Source of the DNA: an uncultured delta proteobacterium
GTDB taxonomy: Bacteria; Myxococcota_A; UBA9160; SZUA-336
Assembly: GCA_963704165.1 (NCBI GenBank)
Contig: CAVPHD010000009.1
Location: 96,001 to 160,000, forward strand
Length of the DNA: 64,000 nt
Direction: 5' to 3'
Part shown: positions 1 to 64,000 of the stretch, one piece after another
How the letters are laid out: every line of letters starts with the position of its first letter
Numbering within the stretch: the stretch's first letter is position 1
Translations under genes and position numbers: made by a program
Notes under the pieces: generated by a model
Told to the model about the DNA's origin: nothing
Seen by the model: the letters and a program-made list of their open reading frames with translations, nothing else
Database searches by the model: none

Positions 1-267
1 TCACGTCGCCACGCGCGGGAGGGCTCTCGCCGAAGAGCAGGGTCCGGTGATCGGAAGACGAACGCCGTAGGCGAACTTGTTCACCAGCACGTAGTCGCCG
101 ACCAGCAGCGTCGGGATCATCGAACCCGAGGGGATCTTGAACGGCTCGATGACGAACGAGCGGATCGCGAGCGCGATCAGCGCCGCCCAGAAGATCGCGC
201 GCAGCGTCTCGAAGCGCGGCTTCGCCGCGGCGTCTCCAGCTTCCGTATCCCGATCGGATTTCGCCAA
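1..267 (-). CDS. lepB: Signal peptidase I (5' part, runs off window; apparent 1-nt deletion near 43/44)
   Basis: TM segment then EPFKIPSGSMIPTLLVGDYVLVNKFAYG (catalytic Ser box); the shifted frame continues TLLFGESPPARGDV; directly downstream of lepA; TTG start inferred. Confidence 0.9.
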   Translation of the reverse strand: MAKSDRDTEAGDAAAKPRFETLRAIFWAALIALAIRSFVIEPFKIPSGSMIPTLLVGDYVLVNKFAYGVRLPITGPCSSARALPRVAT

Positions 268-278
268 AGTCGGTCCGC

Positions 279-2080
<1,802 letters not shown>

Positions 2081-2084
<4 letters not shown>

Positions 2085-3028
2085 GCTTTCGAACGCGCGA
2101 GCTCGGCCTTGAAGTAAGGCAGGGTCTTGCGCAGGCCCTCGTCGGGTGTGACGACCGGCTCCCAAGCGAGCACGCGCCGGGCCAGGCTGATGTCGGGACG
2201 GCGAACCTTCGGATCGTCCGGTGGCAGGTCGCGGTGGACGACCTTGCAGCTCACCCCCGCGATCTTGGCGATGCGCTGAGCGACCTCGAGCACGGTCATC
2301 TCTTCGGGGTTGCCGAGATTGACGGGCCCGACGTAGTCAGAGGCGAGCAGGCGCACGATCCCCTCGACCAGATCCGAGACGTAGTTGATGCTTCGCGTCT
2401 GCTGCCCATTGCCGAAGATCGTCAGATCCTCGCCGCGCAGGGCCTGGCTGAAGAACGCGGGGATCATGCGACCGTCGTCGGGGCGCATGCCGGGACCGTA
2501 CGTGTTGAAGATGCGCACGATGCGGGCTTCGACTCCGTGGTAGCGGTGGTACGCCATCGTCATCGCCTCGGCGAAGCGCTTCGCCTCGTCGTAGACGCCC
2601 CGGATGCCGACCGGGTTCACGTTTCCCCAGTAGCTCTCGGGCTGCGGATTCACCTCGGGGTCGCCGTAGCACTCCGAGGTCGACGCCAGAAGGAAGCGCG
2701 CACCCTTCTCCTTGGCGACGCCGAGCGCATTGTGCGTACCGAGCGCTCCGACCTTCAGGATCTGGATCGGCAGTCGCTCGAAGTCCACCGGGCTCGCGGG
2801 TGACGCGAAGTGGAGCACCGCATCGAGCTTTCCGGGTACGTGGATGAAGTTGGTCACGTCGTGCTTCACGAAACGGAAGCGATCGAGTCCGAACAGGTCC
2901 TCGATGTTCGCAAGCCGGCCGGTGAGCAGGTTGTCCATGCACACGACGTCCCAGCCGTCTTCGAGGAAGCGCCGGCACAGGTGCGAGCCGATGAAGCCGG
3001 AGCCTCCGAGAATCAGCACCCTACGCAT
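2081..3028 (-). CDS. UDP-glucuronate decarboxylase family (extended SDR)
   Basis: [51 protein letters not shown]. Confidence 0.9.
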
Positions 3029-3929
3029 CCCGTCCCCCCTGCTCCGCATCGAGATATCCATCGAGTGCCTCGCGCCAATGCGGCAGGACGAGCCCCAGAC
3101 CGCGCGCCCGTTCCAGTCCGAGGACCCCATACGCCGGCCGCGCGGCCGGGCGGGGCATTTCCCGGGTCGGAATCGGCACCACGTCGACGCGCCCGTTCAG
3201 TCCGCGTCGAATGCCCTCATCGATGACGGCGCGCGCGAAATCGAACCACGATGCCACGCCCTCGCATGCGAGATGAAGCCGACCTCGCGCCTCGACTTCG
3301 ACCGCCCGGAAGATCGCGCGCGCCAGCGCCGTCGTCCACGTCGGCCGACCGATCTGATCCTCGACCACGCGCAGCGTGGTGCCACGCGCGGCCGCGCCCA
3401 GAATCGTCCGGACGAAGTTCGGACCCGGTCCGAAGAGCCATTGTGTGCGCACGATCAGGAACTCGCCGCCCGCCCGGATGACGGCCTCCTCGCCCTCGAG
3501 CTTGGTCCGACCGTAAACACCCAACGGCGACGTCGCGGCGTCCTCCGGGATCGGCTGGCAGGCCCGGCCATCGAAGACGTAGTCGGTCGACATCTGCACG
3601 AGCAAGGGGCCGCCCGCACAGGCCGAGGCGAGCACTGCGGGAGCGACGGCATTCGCGCGGCGCGATGCCTCCGGCTCGCTCTCGCAGCGATCGACCGCGG
3701 TGAATGCCGCGCAGTTCAGCACGACGTCCGGTCTCAGCCGCTCGAGCGCGCGCTTCACCGAGTCCGGATCCGAGACGTCGAGATCCGCACGGCTGACACC
3801 CTGCGCACAGACCCGATGGGCGCTCGCGAGCCCGAGCACCGCTCGGCCGAGCTGACCACCCGCTCCCGTCACGAGCCAGCGCGATGCCGCGATCCGCTCG
3901 CGTTCGCCGTTCGCGGCCCCAGAACTCAC
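3021..3929 (-). CDS. rfbD: dTDP-4-dehydrorhamnose reductase
   Basis: [46 protein letters not shown] start overlapping the SPOR gene stop is inferred. Confidence 0.93.
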
Positions 3930-4603
3930 TCCGTCGTGGCCCACGTGTCGAAGCCGAACCCGCGCAGACGCTTGGCGAGGTCGGCTGCAGCCTCGCCGGG
4001 GCCGGGTCGGATGCGGACCCGGAAGCGGCCGTTCTGCGCCGCAGGCTGACTGACGTAGGCGTCGAAGCCGCTGCCACCGAGCTTCGCGACGAGCTCCTCG
4101 GCCGGCTTGCGCTCGACGAACGAGGCCACCTGCACGACCGCCCCCCCCGGCCGCGCGGACTCCGGCGCTTCGGCGGTCTCGGGAACTGCGGCGGCCGCGG
4201 GCGAGGCCGGAGTCGGGGGCGCGGAGGCGACCGGCGGCGCCGGCTCGAGCTCCGCGGGCGGCACGAGCGCGGGCGGCGGTTCGACCTCGGCTTCGGCCTT
4301 CGCGGGCGCGGGTCGTGCCGTCGCCTTCCGCGGCGCCTTCCCTTCCTGGAGCTCGCCAAAACGTTCGAGCGGAGCGGCACTCGGCGCCGCCACGGGGGAC
4401 TCCGCAGCGCGCGCGCCGACCTCGACCGTCTCGACCGGTCCGCGAAGCCGCTCGAGCAAGAGGCGCGGGGTCTCCGAGAGCGACCCGATCACGATCCCGA
4501 GACACGCCCCCAGCGCAACGAGCGCGCTGCCATAGACGACGCGCAGCGCTGCCGAGCCCCTCGGTCGGCGGACTTCTCGGGCCTCATCCTCGCGCTTGGT
4601 CAC
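3926..4603 (-). CDS. SPOR-domain membrane protein (FtsN/DedD-like)
   Basis: N-terminal TM helix, Pro/Ala-rich linker, C-terminal VQVASF...FRVRI; typical position after argS. Confidence 0.8.
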   Translation of the reverse strand: MTKREDEAREVRRPRGSAALRVVYGSALVALGACLGIVIGSLSETPRLLLERLRGPVETVEVGARAAESPVAAPSAAPLERFGELQEGKAPRKATARPAPAKAEAEVEPPPALVPPAELEPAPPVASAPPTPASPAAAAVPETAEAPESARPGGAVVQVASFVERKPAEELVAKLGGSGFDAYVSQPAAQNGRFRVRIRPGPGEAAADLAKRLRGFGFDTWATTE

Positions 4604-4606
4604 TCT

Positions 4607-6274
4607 TCACATCCTCTCCGGCGCGTCGATACCGAGCAGCGCGAGGCCACTCGCGAGCACGATTCGCACCGCCGATACCAACCCGAGTCGGGCGATCGAG
4701 AGCTCACGGTCCTCCGACACCACTCGGTGCCGCTTCCCGTCCGAGACGTAGGTATTGAAACCGTTCGCGAGCTCGAGCAAGTAGCGCGCGATCTCCTGAG
4801 GCTCGCGGGCCGCGGCGGCATGTCGGACCGAATCGGGCCAACGGCCGACGAGCTTGGCGAGCTCGATCTCCTCAGGTGACACCAGACGGTGAAGCGGAAG
4901 ATCGCTCGGGTCCGCGGGGAGCTCGAGCGCCTGATCCTGCGCCTTGCGGGCAATGCTCGAGAGCCGCGCATGCGCGTACTGGACCTTGTAGACCGGGTTG
5001 CGATCGGATCGCTCCGCGGCAAGATCGAGATCGAAGTCGAGATGGGTGTCCGCGCGGCGCTCGACCATGAAGTAGCGAAACACGTCTCGGCCGACTTTGG
5101 CCAGGACCTCGTCGACGGTGACGAACCGGGCCGCTCGCGTGGACATCTTCACGAGCTCTCCACCCTCGCGCAGGTTCACCCATTGGTACATGACGAGCTC
5201 GACACGGCTCGCGTCGCAACCGAGCGCATCGAGCGCCGTCTTCACGTACGGGAACTGCGCGATGTGATCCGGGCCGAGCACGTCGATCACGGAATCGAAG
5301 CGGCGCTGGAGCGTCTCGCGGTGATAGGCGATGTCCGGCAGAAGGTACGTCGCTTCGCCGGTGGACTTGACCAGCACGCGGTCGCGCTCGAGACCGAATC
5401 CGGTCGAGCGCAGCCAGACCGCGCCGTCCTGCTCGAAGACCAGGCCGCGCGAGCGCAGCTCGGCGAGCGTCGTCTCGACCTGGTTGCGCTCGAACAGCGT
5501 GTGCTCGTTGAAGTACGAGTCGAAGCGGACACCGAGGCTCGCGAGCGTGCGCTCGATCTCCGCGAAGATCGCGTCGACCGCGCGCGCCTTGAAGCGGCTC
5601 TCGTCGGCGTCGCGGCACCCGTCGCCGACCTCCGCGACCAACGCTCGCGCGATCTCGACCAGATACTCACCCTGGTACCCCTCTTCCGGCAGCTCGGCGG
5701 GCTCGCCGAGAAGCTGCAGGTAGCGAGCGCGCAGCGACTGCGCGAGCACGCGCATCTGCCGGCCGGCGTCGTTGAAATAGTACTCGCGCGTGACCTTGTG
5801 ACCGGTCGCATCGAGCAAGCGCGCGATGCAGTCGCCGAGGACCGCATTTCGGCCATGTCCGATCGTCAGCGGTCCGGTCGGGTTGGCCGAGACGAACTCG
5901 ACCATCACCTGCGCACCCTGCCCGACATCGCTGCGTCCGAACGCCGCGCCTTCGCGCAGAACCTGTGCGACGACGCCGTGCCAACGTGTCCGGGCGAGAT
6001 AGAAATTGAGAAAGCCGGGGCCGGCGATCTCGGTTCGCTCGAGCGCACCGTCGGGATCGACGAGCGCCGATTGAAGGAGCTCGGCGACGGCACGGGGCGG
6101 GCGCCGCAGGGGCTTGGCGAGAACGAGCGCCGCGTTCGACGCGAAGTCGCCGTGCTCGACGGTCTTGCCGGGCACGATCGTCAGCGTCTCGAGAAGCGCC
6201 AGAGCGTCGGGGGCATGCTCGCGCAGAACCCGCGCCGCCGCGGCCTCGAGGAGCCTCTGGACTTGATCACGCAT
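4607..6274 (-). CDS. argS: Arginine--tRNA ligase
   Basis: HGDFASN, IAGPGFLNF, EFVSANPTGPLTIGHGR, KMSTR, YKVQYAHAR, C-terminal APERM. Confidence 0.98.
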   Translation of the reverse strand: MRDQVQRLLEAAAARVLREHAPDALALLETLTIVPGKTVEHGDFASNAALVLAKPLRRPPRAVAELLQSALVDPDGALERTEIAGPGFLNFYLARTRWHGVVAQVLREGAAFGRSDVGQGAQVMVEFVSANPTGPLTIGHGRNAVLGDCIARLLDATGHKVTREYYFNDAGRQMRVLAQSLRARYLQLLGEPAELPEEGYQGEYLVEIARALVAEVGDGCRDADESRFKARAVDAIFAEIERTLASLGVRFDSYFNEHTLFERNQVETTLAELRSRGLVFEQDGAVWLRSTGFGLERDRVLVKSTGEATYLLPDIAYHRETLQRRFDSVIDVLGPDHIAQFPYVKTALDALGCDASRVELVMYQWVNLREGGELVKMSTRAARFVTVDEVLAKVGRDVFRYFMVERRADTHLDFDLDLAAERSDRNPVYKVQYAHARLSSIARKAQDQALELPADPSDLPLHRLVSPEEIELAKLVGRWPDSVRHAAAAREPQEIARYLLELANGFNTYVSDGKRHRVVSEDRELSIARLGLVSAVRIVLASGLALLGIDAPERM

Positions 6275-6307
6275 GGCTCGTTCCGGTAGCTCGAAGCCTC
6301 GCGTCGG

Positions 6308-6652
6308 TCAATCTCGCGGCCGCTCGGCAGGCGCGGGCGACCTCGGCAATCGCACCACGATCTCGCCCGGGCGCACCATGCCGAGCGACTCCCGCGCCAC
6401 GGTCTCGATCTCGAGCGGGTCGGAGCGCAGCCGCTCCGCGCGGAGCTGCAGATCGGCGCGCTCCTCGTGCAGCCGGTCGAGCCTTACGTCGGCGGAGTCG
6501 AGCTCACCGTGTAGATGAAAGACAGCTCGAAGACCGGACTCGGCGTCGTAGAAGAGTGCGCCGGCGGCACCGAGCAGCGCAGCCAGCGGTCCGATCCAGA
6601 AGACCGCACGCAGCGAAGCACGCCGTTCGACTTCCTGGAGCTCAGGAGCCAC
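6308..6652 (-). CDS. Septum formation initiator (FtsB/DivIC family)
   Basis: TM helix, coiled coil, DPLEIETVARESLGMVRPGE; GTG start inferred. Confidence 0.8.
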   Translation of the reverse strand: MAPELQEVERRASLRAVFWIGPLAALLGAAGALFYDAESGLRAVFHLHGELDSADVRLDRLHEERADLQLRAERLRSDPLEIETVARESLGMVRPGEIVVRLPRSPAPAERPRD

Positions 6653-7220
6653 CGCTTCCCTCCTCCGATCCCGAGCGCCGCCCCGAGGCGAGCGCATTTC
6701 GGATCGCACGAGCATAGCGCGGGTCGTCCCAATTCTGAGGGCCTACGAAGCGTTCGAGGACGCGCCCGTCGCGATCGACCAGAAACGTCTCGGGTACGCC
6801 CGATACCTGATACGCGCCGTAGACGCGTTTGCCGGGATCGCGCGGAACCGGAAACGTCAGACCGAACTCCTGCGCGAACCGCTCGACCGCCGCCTCGTCG
6901 GCCTCGGAGTCGATCGAGATTCCGAGCACCTCGAAGCCCTCCTCCCGAAGCGACACGTACAATCGCTCGAGAGACGGGGCCTCCTCGCGGCAGGGGGGAC
7001 ACCAAGTCGCCCAGAAGTTCACGAACACGACGCGACCGCGCAGCGCCGCGAGCTCGGCATCCGGTCCGCCCGAAACGCGAAGCGTGAACTCGGGTGCGAC
7101 CGATCCGACACGCAACGAAGGTCGGGACGGCTCCCGGATCCAGGCGAGGGCGGCGATGCCTGCCGCGAAGATCGCCACGGCCGCGACGAGAGCAACGACG
7201 CCGCTCCGGGTCTGGCTCAA
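6642..7220 (-). CDS. TlpA/ResA-family membrane-anchored thiol-disulfide oxidoreductase
   Basis: N-terminal TM helix, VNFWATWCPPCREE, GVPETFLVDRDG. Confidence 0.9.
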   Translation of the reverse strand: MSQTRSGVVALVAAVAIFAAGIAALAWIREPSRPSLRVGSVAPEFTLRVSGGPDAELAALRGRVVFVNFWATWCPPCREEAPSLERLYVSLREEGFEVLGISIDSEADEAAVERFAQEFGLTFPVPRDPGKRVYGAYQVSGVPETFLVDRDGRVLERFVGPQNWDDPRYARAIRNALASGRRSGSEEGSGGS

Positions 7221-7609
7221 TGGGCCGCGTCGGCTCCCGCGCCGGTGGACTTCTGCATGTCCACGAGCTGGATCAGGGACATCTCGGCGTTGTCCCCGTG
7301 CCGCGTACCGAGCTTGAAGATCCGGGTGTATCCACCCGGTCGTCCGCCGTAGCGCGGCGCGAGCTCGTCGAAGACCTTCTTCGCGACGGTCTTGCTGCGG
7401 ATCGTCTCGAGCGCCCTGCGTCGAGAGGCGAGCGTTCCGCGCTTGCCGAGCGTGATCATTCGCTCGGCCAGCCGGCGCACTTCCTTCGCCTTCGCCGTGG
7501 TCGTGCGAACCTCTTCGTGCTCGAGCAGCGACGTGACGAGGTTGCGCAGCATCGCACGGCGGTGCGACGGGCTTCGAGACAGTTTTCGGTGAGCGTTGCT
7601 GTGTCGCAT
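7217..7609 (-). CDS. rplQ: 50S ribosomal protein L17
   Basis: MRH...HRRAMLRNLVTSLLEHE, GGYTRI; follows rpoA. Confidence 0.97.
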   Translation of the reverse strand: MRHSNAHRKLSRSPSHRRAMLRNLVTSLLEHEEVRTTTAKAKEVRRLAERMITLGKRGTLASRRRALETIRSKTVAKKVFDELAPRYGGRPGGYTRIFKLGTRHGDNAEMSLIQLVDMQKSTGAGADAAH

Positions 7610-7618
7610 GTCGGCCTC

Positions 7619-8644
7619 TCAGGCGTGAGCATCCTCGCGCATTCGGTCGAGTTCCTTGCGCGCGGGGAAGGTGTCGAGCCTCATGCCGAACTCCAGCCCG
7701 AGCCCGGCGAGGATCTCCTTGATCTCGTTCAACGACTTGCGGCCGAAGTTCTTGGTCTTCAGCATCTCCGATTCGCTGCGCTGCACGAGCTCGCCGATGT
7801 ACTTGATGTCGGCGTTCTGAAGGCAGTTCGCGGACCGCACCGAGAGCTCGAGCTCGTCGACCGGGCGGTAGAGGATCTCGTTCGGGGCGAGAATCGGCAC
7901 CGGACCGGCCACCGGGTACTCGGCCTGCTCTTCGAAGTTGATGAAGATCGAGAGCTGGTCCTTGAGGATCTTGGCGGAGAATGCGAGCGCATCGCCGGGG
8001 CTGACGGAGCCATCGGTCCAGATCTCGAGCACGAGGCGGTCGTAGTCCGTCTCTCGTCCGATGCGCGCGTTCGTGACCGTGTAGTTCACCTTGCGCACGG
8101 GCGAGAAGATCGAGTCGATCGGAACGGTTCCGATCGGCTGCTCCTCCTTCGCGTTCTTCTCCGCGAGCACGAATCCCTTGCCCACCTCGACGGTCGCGGT
8201 GAGCGAGAGCTCGGCGTCCTGGGAGAGCGTCGCGATGTGGTGTCCCGGCTCGAGGATCTCGACCGTCTGATCCGGAGACGAGAAGTCAGCGGCGGTCACC
8301 GCTCCGGGACCGGACTTCTTGATCTGGATCTGCTTGGGCCCGAGGGCGTTCGAGCGCAGTCGAACCTCCTTCAGGTTCAAGATCACGTCGGTGACGTCCT
8401 CGAGAACTCCCGGAATCGTGCTGAACTCGTGCTGCACCCCGTCGATCCGAATCGACGTGATGGCCGAGCCCTGGAGCGAAGACAGAAGAACCCGACGCAG
8501 CGAGTTACCGAGCGTGAGTCCGAAGCCCCGCTCGAGAGGCGCGCACTCGAAGCGCCCGTAGGTCGCCGAGAGGTTGTCCTCCACGTCGATCCGCCGCGGA
8601 CGAATCAGCGTCTGCCAGTTTCTGACCATGAGTTCGACGTTCAT
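7619..8644 (-). CDS. rpoA: RNA polymerase alpha subunit
   Basis: [44 protein letters not shown]. Confidence 0.98.
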
Positions 8645-8716
8645 GCGTCTCCTCCGGGAATGTACCGAGATGGGTGGGCGAGCAGGCGCGGGCGCGTCCG
8701 ATCGCGCCCGTGTTCA

Positions 8717-9343
8717 CTAGCGGGAATAGAGCTCGATGATGAGCTGCTCCTGAATCGGGAGCGTGATCTCGTCGCGGACCGGATCGCCGAGGATCGTACC
8801 CTGCTTCTGGTCCTTGTCTACCGAGAGCCAGCTCGGGACGCTGCGCGATTCGAGCGCCGCGAGTGCACCCTCGATCCGGGCGGCCTTCTGCCCACGCGGG
8901 GTCAGCTCGACCTTGTCGCCCTTGCGGACGCGGTACGACGGGATGTCGACGCGCCGTCCGTTGACCGAGAAGTGTCCGTGCCGGACGAGCTGGCGCGCTT
9001 CGGTTCGCGCGGTCACGAAGCCGAGGCGGAAGACCACGTTGTCGAGCCGCCGCTCGAGCAGCGCCATCAGGTTCTCGCCCTTGACGCCCTTCATGCGCGA
9101 AGCCTCGGCGACGGTCTTTCGGAACTGCCGCTCGAGCAGGCCGTAGATCCTGCGCACCTTCTGCTTCTCGCGAAGCTGCAGGCCGTAGTCCGAGAACTTC
9201 GGGCGTCCCTGGCCGTGCTGACCCGGTGGGTAGTTGCGTCGCTCGATCGAGCATTTGTCCGTGAAGCAGCGGTCGCCCTTCAGGAAGAGCTTCATGCCTT
9301 CCCGGCGACACAACCTGCAGACCGAATCGTTGTAGCGAGCCAA
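8717..9343 (-). CDS. rpsD: 30S ribosomal protein S4
   Basis: [42 protein letters not shown] start. Confidence 0.98.
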
Positions 9344-9352
9344 GAGAACTCC

Positions 9353-9745
9353 TTACGCCCGGCGCCGCTTCGGCGGGCGACAACCGTTGTGGGGGATGGG
9401 CGTGACGTCGCGGATGTACGTGACCTTGAATCCGGCGGCCTGGAGTCCGCGTGCGGCCGGCTCGCGGCCGGCCCCCGGACCCTTCACGACCACGCCGATC
9501 TGACGCACACCGTGTTCCATCGCCTTCTTGGCCACGTCCTCCGCGCAGATCTGCGCGGCGTACGGGGTCGATTTGCGCGAGCCCTTGAAGCCCACCTGAC
9601 CGGCCGAAGAGGCGGCGATCGTGTTGCCCGCCACGTCGGTGATCGTGATGACCGTATTGTTGAACGTCGACAGAATGTGCGCGACGCCGGTCTGGATGTT
9701 CTTCCGGACCTTCTTCTTGACCTTTTTTGCTTTCGCTACACCCAT
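9353..9745 (-). CDS. rpsK: 30S ribosomal protein S11
   Basis: [33 protein letters not shown]. Confidence 0.98.
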
Positions 9746-9752
9746 CGAGCGC

Positions 9753-10133
<381 letters not shown>

Positions 10134-10136
10134 TCT

Positions 10137-10250
10137 CTAGCCCTGCCTCTGCTTGTGTTTGGGGTTCTCGCAGATCACCCGCAGTACGCCTTTGCGGCGG
10201 ATGAGCTTGCATTTGACACACATCTTCTTGACGCTTGCGCGGACCTTCAC
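10137..10250 (-). CDS. rpmJ: 50S ribosomal protein L36 (zinc-binding type)
   Basis: GTG start, [37 protein letters not shown] (37 aa). Confidence 0.97.
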
Positions 10251-10261
10251 GGCCTGCCTCC

Positions 10262-11035
10262 CTAGTGCGTGCCCGGTACACGGGTCAGGATCTCCGGTCC
10301 GTGCTCGGTGATGGCCACGGTGTGCTCGAAGTGGCACGACCGCTTGCCGTCCGCGGTAGCCGCCGTCCACCCATCGTCGCGAAGACACACCTCGTACGAT
10401 CCCGCGTTCACCATCGGTTCGATCGCGAGCACCATGCCCTCGCGAAGCCGCTGTCCGCGCCCCGGTCGCCCGAAGTTCGGCAATTGCGGCGGCTCGTGCA
10501 TCACCCGGCCGATGCCGTGGCCGACGAAGTCTCGAACGACCGAGAATCCCTCGCGTTCGACGGTCTCCTGAACCGCCGCGCCGACGTCGCCGAGACGCTT
10601 GCCCGGCTCCATCTGCTCGACGCCGGCGTACAGGCTGTTCAGCGTGGTCGAGACCAGGCGGCGGGACTCGTCGTCGATCGTCCCGATCGCCGCGGTGAGC
10701 GCGGCGTCGGCGTGGAAGCCCTCGCAGACGGCGCCGAAATCGATCTTCAGCAGGTCGCCCTCGACGAGTCGCCGGCTGCCGGGGATCCCGTGCACGATCT
10801 CCTCGTTCACCGAGGCGCAGATCACCGCCGGGAACGGCGGGTTGTCGCCGGGCGCGTAGCCGAGGAACGAGGACTCGAGCTTGCGCGCCTTGATCTCCGA
10901 CTGCGCTGCGCGATCGAGCTCGGCCGTCGTCACGCCGGGCTTCGCGAGTTCGGCGAGGCGCGCGAGGATCTCGCCGACGTGGCGGCCCGCCTCGCGCATC
11001 TTGTCGATCTCGCGTTTGGACTTGAGCTGGATCAC
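10262..11035 (-). CDS. map: Methionine aminopeptidase type I
   Basis: [34 protein letters not shown]. Confidence 0.97.
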
Positions 11036-11602
11036 GCGTCCGCTCCCAGCGCGCGCAGGAGTCTCGACGTGACCTCGTCCAGGGTTCCGATTCCATCGAC
11101 GCCCTGAACCTGATCCCGGTAGTGTTCGAGCACCGGCTGGGTATCGCGTCGATAGACCTCGAGCCGCTTGCGTGCCGTTTCCTCGGTGTCGTCCGCGCGG
11201 CCCTCGCCGCGCGAGAGGATGCGGCTGCGAAGCTCGTCGTCTGCGACGCAGAGCGAGAGCACGCGCGCACGCGCTCGACCCTGCTCGACCAGAATCCGAT
11301 CGAGCGCGACGGCTTGTGCGCGCGTTCGCGGGAATCCATCGAGGATGAATCCCGGTCTTGCAGTCCGCACGCGCCAGTCGATCGCGCACGATCTCGATCA
11401 CGACCTCGTCGGGCACGAGCTCGCCGCTGTCCATGATCGCCTTCGCGCGACGGCCGATTGGTGAACCGCTCGCGACCGCCTCGCGCAGGATGTCACCGGT
11501 CGAGATCTGCGGAATGTCGAACCGCTCCACCAGGCGCTTCGCCTGCGTGCCCTTGCCCGATCCGGGCGGACCCATCAGGATCAAGTTGAGTTCGCTCTTC
11601 AT
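11032..11602 (-). CDS. adk: Adenylate kinase, short-LID type (apparent +1 frameshift near 11350)
   Basis: [24 protein letters not shown] in one frame; [14 protein letters not shown] in the next. Confidence 0.95.
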
Positions 11603-12915
11603 CGTCCGCCCCGCCCACGCATCCGTGCGCCCTGAATGAACGAGTCGTAGTTGTGCGCGACGAGGTGTGCTTCGACCTGACCGACGGTGTCCATCGCAAC
11701 GCCGACGACGATCAGGAGCGCAGTTCCGCCAAAGATGAACGGTACGGCGAACTCGGACTGGAGCAGGTTGGGCAACACGCAGATCGCGGCGAGGTAGGCC
11801 GCGCCGACCGCGGTGATCCGGTTCATCACCCTCTGGATGTACTCGGCCGTGCGCTTGCCTGGACGGATTCCCGGGATGTAGCCGCCGTTCTTCTTGACGT
11901 TCTCGGCGACGTCGTCGGGATTCAACATCACGCCGGTGTAGAAGTACGCGAAGAAGACGATCAGGGCGACGTATACGAGGTTGTGGCCCCAGGTACTCCA
12001 GCCGAAGTAGTCGTTCACGAAGTCCGCGATGGACTCCATTCCGCTCCACTGAGCGATCTGGATCGGCAGGACGAGTAGCGACGACGCGAAGATCGGCGGA
12101 ATCACGCCGGAGGTGTTGAGGCGAAGCGGGAAGTAGGTCATGCCACCGGCGAGCTGACGTCGTCCGACGACGCGGCGCGCGTACTGGATGGGAATGCGTC
12201 GCTGCGCTCGCTCGAAGTACACGATCACGCCGACGACACCGACCATGAAAGCGAGCAGCAGGATCACGGCGATCGGCGCGAGCTGATCGGTGCGAACCAT
12301 GTCCCAAACGCGGGCGAGAGCGGAGGGAATGCTGACGACGATACCGGCGAAGATCACCAGGGAGATGCCGTTCCCGATGCCGCGTTCGTTGATCTGCTCG
12401 CCGAGCCACATGATGAACGACGTGCCCGCGGTGAGCGTGATGACCGTGCTGAATCGAAACGCCCAGCCCGGATCCAGGACGGTGTTCGCTCCGAGCGCAC
12501 CACCCTCGAGGGCCGTGGCCATCAGCATCCCTTGGATGACGGCGAGAATCACCGTTCCATAGCGCGTCCAGCGCGTGATCACGCGCCGCCCCTCCTCGCC
12601 TTCCTTCTTCAGCTCCTCGAGCTTCGGAATGACGACGGTGAGCAGTTGGAGGATGATCGACGCCGAGACGTACGGCATGATGCCGAGCGAGAAGATCGAG
12701 AGCTGCTCGAACGCACCGCCGGTGAAGAGGTTGAGCAGCCCGAACATTCCGCCGTCCGCGGACTGCTCGAAGTACCTGCGGATCTCGACGGGATCGATGC
12801 CGGGAGTCGGCACGGCGCAGCCGATGCGGTACACCGCGAGCATTCCGAACGTGAACAGGATGCGCCGGTTCAGCTCCGGGATGCGCGTGATATTTCCGAC
12901 GGAGCCCGGTGTCAC
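11599..12915 (-). CDS. secY: Preprotein translocase SecY
   Basis: [51 protein letters not shown]. Confidence 0.98.
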
Positions 12916-13355
12916 GACGCGAGAATCTCCACGCTACCGCCCGCCGCCTCGACCTTCTTTCTCGCCGAGTCGGAGATCGCGGCGACGTGCAGCTTGAGCG
13001 CGACGCCGAGATCGCCCGCGCCGAGGATCTTGACCGGGTCGGAGACGTTGCGAACGAGCCCCGCCTCGGCGAGCGCGGCGACGTCGACGTCTGCACCCGG
13101 CGCGAAGCGTGCAAGGGTCTTGACGTTCACGACCTGCACGCGCCGCTCGAAGATGTTCGTGAATCCGCGCTTGGGCATGCGCATGACGAGCGGGATCTGA
13201 CCACCTTCACGGTGGGGCTTGTGCTTCCGGCCGGCTCGAGAGCCCGCGCCCTTCGTACCGCGACCGGAGGTCTTCGCACTGCCGCTGCCGACACCGCGCC
13301 CGACGCGCTTGCGCGGACGTCGCGATCCCGGATTGGGCTTCAGCCGATCGAGCAT
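12912..13355 (-). CDS. rplO: 50S ribosomal protein L15
   Basis: [30 protein letters not shown]. Confidence 0.96.
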
Positions 13356-13558
13356 CACTCCCCCTCCACGCGAACGATGTGACGCACCTTGTTGATCATG
13401 CCGCGAATCGCCGGAGTGTCCTCGAGTTCGCGCACCGCGTTCGGCTTGCCCAGCCCGAGACCGCGCAACGTCTGATGCTGATCTGGCGCATAGCCGATCG
13501 CGCTGCGCACCTGGTGCACGCGGATCCGCGCGGTCGGCTTCGCCTTCTTGGTTGCCAT
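13355..13558 (-). CDS. rpmD: 50S ribosomal protein L30
   Basis: VRSAIG, TLRGLGL, DTPAIRGMINKVRH. Confidence 0.96.
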   Translation of the reverse strand: MATKKAKPTARIRVHQVRSAIGYAPDQHQTLRGLGLGKPNAVRELEDTPAIRGMINKVRHIVRVEGE

Positions 13559-13569
13559 CGTGGGCCTCC

Positions 13570-14082
13570 TCAGCTCGACGCCGCGCCGCCGAGCTCGGCA
13601 AGCCGCTCGGCGCGCACTCGAAGCTGGCGGAAGGCATCGAGCGTCGCGCGGATGACGTTGTGGTGTCGGTTCGTGCCCAGGCTCTTGGTGAGTACGTTCT
13701 GCACGCCCGCCGCTTCACAGAGTGCGCGGACTGCACCACCTGCGATCACGCCGGTACCTCGTCGGGCGGGCCGCAATACGACCATCCCCGCTCCAAATTC
13801 GCCCGTCACCTCGTGTGGGATCGTGCCCTCGAGCAGCGGGACACTGATCAGGTTCTTGCGAGCCTGCTCGATGCCCTTGCGGATCGCCTCTGGAACCTCG
13901 TTCGCCTTGCCGAGGCCCGAGCCGACCACGCCTTGGCCGTTGCCGAGGACGACCAGCGCCGTGAAGCCGAAGCGACGTCCACCCTTCACGACCTTCGCCA
14001 CACGGTTGATGTCGACCACGCGCTCTTCGAGCTCGTAATCGTTCGGGTTCAACCGTTCGCGTCGGAGATACTTTCGCGCCAT
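13570..14082 (-). CDS. rpsE: 30S ribosomal protein S5
   Basis: [34 protein letters not shown]. Confidence 0.97.
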
Positions 14083-14098
14083 TCGATCCTTGCTCCTG

Positions 14099-14461
14099 CT
14101 AGAAAGACAGGCCGGCTTCGCGCGCCGCGTCTGCGAGTGCCTTCACTCGCCCTGTGTAGACGAACCCATTTCGGTTGAAGCTCACCTCGCGGATGTCGCG
14201 CTCCTGCGCGAGCTTCGCGATCGCCGTGCCGACCTTCTTCGCCGCGTCGATGTCCTTCGTCGATTCCAGACCGTCACGCACACCGGGCGATCGTGTGGAG
14301 ACACCGGTCAGTGTCTTCCCCGAGATCGGGTCGGTGATCTGCGCGTAGATGTGCTTCGAGCTGCGAAAGACGGTGAGCTGCGGCCGCTCGCTGGCCCGCA
14401 ACTGCTTGCGCACGTGTAGCTTCCGTCGCTCGAGGAGAGCCTTCCGGCGAGACACCTTCAT
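14099..14461 (-). CDS. rplR: 50S ribosomal protein L18
   Basis: [34 protein letters not shown]. Confidence 0.96.
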
Positions 14462-14468
14462 GACTTCC

Positions 14469-15014
14469 CTAGCCTCCCGAAGTTCCGGTCTTGCCGACCT
14501 TCCGGCGCACGAACTCGCCGGCGTACCGGATGCCCTTGCCCTTGTACGGCTCCGGCTCGCGGACCTTGCGAATTTCGGCGGCGAACTGGCCCACCTTCTG
14601 TTTGTTCGCGCCGCGCACGACCAAGCGCGTCTGGCTTTCGGCGACGACCTCGAGCTCAGCGGGAATCGCCATCGCGACCGGATGCGAGTAGCCAATGGTC
14701 AGCGTGAGCTTCTTCCCGGCCACCTCGGCGCGATAGCCGATACCGTTGATCTCGAGCCCGCGCGAGAAACCCTCGGTAACCCCGGTCACCATGTTTGCGA
14801 CCAGCGCACGCATGAGCCCGTGCATCGCCTTCGCGCGCTTGGTGTCGGCGTCGCGGAGCACGCGAACTTCACCCGCGACGACCTCGATCCGGCAGTGTTC
14901 CGCGAGCGCCTCCTCGAGCGTGCCTTTCGGCCCCTTCACCCGAACGCGACCGTCGACGACATTGACCTCGACGTTCGAGGCGAGCTTCACGGGCAGTTTT
15001 CCGATTCGGGACAT
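14469..15014 (-). CDS. rplF: 50S ribosomal protein L6
   Basis: MSRIGKLPV, VKGPKG, GYSHPV, PEPYKGKGIRY. Confidence 0.97.
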   Translation of the reverse strand: MSRIGKLPVKLASNVEVNVVDGRVRVKGPKGTLEEALAEHCRIEVVAGEVRVLRDADTKRAKAMHGLMRALVANMVTGVTEGFSRGLEINGIGYRAEVAGKKLTLTIGYSHPVAMAIPAELEVVAESQTRLVVRGANKQKVGQFAAEIRKVREPEPYKGKGIRYAGEFVRRKVGKTGTSGG

Positions 15015-15016
15015 CG

Positions 15017-15412
15017 CTACCAGACCTTGGCGAGCAGTTCGCCACCGACGCCGGCATCGCGCGCCTCGGTGTCGGTCATGATTCCGCGCGGCGTGGACAG
15101 GATGGCCATGCCCAGTCCGCTGCGGATCTGTGGAATCCGGTTGGCTCGCACGTAGACGCGCCGTCCGGGGCTCGAGATGCGCTGGATGCCCTCGATCACC
15201 GGGCGATCGTCGTCGCCGTATCGGATCTCGACGCAAAGCGTCGGCTTTGCCGCCTCGGGATCATCTGAGTATCCGACGATGTAGCCGCGGTCGCGCAGTG
15301 CACGCGCGACTTCCACCTTGAGTTTCGACTTCGGCATCTTCACGCGCATGAGGCGCGCGCGGCCGCCGTTTCGAATCCGTGTCAGCATGTCTGCAATCGG
15401 GTCGTTGATCAC
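15017..15412 (-). CDS. rpsH: 30S ribosomal protein S8
   Basis: DPIADMLTRIRN, SSPGRRVY, ILSTPRG, GVGGE. Confidence 0.97.
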   Translation of the reverse strand: MINDPIADMLTRIRNGGRARLMRVKMPKSKLKVEVARALRDRGYIVGYSDDPEAAKPTLCVEIRYGDDDRPVIEGIQRISSPGRRVYVRANRIPQIRSGLGMAILSTPRGIMTDTEARDAGVGGELLAKVW

Positions 15413-15422
15413 GTCGACACCT

Positions 15423-15632
15423 TCACCAGCTCGACTTCGTGATGCCCGGGATCTTCCCCTCGAGCGCCAGCTTCCGCAGGCAGATCCGGCACAGGTCGAA
15501 CTTGCGGTAGTAGCCGCGAGCACGACCGCACCGGCCGCATCGGTTGTAGTAACGGGTTCGGAACTCGAGCTTGCCGGCGACGCGCGCCGTCCGAAGCCTG
15601 AGTTGTTGATGCAGCTTGGATGTCTTGGCCAT
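15423..15632 (-). CDS. rpsN: 30S ribosomal protein S14 (zinc-binding type)
   Basis: NRCGRCGR...LCRICLR...IPGITKSSW. Confidence 0.96.
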
Positions 15633-15638
15633 GGCCCC

Positions 15639-16256
15639 TCACGTCCGGAACGGCATGCCGAGGCCGGTGAGGAGAGCCAGGCCCTCCTCGTCGGTCTCCG
15701 CCGTCGTCACGATCGTCACGTTCAATCCCCTGATCTTCTCGACCTTGTCGTAGTCCACTTCCGGAAAGATGATCTGCTCTCGAAGCCCGAGCGTGTAGTT
15801 GCCACGCCCGTCGAACGCTCGAGGCGAGACGCCCCGGAAGTCGCGAACGCGCGGCAGCGCCACGTTGACGAGCCGATCGAGAAACTCCCACATGCGCGCG
15901 CGGCGCAGGGTCACGGTGACACCGATCCGCTGGTTCTCGCGAAGGCGGAAGTTCGCGATCGCCTTCTTGGCCTTCTGGATGATCGGCTTCTGACCGGTCA
16001 TCCGCGCGATCTCGTCCGCCGCCGCGTCGAGCAGCTTCGGGTTCTGGGTCGCTTCACCGAGACCGACGTTCAGCGTCACCTTCACGAGTCGCGGAACCTG
16101 CATGGCGCTCTTGTACTTGAAGCGATTCTGCAGCTCCGGCGCGACTGCGGACTTGTAGACTTCCTGCAGGCGCGGCACGTAGCCCTCGACCGTCGGTTCG
16201 ACCGTCGGTTCGACCGGCGCAGTGGATTCGCCTGTCTTCTTCTTTGCCCTAGCCAT
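15639..16256 (-). CDS. rplE: 50S ribosomal protein L5 with N-terminal extension
   Basis: [36 protein letters not shown]. Confidence 0.97.
16186..16216. repeat. 12-bp tandem repeat (about 2.5 copies) encoding VEPT units in the L5 extension
   Basis: tcgaccgtcggt tcgaccgtcggt tcgaccg. Confidence 0.85.
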
Positions 16257-16560
16257 CGATCGCCTCGTCGTGCTTCTTGCTCCAGCGGAGCTTGCGTCCA
16301 TCGACCACCCGGAATGCCACGCGCGTCTTCTCGCCCTTGTGGACGAGCGCCACGTTCGACACGTGGATCGATGCTTCCTTCTCGATGATCCCGCCCTGAC
16401 GCGTCGCCGCATTGGGCTTCTGATGCTTCTTGACCACGTTCACGCGCTCGACCGTCACACGCTCGCGCTCGGGATGAACACGCAAGACCGTTCCGCGCTT
16501 TCCCCGATCGCGGCCGGCGGTGACTTCGACCGTATCGCCCTTGCGAATCCTGGCCGACAT
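16249..16560 (-). CDS. rplX: 50S ribosomal protein L24
   Basis: [34 protein letters not shown]. Confidence 0.97.
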
Positions 16561-16928
16561 CAGAGCACCTCGGGTGCGAGCGAAATGATCTTCATGAAGC
16601 GCCGGGCGCGGAGTTCGCGCGCGACCGGGCCGAAGATGCGAGTCCCGATCGGCTCACGGTTGTTGTCCACCAGCACGACGGAGTTGTCGTCGAAACGGAT
16701 GTACGAGCCATCAGCGCGGCCGATCTCCTTCTTCGTTCTGACGATGACCGCCTTGTGCAATTGCTTCTTCTTCACGCGCGCACCGGGCAGAGCCTCCTTC
16801 ACCGACACCACGATGATGTCGCCGATCGAGGCATAGCGGCGCTGCGACCCGCCCAGCACTTTCACGCAGAAGACCCGGCGCGCACCCGAGTTGTCCGCCA
16901 CGTCGAGGACCGACTGCATCTGAATCAC
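16560..16928 (-). CDS. rplN: 50S ribosomal protein L14
   Basis: [30 protein letters not shown]. Confidence 0.98.
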
Positions 16929-17173
16929 GCCAACTTCTCCTGGATGCGCCACCGCTTGCGGCGCGAGAGCGGGCGCGACTCGATGATGCGCACGCGATCG
17001 CCGACCTTGCACGCGTTGGTCTCGTCGTGCGCCATGAAGCGGGTCCGTTTGCGCACGTACTTCTGATACAGGGGGTGAAGGACGGTCCGGCTGACCTCGA
17101 CGATGACGGACTTGTCCATCTTGTCGGAGATCACGACCCCCTCTCGGGTCTTCCGAAGGCCGCGGGCAGTCAT
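16925..17173 (-). CDS. rpsQ: 30S ribosomal protein S17
   Basis: [27 protein letters not shown]. Confidence 0.97.
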
Positions 17174-17364
17174 GCCTTCCCTTTCCGCTCCGCTTCGAGC
17201 GTGAGCGCGCGGGCCAGATTGCGCCTGGCCTGGCGCAATTCGGCCGTATTCTCGAGCTGTTGAGTCGCGTGTTTGATGCGAAGCCTGAAGAGCTGGTCTC
17301 GCGCCTCGTTGACGCGATCCGCGATCTCCGTGTCGCTGAGCTTGCGAAGTTCGGCGGCCTTCAT
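17170..17364 (-). CDS. rpmC: 50S ribosomal protein L29
   Basis: [21 protein letters not shown]; between rplP and rpsQ. Confidence 0.93.
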
Positions 17365-17774
17365 ACCTCGCTCCTCTCCAGGATGCGCGTGCGCACGCCC
17401 AGCTTGTGCGCCGCAAGTCGCAGGGCCTCTCGCGCGATCTCCCGCGTGACGCCCTCCATCTCGTAGAGCACGCGTCCTGGCTTCACGGGACAGGCCCAGT
17501 ACTCGGGGCTGCCCTTTCCCTTTCCCATTCGTGTTTCAGGCGGGCGCTTGGTCATCGGTTTGTCGGGAAAGATGCGGATCCAGATCTTTCCACCGCGCTT
17601 GGCATGGCGGGTCATCGCGATACGTGCCGCCTCGATCTGGCGCGCCGTGATCAAGCCGTGATCCAGCGTCTGCAGACCGAAGTCGCCGAACGCGAGCTCA
17701 CCGCCGCGATACGCCTTGCCACGCAGCCGTCCCTTCTGGACTTTGCGGAATTTGGTTTTCTTGGGTTGCAGCAT
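17361..17774 (-). CDS. rplP: 50S ribosomal protein L16
   Basis: [30 protein letters not shown]. Confidence 0.98.
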
Positions 17775-17791
17775 GGGAACTCCGTATCAGC

Positions 17792-18469
17792 TCAGCGCGC
17801 CTGCGCCTCTTCGAGCCTGCCGAGCCGATGATCGTCGAGCTTCGCGTCCGGCACGAGCCCGTGGAACACCCAGCACTTGACGCCGATCAGGCCGTACGTG
17901 CAGTGCGCCTCCCAGAAGCCGAACTCGACCTGCGCGCGAAGGGTGTGAAGAGGGACGCGTCCTTCCATGTACTGCACGACTCGCGACATTTCGGCGCCGC
18001 CGAGCCTGCCCGACACCTTCAATTTGATTCCCTGCGCGCCGAACTTGAGGGCCGCCTGCATTGCCTTCTTCATCGCTCGACGAAACGCCACGCGACGCTC
18101 GAGTTGCAGCGCGATGTTCTCGGCGATCAACTGCGCATCGACCTCGGCCTTTCGGATCTCGCGGATGTTGATGAAGACCTCGTTCTTGGTCATCTCCGCG
18201 ATCTCGTGTCGGAGCGCATCGACGTCGGCACCGCGCTTGCCGATCAGGATGCCGGGGCGCGCCGTGTGGATGTTGACCGACATCTTCTCGGCGCGGCGCT
18301 CGATCACGATCTTGCTGATGCCGGCATGAAACGCGCGCTTCTTGATGAAGTCGCGAATGCGCAGGTCTTCGTGGAGCGCGGTCACGTAGCCGCGCTCCGC
18401 GTACCAGTTCGACTGCCAGCCGTTGATCACGCCGAGCCGGAAGCCGTACGGATGTACTTTCTGTCCCAA
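17792..18469 (-). CDS. rpsC: 30S ribosomal protein S3
   Basis: [41 protein letters not shown]. Confidence 0.98.
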
Positions 18470-18478
18470 TGCCTTCTC

Positions 18479-18826
18479 CTACCGCTCGTCCAGAACGAGG
18501 GTCACATGGCTCACACCCTTGTTGATCCAGGTCGCCCGTCCCTGAGCGCGCGGTCGAATTCGCCACGACCGCGGTCCCTCGTCCACCGTGACCCGCTTCA
18601 CGTAGAGATTGTCGAGATCGATGCCTGCCTGATGCCTGGAGTTGTGCTCGACGGCATTGGCAAGTGCGGACCGCAGCAACTTCTCGAACGGAACGGCTGC
18701 GGACTTCTCGCAGCCACGCAGGATCTCGAGCGCACGGCTCGCCGACTTCGACCGGATCAAATCCGCCACCAGCCGACCCTTTCGTGGCCGGAATCGCACC
18801 CCTTTGGCTCTCGCTCGGACTTCCAT
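18479..18826 (-). CDS. rplV: 50S ribosomal protein L22
   Basis: RKGRLVADLIR, KLLRSALANA, PRAQGRA. Confidence 0.96.
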   Translation of the reverse strand: MEVRARAKGVRFRPRKGRLVADLIRSKSASRALEILRGCEKSAAVPFEKLLRSALANAVEHNSRHQAGIDLDNLYVKRVTVDEGPRSWRIRPRAQGRATWINKGVSHVTLVLDER

Positions 18827-18836
18827 TTCCCTGGCC

Positions 18837-19139
18837 TCACTTCCTCGCCGCGGCCGGCGGCCCCGCGGCCTTCACCTTGCGGTCACCCGAATGCACGACG
18901 GGTTTTCGTGTCGGCGCAAACTCGCCGAGGCGGTGCCCGACCATGTTCTCGGTGACGAAGACGGGCATGAACAAACGGCCGTTGTGGACGTGCAGCGTCA
19001 GGCCAATCATCTCGGGCGTGATCATCGAACGCCTCGACCACGTCCGGATGATCTGCCGCGAGCTCGAGCCCGCCATCGACTCGACCTTCTTCTGAAGGCT
19101 CGCCTGGATGTACGGTCCCTTCTTGACGGAACGCGCCAT
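18837..19139 (-). CDS. rpsS: 30S ribosomal protein S19
   Basis: [34 protein letters not shown]. Confidence 0.97.
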
Positions 19140-19966
19140 TACTTCTGTCCTCGACGACGGATGATGAAGCGATCCGTCCGGCTGTTGTTGCGTGTCTTGT
19201 GGCCCTTGGTCGGCTTTCCCCACGGGCTCACCGGGTGGCGTCCACCCGAGGTGCGTCCTTCGCCGCCGCCGTGCGGGTGGTCGACCGGATTCATCGCCAC
19301 GCCGCGTACGTTGGGCCGAATTCCGAGCCATCGAGAGCGACCGGCCTTACCGACGGAGAGGTTCTCGTGCTCGGCGTTCCCCACTTGGCCGATCGTGGCG
19401 AGGCAGGTCGCGAGCACCATGCGCGTCTCGCCCGATGGCAGCTTGAGTTGCGCGTACTTCGCATCGCAAGCCATCAACTGCGCACCCATTCCGGCCGAAC
19501 GCACGAGCTGCCCGCCCTTTCCAGGCTTGAGTTCGATGTTGTGAATCAGCGATCCGGTCGGGATCAGGCGCAGGGGCAGCGTATTGCCGGGTTTGATCTC
19601 TGCGCGCTCACCCGTCATCACTCGATCACCGACGCTCAAACCCTGCGGCGAGACGATGTAGCGCTTCTCTCCGTCCGCGTAGTGGAGCAGTGCGATGCGC
19701 GCACTTCGGTTCGGGTCGTACTCGATCGCCGCGACTTTCGCGGGGATGTCCCACTTGTCGCGTTTGAAATCGATGTCGCGGTACAGGCGCTTGTGACCGC
19801 CACCGCGGTGATAGCTCGTGATCTTTCCCCGGGTATTGCGGCCACCGCTGCTGCTCTTGCCCTTGGTGAGCGCGCGCTCCGGCTTCTTCTTCGAGAGATC
19901 CGAGAAGTCGGCGACGGACATCCCGCGTCGGCCGGGTGATGTGGGTTTATAGGTGCGCACGGCCAC
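19139..19966 (-). CDS. rplB: 50S ribosomal protein L2
   Basis: [29 protein letters not shown]. Confidence 0.98.
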
Positions 19967-19969
19967 GAC

Positions 19970-20260
19970 TCACACTCCCTCGAAGAACTCGATCGAGTCG
20001 CCGGAGCGCAGACGCACACGCGCCTTCTTCCACGACGGCCGATCGCCGATGAACCTGCCCACGCGCCGGGATTTCCCCCGAACGCGGTTCGTGCGGACCT
20101 CGAGCACCTTCACGTTGAAGAGCTCCTCGACCGCACGCCGGATCTCGTGCTTGTTTGCGTCCGGGTGAACGGCGAACGTCACGATGTTCTGCTGCTCGCG
20201 CTCGATCGTGCTCTTCTCGGTGACGACCGGTCGCTGGATCACCTGCCGAAGGTCCTTCAT
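19970..20260 (-). CDS. rplW: 50S ribosomal protein L23
   Basis: [25 protein letters not shown]. Confidence 0.97.
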
Positions 20261-20835
20261 GACAGCCTCTCCACGACGGCCGGGAGAGCGGACCGCGTGA
20301 TCACGACGTGCTTGCGCAGGAGCACGTCACGCACGTTCAGGCCCATCACCGCGAGCACTCGCACGAAGGGCAGATTTCGACCGGCCAGCTCGAGATTGCG
20401 GTCGCGCTCACGCGTGATGATCAGCACATCCTCGGCACCGATCTCGCGCAGCTTCGCGATCAGGAGCTTCGTCTTCGGCTCGGCGAGCGCGAAATCGTCC
20501 ACGACGAGTACGCGATCTTCGCTCTTGCGAAGCGAGAGCGCCGAGCGAAGCGCGGCCTTCCGCACCTTCTTGGGCACGGAGACCTCGTAGTCGCGCGGGC
20601 GCGGACCGTGAACGATGCCGCCGCCCGCCCACTGCGGGGCGCGGATCGTCCCTTGGCGGGCGCGGCCCGTGCCCTTCTGCTTCCAGGGCTTGATGCCGCC
20701 GCCCGAGACCTGCGCACGGCTCTTGACCGCGGCCGTCCCACTGCGTCGCGCGGCCATCTGCGCCACCGATACGGTGTGCAAGAGGTCGCCGCGGATCGGC
20801 GCTTCGAAAATCTTTGGATCGAGTTCCATGGCCAT
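20257..20835 (-). CDS. rplD: 50S ribosomal protein L4 (192 aa, N-terminally short; possibly an rplC/rplD chimera)
   Basis: [33 protein letters not shown] lies 4 nt after the rpsJ stop with no rplC between. Confidence 0.93.
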
Positions 20836-20839
20836 CGTC

Positions 20840-21157
20840 CTAGAGCTTGATCTCCACGTCCACACCGGCGGAGAGCTCGAGCTTCATGAGCGCGTCCACC
20901 GTCTGGGGCGTTGGGTCGAGGATGTCGATCAGTCGCCTGTGCGTTCGGATCTCGAACTGCTCTCGGCTCTTCTTGTCCACGTGCGGGCCACGCAGAACCG
21001 TGAACTTGACGATCGAAGTCGGCAGAGGGATCGGCCCTGCGGTTCGCGATCCGGTGCGAACGCAGGTATCGAGAATCTCGGAGGCGCTCATGTCGAGCAG
21101 CTTGTGGTCGAAGGCCTTCATGCGGATACGGATCTTCGGGCTACCGAGCTCTGCCAT
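20840..21157 (-). CDS. rpsJ: 30S ribosomal protein S10
   Basis: [34 protein letters not shown]. Confidence 0.98.
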
Positions 21158-21163
21158 GGCCAG

Positions 21164-22355
21164 TTACTCGATCACTTCGGCGACGACGCCAGCGCCGACC
21201 GTGCGGCCACCTTCGCGGATCGCGAAGCGAAGACCCTGGACCATCGCGATCGGGGTGATCAGATCCACCTTGATCGCGATGTTGTCACCAGGCATCACCA
21301 TCTCCGTCCCCTCCGGCAACTCCACGATCCCCGTCACGTCCGTCGTCCGAAAATAAAACTGAGGCCGGTACCCCTTGAAGAACGGCGTATGACGACCCCC
21401 CTCTTCCTTCGTCAGCACGTAGACCTCCGCCTTGAACTTCGTGTGAGGCGTGATCGAGCCCGGCTTCGCCAACACCTGACCCCGCTCCACCTCTTCCTTC
21501 TTCGTACCGCGAAGCAGGCACCCGATGTTGTCTCCCGCCTGACCCTCGTCCAACAACTTCCGGAACATCTCCACACCCGTGACCACCGTCTTCGTCGTCG
21601 GCTTCACACCCACGATCTCGACCTCGTCTCCCGTGTGCACCTTCCCCTGCTCCACGCGACCCGTCACCACCGTCCCGCGTCCCGAAATCGAAAACACGTC
21701 CTCGATCGGCATCAGGAACGGCTTGTCCAACGCCCGCTTCGGCTCCGGGATCCAGCTGTCCAACGCGTCCATCAACTCGTCGATGCACGCGTTCGCACCA
21801 TCGTCCGCCGAGTTCTGACCCGCCTTCAACGCGCTCCCGCGAATGATCGGCACGTCGTCCCCGCGGAAATCGTTCTTCGACAACAAGCTCCCGAACCTCG
21901 AGCTCCACCAGCTCCAAAAGCTCCGGGTCGTCCACCATGTCCACCTTGTTCAGAAACACCACCATGTGCGGCACGTTCACCTGCTTCGCCAGCAAGACGT
22001 GCTCCCGCGTCTGAGGCATCGGACCGTCGGCCGCCGACACCACCAAGATCGCTCCGTCCATCTGCGCCGCACCCGTGATCATGTTCTTCACGTAGTCCGC
22101 GTGACCCGGACAGTCCACGTGTGCGTAGTGACGAGCCTTCGACTCGTACTCCACGTGCGCCGTCGCAATCGTGATCCCGCGCTCCCGCTCCTCCGGCGCC
22201 TTGTCGATCTGGTCAAACGCCAGCTTCTGAGCCATCCCCTTCGTCGCCTGACGCGACGTGATCGCCGCCGTCAACGTCGTCTTCCCGTGATCTACGTGAC
22301 CAATCGTCCCCACGTTCACGTGAGGCTTCGTTCGCTCGAACTTCTCCTTGGACAT
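21164..22355 (-). CDS. tuf: Elongation factor Tu, str-operon copy (apparent +1 frameshift at 21886/21887)
   Basis: [33 protein letters not shown]; has one extra base relative to the intact copy at 37069-38259. Confidence 0.97.
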
Positions 22356-22394
22356 GGACTTGACCCCCGAGAGGAGCCGGCCGTTGGCCGGACG

Positions 22395-24465
<2,071 letters not shown>

Positions 24466-24479
24466 GCTTCGACTCGGCC

Positions 24480-24950
24480 CTACCAGCGGTAGTGGGCGAA
24501 CGCCTTGTTGGCGTCCGCCATGCGATGCGTCTCTTCGCGCTTTCGAACCGCCTCGCCGCGCTCTGCGGCTGCATCGAGCAACTCGGCCGCGAGTTTCTCC
24601 TGCATCGACTTGCCGGCGCGTGCTCGCGCGTACTGAACCACCCAACGCATCGCGAGCGCCGATCCCCGGTTCGGCGAAACCTCGACCGGAACCTGGTAGG
24701 TCGCTCCACCCACGCGGCGGCTCTTCACCTCGACGCGCGGCCGCACGTTCTCGAGCGCCCGCCGGAAGACCCGAATCGGCTCCTCCTGTCCGCGCTCCTC
24801 GACGAGGCCGAGCGCACCGTAGGCGATGGACTCGGCCGTGCTCTTCTTTCCGCAGCTCATCAACACATTGATGAACTTCGCGACCTGCCGATCGCCGAAC
24901 CTCGGATCCGGTGTCGTCTCGCGTCGCGGGACTTCGCGTCGTCGGGGCAT
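24480..24950 (-). CDS. rpsG: 30S ribosomal protein S7
   Basis: [35 protein letters not shown]. Confidence 0.98.
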
Positions 24951-24960
24951 CTTCGTGCTC

Positions 24961-25332
24961 CTACTTACGCCGCTTCGTGCCGTAGCGGCTGCGGCCCTGA
25001 TTGCGACCATCCACCCCGAGCGTGTCGAGCGTGCCCCTCACGATGTGGTAGCGGACGCCGGGGAGATCCTTCACGCGGCCACCACGCACCAACACCACCG
25101 AGTGTTCTTGGAGGTTGTGCCCTTCGCCGGGAATGTACGCCCACACTTCGCGTCCATTCGACAGCCGAACGCGTGCGACCTTTCGCAGCGCGGAGTTCGG
25201 CTTCTTGGGTGTCTGCGTGGAGACGCGGATGCATACGCCACGTCGCTGCGGACACTGCATCAGATCGCGGGCCTTGATCTTCTTCTGCTTGGTCGCACGC
25301 CCGTTGCGAACCAGCTGTTGAATCGTCGGCAT
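24961..25332 (-). CDS. rpsL: 30S ribosomal protein S12
   Basis: [27 protein letters not shown]. Confidence 0.98.
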
Positions 25333-25533
25333 CTCGGCCCCTGTGTGAGTTTCAACGAACGCGCTAGCCCTCGCGCGTACGACGACCCGCCCGCTGGATG
25401 TTTGCAGGACAGGGAGTTTCACCCCCCTGCACGACACCCCGGTGGACGGTGGCTCTTCTGCGAGGATCCCTACCGAGCGAGTCCCCGAAGGCGAACCCCA
25501 AGGGATCTGCGTCCTTCGCTCGGAAGGGGCCGA

Positions 25534-25561
25534 ATTATATTGGGAAACGGCCCGGTGTCAA
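25534..25561 (-). promoter_or_regulatory. Sigma70-type promoter of the str operon
   Basis: Perfect TTGACA-N16-TATAAT on the minus strand followed by a GC-rich discriminator (TCGGCCCC), ~200 nt upstream of rpsL. Confidence 0.85.
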
Positions 25562-25604
25562 CCGCGCGGGCAGGGTCGCGAAAACGAGGCGAAGGTTCGC
25601 ACGA

Positions 25605-29780
<4,176 letters not shown>

Positions 29781-29795
29781 TTTGGCTCTCCTCTC

Positions 29796-33920
<4,125 letters not shown>

Positions 33921-33935
33921 TCACCCTCCCCTTCC

Positions 33936-34031
33936 CGAACGCGCGCACGAATGCACGGGCGATCGAGGCCGGTCATCCCGGCTTGATTTGTGAACGCGAA
34001 AGATGCGGCGAAGTCGCGCTGCGCGCGTTCG
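33936..34031. repeat. Perfect 12-bp inverted repeat enclosing the rplL-rpoB spacer
   Basis: cgaacgcgcgca (33936-33947) and tgcgcgcgttcg (34020-34031). Confidence 0.75.
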
Positions 34032-34036
34032 CCGAC

Positions 34037-34414
34037 TCACTTGATCTCGACTTGACCGCCCGACGCTTCGATCTGCGCCTTGATCTTGGCCGCCTCGTCC
34101 TTGGAGACGCCCTCCTTGACGGGCTTCGGCGCACCCTCGACCAGATCCTTGGCCTCTTTGAGGCCCAAGCCGGTGATGGCGCGAACTTCCTTGATGACCT
34201 GGATCTTCTTCTCGCCAGACGAGACGAGGATCACATCGAACTCCGTCTGCTCTTCGGCGGGAGCCGCCGCCGCACCCGCCGCCGGACCGGCCACCGCGAC
34301 CGCAGCCGGAGCGGCCGTGACGCCCCACTCCTGCTCCATCCGCTTGATGAGCGATGCGATCTCCATGGGCTTGAGCTCGTTGATCTGCGAGAAGATGTCG
34401 TCGACGGTCGCCAT
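34037..34414 (-). CDS. rplL: 50S ribosomal protein L7/L12
   Basis: [34 protein letters not shown]. Confidence 0.98.
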
Positions 34415-34491
34415 TGTCGTTGCCTCCTGTGCCCGGATCGAATTAAGGCGCGACGTGCGCCAGAGCCGGGGCTACCTGGTTTCGAGTGGAC

Positions 34492-35025
34492 TCAGTTGGC
34501 CTCGAGCTTCTGCTGACGCTGTTCGAGAGCGTTCCGCAGATGCCCGAGGAGTGACTGCAGCGTGCCTGCGAGATTGCGAAGCGGAGATTGGAGCGTGCCC
34601 GCGAGCATTCCGCGAAGCTCGAGCTTCGTGGGAAGCTGAGCGAGGACGGCCACACCCGCCGGATCGACGAGTTCGCCCTCGATGACGCCCCCCTTGATCC
34701 GGAACTTGTCGTTCTCCTTCTCGTAAGCGACGAGAACCTTGGCCATCGCCGACGGCTCGTCGAATGCGATCGCAATCGCCGTCGGCCCGGCGAGATGCTT
34801 GGTGATCGGCTCGTGCTGCGTGCCGCGTGTCGCGATCGTGAGCAGCGTGTTCTTGGTGACTCGGTACTCGATCTGTTTGCCACCGACCGCGCGCAGCTTC
34901 GATCGAAGCGTATTCGCGTCGTCGACGGTCATGCCGCGGTACTCGATGGCTATCAAGGAGTTGGCATTCGTGACCTTCGCCCGCAGCGCGTCGATCTGCT
35001 CGATTTTCTGTTTTCGGGTGAGCAT
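34492..35025 (-). CDS. rplJ: 50S ribosomal protein L10
   Basis: YRGMTV, VTKNTL, LAGPTAIA, LAQLPT. Confidence 0.96.
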   Translation of the reverse strand: MLTRKQKIEQIDALRAKVTNANSLIAIEYRGMTVDDANTLRSKLRAVGGKQIEYRVTKNTLLTIATRGTQHEPITKHLAGPTAIAIAFDEPSAMAKVLVAYEKENDKFRIKGGVIEGELVDPAGVAVLAQLPTKLELRGMLAGTLQSPLRNLAGTLQSLLGHLRNALEQRQQKLEAN

Positions 35026-35038
35026 GGATTGCCTCCGC

Positions 35039-35743
35039 CTAGCTGGCGATCTGCGCCTGTAGATCCGTTGGATCGAGTCGAATGCCCGGCCCCATCGTCG
35101 AGGAGATCGAGACCTTCTTCATGTACACGCCCTTCGCCGAGGCCGGCTTCGCCCGAACGATCGCCTCGGTGATGCTGAGCAGATTCGCGCCCAATTGCTC
35201 CGGGGTGAAGCTGAGCTTTCCGAACGGCGCGTGGACGATGCCGTTCTTGTCCACCCTGAACTCGATCTTGCCCGCCTTCTGCTCCGAGACTGCGCGAGCG
35301 ATGTCCTGCGTCACGGTGCCGACCTTCGGATTGGGCATCAGGCCTCTAGGACCGAGAACGCGCCCGAGCTTGCCGACCACGCCCATCATGTCCGGCGTCG
35401 CCAGCACCCGGTCGAAATCCAGCCAACCTTCGTTGATCTTCGCAGCGAGATCGTCGCCACCGACCGCATCCGCTCCCGCCTCGCGCGCTTCGCGCTCCTT
35501 CTCGCCCTTCGCGAAGACGATCACCCGCGCCGACCTTCCGGTGCCGTGGGGGAGCGAGACCGCGCCGCGCACGTTCTGATCCGCGTGACGTGGATCGACG
35601 GAGAGATTGAACGCGACCTCTGCCGTTTCGTCGAACTTCGCGCGCTTGCTGGCCGAGAGCAGCGCGATCCCGTCGCGGAATGGATAGCTCCGGTCCCGTT
35701 CGATTCGTTCCGCAACCGTCTTGTACGTCTTCCCTCTTGCCAT
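35039..35743 (-). CDS. rplA: 50S ribosomal protein L1
   Basis: [30 protein letters not shown]. Confidence 0.98.
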
Positions 35744-35744
35744 G

Positions 35745-36171
35745 TCAGGCCTCTACCTCGATCCCCATCGAGCGCGCCGTGCCTTCGATGATGCGCATGG
35801 CGGCGTCGATGTCGTTGGCGTTCAGATCGGGCAGCTTGATCTGCGCGATCTCCTTCACCTGGGTGCGCGACACGCTCCCGACTTTGGTCTTGTTCGGCTC
35901 GCCCGATCCCTTCGCGAGCTTCGCGGCGCGCTTCAACAACACGGCCGCCGGTGGGGTCTTCAGGACGAACGTGAACGTTCGATCCGAGAAGATCGAAATC
36001 ACCGCAGGGATGATCAGATCCCTGCTGGTCTGCGGTACGTGCATTGAACGCCTTGCAGAACTCCATGATGTTCACGCCGTGCTGCCCTAGCGCCGGGCCG
36101 ACCGGTGGCGATGGATTGGCCGCACCGGCGGGACATTGGAGCTTCACGACCGCAATCATTTTCTTGGCCAT
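35745..36171 (-). CDS. rplK: 50S ribosomal protein L11 (apparent +1 frameshift near 36018)
   Basis: [25 protein letters not shown] in one frame; IIPAVI, KTPPAA, GTARSMG in the next. Confidence 0.96.
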
Positions 36172-36175
36172 TCGC

Positions 36176-36700
36176 TTAGACCTTCTCTACGTGCTCGTAC
36201 GACAGCCAAACGGGCGTCGCACGACCGAAAACCGCCACCAGGACCTGCACCTGCTCTTTCTCCGGTTTCACTTCACCCACGGTTCCCGAAAAGTTCGAGA
36301 ACGGGCCGTGGATCACCCGAACGCCCTCGCCCTCTTCGAACGTCACCATCGGCTTGGGCTTCGAGGCCTGCGTCTGCCCGAGCATGCGGCGGACGTCTTC
36401 CTCGGGGATCGGTGTGGGCTGCGAGCCCGAGCCCACGAACCCGCTGATCTTCGCCGTGTTCTTTACGATGTGCCACAACTCGTCGTCGAGCTGCATCTTG
36501 ACCAGCAGATAGCCGGGAAGGAACTTGCGCTTGCTCGTCCGGCGCTGCCCCTTCACGACCTCGACCACGTCCTCCTCGGGAATGACGATCTCTTCGAGCG
36601 CGGCTTCGCGGCTGAACTGCTTCGCGCGCTCGAGGAGCGACTGCTTTGCACGGGCCTCCTGCCCGGAGAAGGTGTGGATCACGTACCAGGACGCTGCCAC
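36176..36700 (-). CDS. nusG: Transcription factor NusG
   Basis: [23 protein letters not shown] motif [15 protein letters not shown]. Confidence 0.97.
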
Positions 36701-36737
36701 TACATACCCCTCTCGCGCTGCGATGCCGACTCGTTCG

Positions 36738-36947
36738 TCACGGCCAGACCGTCCTCATGGTCCAAGCGAGGATCCCGTCGACCGCGAAGAGCGCGATCGC
36801 CACGACGGCCACGAGCACGATCACACCGATCGTTCCTCCCACCGTTTCCTTTTGCGTCGGCCATGTAACCTTCTTGAACTCGACTTGGACCTCGCCGAAA
36901 AACTCTCGCCCCTGCATCGCCCAGTCGACCGGGTTCTTGCTCTCCAC
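36738..36947 (-). CDS. secE: Preprotein translocase SecE
   Basis: EFKKVTWPT followed by a single TM helix. Confidence 0.95.
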   Translation of the reverse strand: MESKNPVDWAMQGREFFGEVQVEFKKVTWPTQKETVGGTIGVIVLVAVVAIALFAVDGILAWTMRTVWP

Positions 36948-36977
36948 GACGCCACCTCACACGAACTGCCCGGACGT

Positions 36978-37053
36978 TGGCAGGTCAGGAGGGACTCGAA
37001 CCCCCAACCTGCGGTTTTGGAGACCGCTGCTCTACCAGTTGAGCTACTGACCT
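36978..37053 (-). tRNA. tRNA-Trp(CCA)
   Basis: AGGTCAG acceptor stem, CT-CCA-AA loop, GTTCGAG T-loop, encoded CCA end. Confidence 0.96.
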
Positions 37054-37068
37054 GCACGAACCGTCGCG

Positions 37069-38259
37069 TTACTCGATCACTTCGGCGACGACGCCGGCGC
37101 CGACCGTGCGGCCACCTTCGCGGATCGCGAAGCGAAGACCCTGGACCATCGCGATCGGGGTGATCAGATCCACCTTGATCGCGATGTTGTCACCAGGCAT
37201 CACCATCTCCGTCCCCTCCGGCAACTCCACGATCCCCGTCACGTCCGTCGTCCGAAAATAAAACTGCGGACGGTACCCCTTGAAGAACGGCGTATGACGA
37301 CCCCCCTCTTCCTTCGTCAGCACGTAGACCTCCGCCTTGAACTTCGTGTGAGGCGTGATCGAGCCCGGCTTCGCCAACACCTGACCCCGCTCCACCTCTT
37401 CCTTCTTCGTACCGCGAAGCAGACACCCGATGTTGTCTCCCGCCTGACCCTCGTCCAACAACTTCCGGAACATCTCCACACCCGTGACCACCGTCTTCGT
37501 CGTCGGCTTCACACCCACGATCTCGACCTCGTCTCCCGTGTGCACCTTCCCCTGCTCCACGCGACCCGTCACCACCGTCCCGCGTCCCGAAATCGAAAAC
37601 ACGTCCTCGATCGGCATCAGGAACGGCTTGTCCAACGCCCGCTTCGGCTCCGGGATCCAGCTGTCCAACGCGTCCATCAACTCGTCGATGCACGCGTTCG
37701 CACCATCGTCCGCCGAGTTCTGACCCGCCTTCAACGCGCTCCCGCGAATGATCGGCACGTCGTCCCCGCGGAAATCGTTCTTCGACAACAACTCCCGAAC
37801 CTCGAGCTCCACCAGCTCCAAAAGCTCCGGGTCGTCCACCATGTCCACCTTGTTCAGAAACACCACCATGTGCGGCACGTTCACCTGCTTCGCCAGCAAG
37901 ACGTGCTCCCGCGTCTGAGGCATCGGACCGTCGGCCGCCGACACCACCAAGATCGCTCCGTCCATCTGCGCCGCACCCGTGATCATGTTCTTCACGTAGT
38001 CCGCGTGACCCGGACAGTCCACGTGTGCGTAATGACGAGCCTTCGACTCGTACTCCACGTGCGCCGTCGCAATCGTGATCCCGCGCTCCCGCTCCTCCGG
38101 CGCCTTGTCGATCTGGTCAAACGCCAGCTTCTGAGCCATCCCCTTCGTCGCCTGACGCGACGTGATCGCCGCCGTCAACGTCGTCTTCCCGTGATCTACG
38201 TGACCAATCGTCCCCACGTTCACGTGAGGCTTCGTTCGCTCGAACTTCTCCTTGGACAT
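37069..38259 (-). CDS. tuf: Elongation factor Tu, tRNA-cluster copy (intact, 396 aa)
   Basis: Complete EF-Tu motifs; near-identical to 21164-22355. Confidence 0.99.
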
Positions 38260-38309
38260 GTCTTGCTCGTCTTCCCTCTCTCAGCGCGTTGTGAGTTCTG
38301 CCGTTCGTC

Positions 38310-38386
38310 TGGAGCCCATGGGCGGAGTCGAACCGCCTACCTCGTCCTTACCAAGGACGCGCTCTAACCATCTGAGCTACATGGGC
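38310..38386 (-). tRNA. tRNA-Thr(GGT)
   Basis: GCCCATG acceptor, CGTCC-TT-GGT-AA-GGACG anticodon arm, encoded CCA. Confidence 0.96.
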
Positions 38387-38414
38387 ACCCGATAGTCCCC
38401 GCACCTCGCGAGCC

Positions 38415-38491
38415 TGGAGCGGGAAACGGGACTCGAACCCGCGACCCCAAGCTTGGAAGGCTTGTGCTCTAGCCAACTGAGCTATTCCCGC
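38415..38491 (-). tRNA. tRNA-Gly(TCC)
   Basis: GCGGGAA acceptor, CAAGC-CT-TCC-AA-GCTTG arm, encoded CCA. Confidence 0.96.
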
Positions 38492-38542
38492 CTGAAACCT
38501 TTCTGTGTACGCCTCCGCGCGATGTCGTCGAACGATTCTGCG

Positions 38543-38628
38543 TGGTGGAGAGGGGAGGATTCGAACCTCCGAAGGCTAATGCCAACGGGTTTACAGCCCG
38601 TCCCATTTGACCGCTTTGGTACCTCTCC
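38543..38628 (-). tRNA. tRNA-Tyr(GTA)
   Basis: GGAGAGG acceptor, ACGGG-CT-GTA-AA-CCCGT arm, long variable arm, encoded CCA. Confidence 0.96.
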
Positions 38629-38808
38629 CAGTGAATCCGGGCTGTTCGAATCCGCGCGTGCGCGCGCAAAAAAAACCCCGCCCCGCCGAGGACCCCTGTT
38701 CACTCGCGTTGCCGGGAAACCGTCTCTATTCTGTGTCGCTCGTCTTCTTGACCGGACCGGTCGTCGGCTCGATCTTCGTCCCCTGACCCTCCGGCGCATC
38801 GCGCACGG

Positions 38809-38881
38809 AGCTGGCGAGGGGACTCGAACCTCCAACCTGCTGATTACAAGTCAGCTGCTCTACCAATTGAGCTACGCCAGC
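38809..38881 (-). tRNA. tRNA-Thr(TGT), CCA not encoded
   Basis: GCTGGCG acceptor, GCTGA-CT-TGT-AA-TCAGC arm; followed by CCG; one A-C mismatch in the T-stem. Confidence 0.93.
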
Positions 38882-38897
38882 GCAAGCCGCGAGTGTA

Positions 38898-39695
38898 TCA
38901 GGAGATTTCGTTCGTGCCACCGCGCACCTGCGAGCCCTCGTGCGCTCGAAGGTTCGGTCCGGTCTTCGCGTCCCTTTCGCCCGCCCGTCGGACCTCGGCC
39001 GTTCGTAGCAGCAGGTATGCGGCCGCCGCAGAGACGCCAAGAGATGCGGTCCGACCGGTCATCGGGATCCCGACGGATCCAGCCGCTCGACTCCGCACGC
39101 CGGGCCGGACCCCTCGATCTTCACTCCCGAACACCCAGATCACGTTTCCTCGCAAGAGCTCCGCCGACACGCGCTCCATCGGCTCACCGCCCGCCTCGGC
39201 GATCAGGATCAGGTTCCCCTCTTCTGCCGCCAGGTCGAGAGCCCGTCCGAGATTGGGGGTGCGTCCCACGCGAAGGTGCTCGAGCGCCCCAGCGCTCGCG
39301 CGCAGGGCGCCAGCCGCTATGGGAGGAGCGTGGCGGTGTTCGAGGATGATCCCGCTGGCACCCGCCGCCTCCGCGGTACGCGCGATGCTCCCGAGGTTGC
39401 CGACGTCGGTAATACGGTCGAGCGCGACGAGCAGCCGCGGCGACTCGCCCGTGAGCAGCGCTTCGAAGTCCTCTTCCGGGAAGGGATCGGCCAGCGCGCG
39501 AACACCCTGCTCGGGCCGAGATGGGCGAACTCGGAGCTCGAAACCCGCAAGCAGGGTCTCGAGCTCACGGCGCGCGGGACTCCCATCCCCCTTTGGGAGC
39601 GAGATCTCGTGAATCCTGCGGCGCCCAGCACGCAGCGCCTCGATCACTGGCCGTGCCCCCTCGATCACGGCTAGCTTCGACCCCGACTCCCGCAT
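38898..39695 (-). CDS. rlmB: SpoU/TrmH-family RNA methyltransferase (RlmB-like)
   Basis: LDRITDVGNLGSIARTA, FGSEDRG, IPMTGRTASLGVSAAA; start inferred. Confidence 0.85.
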   Translation of the reverse strand: MRESGSKLAVIEGARPVIEALRAGRRRIHEISLPKGDGSPARRELETLLAGFELRVRPSRPEQGVRALADPFPEEDFEALLTGESPRLLVALDRITDVGNLGSIARTAEAAGASGIILEHRHAPPIAAGALRASAGALEHLRVGRTPNLGRALDLAAEEGNLILIAEAGGEPMERVSAELLRGNVIWVFGSEDRGVRPGVRSRAAGSVGIPMTGRTASLGVSAAAAYLLLRTAEVRRAGERDAKTGPNLRAHEGSQVRGGTNEIS

Positions 39696-39839
39696 GCCGC
39701 AACTGTACTCCGCGGCGCGCGCAGAGCCCGCAAGTGAGGTCCGGCCGTAAACGCGCCCATCTTCAGGATCGAGATCCCCGGCGGGAGACCTCCGTCGCAG
39801 CTTCTCGAGTGGCTGCCCCCGGGCGGATCTCCCCATCTA

Positions 39840-41093
39840 TTGGACGCCCTCGGCCCCGCGGGCTGGGGCTCGTGTCCCGGAAGCGACGGACCGGGCACGG
39901 GCCTCCTCGCTCTCGAACCCGAGGTGGTCTTCGCCGGCGGATTCGCGGCGCTGCGCGAGGCCCGGCGCTGGCTCGACGACGCGCGATGCGAGGCCCCCCT
40001 GGGAGCGGTTCTCGTCGGCTGCATCGACTACGAGCTCGGCCTCGAGATCTGCGGCGGACGCGTGAGCTCGAAACCCGGAAGCGCATCGGCACCGGTTCGC
40101 CTCGCCGGATTCCGCGCGGTCTACCGGTATGACTGGCGAACCGGCGACGCGGAGGTCCGCGGCAGCTCGCGCCGAGCCGTCGATCGGCTCGCAGATGCGA
40201 TCGCGGTTGCGAAGCCGGGAGCGCGTTCCGCATGCGTGCCGCTCCGCCCTCCGGTTTCCCGCACCACGGACCTCGAATTCGCCGCGGCCATCGAGCGCGT
40301 GAAGGCCTACATCCGCGCGGGCGACGTCTACCAGGTCAACCTGTCGCGTCGATTGGAGACCGCCGCACCGAAGCCCGCCGACCAGCGTCGACTCCTCGGC
40401 CTTCTCGCGGATCGCGCTGGCGCGCCGTTCACCGCCTACCTCGAAACACCCGAGCAGACGGTGGTCTCGGCTTCACCCGAGTGCTTTCTGCGAGTGTCGG
40501 GCGATCGCGTACAGACCTGCCCGATCAAGGGCACGCGCCCCCGCGGTCGCACGCCTGCGCTCGACTCGATCCTCCTCAAGGAGCTCGAGAGCTCTGCGAA
40601 GGATCGCGCGGAGCACGTGATGATCGTGGACCTCGAGCGAAACGACCTCGGCCGCGTCTGCGAAACCGGAAGCGTGCGGGTCACCCGGCTCTGCGAACCG
40701 CGATCGTTCAGCGACGTCCACCACCTCGTTTCGTGCGTGAGCGGGAGGCTGCGCAACCCACGCGACTGGCCGAGCCTGCTCGAGGCCACCTTTCCCGGCG
40801 GATCGATTACCGGCGCACCGAAGCTTCGCGCGATGCAGATCATCGGCGAGCTCGAGCCGGTTCCGCGCGGTGTCTACACCGGCGCGCTCGGCGTCTTCGA
40901 TTCCGTCGGCGACGTGGACCTCTCGATTGCGATCCGAACGGCGGTGTCGAGCGGGAGCGAGATGCACCTCCATCTCGGCGGCGGAATCGTCGCGGATTCG
41001 GACGTCGCGGAAGAGCTGCGCGAGACTCGCGACAAGGGACGAGCCTTCTCTCGCAGCTGGGAGTTCGAGGAGCGGACGAACTCGGCCGAGTAA
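39840..41093 (+). CDS. Chorismate-binding enzyme (aminodeoxychorismate synthase component I / PabB-like); true start may be further upstream, near 39734
   Basis: GDVYQVNLS, SPECFL, PIKGTRPRG, AEHVMIVDLERNDLGRVC, FPGGSITGAPKLRAM, IAIRT. Confidence 0.88.
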   Translation: MDALGPAGWGSCPGSDGPGTGLLALEPEVVFAGGFAALREARRWLDDARCEAPLGAVLVGCIDYELGLEICGGRVSSKPGSASAPVRLAGFRAVYRYDWRTGDAEVRGSSRRAVDRLADAIAVAKPGARSACVPLRPPVSRTTDLEFAAAIERVKAYIRAGDVYQVNLSRRLETAAPKPADQRRLLGLLADRAGAPFTAYLETPEQTVVSASPECFLRVSGDRVQTCPIKGTRPRGRTPALDSILLKELESSAKDRAEHVMIVDLERNDLGRVCETGSVRVTRLCEPRSFSDVHHLVSCVSGRLRNPRDWPSLLEATFPGGSITGAPKLRAMQIIGELEPVPRGVYTGALGVFDSVGDVDLSIAIRTAVSSGSEMHLHLGGGIVADSDVAEELRETRDKGRAFSRSWEFEERTNSAE

Positions 41094-41205
41094 CCCTCTC
41101 GAGAGTCGCCTGGAGCTCGATCGAACGCGGTCTTCCCACGACGATCTGCCTCAAGCACGCGAGAACGCGCTCCGAAGAGCGAAACGAGGCTTCGGAGGGG
41201 TCGTG

Positions 41206-41763
41206 ATGAAACAGGCGGAGACGATACGGGACGAGACGGGAATCGCCCCGATCGCGCCGGAATCGACCGATTCGACGCCTGGCTGGCGCACGATTCCGCT
41301 CGCGGGTGCTCGTGTCGGTACCGCTCGCCCACCCGAGCCACAGCGCCGAACCGATTCCCGTATTCATGCCGACTTCCAGCTCGAACTGACTTCGATCGAC
41401 GCGTCGCGCGACGCGATGAGCGGCGATCTGTTCTTCGCGACGAGCGCGGACGAGCACACGCGAAATCTCTCACGACGAGGGATGTGCGTCCGTTGCGAAC
41501 GTCCCCCGACGATCGGCACACGTGTGCTCCTGCAATTGCGCCTTCCCGGAGAAGCCTCGATCGACGTGATCGGACAGACGCGCTGGACGCGCGTCGAGTT
41601 CGAGCCGGGCGAGCATGGTTCACGCGCGTACGCGCTCGTCGGAATCGAGCTGCTCGGCGGCGCGCCGCGCGCACTCGATCGCTACGACCGAGCGCTGGGC
41701 CGTTTGCTCGCGCTCGACGACAGCCCAAACACCCCGGTTGCCTCCGTCGGGAACCGCCGATAG
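41206..41763 (+). CDS. PilZ-domain protein
   Basis: RRTDSR (RxxxR) and NLSRRG (D/NxSxxG) motifs, GQTRW; GGAGGGG RBS upstream. Confidence 0.75.
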   Translation: MKQAETIRDETGIAPIAPESTDSTPGWRTIPLAGARVGTARPPEPQRRTDSRIHADFQLELTSIDASRDAMSGDLFFATSADEHTRNLSRRGMCVRCERPPTIGTRVLLQLRLPGEASIDVIGQTRWTRVEFEPGEHGSRAYALVGIELLGGAPRALDRYDRALGRLLALDDSPNTPVASVGNRR

Positions 41764-41819
41764 CATGCCACGAGATGCGCAGCTCGAAGTCACCGGGAAT
41801 GTTTCGTTGGATCCGCGGA

Positions 41820-42080
41820 ATGCGGACCTTCGAGGTCGATCCTGAACGGCTCCGCGCGCGGCGAGTGAGCGCGATCATTCGCTCGATCCAGCGCGATCTC
41901 GACGAAGGTGGTCGCGCGTACGTCCGCCAGATCATGAACGGGCCCGAGTTGTTTCGCCTCGAACTCGAGCGCCCCGACTGGCGGTATCAGAGGACGACGA
42001 TTCTCGACCGCGATACGCTGCGATCGCTGCTCGAAGCCACGCCCGTCGAGACCGTTCGCTCCTCGATGCGCTTCCGCTAG
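41820..42080 (+). CDS. Hypothetical protein (~86 aa)
   Basis: Protein-like composition, fills the gap between the PilZ gene and tRNA-Leu; start uncertain. Confidence 0.6.
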   Translation: MRTFEVDPERLRARRVSAIIRSIQRDLDEGGRAYVRQIMNGPELFRLELERPDWRYQRTTILDRDTLRSLLEATPVETVRSSMRFR

Positions 42081-42110
42081 CGAGGAATCGCTCGACGACG
42101 GGACATCCGG

Positions 42111-42458
42111 TGCCCGGAGCGGGGCTCGAACCCGCATGAGGCTCGCGCCTCAAAGGATTTTACGCGTGTCCGGAGATTTCTCTCCGGGGCGGACTATCTC
42201 TTCACCCCACGTCGCGCGACGCTCGCCGCGAACCTGGGGTGCTGGGCGCTCTTCGGCGGGGATTATCGTTGGGGCTCACCCCGCTAGTCTCTGCACCTTC
42301 CGCGGAACCTCTGCCCTCCGCGGCTTGGCTCAGGATTACCCTGCGTGCGCGGTCGCTCGTTTAGGCTTCCCTGAGTTCACCCAGTTTCTTACCCGCGTGT
42401 TGCCACGCGGGAGACCCATCCTCGAGTCCCTCGTGTCTACCTGTTCCACCATCCGGGC
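42111..42458 (-). tRNA. tRNA-Leu(TAA) interrupted by a group I intron (exons 42425-42458 and 42111-42162)
   Basis: Joined exons give acceptor GCCCGGA/TCCGGGC, anticodon arm AGGGA-CT-TAA-AA-TCCTT, long variable arm TGAGGC/GCCTCA, GTTCGAG T-loop, discriminator A. Confidence 0.93.
42163..42424 (-). ncRNA. Group I self-splicing intron, 262 nt, no ORF
   Basis: 5' exon ends in U, intron ends in G; P1 GGGACU/GGUCUC with U-G at the splice site; P2 with GCAA loop; P3 CUGGG/CCCAG; P4 CUCAGG/CCUGAG; R GUGCAGAGACUA and S AAGAGAUAGUCC (P7 GACUA/UAGUC); P9 with GAAA loop. Confidence 0.93.
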
Positions 42459-42511
42459 ATCGACAGCGTAGCGCGAACTGAAGCGACGGGTGTGCCGGGC
42501 TGGAGTGGAGA

Positions 42512-42582
42512 AGGCGCCGCCCGGATTCGAACCGGGGATAAAGGCTTTGCAGGCCTCTGCCTTACCACTTGGCCACGGCGCC
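42512..42582 (-). tRNA. tRNA-Cys(GCA), CCA not directly encoded
   Basis: GGCGCCG acceptor, GAGGC-CT-GCA-AA-GCCTT arm, GTTCGAA T-loop, discriminator U. Confidence 0.95.
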
Positions 42583-42624
42583 GACGGAGAAGCACCTACC
42601 ATATACGGATTCGAGGGAGTGCCT

Positions 42625-43080
42625 TCAAGACAGCGCGTCGAGTCCGGGAGCACGCGCGCGGGAGAAACCGATGCGCACGAGCACCCCGTCGGCATCGAGA
42701 TCGACCGCTTCGAAGAGTTCCGTCTGAGCGCGGCGCGTGAACCGGGCCTCGAATCCGCTCGCCAGCGTGCAGCGAAGCGTTCCGTCGAGATCGACGCGGA
42801 GCGTCTCCGCGAGGAGCGGTTCGCGCGATCGGTCCGAGAGCGCGAGATCACCGGTCGCCTCGTCGTAAGAGTCGACGAAGAAGGCCGTGTCCTCGACGTC
42901 GAGCCAGCCGCGAAATCGGCCGATCTGCACGACGAAGGTCTGCTCGGTCGATGCCCAGCGCACGCCCGCGAGGAACGCCTCCCGAAGCCGCGCATGCGTT
43001 ACGCGTACTCCTTGGTGCCAGAAGCTCCCGTCGCGGCGAAGGACGAGCCCGAACGGCGCGAGCGGATGTGGGCCGCTCAG
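42625..43080 (-). CDS. Hypothetical protein, DUF1285-like
   Basis: DGSFWHQG...VTH, LDVEDTAFFV, ARFTRRA resemble DUF1285 proteins (recognised by eye); start uncertain. Confidence 0.6.
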   Translation of the reverse strand: MSGPHPLAPFGLVLRRDGSFWHQGVRVTHARLREAFLAGVRWASTEQTFVVQIGRFRGWLDVEDTAFFVDSYDEATGDLALSDRSREPLLAETLRVDLDGTLRCTLASGFEARFTRRAQTELFEAVDLDADGVLVRIGFSRARAPGLDALS

Positions 43081-43313
43081 AGCGACTCCCGCGTCACGCT
43101 CCCGTCGGCCGAGGCGCCAAGGACGCCGCGACAGTCGTAGCGATGCCAGTACACGATCCGACTCGCGCCGTGCTCGAGCCGGTAGATCCACTTCTCGTTC
43201 CAGCGCACGCCGTTCTCTTCGTACGTGCGCGGGTCGTTCACACTGCCGACGACCTCGTCCGGAATCCCGAACCGCTCGCGGACGGAGCCATGTGTCAGCT
43301 CGCTAGCGGTCAC
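43077..43313 (-). CDS. Hypothetical protein (78 aa)
   Basis: Overlaps the nuoD stop and the next gene; protein-like sequence RFGIPD...NEKWIY. Confidence 0.65.
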   Translation of the reverse strand: MTASELTHGSVRERFGIPDEVVGSVNDPRTYEENGVRWNEKWIYRLEHGASRIVYWHRYDCRGVLGASADGSVTRESL

Positions 43314-44526
43314 ATTCCCCTCCGATCATGTTGATCATGTCGAAGGTCGGAACGATGTCGGCGAGCATTCCACCGACCAGCATGTCCCGCATCGGAGCGA
43401 CGTTCGCGAAGCTCGGTGGCCGACACCTCACCTTGTAGGGCTTGCCCGTTCCGTCGGAGACGACGTAGAAACCGAGCTCGCCGTTCGGCGACTCGACGGC
43501 CGCGTAGGCCTCGCCCGCCGGAACCTGGATGCCCTCGGTCACGCCCTTGAACTGCTGGATCAGCTCCTCCATGCGACCGAAGACGCGATCCTTTGCGGGC
43601 CATCGGACGCGCGGGTCCGCCACGTTCACCGGCTCACCAGCGGTCTTCTCCAGCACCGGCACGCATTGCCGGATGATGCGAATGCTCTGGACCAGTTCCT
43701 CCTGACAGACGAGAAAGCGATCGTAGTTGTCGCCAGTCGTCCCGACCGGGATGTCGAAGTCGATCTCTTCGTAGGCGAGATACGGCTCGGCCTTGCGCAG
43801 GTCGAGAGGAACGCCGGCCGCGCGAAGCAGAGGCCCCGTCACCCCATACGCGATCAGCTTCTCGAGCGGGAGCATGCCGGTATTCCTGAATCGATCGACG
43901 AAGATCCGATTCGAAGTCACGACCTTGTCGAAGTCGAGAAGCAGTTCCTCGATCCGGACGAGTGAGCTCGCGAGCCGCTCGAGGAACTTCGGCGTGACCT
44001 CGCGCTGCACGCCGCCGATTCGCACGTAGTTGGACGTCACACGTGCGCCGCAGAGCATCTCCTGCAGATCCCAACAGTGCTCGCGCGCCTCGATCCCATA
44101 CAGGAATGGCGTCATCGCGCCGAGCTCGAGACAGGCGGCGCCGAGTCGGGTCAGGTGGTCGCCGATGCGAGAGAGCTCGCTCGCGAGCGTTCGAACCCAC
44201 TGGCCGCGGCGCGGGATCTCGCAACCGAGCAGCTTCTCGACCGACATGCAGAACGCCAGGTTCGCGAGAATCGCCGAGTTGTAGTTCAACCGATCGGTGT
44301 AGGGGATGGCCTGATACCAGGTCCCGCTCTCGCACTCCTTCTCGAACCCGCGGTGCAAGTAGCCGACCTGCACGTCCATCTCGACGATCTGCTCACCGTC
44401 GATCTCGAGCATGATCTTGACCGTGCCGTGGGTCGCCGGGTGCGACGGCCCCATCGAGATCAGTTGGGTCTCGGTGTGAAGGTCACCCTTCGGGCGTGCG
44501 GACGGGGATGCGACGGGCGAAGCCAA
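43303..44526 (-). CDS. nuoD: NADH-quinone oxidoreductase subunit D
   Basis: MGPSHPATHG, GYLHRGFEK, DRLNY, ESPNGELG, C-terminal GECDR; no NiFe CxxC motifs. Confidence 0.95.
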   Translation of the reverse strand: MASPVASPSARPKGDLHTETQLISMGPSHPATHGTVKIMLEIDGEQIVEMDVQVGYLHRGFEKECESGTWYQAIPYTDRLNYNSAILANLAFCMSVEKLLGCEIPRRGQWVRTLASELSRIGDHLTRLGAACLELGAMTPFLYGIEAREHCWDLQEMLCGARVTSNYVRIGGVQREVTPKFLERLASSLVRIEELLLDFDKVVTSNRIFVDRFRNTGMLPLEKLIAYGVTGPLLRAAGVPLDLRKAEPYLAYEEIDFDIPVGTTGDNYDRFLVCQEELVQSIRIIRQCVPVLEKTAGEPVNVADPRVRWPAKDRVFGRMEELIQQFKGVTEGIQVPAGEAYAAVESPNGELGFYVVSDGTGKPYKVRCRPPSFANVAPMRDMLVGGMLADIVPTFDMINMIGGECDR

Positions 44527-44536
44527 CTCGAATCTC

Positions 44537-45052
44537 CTAGTTCCGCGGTCCGATGAGCGGCTGGCGCCGTTCCTTCGGGTAGTCCTTGCGCAACGGATGG
44601 CCCTTGAACTCGTCGTAGAGCAGGATCCGACGCAGGTCGGGATGTCCGCGGAAGCTGATCCCGTACAGGTCGAAGACCTCGCGCTCCAGCCAGTTCGCCG
44701 CCTCCCAGAGCGAGCAGAGGGAGTCCGCCTCGCACGGTGCCTCCGGCACCCCCACTTTCACGCGAAGGCGATGGTGGATCACGGACGTCCGGTCCTCGCG
44801 CGGCGATGCGTCGATCGAGGCAAGGTGGTAGACGATCTCGAAGCGCGGCTCGCGGCCGAGGTAATCGACCGCGGTCAGGTCGATCAGGAAGTTGAACGCG
44901 AGCTCCGGGTCGAGCTTGAGTCGCTCGAGGCACTCGCGTGCTCGCGCGAGCGGCACGAGCACGGTCGCGTCGCCGCGATGACAATGGGAGTCGAGCACGT
45001 CGCCGCCGAGCAGCCGCTTCACACGATCGATCAGACTCTCGGGGGACGTCAT
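44537..45052 (-). CDS. nuoC: NADH-quinone oxidoreductase subunit C
   Basis: [48 protein letters not shown]. Confidence 0.95.
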
Positions 45053-45597
45053 GCCGGGCGAGCGTAGTCGCGGCGAATCAGGTCGAGCCGACGCTTCACC
45101 TGCTCCTCCGTCCGCAACAGATCCTTCATGTGGAAAAGCATCGGCTCGCGCTCGGTCGTCGCGAGTTCGACGACGCGACTCATCACGATCGCCTCCTCCG
45201 GGCAGGCCTCTTCGCAGAGCCCGCAGAACATGCAGCGCGACATGTCGATGTCGAAGACCGCGGGAATGCGCTCGATCCGGTCCGTCGTCTCGGTGGGCAG
45301 AATCGTGATGCAGTCGGTCGGGCAGGCGAACTCGCACAGACCACACGCGACACACTTCGGTTTTCCACTCTCGAGCTGCACGAGCACCGGATGACCGCGA
45401 AACGCGTCGGCGTAGTCGAGCCGCTCTTCGGGGTACTGCACGACGAAGGTGGAGGGCTTGCCGATGATGTAGCCCCACAAGTTCCGGAAGAACGCGCGCG
45501 CGGTGACCGAGAGCCCGACGAAGATCGTCGGCAGGTACAGGCGCTCGGCCCAACCGAGGCGCTCATTGCGCCGCACCTTCACCACCCGTCCCGGCAC
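45049..45597 (-). CDS. nuoI: NADH-quinone oxidoreductase subunit I
   Basis: [20 protein letters not shown] and [12 protein letters not shown]. Confidence 0.93.
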
Positions 45598-45634
45598 TTC
45601 GACCCCCGCGCCTCGAATCCCCAAGCGCGGCGCG

Positions 45635-45662
45635 ATTATAGAATAGGGCGACTCGGATTCAA
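45635..45662 (-). promoter_or_regulatory. Putative sigma70 promoter for nuoI-C-D
   Basis: TTGAAT-N16-TATAAT on the minus strand, overlapping the lipA stop codon. Confidence 0.65.
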
Positions 45663-46561
45663 CCGAGCGCGGCGGCGGCGAGCGCCTCGGCACGGTAGGA
45701 ACTGCGGACGAGCGGACCCGAGAAGACCTCCGTGAAACCGAGCCGTCGCGCCTCGTTCGCCCAGGCCTCGAACTCGTCGGGCGTGACCCAGCGGGCGACG
45801 GGCAGGTGCTCCGCGCTCGGCGGCAGGTACTGGCCCATCGTCAGCAGCCCACAGCCCCGAGCGCGAACGTCAGTGAGCGTGGTCCGGATCTCGGCCTCGG
45901 TCTCACCGAGGCCGAGCATCAGTCCCGTCTTCGTCGGGATGTCGGGGCGCAGACGAGCGGCATTCGCGAGCACCTCCAGCGAGCGCTCGTATCTGCCAGC
46001 CTTGCGGACCGACCGCTGCAGGCGCTCGACCGTCTCGAGGTTGTGATTCAGAACGTCCGGCGATGCCGCAAGGACGATGCCGAGCGCATCGACCGAGCCC
46101 TTCAGGTCCGGGATCAGGACCTCGATCTTGCAGCTCGGCGCGCTCGCGCGGATCGACTCGATCGTGCGCGCGAAGTGCGCGGCACCACCGTCGGCGAGGT
46201 CGTCCCGAGCCACGGCGGTCACGACCGCGAAGCGCAGACCCAGCCGCGCGACGGCCTCCGCCACGCGGTCGGGCTCGTCCTCGTCGAGCGCGTCCGGGCG
46301 CCCCGTCTTGACGTCGCAGAACCCGCAGGCGCGCGTGCACAGGTTCCCGCCGATCATGAAGGTCGCCGTTCCGTGGGACCAGCACTCCCCCAGGTTCGGA
46401 CAGGCCGCAGATTGACAGACCGTGTGGAGCCGTTCCTCCCGCACGAGCACGCGCAAGCGCTCGAGCTCGGGGGTCTGGCGGTAGCGAACGCGAAGCCAGG
46501 CGGGTCGCCCCGGCCGCGACTCCGGCTCGCTCGGGCCGTCGATCTGCAGCAACTCGCTCAT
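45659..46561 (-). CDS. lipA: Lipoyl synthase
   Basis: CQSAACPNLGEC (CX4CX5C), CTRACGFC (radical SAM), VRSSY. Confidence 0.97.
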   Translation of the reverse strand: MSELLQIDGPSEPESRPGRPAWLRVRYRQTPELERLRVLVREERLHTVCQSAACPNLGECWSHGTATFMIGGNLCTRACGFCDVKTGRPDALDEDEPDRVAEAVARLGLRFAVVTAVARDDLADGGAAHFARTIESIRASAPSCKIEVLIPDLKGSVDALGIVLAASPDVLNHNLETVERLQRSVRKAGRYERSLEVLANAARLRPDIPTKTGLMLGLGETEAEIRTTLTDVRARGCGLLTMGQYLPPSAEHLPVARWVTPDEFEAWANEARRLGFTEVFSGPLVRSSYRAEALAAAALG

Positions 46562-47216
46562 GCGAATGCCTTGCGCAACGCGCCTTCGACGCGGGCGACC
46601 ACGGCCTCGAAGTCGAGCTCCCGTCCGAGAACACTCGCCATGCTGACCATCCGCACGCCGGCCAGGCCGCACGGCACGATCACGTCGAAGCGCGCGAGAT
46701 CGCAGTTCACGTTCAAGGCGAACCCGTGCAGCGTCCGCCAGCTGCGCAAGCCGACGCCGATCGATGCGATCTTACGTCGCGGATCCAGCCAGACTCCTGC
46801 GTACCCGTCGCGCCGACACGCGTCGATGCCGAAGTCGTCGAGCGACTTCGATCAACGCGGCCTCGAGCCTGCGCAGGTACGCGTGGACGTCGGCAGCCGT
46901 GGCGCTGCAGATCGAGAAGCGGGTAGCCGACGAGTTGTCCCGGGCCGTGCCAGGTGACGTCGCCTCCGCGATTCACCCGGAAGCACGTCGTAGCCGAGCC
47001 GTCGCAGATCCGCGTCGTCCGCGAGCGCACGATCGCGTCCTTCGCGCCGCGGCCGTAGGTGATCACGTCCGGGTGCTCGAGCAGGAGGATCGTCTCCGCG
47101 CCTTCGCCACGTGCGAGCCGGGCACGAAGGTCCTCCTGCAGCGCCAGCGCCTCCGCGTAGCGAACGCAGCCGAGCCGCCGGACGTCGAGCCCTTCAGGTA
47201 CCGAAGCCGTGTCCAT
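46558..47216 (-). CDS. lipB: Octanoyltransferase LipB (four apparent single-base indels)
   Basis: LLLEHPDVITYG, RGGDVTWHGPGQLVGYP, RKIASIGV, HGFALNV, IVPCG spread across frames. Confidence 0.92.
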
Positions 47217-48657
47217 CCTGAACCAACTCGCGTGGGGTCTCGAGCAAGCGTTTGATCTCGGCGAGGAACAGCGCCGCACGCACGCCATCGAGCACGCGAT
47301 GATCGACGGAGAGACCGAGCGTCGTCAGCGAGCCGATCTCGATCCTCCCCTCGCGCACGACCGGCCGCTCGGCGATCGCCGACACCGCCAGGATCGAACT
47401 CTGTGGCGGCGTGATGATCGCGTAGAACCGATCGACTCCGAACATGCCGAGATTCGAGATCGTGAACGTCCCGTCGGCGTAGTCCGCAGGCTGGAGCTTG
47501 CGCATGCGCGCACGCTGGATCAGCGAGTTCGCCTCCTCGGCGAGCTGCCAGACCGACTTTCCCTGACAGTCCTTGACCGTCGGCGCGACCAACTCGTCCT
47601 GCACGTCGACGGCGAGACCGATGTTGATCGCCTCGTACAGCGCGATGTCGTTCTCTTCGGTGCGGAAGGTCGCGTTCACCATCGGGAAGCGTTCGAGCGC
47701 GAGCGCGCACGCCTTGATCATCAGGTGCGTGTAGGTGAGTCGCGCGCGCTTGTCGCCGGCCTCGCGATTCGCCTGGTCACGCTCCTCGCGCAGCGCGTCG
47801 GTCGAGACGTCGACCTGCACGTAGAAATGCGGCGCTTCGGCCTTGCTGCGGACCATGTTCCGGATCAGCGCCTTGCGCTTCTGCGAGAGTTGCAACGCGC
47901 CGCGGAAGAGCTCCGACTCGCGTTCCTTTCCGATCGTCTTCTCGCGCTTCCAGTGTTCGAGCAGGTCGGACTTCGTGATCCGCCCGCCCGGGCCACTGCC
48001 CTTCACCGCGTCGAGGTCCGTGCCGACATCGCTGGCCATGCGCAACGCCAGCGGCGTGGCGCGGGTACCGTCGGCCTCGGGCTCCTGCGCAGCGAGCTCG
48101 CTGAGATACGATTCGAGATCCGCGACGAGGATCGCGCCCCCCGGACCCGTGCCCGTGAGCTCGGTCAGATCGATCGACTTCTCCTCGGCCATGCGCCGCG
48201 CACGCGGGGTCGCTCGCAGCCGACCGTCGTCCTCGACGAGCGGCGGCTGAACGCGGTCGCCCGAAACCATCGCAGGTGAAGCCGCGAGGGCCTTCGCCGC
48301 GGCCGGCGCGGGGCTCTTCGCCTCTGGCGCACGCGTCGGAACCGCCGGGGTGCTCGGGGCCGGAGGCGCGGTCTGCGACTGCGGCGCCGACGCTGCCGCC
48401 ACGTCATCCTCGCTCTCGCCCGGCAGACGGATGACTGCGATCAGAGTGCCGACCGGCACGGTTTCACCCGCCTCGACGACGATCTGCGCCAGCACGCCCT
48501 CGGTGTACGCCTCGAATTCCATGTCGGCCTTGTCGGTCTCGATCTCGGCGATCACTTCGCCGCGTTTCACGCCGTCGCCGACCCGCTTCCGCCAGGCGAT
48601 CAACCGCCCCTCTTCCATCGTGTCGGAGAGTTTGGGCATGCGGATTTGCTTGGGCAT
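47194..48657 (-). CDS. Dihydrolipoamide acyltransferase E2 (one lipoyl domain, two subunit-binding domains)
   Basis: MPKLSDTMEEG, IETDKA, two RATP...G[TS]GPGG repeats, TFTISNLGMFG, DHRVLDG. Confidence 0.93.
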   Translation of the reverse strand: MPKQIRMPKLSDTMEEGRLIAWRKRVGDGVKRGEVIAEIETDKADMEFEAYTEGVLAQIVVEAGETVPVGTLIAVIRLPGESEDDVAAASAPQSQTAPPAPSTPAVPTRAPEAKSPAPAAAKALAASPAMVSGDRVQPPLVEDDGRLRATPRARRMAEEKSIDLTELTGTGPGGAILVADLESYLSELAAQEPEADGTRATPLALRMASDVGTDLDAVKGSGPGGRITKSDLLEHWKREKTIGKERESELFRGALQLSQKRKALIRNMVRSKAEAPHFYVQVDVSTDALREERDQANREAGDKRARLTYTHLMIKACALALERFPMVNATFRTEENDIALYEAINIGLAVDVQDELVAPTVKDCQGKSVWQLAEEANSLIQRARMRKLQPADYADGTFTISNLGMFGVDRFYAIITPPQSSILAVSAIAERPVVREGRIEIGSLTTLGLSVDHRVLDGVRAALFLAEIKRLLETPRELVQDGHGFGT

Positions 48658-48679
48658 CGGAGTTCTCCCGGGCGTTCGG

Positions 48680-49654
48680 CTAGAGCGTGATCTTGAGCAC
48701 GGCGTCGACGATTCGCTGCGCATCGGGAATCGCGAGCTTCTCGAGGTTTGCGGCGTACGGCGTCGGGACGTCGGCGGCGGCCACCCGCTGCACCGGCGCT
48801 TCGAGCTCGTAGAACAGCGCCTCGTGGATCTGGGACGCGATCTCGGCGCCGACGCCGACGGTGCGCCAGCCCTCTTCGGCCACCACGGCACGGCGCGTGC
48901 GAAGGACCGAACGCAGAATCGTGTCGCGATCGAGCGGATCGAGCGTGCGCATGTCGATCACTTCCGCCTCGATGCCCTCGTGCGCGAGCAGGTCCGCGGC
49001 GCGAAGCGCCTCGTGCACCATCTTGGACCAGGCCACGATCGTGACGTCGCGCCCGGGCCGCTTGATGTCGGCGACGCCGAACGGGAGCAGGTACTCGCCC
49101 TCGGGCACCTCCCCCTTCGAGTTGTAGAGCGTCTCGTGTTCGATGAAGAGGACCGGGTCGTCGCAGCGGATGGCGGTCTTGAGAAGTCCCTTCAGGTCGT
49201 ACGGCGTCGATGGCAGCACCACTCGGATGCCGGGCGAGTTCACGAACCACGACTCGATCGAGTGCGAGTGCTGCGCACCCTTCTGCGTTCCACCACCCGC
49301 CGCGGCGCGGATCACCATCGGCAGATTCACCTGCCCGCCGAACATGTACCGCGCCTTCGAGACGTGGTTGATGATCTGGTCCATCGCGACGATGCCGAAG
49401 TTCAGCGTCATCAACTCGGCGACCGGGCGCATTCCGGTCATCGCGGCGCCCATCGCGACGCCGATGATTCCCGCTTCCGCGATCGGCGTATCCCGAACTC
49501 GGCGCGCGCCGAACTCCGCCATCAGTCCCTCGGTCGCGCGGAACGTGCCGCCGACGAGGCCGACGTCCTCGCCGAGCAGGAACACGCGCGGGTCGCGCGT
49601 CATCTCCTCGGCAAGCGCCTGCGAAACGGCTTCGTAGTAGCGGATCTCAGGCAC
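48680..49654 (-). CDS. pdhB: Pyruvate dehydrogenase E1 beta subunit
   Basis: GEDVG, DTPIAEAG, GAQHS, EVIDMRTLDPLD, PTPYAANLE. Confidence 0.92.
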   Translation of the reverse strand: MPEIRYYEAVSQALAEEMTRDPRVFLLGEDVGLVGGTFRATEGLMAEFGARRVRDTPIAEAGIIGVAMGAAMTGMRPVAELMTLNFGIVAMDQIINHVSKARYMFGGQVNLPMVIRAAAGGGTQKGAQHSHSIESWFVNSPGIRVVLPSTPYDLKGLLKTAIRCDDPVLFIEHETLYNSKGEVPEGEYLLPFGVADIKRPGRDVTIVAWSKMVHEALRAADLLAHEGIEAEVIDMRTLDPLDRDTILRSVLRTRRAVVAEEGWRTVGVGAEIASQIHEALFYELEAPVQRVAAADVPTPYAANLEKLAIPDAQRIVDAVLKITL

Positions 49655-50621
49655 CGGCTTCCTCCACGTACAGATCCTGGTACAGCGCCTCTGGCGCCGG
49701 CCGCGGGCTCGCCTCCGCGAAGCTCATCGCGTCGGTCACCACCTCGTTCGCCTCGGCCTGGAACGCTTCGAGCCGCGCGGCGTCGACGATCCCGGCCTCG
49801 AGCATCGACTTCGCCAGCCGCGGGATCGGGTCGCGCTTCTTCCAGAGCTCCGCCTCGGCCACGCTTCGGTACTTGCCGGCATCGGTCATCGAGTGACCCT
49901 GGTAGCGATAGCAGCGCGCCTCGAGCAGGACCGGCCCCCCACCCTGTCGCGCGTAGCGGACGAGCTCCTCGCATTTTTCGCGCACCGCGAGCACGTCCAT
50001 GCCGTTCACGACGTGTCCGGGGATGCCGTAACCCTGCGCCTTCTTGTGGATCTCGTTGAAGGCCGACGAGGTGCGCACGTCCGTGCCGATCCCGTAGAAG
50101 TTGTTCTCGCAGACGAAGACCACGGGTAGATTCCAGAGCTTCGCCATGTTCAGCGCCTCGTGGAAGACGCCCTGGTTCGAAGCGCCATCTCCGAAGAAGT
50201 TCATCACGACGGCATCGCGATTCTGCATCTGCATCGACAGCGCGGCGCCGACGCCGATCGGCAGGTTCCCGCCGACGATTCCGTAGCCGCCGAGGAAGTA
50301 CCGCTGCGCGTCGAAGAAGTGCATCGACCCGCCCTTCCCCTTGCAAATCCCCGTCGCGCGACCGTAGAGCTCGGCCATCAGCGAGCGCGCCGAAGATCCG
50401 CGCACCAACGCGTGAGCATGGACCCGGTACGTGCCGATCGCGTAGTCGTCGTGGTTCAACGCGGTGATCGAACCGGTCGCGACGGCCTCCTGGCCGATGT
50501 ACAGATGCGTGAAGCCGCCGATGAACCCGTCGGCGTAGGCCTCGGCCACGCCTTCCTCGAAGCGGCGGATCAGCACCATGTTGCGGTACATGGTGATCTG
50601 GTCGGCGGTGGCGATCGTCAT
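49647..50621 (-). CDS. pdhA: Pyruvate dehydrogenase E1 alpha subunit
   Basis: GFTHLYIGQEA, GKGGSMH, TPP motif GDGA...CENN, YRYQGHSMTD. Confidence 0.92.
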   Translation of the reverse strand: MTIATADQITMYRNMVLIRRFEEGVAEAYADGFIGGFTHLYIGQEAVATGSITALNHDDYAIGTYRVHAHALVRGSSARSLMAELYGRATGICKGKGGSMHFFDAQRYFLGGYGIVGGNLPIGVGAALSMQMQNRDAVVMNFFGDGASNQGVFHEALNMAKLWNLPVVFVCENNFYGIGTDVRTSSAFNEIHKKAQGYGIPGHVVNGMDVLAVREKCEELVRYARQGGGPVLLEARCYRYQGHSMTDAGKYRSVAEAELWKKRDPIPRLAKSMLEAGIVDAARLEAFQAEANEVVTDAMSFAEASPRPAPEALYQDLYVEEAGA

Positions 50622-50630
50622 GCGCGACTC

Positions 50631-51902
50631 CTAGACGTCGAACTCGGCAGCTTCGAGGTACTTGCCCACGCGGTGAAGGAATCCATTCCCCGTCGTGCCG
50701 TCGATGATCCGATGGTCGTACGACAGAGCCAGGTACATCATCGGGTGTATGGCGATCGTGTCCTCGCCGCCAACGTCGATCACGATCGGGCGCTTCTTGA
50801 TCTCGCCCATGCGCAGGATCCCGACCTGCGGCTGGTTGATCACGGCAAATCCGTACAGGTTCCCCTCGCGGCCCGGATTCGTGAGCGTGAACGTGCCGCC
50901 CGCAAGGTCGTCCGGCTTGATCTCGCGATCCCGCGCACGCTTCGCGAGGTCGTTGATCGACTCGGCCAGGCCGATCAGCGAGAGCCGATCGGCGTCTCTG
51001 ATCACCGGCACGAGCAGACCGCGCTCGGTCTCGACCGCGATCCCGATGTGGATTCCCGCGCGCTCGACGATCGCGTCCCCCACGACGGCGGAATTCATGC
51101 GCGGGAAGTCCCGGAGCGCGCGCACCGTCGCGGCCACGGCGAACGGCAGGTAGGTCAGACCGAACCCGTGCGCGCGCTCGAAGTCCTTCTTGGTCCGATC
51201 GCGCAGCTTCGCGAGCTTGGCGAGGTCGATCTCCGCCACCGTGCCGACGTGGGGCGAGACGACCTTGGAGACGATCATGTGCTCGGCGATCCGCCTGCGA
51301 ATCGCCGTGAACGGAATCACCTTGTCCTCGGGAGCCACGCGGTGCGTCGGCACGCGGAGCTTGTCGAGGAATTCGCCGAGCGTGGCAGGTGACGGCCGGG
51401 CCGCCGCGCCGGACGTCGGGCCGGACGGCGCGTGCGCGGCCACATCGGCTTTCGTGACGCGCCCGCTGACTCCGCTACCCGAGATCGCGCCGACGTCGAT
51501 GCCGCGCTCGTCGGCCATGCGGCGGGCGAGCGGTGATGCGCGCACCGGTTCCGGCCCGGCCTCTGTGGGAGCTTGGGCCTTCGGCGCCGACGGTTCCGCC
51601 GGTTCCGCCTCGGTTGCCGCCACCGGAGTCTCGGCGACCGGAGCATCGACGCGCGCGGCCGCGCCCGCCGGCTCGAGCGTCAGGAGCTCGGTCCCGACCG
51701 CGACCGTCGTCCCCTGCGCGACGAGCAGCTTCGAAACGACTCCGGCCTCCGGCGCGACCACCTCGGCATCGACCTTCTCGGTCGTGATCTCGCAGAGCAC
51801 CTGATCCTTGGCGACGCGCTCGCCCTCTTTCACGAGCCAGCGCTCGACGGTTCCCTCGACCACGCTCTCGCCCATCTGGGGCATCGTGACGGTCATGGCC
51901 AT
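50631..51902 (-). CDS. Second dihydrolipoamide acyltransferase E2 (SucB/branched-chain-like)
   Basis: MPQMGESVVEGT, ITTEKV, ASPLARR...GSGVSGRVTK, GGTFTLTNPG, SYDHRIIDG. Confidence 0.92.
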   Translation of the reverse strand: MAMTVTMPQMGESVVEGTVERWLVKEGERVAKDQVLCEITTEKVDAEVVAPEAGVVSKLLVAQGTTVAVGTELLTLEPAGAAARVDAPVAETPVAATEAEPAEPSAPKAQAPTEAGPEPVRASPLARRMADERGIDVGAISGSGVSGRVTKADVAAHAPSGPTSGAAARPSPATLGEFLDKLRVPTHRVAPEDKVIPFTAIRRRIAEHMIVSKVVSPHVGTVAEIDLAKLAKLRDRTKKDFERAHGFGLTYLPFAVAATVRALRDFPRMNSAVVGDAIVERAGIHIGIAVETERGLLVPVIRDADRLSLIGLAESINDLAKRARDREIKPDDLAGGTFTLTNPGREGNLYGFAVINQPQVGILRMGEIKKRPIVIDVGGEDTIAIHPMMYLALSYDHRIIDGTTGNGFLHRVGKYLEAAEFDV

Positions 51903-51927
51903 CCTGGTTGCGCCTCCTGACCGCGGC

Positions 51928-53316
51928 TCAGAAGTTGAGCGCGCGATCCTCTGCGGCGAGCGCCGCCTCCATCAACATCTCCGAGAGCGTCGGGTGCGCG
52001 TGACTCGTCTCGCCGACCTCGCGCACCGTCGATTCGAGCGTCATCGCGAGCGATACCTCGTTGATCAACTCGGTGGCGCCGTGACCGATGATCTGACAGC
52101 CGAGGATCTCGCCGTACTTCGAATCCGATACCAGCTTCACGAATCCCTCCGTGTGGCCGGTTCCAACGGCTTTGCCCGATGCGACGAACGGCGCCTTTCC
52201 CACCTTGACGTCGTGACCGGCCGCGCGCGCCTCCGCCTCGGAGAGGCCGATGCTCGCGACCTGTGGCTGCGTGTAGATGCACGCCGGGACCTTTCGCAGG
52301 TCGATGCCGTGCTTGCGCTGTCCGGCGATGATCTCGACCGCGGCGACACCTTCGTGTGACGCCTTGTGGGCGAGCAGGGGCGGACCGCTGCAATCGCCGA
52401 TCGCGTACACGCCCTCGACGTTGGTCCGGTAGTCCGCGCCGACCTTCACGAATCCGCGCTCGACCGCGACCCCACGGGCCTCGAGGCCGAGATCGTCGAC
52501 GAGCGCGCGGCGACCGACGGCGACCAGAACCTGATCGGCGCGCAGCGCTTCGTCGCCCTTCTCTCCGGAGACCGTGACGGCGACGCCCTTGGCATTCGTC
52601 TCGAGGCCCTTGTACGCCGTGTTCGTCAGGATCTCCACTCCGGCGCGAGAGAGCGACGTCGCGAGCGCCTTCGCCACATCGGCGTCGAATCCGGGCAAGA
52701 GCTGGTCCTTCATCTCGACCACGGTGACCTTCGTACCGTAGGCGTTGTACGCGTAGGCGAACTCGAGCCCCACCGCGCCGCCACCGATCACGACGAGCGA
52801 CTCGGGGCGCTCGCGCGACTCGAGCGCCTCACGGCTGGTGAGAACCCGCTTGCCGTCGATCGCGAGGCCCGGAAGGACGAACTCCGTCGAGCCCGTGGCG
52901 AGGATGACGTTGCGGCCTTCGATCGCCTGCTCGGCACCCTCGGCGCTGACGATCACCTCTCGCCCCGACGTGAGCCGTCCGCGGCCCGCGACGACCTCGA
53001 TCTTGTTCTTCTTCATCAAGCTGCGCACGCCGCGCGCGAGCCGATCGGCGACCTTCCGGCTCGCGTCGATCACGGCACCGTAGTCGGCCGAGAGCTTCTC
53101 GACCACGAGCCCGGGCACACCGTTCTTCACGGCGGCGTAGAGCTCGGCCGACGACAGGATCGCCTTGGTCGGGATACAGCCCCAGTTCAGGCAGACGCCG
53201 CCGAGATTCGGCTGCTCCTCGACGACCGCGACCCGCATGCCGAGCTGCGCCGCGCGAATTGCGGCGATGTACCCGCCGGGCCCGGAACCGATTACGACCA
53301 GGTCGAACGCTTTCAT
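51928..53316 (-). CDS. lpdA: Dihydrolipoyl dehydrogenase E3
   Basis: GSGPGGY, GGVCLNWGCIPTK, LLAHKA, HAHPTLSE. Confidence 0.97.
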   Translation of the reverse strand: MKAFDLVVIGSGPGGYIAAIRAAQLGMRVAVVEEQPNLGGVCLNWGCIPTKAILSSAELYAAVKNGVPGLVVEKLSADYGAVIDASRKVADRLARGVRSLMKKNKIEVVAGRGRLTSGREVIVSAEGAEQAIEGRNVILATGSTEFVLPGLAIDGKRVLTSREALESRERPESLVVIGGGAVGLEFAYAYNAYGTKVTVVEMKDQLLPGFDADVAKALATSLSRAGVEILTNTAYKGLETNAKGVAVTVSGEKGDEALRADQVLVAVGRRALVDDLGLEARGVAVERGFVKVGADYRTNVEGVYAIGDCSGPPLLAHKASHEGVAAVEIIAGQRKHGIDLRKVPACIYTQPQVASIGLSEAEARAAGHDVKVGKAPFVASGKAVGTGHTEGFVKLVSDSKYGEILGCQIIGHGATELINEVSLAMTLESTVREVGETSHAHPTLSEMLMEAALAAEDRALNF

Positions 53317-53408
53317 CCTCGCCCCATCTCGAACTGCGCCCTCTCCAGCGCGTCCGTATGCTGGTTCGCCCCGTACGCCGCGGTTTCTTCCCCTCTCTTC
53401 GTGCGAAG

Positions 53409-53430
53409 TTGCCGCCTCCTTGAGCGGCAA
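53409..53430. other. Hairpin between nuoB and lpdA (possible weak terminator or processing site)
   Basis: ttgccgc-N8-gcggcaa inverted repeat, no U-tract. Confidence 0.35.
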
Positions 53431-53449
53431 TCAGGGATCGAATCCGGCG

Positions 53450-53995
<546 letters not shown>

Positions 53996-54025
53996 CGCTC
54001 CCCAATATACCGCCTCCGCTATGCT

Positions 54026-54751
54026 GTGCCCGTGCGGCGCGTGGCAGCCTGGTTCGTGCATCTCTATACGGCGTCGTCGGCCGTTCTCGGACTGTACGGC
54101 GTCATCGCCTGCTTCCAAGGCCAGTTCCGCCTGGCCATGTACCTGATGATGCTGACCATGGTGATCGACTCGACCGACGGCGCGCTGGCGCGCCTCGTCG
54201 ACGTCCGCAAGCAGATCCCCTGGTTCGACGGGCGTCGGCTGGACGACATCTGCGACTACTTCACCTACGTGCTCCTACCGGCGTGCTTCCTGATCGCCGC
54301 GCAGATGCTGCCGCACTCCACGTGGGTGACGCTGCCCGTGCTCGCGTCCGCCTACGGATTCAGTCAGGACAAGGCGAAGACCGACGACTTCTTCTTCCTC
54401 GGCTGGCCGTCGTACTGGAACGTCGCGGTCATGTACCTGTACCTGATGCAGTCCACGCCCTACACCGTGCTCGGTTGGGTGATCGGGCTCTCGGCCGCGA
54501 TCTTCGTGCCGATGAAGTACATCTATCCGAGTCGTACGCGAATGCTTCGGCCGCTCTCGCTCGCGGTCCTGGCCGCGTGGGTGCTGACCTTCTCCTGGCT
54601 CGCGGTGCGCCCCGACCCGTCGCCGCTCTGGATCTGGATCACGCTCGCCCTCGGCCCCGGCTACTACGTCGGTCTGTCGGCGATTCTGAACGTGCCGCGG
54701 TTCCGCGCGGCGCTCGGTAGCGCCGAGGCGGCCGGCGCACAGCCGCGATAA
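54026..54751 (+). CDS. CDP-alcohol phosphatidyltransferase, phosphatidylcholine synthase-like
   Basis: VHLYTA, DG-x2-AR-x8-P-x3-G-x3-D-x3-[17 protein letters not shown]; multiple TM helices. Confidence 0.8.
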
Positions 54752-54762
54752 GCTGAGCGGAG

Positions 54763-55720
54763 ATGCCCTTCGAGATCCTGCTAGCGAGTCCACGCGGCTT
54801 CTGCGCCGGCGTCGATCGAGCGATCGAGATCGTCGAGCTTGCACTCGAGGTGTACGGCGAGCCCGTGTACGTGCGCCACGAGATCGTCCACAACCGCCAC
54901 GTCGTCGAGGATCTTCGCAGCCAGGGAGCGATCTTCACCGAGAATCTCGAGGAGGTTCCCGAGGGAAGCCTCTTGATCTTCAGCGCGCACGGGATCTCGC
55001 CGGCGGTGCGGAGCGAGGCCGAGCGCCGGAATCTGCGTACGCTCGACGCCACCTGTCCGCTCGTGACGAAGGTGCACGTCGAGGCGCTGCGCTACGCGCG
55101 CGACGGCTTCGAGATCGTGCTGGTCGGTCATCGCGGCCACGTCGAGGTCGAGGGCACGCTCGGCCACGCGCCCGGGCCGGATGCACCTCGTCGAAACGCT
55201 CGCCGACGCGCAGAAGCTCGAGGTGCGCGACCCGAGCAAGCTCGCCGTTCTGACACAGACCACGCTCTCGGTCGACGACACGCGCGAGATCATCTCGGCG
55301 CTGCGCGCGCGCTTCCCCGGCATCCGTCTGCCGGGCAAGGACGACATCTGCTACGCGACGCAGAACCGCCAGAACGCGGTCAAGGCGTTGACCGAGCGCT
55401 GCGACCTGGTGCTCGTCGTCGGCGCGACGAGCTCGAGCAATTCGAATCGGCTGGTCGAGGTCGCCGCAGCGCGTGGCGCACGCGCGCAGCTGGTCGAGGA
55501 CGCCGAGAGCATCGATCCCGGCTGGCTCGACGGCGCGACCTGCGTCGGGGTCACCGCGGGTGCATCGACGCCCGAGTTCCTCGTCAAGGGCGTGACCGAT
55601 CGGCTCTCGGCGCTCGGCGGCACGAGTGTGGAGTCGCTCGCGATCGTCGATGAAGGGGTGCGCTTCACGCTGCCGCCCGAGCTGAAGCGTGGCGCACGGT
55701 CCACGACCGCTGGCGAGTGA
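54763..55720 (+). CDS. ispH: 4-hydroxy-3-methylbut-2-enyl diphosphate reductase (apparent +1 frameshift near 55176)
   Basis: [19 protein letters not shown]; next frame [30 protein letters not shown]. Confidence 0.95.
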
Positions 55721-57165
55721 CCGCTCCGCTCGACGCGCTCGTTGCCGATCTCCTGCGCGGCAAGGCCACGCCCGACGCGTTCGAAGCGCTCGGCGTGCCG
55801 GAGCCCGTCCTCACACGAACGCGCGTGACCGAGGCCATCGCGGACGAGGACCTCGCCCCGGCGCGCGAGCGCTGGCTGCCCGAGCTCCTGCTATCGGCGC
55901 GGCCGGGCTACGGAGCCCAGTGCCTCGCGGAGCTCGCGCACCGCTACCGCGGGACCCGCGGTCGTCCGCTCGATCTGGCCGGCATGCCCGCGCTACCGCG
56001 TCTGCTCGGCTCGAGCGACTTCCTCGCGCGCCTGCTGCTTCGCCACCCGCACTGGAGCGAAGAGCTCGTCGGCGATCCGCCCGGCGCGCCCGAAACCGGG
56101 CCGATCGAGTCCGACTGGACCGCAATCCGGATCGCGAAGTACAAGGGATTGCTCCGCATCGCCGCGCGCGACGTCGTCGGGCGACCCTTCGAGCAAAGCC
56201 TCGACGAGCTTTCGGTGCTCGCCGACCGCTGCCTCGAGGCCGCCCTCTCCGCCGCTTCCCGCGAGGCCGAGACTGCCGCGCCGGCACTCTTCGCGCTCGG
56301 CAAGCTCGGTGGCTCGGAGCTGAACTTCTCGTCCGACGTCGACCTCCTCTTCCTCTACGAAGCGTCCGGGGACGAACCCGACATGGAGCGGCACGCCTCC
56401 GTTGCCCGCCTCGTGCAGCTCTTCAAGAAGCACTTGGAACTGCCGAGCGAGGATGGCTTCGGATACCGAGTCGATCTCGAGCTTCGTCCCGAAGGGCGAG
56501 GTGGCGTGATCGCGAACCCGGTGGATGCCGCGCTCGGCTACTACGAGAGCTTCGGTGCGGATTGGGAACGGCAGATGCTGATCCGGCTCCGGCACGTCGC
56601 GGGTCCGCGCGCGACGGCGGAGGCCTTCGAACTCGGAGTGACGCCGTTCGTCTGGCGTCGGTCGGTCGGACCCGCGGCGATCCGGGGCGTGCGCGCGATG
56701 AAGCGCCGGATCGAGGACGAGCGGCTCGAGGCCGGACGGGACCTCGAAGCCGACCTCAAGGAGGGACCGGGCGGAATCCGCGACGTCGAGTTCCTGGTCC
56801 AGGCGTTCCAGATCTTCTTCGGAGGCCGTGAACCGGGTCTGCGCACCGGAAACGTCCTGCGCGGGCTCGCGGCTCTCGCTCGGCTCGGGCTCTTGCCCGG
56901 CGAGGTCACCGACGGACTTCGCGACGCGTATCTCTGGCTTCGTCGCGCCGAGCACTGCGTCCAGATGGTCGATGAACGCCAGACCCAGGCTTTTCCGCGC
57001 GAGCTCTTCGCGCAGCTCGGGCTCGCGCGCCGCATGGGCTATGCCGAGCCGGACGGGCGCCGAGCGCGCGAGGCACTGCTCGACGACTGGACGCGCGTGC
57101 GGACCGAGGTCCGCCGGCACTTCGAGAATCTCGTGCTCGAAAGCGTGAGCGCCGATGAACCTTGA
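55717..57165 (+). CDS. GlnE-like nucleotidyltransferase, first half
   Basis: LGKLGGSELNFSSDVDL, YRVDLELRPEG, WERQMLIR, LKEGPGGIRDVEF, LRRAEH. Confidence 0.88.
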   Translation: MTAPLDALVADLLRGKATPDAFEALGVPEPVLTRTRVTEAIADEDLAPARERWLPELLLSARPGYGAQCLAELAHRYRGTRGRPLDLAGMPALPRLLGSSDFLARLLLRHPHWSEELVGDPPGAPETGPIESDWTAIRIAKYKGLLRIAARDVVGRPFEQSLDELSVLADRCLEAALSAASREAETAAPALFALGKLGGSELNFSSDVDLLFLYEASGDEPDMERHASVARLVQLFKKHLELPSEDGFGYRVDLELRPEGRGGVIANPVDAALGYYESFGADWERQMLIRLRHVAGPRATAEAFELGVTPFVWRRSVGPAAIRGVRAMKRRIEDERLEAGRDLEADLKEGPGGIRDVEFLVQAFQIFFGGREPGLRTGNVLRGLAALARLGLLPGEVTDGLRDAYLWLRRAEHCVQMVDERQTQAFPRELFAQLGLARRMGYAEPDGRRAREALLDDWTRVRTEVRRHFENLVLESVSADEP

Positions 57166-58465
57166 AGCAAAGCTCGAAGCCGCGCTCGGCGCGTCACCGC
57201 TTCGCGCGACGCTGGCGATTGCCGCCGCGCCGCTGATTGAACGGCGCGGTGCCGACCCGATCTGGGATCGCTTCGACGATCGCCAGCTCTCCGGACTGGC
57301 GCGCGCGATCGCGGGGCATCCGGCCTGGGGACGCTATCTCGCCCATCGCCCCGAGCTGCTGGTGCGGATCTCGGGCGCGGAGCCCGGTGCACTTCGCACG
57401 CGCGGGGCCGAGCTCGACGCGTCCGCGCCCCACGATCCCGGAGCGGGCCTCGAGGACTTCCTCGACACGCTGCGCCTGGTCCGACGCGACGAGATGCTCT
57501 TCGCGGCGTGCCTGCAGCTCGGTGGCCTCGCCGACTTCGACGAGGTCTCGACCTTCCTCTCCCTCGTCGCCGAGAACTGCATGTGCCGCGCGCTCGCACC
57601 CGCGGAAGGACGCGCAACCGACGGCGCCGCGCTGGCAATTCTCGGCATGGGCAAGCTCGCCGGCCGGGAATTCACCTACCACTCCGATCTCGACGTGATC
57701 TTCCTGTACCGCGACGAGCTGCCCGACGCGCTGCAACCTTCACGGATCGCGCAGCGCTGGATCAGCTACGTCTCGACCATGACCGGGGCGGGCTACGCGT
57801 ACCAGGTGGACTCGCGCCTGCGCCCGTCGGGTCAGCAGGGCTCGCTCGTGACCACGCACGAGGCCTTCGCGCGCTATCAGGTCGAGCAAGCGGCGACGTG
57901 GGAGCACCTGGCGCTGCTCCGCTCGCGCGCCATCGCGGGTGATCTCGAGCGCGCACAGCGAACCCTCACGGAGACGCGCGAGCGAATCGTGCGCGAAGCG
58001 GAGAACCCCTGGCCGTACGTCGCGGACATGCGCAAGCGGGTGGTCGAGGAACGCGGCGCCGAGGACGAGAAGAAGGCCGCGCTGAAGGCCGGTCGCGGTG
58101 GTGTGATGGACGTCGAGTTCCTGGCGTCGGGCGCCATGCTCGAGCGCGGCTTGCAGATCACCGGCTCGGCGCTTCCGTCGGTGCCGGCGATGCTGCGCGC
58201 GGCGAGTCCGGGTGCGCCGACCGAGGGGCTGCTCGGCGACTACGCGCTGCTGCGCGAGATCGAGGCGTGCGCGCGCTGGCAGGCCGGACGCGCGGTCGAG
58301 ACGCTTCCGATTCAAGGGGAGACGGCGGAGCTCGTCGCAGACCTCGTCCGCCCGGGCGAATGCGCAGGCGAACTCGGTGCGCGCGTCGCCGCGGCACGAG
58401 CGCGGATCGCGAGCGCGTTCGAGCGCGTCTGCACGAGCGGCACGGTGGATGCGCTTTCGGGCTAG
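57155..58465 (+). CDS. GlnE-like nucleotidyltransferase, second half
   Basis: MGKLAGREFTYHSDLDV, YQVDSRLRPSGQQG, WEHLALLRSR, KAGRGGVMDVEF. Confidence 0.88.
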   Translation: MNLEAKLEAALGASPLRATLAIAAAPLIERRGADPIWDRFDDRQLSGLARAIAGHPAWGRYLAHRPELLVRISGAEPGALRTRGAELDASAPHDPGAGLEDFLDTLRLVRRDEMLFAACLQLGGLADFDEVSTFLSLVAENCMCRALAPAEGRATDGAALAILGMGKLAGREFTYHSDLDVIFLYRDELPDALQPSRIAQRWISYVSTMTGAGYAYQVDSRLRPSGQQGSLVTTHEAFARYQVEQAATWEHLALLRSRAIAGDLERAQRTLTETRERIVREAENPWPYVADMRKRVVEERGAEDEKKAALKAGRGGVMDVEFLASGAMLERGLQITGSALPSVPAMLRAASPGAPTEGLLGDYALLREIEACARWQAGRAVETLPIQGETAELVADLVRPGECAGELGARVAAARARIASAFERVCTSGTVDALSG

Positions 58466-58469
58466 CGCC

Positions 58470-58850
58470 TCAGCCCGCGAAGAGCGCTCCGATCAAGCCG
58501 CCAACGAGCAGCACGCAATTCGCGACGAAGCCGATCAGAAAACCCGGTCCGCGCTTCTCCGGATCCGCGACGTAGCCCTGGACGTAGAGCGCCCGGCCGA
58601 CGATGAAGCCGAGGCCGAGCAACGCACCCCAGCCGGCGCTCACGTGCATTCCGAAGAGCCAGAGCGCGGGCAGGAAGACGACCAGCTGCTCGAGCGTGTT
58701 CTGGTGCACACGGAAGGTCCGCTCGAAGACCTCGTGGCCGGTGGTCGCCGGCGCCTTGATCCCGTACTTTCCCCGCGCTCGTCCGACCAGCATCGAGATG
58801 CCGACGTATTCGAGGAGGGCGAGCGCAGTCACGATCGCGAGGTAGTCCAT
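58470..58850 (-). CDS. MAPEG family membrane protein
   Basis: VGRARGKYGIKAPA, FERTFRVHQNTLEQ, GRALY, KRGPGF. Confidence 0.9.
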   Translation of the reverse strand: MDYLAIVTALALLEYVGISMLVGRARGKYGIKAPATTGHEVFERTFRVHQNTLEQLVVFLPALWLFGMHVSAGWGALLGLGFIVGRALYVQGYVADPEKRGPGFLIGFVANCVLLVGGLIGALFAG

Positions 58851-58911
58851 GGTTCCTCCGAGAAGTCGATCGACTTCGTTGCGGCGATACTAGCGTGATT
58901 CGAGGAAGCAC

Positions 58912-59904
58912 ATGCGCCTGCTCGTGACAGGCGGGGCGGGATACGTCGGTGGCTTCACGGCCCGACACCTCACGGCGTCGGGTCACGAGGTCCGCGTGAT
59001 CGATGATCTCTCGGCCGGCCATCGCGAGGCGGCCCCGCCCGGGGCGCTGACCGTCTGCGGGATCGACGAACGCGAGCGGATCGCATCGCTGATCCGCGAG
59101 AACCGCATCGAAGCGGTGCTGCACTTCGCGGCGTTCACATCGGTCGCGGACTCGGTTCGCAAACCCGAGGCCTACTGGCGGAACAACGTCGCGGGAACGC
59201 TCGCGCTGCTCGAGGCGATGCGCGACGGCGGCGCGGACCAGATCGTGTTCTCGAGCACGGCCGCGGTCTTCGGCGAGACGGCCGAGATGCCGCTGGCGGA
59301 GACGGCCTCGCTCGCGCCCGCAAGCCCCTATGCGACGACCAAGCTCGCCGTCGAACGCATGCTCGCCGACTTCGCGCGCGCGCACGGACTGCGCCACGCG
59401 TCGCTTCGCTACTTCAACGCCGCCGGCGCCAGCGCCGACGGAGCGCACGGGGAAGACCACGATCCCGAGACCCACCTCGTGCCGATCGTGCTCCAGACCC
59501 TTCTCGGCCTGCGCTCCGGCCTGACGGTGTACGGGGAGGACTTTGCGACACCGGACGGCACCTGCATTCGGGACTACGTCCACGTCGAGGACCTCGCCGA
59601 CGCGCACGGACGCGCGCTCGAGTGGACCTCGCGCGCGCCGGCGGGAGCGGGTGAGGCGATCAACCTGGGAACGGGTACGGGACACTCGGTCCTCGAGGTG
59701 ATCCGCGCGGCCGAGCGCGTGACCGGAAAGCGCGTCCCCTTCGAGATCGGAACTCGACGCCCGGGAGACACGGCAACACTCGTCGCCGGTCGCGAGCGGG
59801 CCGAACGCGTGCTCGGCTGGGTGCCCCGCGCACGACTCGACGAGATCCTGGTCAGCGCGTGGGAGTGGCATCGCAGGAATCCAGGTGGCTACACGAGCCG
59901 GTGA
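58912..59904 (+). CDS. galE: UDP-glucose 4-epimerase
   Basis: [42 protein letters not shown]. Confidence 0.93.
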
Positions 59905-60802
59905 CGGAGCACAGGTCGCCGTAGGCTGGATCGGCACCGGCGTGATGGGTTCCGCGATGTGCGATCACCTGCTCAGAGCGGGGCTTCCCGTCACCGTCCA
60001 CTCGCGCACGCGCGCGAAGGCCGAGGACCTGCTCTCGCGGGGCGCGGACTGGGCCGACTCGCCGGCAGAAGTCGCCTCCCGAAGCGACGTGATCTTCTCG
60101 ATCGTCGGCTTTCCCGCAGACGTGCGCGAGGTCGTGCTCGGCCCGAACGGCGTGCTTGGCCGCGTCCGACCCGGCGCGATCGTGATCGACATGACGACGA
60201 GCGAGCCGAGCCTGGCACGCGAGATCGACGCGGCCGCACGCGCGCACGGCGCGGAGGCGCTCGACGCGCCGGTCTCGGGCGGAGACGTCGGGGCGCGAGC
60301 GGCCACGCTCTCGATCATGGTCGGCGGCGGGGCCTCGACCTTCGAGCGAGCCCGACCCCTGCTCGAGCGCCTGGGCAGGACGATCGTGTACCAGGGTCCG
60401 GCGGGCGCGGGGCAACACACCAAGATGGTCAACCAGATGCTGATCGCTTCGAACATGGTCGGTGTCTGCGAGGCGCTGCTCTACGCACAGCGCGCGGGAC
60501 TCGATCCGCTGCGGGTGATCGCGTCGGTCGGCAGCGGTGCGGCTTCCTCGTGGGGGATCCTGCAGCTCGGCCCGAAGGTCGCCGCGCGCGACTTCGCGCC
60601 GGGCTTCTACGTCGAGCACTTCCTGAAGGACATGGACATCGCACTGCGCGAAGGCCGGCGAATGGGCCTCGCCCTGCCGGGGCTCGAGCTGGCCGAGCGA
60701 CTGTACCGCGAGGTCGCCGCCCTCGGACACGGCCGCAGCGGCACGCAGGCCCTGATCCTGGCGCTCGAGCGACTGGCTCAGAGTGGCGCGAGCGACTTGT
60801 AG
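59885..60802 (+). CDS. Beta-hydroxyacid dehydrogenase family (3-hydroxyisobutyrate / tartronate semialdehyde reductase-like)
   Basis: [37 protein letters not shown]. Confidence 0.9.
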
Positions 60803-61263
60803 CCACCTCGGAAGTAGACCAGCGGCTCGTGCGCGCCGCCGCTGGATGCGGCCTCGACGATCGCGATGTAGACGATGTGGTCGCCAGCGTCGATCTCGTC
60901 GCGCACGCGACAGTCGAGCGCGGAGAGCGCGCCCGGTAGCCGCGGACAACCCGTCGCGCCGAGCGCGCAATCGAGTCCGTCGAAGCGGACGGATTCGCGC
61001 CTCTTGTCGGCGAAGAGGTTCGAGAGCGCGCTCTGCCCGCTCGACAGGACGTTGACCGTGAAGACGCGCGACTTCTGAATCAGCGCGTTCGTGTTCGAGC
61101 TCTTGTCCGCACAGACCAGCACGAGCGGGGGTGAGAGGCTCACCGACGAGAACGCCGACACCGTCATGCCCAGACGCTCGGACTCGAACTGCGAGGTCAC
61201 GATCGTGACTCCGCTCGCCCAGCCGCCGAGCGTCTGCCGAAACGTCTCCGGATCGACGGGCAT
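60778..61263 (-). CDS. Flavin reductase family protein
   Basis: [46 protein letters not shown]. Confidence 0.92.
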
Positions 61264-61271
61264 GGCCGCTC

Positions 61272-62093
61272 CTACTGGACCTGAATCATCTTGACGTCGG
61301 TGAACTTCACGCGGCCGGAACTCCCGGTGGAGCCTCCGATCGGCACCTTGCCCGTCGGCGTCTCGACCGCGCCGTTGGGCGACGAGATCTCCGTGCCGTA
61401 GAACAGCACCGCCGCGAGCGGAACACCGCCGGACTCGGAGGGCGCGCGGAGCTTCCACGCCACCTTCACCGTCGAGAATGTTCCCGCCGTCGGGTCGGAA
61501 GCGATGCCGTAGACGTTCACGTAGCTGGTGCCGGGCCGAAGTCCGGGGTTGCGGCCGTCGGTGAACTTCGACTGCGCGGCGCCGTCCGGTCCGGTGACCA
61601 CGGGTTTCGCGGTCACTCGCCATCCCGCGGCGGTCGCGGAGCTCGACTGCCAGCGCTGGTTCGAATCGACGAGCGCGACGCCGAGAACCGGTGCCGAACC
61701 GCCCGTGACCTCGACGGAGACCTCGATCACCTCACCGGCCTTCACGGTCGCGGGAGCAATGAGGGTGATCCGCGTCGCGGCGTCGATCTTCTGGACGCCC
61801 TCGATCAGCGCCTGCCGCTGCTCGGCGCTCAACCCCTTGTAGGGCGAGCCGTCGCCCGCGCTCCGGATCTTCGCGAGGTGTTTGTTCGTGATCATCTCCG
61901 CGCTGACACGCGGCGCCGGAACGTTCTCGAGCTGGTCTTCCGACACCGAGGAGTGGCACGACGCGCAGTACGGCGCGACGTCGGTGACGTACCCCGGCGT
62001 CCCGCCCGGATAGGCATGCGTGACGGAAGCCGGTAGCACGAGACCGGTGAACAGGATGGAACGCAAGAGAGCGACGAGCGGTTTGCGGTTCAT
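61272..62093 (-). CDS. Exported protein with one CxxCH motif (putative monoheme c-type cytochrome)
   Basis: Signal-peptide-like N-terminus, CASCH near the mature N-terminus, beta-rich C-terminal region. Confidence 0.65.
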   Translation of the reverse strand: MNRKPLVALLRSILFTGLVLPASVTHAYPGGTPGYVTDVAPYCASCHSSVSEDQLENVPAPRVSAEMITNKHLAKIRSAGDGSPYKGLSAEQRQALIEGVQKIDAATRITLIAPATVKAGEVIEVSVEVTGGSAPVLGVALVDSNQRWQSSSATAAGWRVTAKPVVTGPDGAAQSKFTDGRNPGLRPGTSYVNVYGIASDPTAGTFSTVKVAWKLRAPSESGGVPLAAVLFYGTEISSPNGAVETPTGKVPIGGSTGSSGRVKFTDVKMIQVQ

Positions 62094-62096
62094 CGG

Positions 62097-62648
62097 TCAG
62101 AACTCCTCATGGCAGTTTCGGCACACCGCGACGAGCGGCTCGGTCTCGAGGAAATCGAGTCTCGCCTCGAGGCCCTTCGGATGCGCGCGATGGCACTGTA
62201 CACAGTCGAATTCGAACGCGGGAAGATTGTGTACCTCGAAGGCGTGAAACGCGTCGTCGCGCGCGGGCGCATGCGCGTCGTGACACTGGGTGCAGTCCTC
62301 GTTCCAGAGCGGGTGCTGCATGACCTTCGGCTCCTGGAAGCGGCCGAGGAGGTATCGGGCCGCATCGCGGGCCGCCACGGATTTGACGCGGAGCCGGTTC
62401 ACGAAGCTCACGCCGCCGTGGCAGTCGATGCAGCGGAAGTCGTCCTGCGCGGCGAGATGCCCGGACGCGAGACTCGTCGCGGGGCTCTCGGCAAAGTCGG
62501 CGGACTTCTGCCGGTGGAGCGGCGTCTCCGCATCGAGATGACAGCTCACGCAGAACTCGTTCTGCGCCTCGAAGTGGTCGCTGATCGTCCAGGCGGCCGG
62601 TGCGCTCGCGAGGGCCGCGAGCAGGGCTATCCAGATCCAGCTTCGCAC
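62097..62648 (-). CDS. Membrane-anchored pentaheme c-type cytochrome (NapC/NirT/NrfH-like N-terminal region)
   Basis: N-terminal TM helix; CVSCH, CIDCH, CTQCH, CVQCH, CRNCH; GTG start inferred. Confidence 0.85.
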   Translation of the reverse strand: MRSWIWIALLAALASAPAAWTISDHFEAQNEFCVSCHLDAETPLHRQKSADFAESPATSLASGHLAAQDDFRCIDCHGGVSFVNRLRVKSVAARDAARYLLGRFQEPKVMQHPLWNEDCTQCHDAHAPARDDAFHAFEVHNLPAFEFDCVQCHRAHPKGLEARLDFLETEPLVAVCRNCHEEF

Positions 62649-63946
62649 GCGGATGCCATCGTACGCTTCGTTTCGCGCGACTGCACTCGGACCAGCAACA
62701 GGTCGGCGACGTTGGTCTCCGTCGGCCCGGTGTGGAACAGGTCGCCCGTGGCCGCGAGCAGCGGATGGACGTCGCTGTTCGCGAGACTCGCACGCGGCTC
62801 GAATCCAACGGCTCGCGCGCGCGCCAGCGTCTCGGCATCCGCGAACGCGCCCGCGGCTTCGGTCGGGCCGTCGCTGCCGTCGGTACCCGCACAGAGCGCG
62901 GACCACCCAGACTCACCGACGAGCGCGAGTGACAGGCGCACGGCGAGCTCCTGTGCGCGCCCTCCCCGGCCGGATCCGCGCACCGCGACGGTCGGCTCCC
63001 CCCCGGCGATCAAAAGGTCGATGCCCTCGGCGCGCGCGCGAAGCACCTCGGCCGCGAGGTGCGGTGCGAGATCGACGACGTCGCGGTCGAGCGCGCGTCC
63101 GAGCGACCGCACGTGCAGACCTCGGCCGCGCGCCGCGCGCGAGACGGCTTCGAGCGCGGCGTCGAGGGATGCGATGACCCGACCCTCGACCCGTGCCTCG
63201 AGTGGATCCCCCGGCTTGAGCGTCTCCTCGAGCTCACCTGCGGCACCGCGTTCGAGGCGCGCGCGGACCGCCCGTGGGAGCTCGGCTTCGATTCCGTGCG
63301 CTCGCACGACCGCGAGCGCGTCACCGAAACGCGTCGGGTCGGAGCTCGCGGGTCCGGAGCCGATCTCGGAGAGGGAGTCGCCCGGCACGTCGGAGACCGC
63401 ATACACGCGAACGCGTCGGCCGGCGGCCGCTCGCAGCAGTCCGCCGCCCTTCAAGGACGAGACGTGCTTGCGGACGGCGTTGAGCTCACCGATCGCCACG
63501 CTCGAACGCAGCAGCGTCTGCGTGAGCGCGCGCTTGTCGCCGATGGTGACGCCCGTCGGCGGCGCGCACCAGAGCGAGGACGCGCCGCCGGAAACGAGCA
63601 CGATCAGCTCCTCGGCTCCCGAGAGCGATCCCGCGCGAGCCAGCGCATCGCGCCCCGCCGCTTCGCTTCGAGCGTCCGGGAGCGGATGTGAGGCCTCGCG
63701 AACGTCGAAGCCGCGCACGTCGCGCGCGTACCCGTCCTTCGTCGTCACCGCACCGCGCACGACGCGCGCGCCGAGCGCCCCGCGTACCGCCTCCGCCATC
63801 GCACACGCGGCCTTTCCGGCAGCGAGCACGACGAACGGACCCTGCCCCGGATCGTCGGACGCGAGGGTGCGGGAGAGCGCCCGCCCCGCATGCACCTCGT
63901 CGAGCGCCACGCGGTGGAGATCGACGAGCAGCGCGCGCGCGCTCAC
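62627..63946 (-). CDS. Glycerate kinase type 2 (MOFRL family)
   Basis: AGKAACAM, ASHPLPD, VSGGASSL, KGGGL, SDVPGD, GGRAQE, GTDGSDGPT, TGPTETNVAD. Confidence 0.92.
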   Translation of the reverse strand: MSARALLVDLHRVALDEVHAGRALSRTLASDDPGQGPFVVLAAGKAACAMAEAVRGALGARVVRGAVTTKDGYARDVRGFDVREASHPLPDARSEAAGRDALARAGSLSGAEELIVLVSGGASSLWCAPPTGVTIGDKRALTQTLLRSSVAIGELNAVRKHVSSLKGGGLLRAAAGRRVRVYAVSDVPGDSLSEIGSGPASSDPTRFGDALAVVRAHGIEAELPRAVRARLERGAAGELEETLKPGDPLEARVEGRVIASLDAALEAVSRAARGRGLHVRSLGRALDRDVVDLAPHLAAEVLRARAEGIDLLIAGGEPTVAVRGSGRGGRAQELAVRLSLALVGESGWSALCAGTDGSDGPTEAAGAFADAETLARARAVGFEPRASLANSDVHPLLAATGDLFHTGPTETNVADLLLVRVQSRETKRTMASACEAGSG

Positions 63947-64000
63947 TCCGCTCCGAGCGGCGCGAGCACGATCTCGATGCGGCGATTGCGCGCGCGGCCC
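63943..64000 (-). CDS. 3' end of an OmpA/MotB-family protein (truncated by the window edge)
   Basis: Translates GRARNRRIEIVLAPLGAE*, the typical OmpA_C terminal motif. Confidence 0.7.
   Translation of the reverse strand, partial: GRARNRRIEIVLAPLGAE

Follow-up and report, generated by a model that had tools for sequence, protein, structure and literature searches.

We describe a group I intron inserted in a bacterial tRNA-Leu(UAA) gene between positions 33 and 34 of the anticodon loop. The split gene and its intron occupy the minus strand (42111..42458) of the window, that is, the whole 64,000-nucleotide stretch of DNA from an uncultured delta proteobacterium that was analysed. We propose, with a probability of roughly 0.8, that this is a self-splicing intron that would have been gained once near the base of its host family, inherited vertically thereafter without an endonuclease, and conserved for the decoding of UUA. 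The features of the locus are as follows:

42512..42582, minus strand: tRNA-Cys(GCA), 53 nt upstream of the split tRNA-Leu(UAA)
42425..42458, minus strand: 5' exon of tRNA-Leu(UAA), 34 nt, with U33 as its 3' end
42163..42424, minus strand: group I intron, 262 nt, with C as its first base and omega-G as its last, delimited by Rfam RF00028, ARAGORN and empty alleles
42111..42162, minus strand: 3' exon of tRNA-Leu(UAA), starting with UAA and holding the whole anticodon, the long variable arm, the T arm and the acceptor strand
42412..42429, minus strand: P1, the exon end and intron base 1 paired with the internal guide at 42417-42412
42392..42411, minus strand: P2 hairpin, with changes on both sides in 6 of 8 pairs
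42296..42384, minus strand: 5' strand of P3 and the P4-P5-P6-P6a domain
42314..42316, minus strand: GGG at the P6a tip, predicted to supply the 5' strand of a P11-like pseudoknot
42285..42291, minus strand: 5' strand of P7 (R motif) with the guanosine-binding G-C pair; its partner is 42196-42191 (S motif)
42256..42284, minus strand: P7.1 hairpin with a conserved 17-nt loop, in which CCC at 42273-42271 is the predicted P11-like partner
42204..42248, minus strand: 3' strand of P3, and P8, which varies in length
42163..42190, minus strand: P9.0 (42190-42189 with 42165-42164), P9 hairpin and omega-G at 42163

The Rfam group I model RF00028, run on a 701-nt stretch with a cut-off of 50, matches positions 42434-42170 with 62.4 bits (E 2.1e-15), and this match is the sole one in the genome. 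ARAGORN in intron mode recovers the gene as tRNA-Leu(taa) i(35,262). Both searches had been proposed in a sequence-only reading of this DNA, which had also cautioned that standard annotation could miss the gene; indeed, ARAGORN without intron mode fails to detect it. Among the eight junctions of the loop region that remove 262 nt, 33/34 alone has both a U at position -1 and a G at omega. Moreover, two relatives of the same family (G024 and G026) carry an uninterrupted tRNA-Leu(UAA), and these empty alleles fix the insertion site independently. The placement of a group I intron at 33/34 in the sequence-only reading is thus upheld by the model score, the unique junction and the two empty alleles. 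The intron possesses the catalytic core P3-P4-P6-P7-P8, the U(-1)-G pair in P1 and an omega-G with P9.0 that together mark a group I intron; its 262 nt are too short for an endonuclease gene. The discriminator base of the tRNA is the A at 42111; the next bases are CC and a G, and the CCA end is therefore incompletely encoded. The tRNA-Cys gene adjoins the split tRNA-Leu gene in many relatives, and the two are likely to be co-transcribed; a search of 42000-42750 for a sigma-70 promoter or a terminator gave no match.

The segment containing the precursor folds with a predicted energy of -125.7 kcal/mol (z = -4.14), which none of 200 shuffles equalled. When the named structure was laid on 23 homologs, aligned with MAFFT and no custom covariance model, 97.5% of the cells were paired, as against 93.4% in shuffled and 30-49% in slid versions, and 24 of the 67 pairs, distributed over P2, P3, P4/P5, P6a, P7.1, P8 and P9, displayed changes on both sides. 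In P1, U33 pairs with the G at 42416, and this U-G is kept in 23/23 aligned homologs. The wobble pair had been placed correctly at the junction in the sequence-only reading; its register was one pair off, the best one joining exon GGACU plus intron C to GGGUCU and thereby including intron base 1. Both pairs of P9.0 are conserved, one in 31 and the other in 30 of 32 introns, and show swaps from G-C to A-U. Sequence and comparison establish the intron boundaries, the catalytic core, the P1 U-G pair and P9.0 beside omega-G. P7 is intact in 22/23 homologs. The remaining one (L003:1543-1822, in genome G007) has three changes in the 5' strand of P7, which disrupt the guanosine-binding pair; a search of this genome (97% complete) revealed no intact Leu(UAA) gene, and the damage would reflect either an assembly error or a crippled intron.

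The extra hairpin that had been pointed out between P7 and the 3' strand of P3 is real and corresponds to P7.1 (42284-42256), with a very conserved loop and 98.5% of its cells paired in the 23 homologs. To examine its possible tertiary partner we used the 114 distinct introns extracted from all loci. GGG is present in the 8-nt window at the P6a tip in 108/108 introns with CCC in the P7.1 loop (background 113/814 windows); the CCC was forced by the search pattern in 75 of these 108, the GGG was not, and the other 33 are mostly close kin. Two unrelated introns (L077 and L310) have the compensatory combination GAG/CUC, and four lack both triplets. A first register with four pairs (93.5% paired, with no double change) was replaced by this three-pair register. 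We infer that the P7.1 loop and the P6a tip form a P11-like pseudoknot of three pairs, which steadies the core in the manner of subgroup IA1 introns. Neither P9.1, which acts as a brace in the Candida IA1 intron, nor P7.2 was seen in this intron, where the interval from P7 to omega-G holds just P9.0 and one P9 hairpin. The label "IA-like" that we use below is drawn from P7.1 and the P11-like features.

A P10-like pairing of the intron with its 3' exon, suggested earlier, is present in this sequence; it is displaced from the canonical position and several homologs lack it, the pairing being weak or absent in L014, L080 and L135. Across 31 related introns it scores 4.26 with the intron's own exon against 4.06 with swapped exons (p 0.0065, overstated by kinship). 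The canonical P10 amounts to two pairs here and zero to four in homologs. In the periphery, no repeat origin was found in the genome for the P8 insert. A short palindromic repeat unit, the same in the genus members L006, L007, L019, L020 and L025, is inserted in differing peripheral loops (P5, P6 or P8), and stands three times in tandem in L025.

Splicing would proceed by the standard two-step, guanosine-dependent reaction, in which a free guanosine held in P7 attacks at U33|C1, and the 5' exon then attacks after omega-G. We searched eight metatranscriptome runs, as contigs at 80% likeness and with no DNA control, for traces of this reaction. The organism itself is in none of them (best share 0.15), and the RNA joints that we report come from relatives about 85-95% alike, from one study. 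A G is joined to intron base 1 (42424) in two of the eight runs, at contig depths of 8-32, and no such joint is seen in the other six. In run X1, a contig of depth 9.2 has a six-letter stretch, with G at its end and as long as the final six letters of the intron, joined to intron base 1. Judged by its letters, this contig is the junction of a full-length intron circle; such a junction arises by 3' hydrolysis followed by attack of omega-G on the 5' splice site (PMC6274462). In runs X1 (depth 8.3) and X3 (depth 32.3), intron base 1 is joined to the 3' end of the tRNA with seven letters of trailer, the last of them a G. These seven letters match the unspliced flank of a relative in run X2, and their final G may alternatively represent the added cofactor. 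Either type of joint requires a cut at U33|C1; the 5' splice site thus seems to be in use in these relatives. No ligated-exon junction was seen in the eight runs; run X3 contains an uninterrupted Leu(UAA) piece with 9 differences in 53 nt that is not assignable to an intron-bearing organism.

A DNA search of 60 relatives gave a match in 24 of the 31 genomes of the family; that in G026 covers the exon only. The intron is hence present in 23/31 family genomes, including 11/11 of the genus, always at the same junction, and 32 measured introns range from 234 to 331 nt. Six family genomes (71-93% complete) yielded neither a split nor an intact tRNA-Leu(UAA). None of the 29 genomes outside the family that the DNA search covered matched the intron; in a pattern search, 66 of 89 genomes belonging to other families of this class had an intact gene, with the same neighbour genes in those that were checked. 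Intron distances are weakly correlated with those of the neighbour gene (rho 0.27; p 0.012 and 0.072), and the neighbour protein tree is too poor to tell loss from another origin for the two empty alleles. No endonuclease was found by Pfam among five flanking ORFs, three of which have no Pfam match at all (40870-41763 and 41766-42080 on the plus strand, 42625-43191 on the minus strand; threshold 1e-5). The first two of these hold their position next to tRNA-Leu(UAA) in several of the class's families.

Certain copies of the intron are unusual in their setting. Genome G027 carries, 31 kb downstream of the gene, a second, slightly decayed 5' exon with the first half of the intron, ending in P6a (L030 / L516; G027:C28:281583-281713). 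The DNA between the two copies encodes large laminin-G/DUF2341 proteins, with no integrase among the six ORFs scanned, and the arrangement looks like an island inserted with partial duplication. Genome G030 (58% complete) has two different intron-split Leu(UAA) genes (L018 and L028), reflecting a duplication or a mixed bin. Finally, L068, titled Gemmatimonadota, has an intron and tRNA nested among the family copies; it is either a mislabelled or misbinned record or a case of recent transfer.

Scanned with a sequence pattern, 185,579 species genomes returned 46 matches, of which 26 are genuine Leu(UAA) 33/34 introns: 21 belong to the family type, four come from a second phylum and one is titled Armatimonadota. 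The titles of the 21 family-type loci are mostly Myxococcota or Deltaproteobacteria, with one Gemmatimonadota. The scan undercounts, as L471 was retrieved another way. The second phylum has a group I intron in 39 of 81 genomes, and the 26 loci read there (L457-L482) comprise many Asn 35/36 introns, Lys(CUU) 33/34 introns (L459, L461, L472, L473) and Leu 33/34 introns. In viral contigs, three of four pattern matches are Leu(UAA) 33/34 introns of another build. Site 33/34, given in the sequence-only reading as that of cyanobacterial tRNA-fMet introns, is not special to fMet: introns also occupy it in tRNA-Phe(GAA), tRNA-Lys(CUU) and a Met tRNA, as well as in the tRNA-Leu(UAA) of phages and of two further lineages of bacteria.

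In about half of the metagenome collection, the P7.1 motif is present in at least 119 loci, which a rough regex tally assigns to tRNA-Phe 33/34 (56), Asn/Asp 35/36 (15), Leu 33/34 (2), psbA (4), phage-type (21) and other (21) contexts; in viral contigs it was found at 14 loci, none in a tRNA. The tRNA-Phe 33/34, tRNA-Asn/Asp 35/36 and phage introns have the same P7.1-bearing architecture. By BLAST, the intron has a weak match to a psbA intron in phages only (E 6e-3) and none in plasmids. The phage introns L094-L107 bear the same P7.1 motif; some of them sit in apparent capsid genes and contain an ORF within the P5 region. Among proteobacterial introns at less familiar sites, L324 is in Arg(UCU) at 34/35, with a P7.1-type helix and no P11 triplets, L333 in Thr(UGU) at 36/37 and L323 in Arg(UCU) at 36/37.

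We compared these introns by means of two trees, resting on 79 and 136 columns and with bootstraps that have not settled. In the core tree (79 columns, P7.1 left out), nine introns without P7.1, namely four Leu 34/35, an Arg, a Thr, two Met 33/34 and one phage Leu 33/34, are split from the 101 others by a branch with 95/96 support. In the tree of the P7.1 set, a single group of 35 rows (92/96) takes in the 32 Leu 33/34 introns, along with two Asn introns and one Arg intron. Some tRNA class labels were set by eye (e.g. Thr 33 to Asn/Asp 35/36), L297 was dropped, and 12 labelled loci with no extractable core stand outside the trees. The 34/35 comparators are proteobacterial and phage introns, with no cyanobacterial or plastid copies among them. 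Three pattern scans of viral contigs for cyanobacterial-type comparators returned giant-virus-type introns and chance matches (56 loci), one phage 34/35 intron among 120 loci, and nothing for fMet.

We regard as likely an origin from a pool of P7.1-bearing introns also found in other tRNAs and in phage genes, a single gain at or near the base of the family, and subsequent vertical inheritance with no endonuclease gene. Tentatively, and with confidence well short of even odds, we further posit that an undescribed IA-like lineage, defined by P7.1 and P11, colonised Leu(UAA) 33/34 in three bacterial lineages, separately from the 34/35 introns and the phage 33/34 introns of tRNA-Leu, became nearly fixed in one family, and makes full-length circles in nature. 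If true, this would furnish a natural test of endonuclease-free movement of introns between tRNA anticodon arms.

A rival reading is a direct jump from tRNA-Phe(GAA) 33/34 by reverse splicing, as the two anticodon arms can differ at base 34 only. The abundance of Phe 33/34 introns among the metagenome P7.1 loci favours it, and in 11 of 54 distinct Phe introns the five exon bases preceding the site are identical to those here; four to six complementary bases suffice for reverse splicing (PMC3984707). However, the Phe introns with a matching anticodon arm are scattered over the tree of the P7.1 set, none being sister to the Leu group, the rows nested within that group are Asn 35/36 introns and an Arg intron, and no direction can be read from an unrooted tree. 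We consider a direct Phe jump unlikely.

Transfer of the whole tRNA gene with its intron between the family and the second phylum is, in our estimate, also improbable. It would account for the family exons resembling those of the second group slightly more (0.74) than those of the sister families (0.70), for the longer variable arm common to the family and the second group, for the exon end that fully fits this guide sequence in just 3 of the 66 intact sister-family genes, and for the union of both intron sets in a single group (92/96). Nevertheless, the difference between the exons is small and comes in part from gaps, the two empty family alleles have the same exon type, and the locus keeps its neighbours across the class.

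The single-gain reading also has to be weighed against descent from a classical Leu(UAA) 34/35 intron of subgroup IC3 that shifted by one base and gained P7.1 later. The host tRNA is the same, the core is on average 77% identical to proteobacterial 34/35 introns as compared with 82% to Phe 33/34 introns, and forcing Leu 33/34 and Leu 34/35 introns together is rejected just marginally (p-AU 0.048). Yet the 34/35 introns L327-L329 and L429 lack P7.1 and have a different P3 and guide sequence, and the 34/35 introns fall with Arg, Thr and Met introns across the 95/96 branch. A compact P7-to-P3 junction without P7.1 is a feature of IC3 introns; L327-L329 and L429 have it and the present intron does not. 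We regard a shifted classical intron as very unlikely. Independence from the classical 34/35 intron, which the sequence-only reading had advanced, is supported by the different periphery, the separation on the core tree and the absence of the intron from sister families.

The retention of the intron is best viewed in the light of the codon that its host tRNA reads. The genome (84% complete) has genes for Leu CAA, UAG, CAG and GAG tRNAs and no other Leu(UAA) gene, with the proviso that at this completeness an intact copy could be missing. To our knowledge, UUA is read by the UAA anticodon only. TTA accounts for 61 of 86,840 Leu codons (0.07%), in 58 of 1,719 long ORFs. The spliced product would be the tRNA needed to read this rare codon, and we propose that the intron is kept intact because the host needs its splicing for a UUA-reading tRNA. 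As many as 24 family genomes seem to be devoid of such a tRNA unless the intron is recognised. Splicing could conceivably act as a regulated gate on UUA decoding, paralleling the regulated UUA-decoding bldA tRNA of Streptomyces, given the rarity of TTA, the single gene and the near fixation of the intron in the family. We deem this highly improbable: the 20 scanned of 63 TTA-bearing ORFs share no clear theme, being a mixture of transporters, hydrolases, three kinases and CTP synthase (near its end), both the sister families and two members of the family do without the intron, and the rarity of TTA is expected at 68% G+C.

Lastly, placing the junction at 34/35, so that intron base 1 becomes the wobble base, likewise yields a foldable Leu tRNA, Leu(CAA), reminiscent of the 72 Leu.3Cg introns reported in the accessible text of Williams 2020 (10.1101/2020.01.27.920355), but this reading is already contradicted by the omega-G rule, as the intron would end in U and not G, and by the empty alleles, which read UAA, besides the separate Leu(CAA) gene in the genome, the G at that base in the homolog L074 and the location of the RNA joints at 42424.

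Introns in tRNA anticodon loops are a known kind, and the one presented here is not a new kind of system. Cyanobacterial and plastid tRNA-Leu(UAA) introns are inserted between positions 34 and 35, and cyanobacterial tRNA-fMet introns at 33/34. The former, termed Leu.3Ug and present in cyanobacteria, plastids and some proteobacteria, share with this intron the tRNA and loop, a group I core, U(-1), omega-G, small size and the lack of an ORF. They differ in site, in lacking P7.1 and the P11-like pairing (in the four 34/35 introns examined), and in falling on the opposite side of the core tree. The cyanobacterial fMet.2Ug introns have the same position after U33, but their host is the initiator tRNA-Met, as opposed to a tRNA-Leu(UAA) with a long variable arm. 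The fMet intron of Synechocystis encodes I-Ssp6803I (PMC1995217), whereas ours has no endonuclease gene. Two Met 33/34 introns from Patescibacteria genomes have no P7.1 and group with the classical-type set. Homing group I introns in general have an endonuclease gene in or beside the intron, unlike this one and its five flanking ORFs.

Subgroup IA1 introns with a P7 extension and P11 (Jaeger et al. 1991) are a further close system. Like them, this intron carries an additional helix behind P7, with a loop predicted to bind the extended P6 stem by base pairing. For the Candida albicans mtLSU intron (IA1), P11 is described as anchoring the P7 extension on the extended P6 stem (PMC12088405). Relative to this Candida intron, the one described here resides in a bacterial tRNA, has a P2 hairpin and forms a pseudoknot of three pairs only. 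Also close in build are the P7.1 introns of Patescibacteria and others (Phe 33/34, Asn/Asp 35/36), with a nearly identical P7.1 loop, P3 and P11-like triplets; they differ in host tRNA and site, and the family copies are G+C-rich and form a group of their own. A paper on the tRNA introns of Patescibacteria is said to have assigned these to subgroup IA.

The available text of Williams 2020 extends the classes of tRNA group I introns from four to 21, marks the four classical ones as IC3, and names Leu.3Ug, Arg.5Ug, fMet.2Ug, Ile2.5Ug and Leu.3Cg, with no subgroup or architecture given there for the new classes (10.1101/2020.01.27.920355). In that scheme, as far as its accessible text conveys it, the present intron would be Leu.2Ug, which one of the 17 further classes may already cover. 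A literature search, with most subscription papers and Paquin 1997 outside its coverage, returned no text describing a Leu(UAA) 33/34 intron. The intron is also relevant to a long-standing argument about how old tRNA-Leu(UAA) introns are. Introns that differ in structure have entered this one tRNA at adjacent positions, so neither host tRNA nor site marks descent. Being compact and G+C-rich, with a P7.1/P11 brace predicted and hints that it forms full-length circles, the intron offers a convenient model ribozyme.
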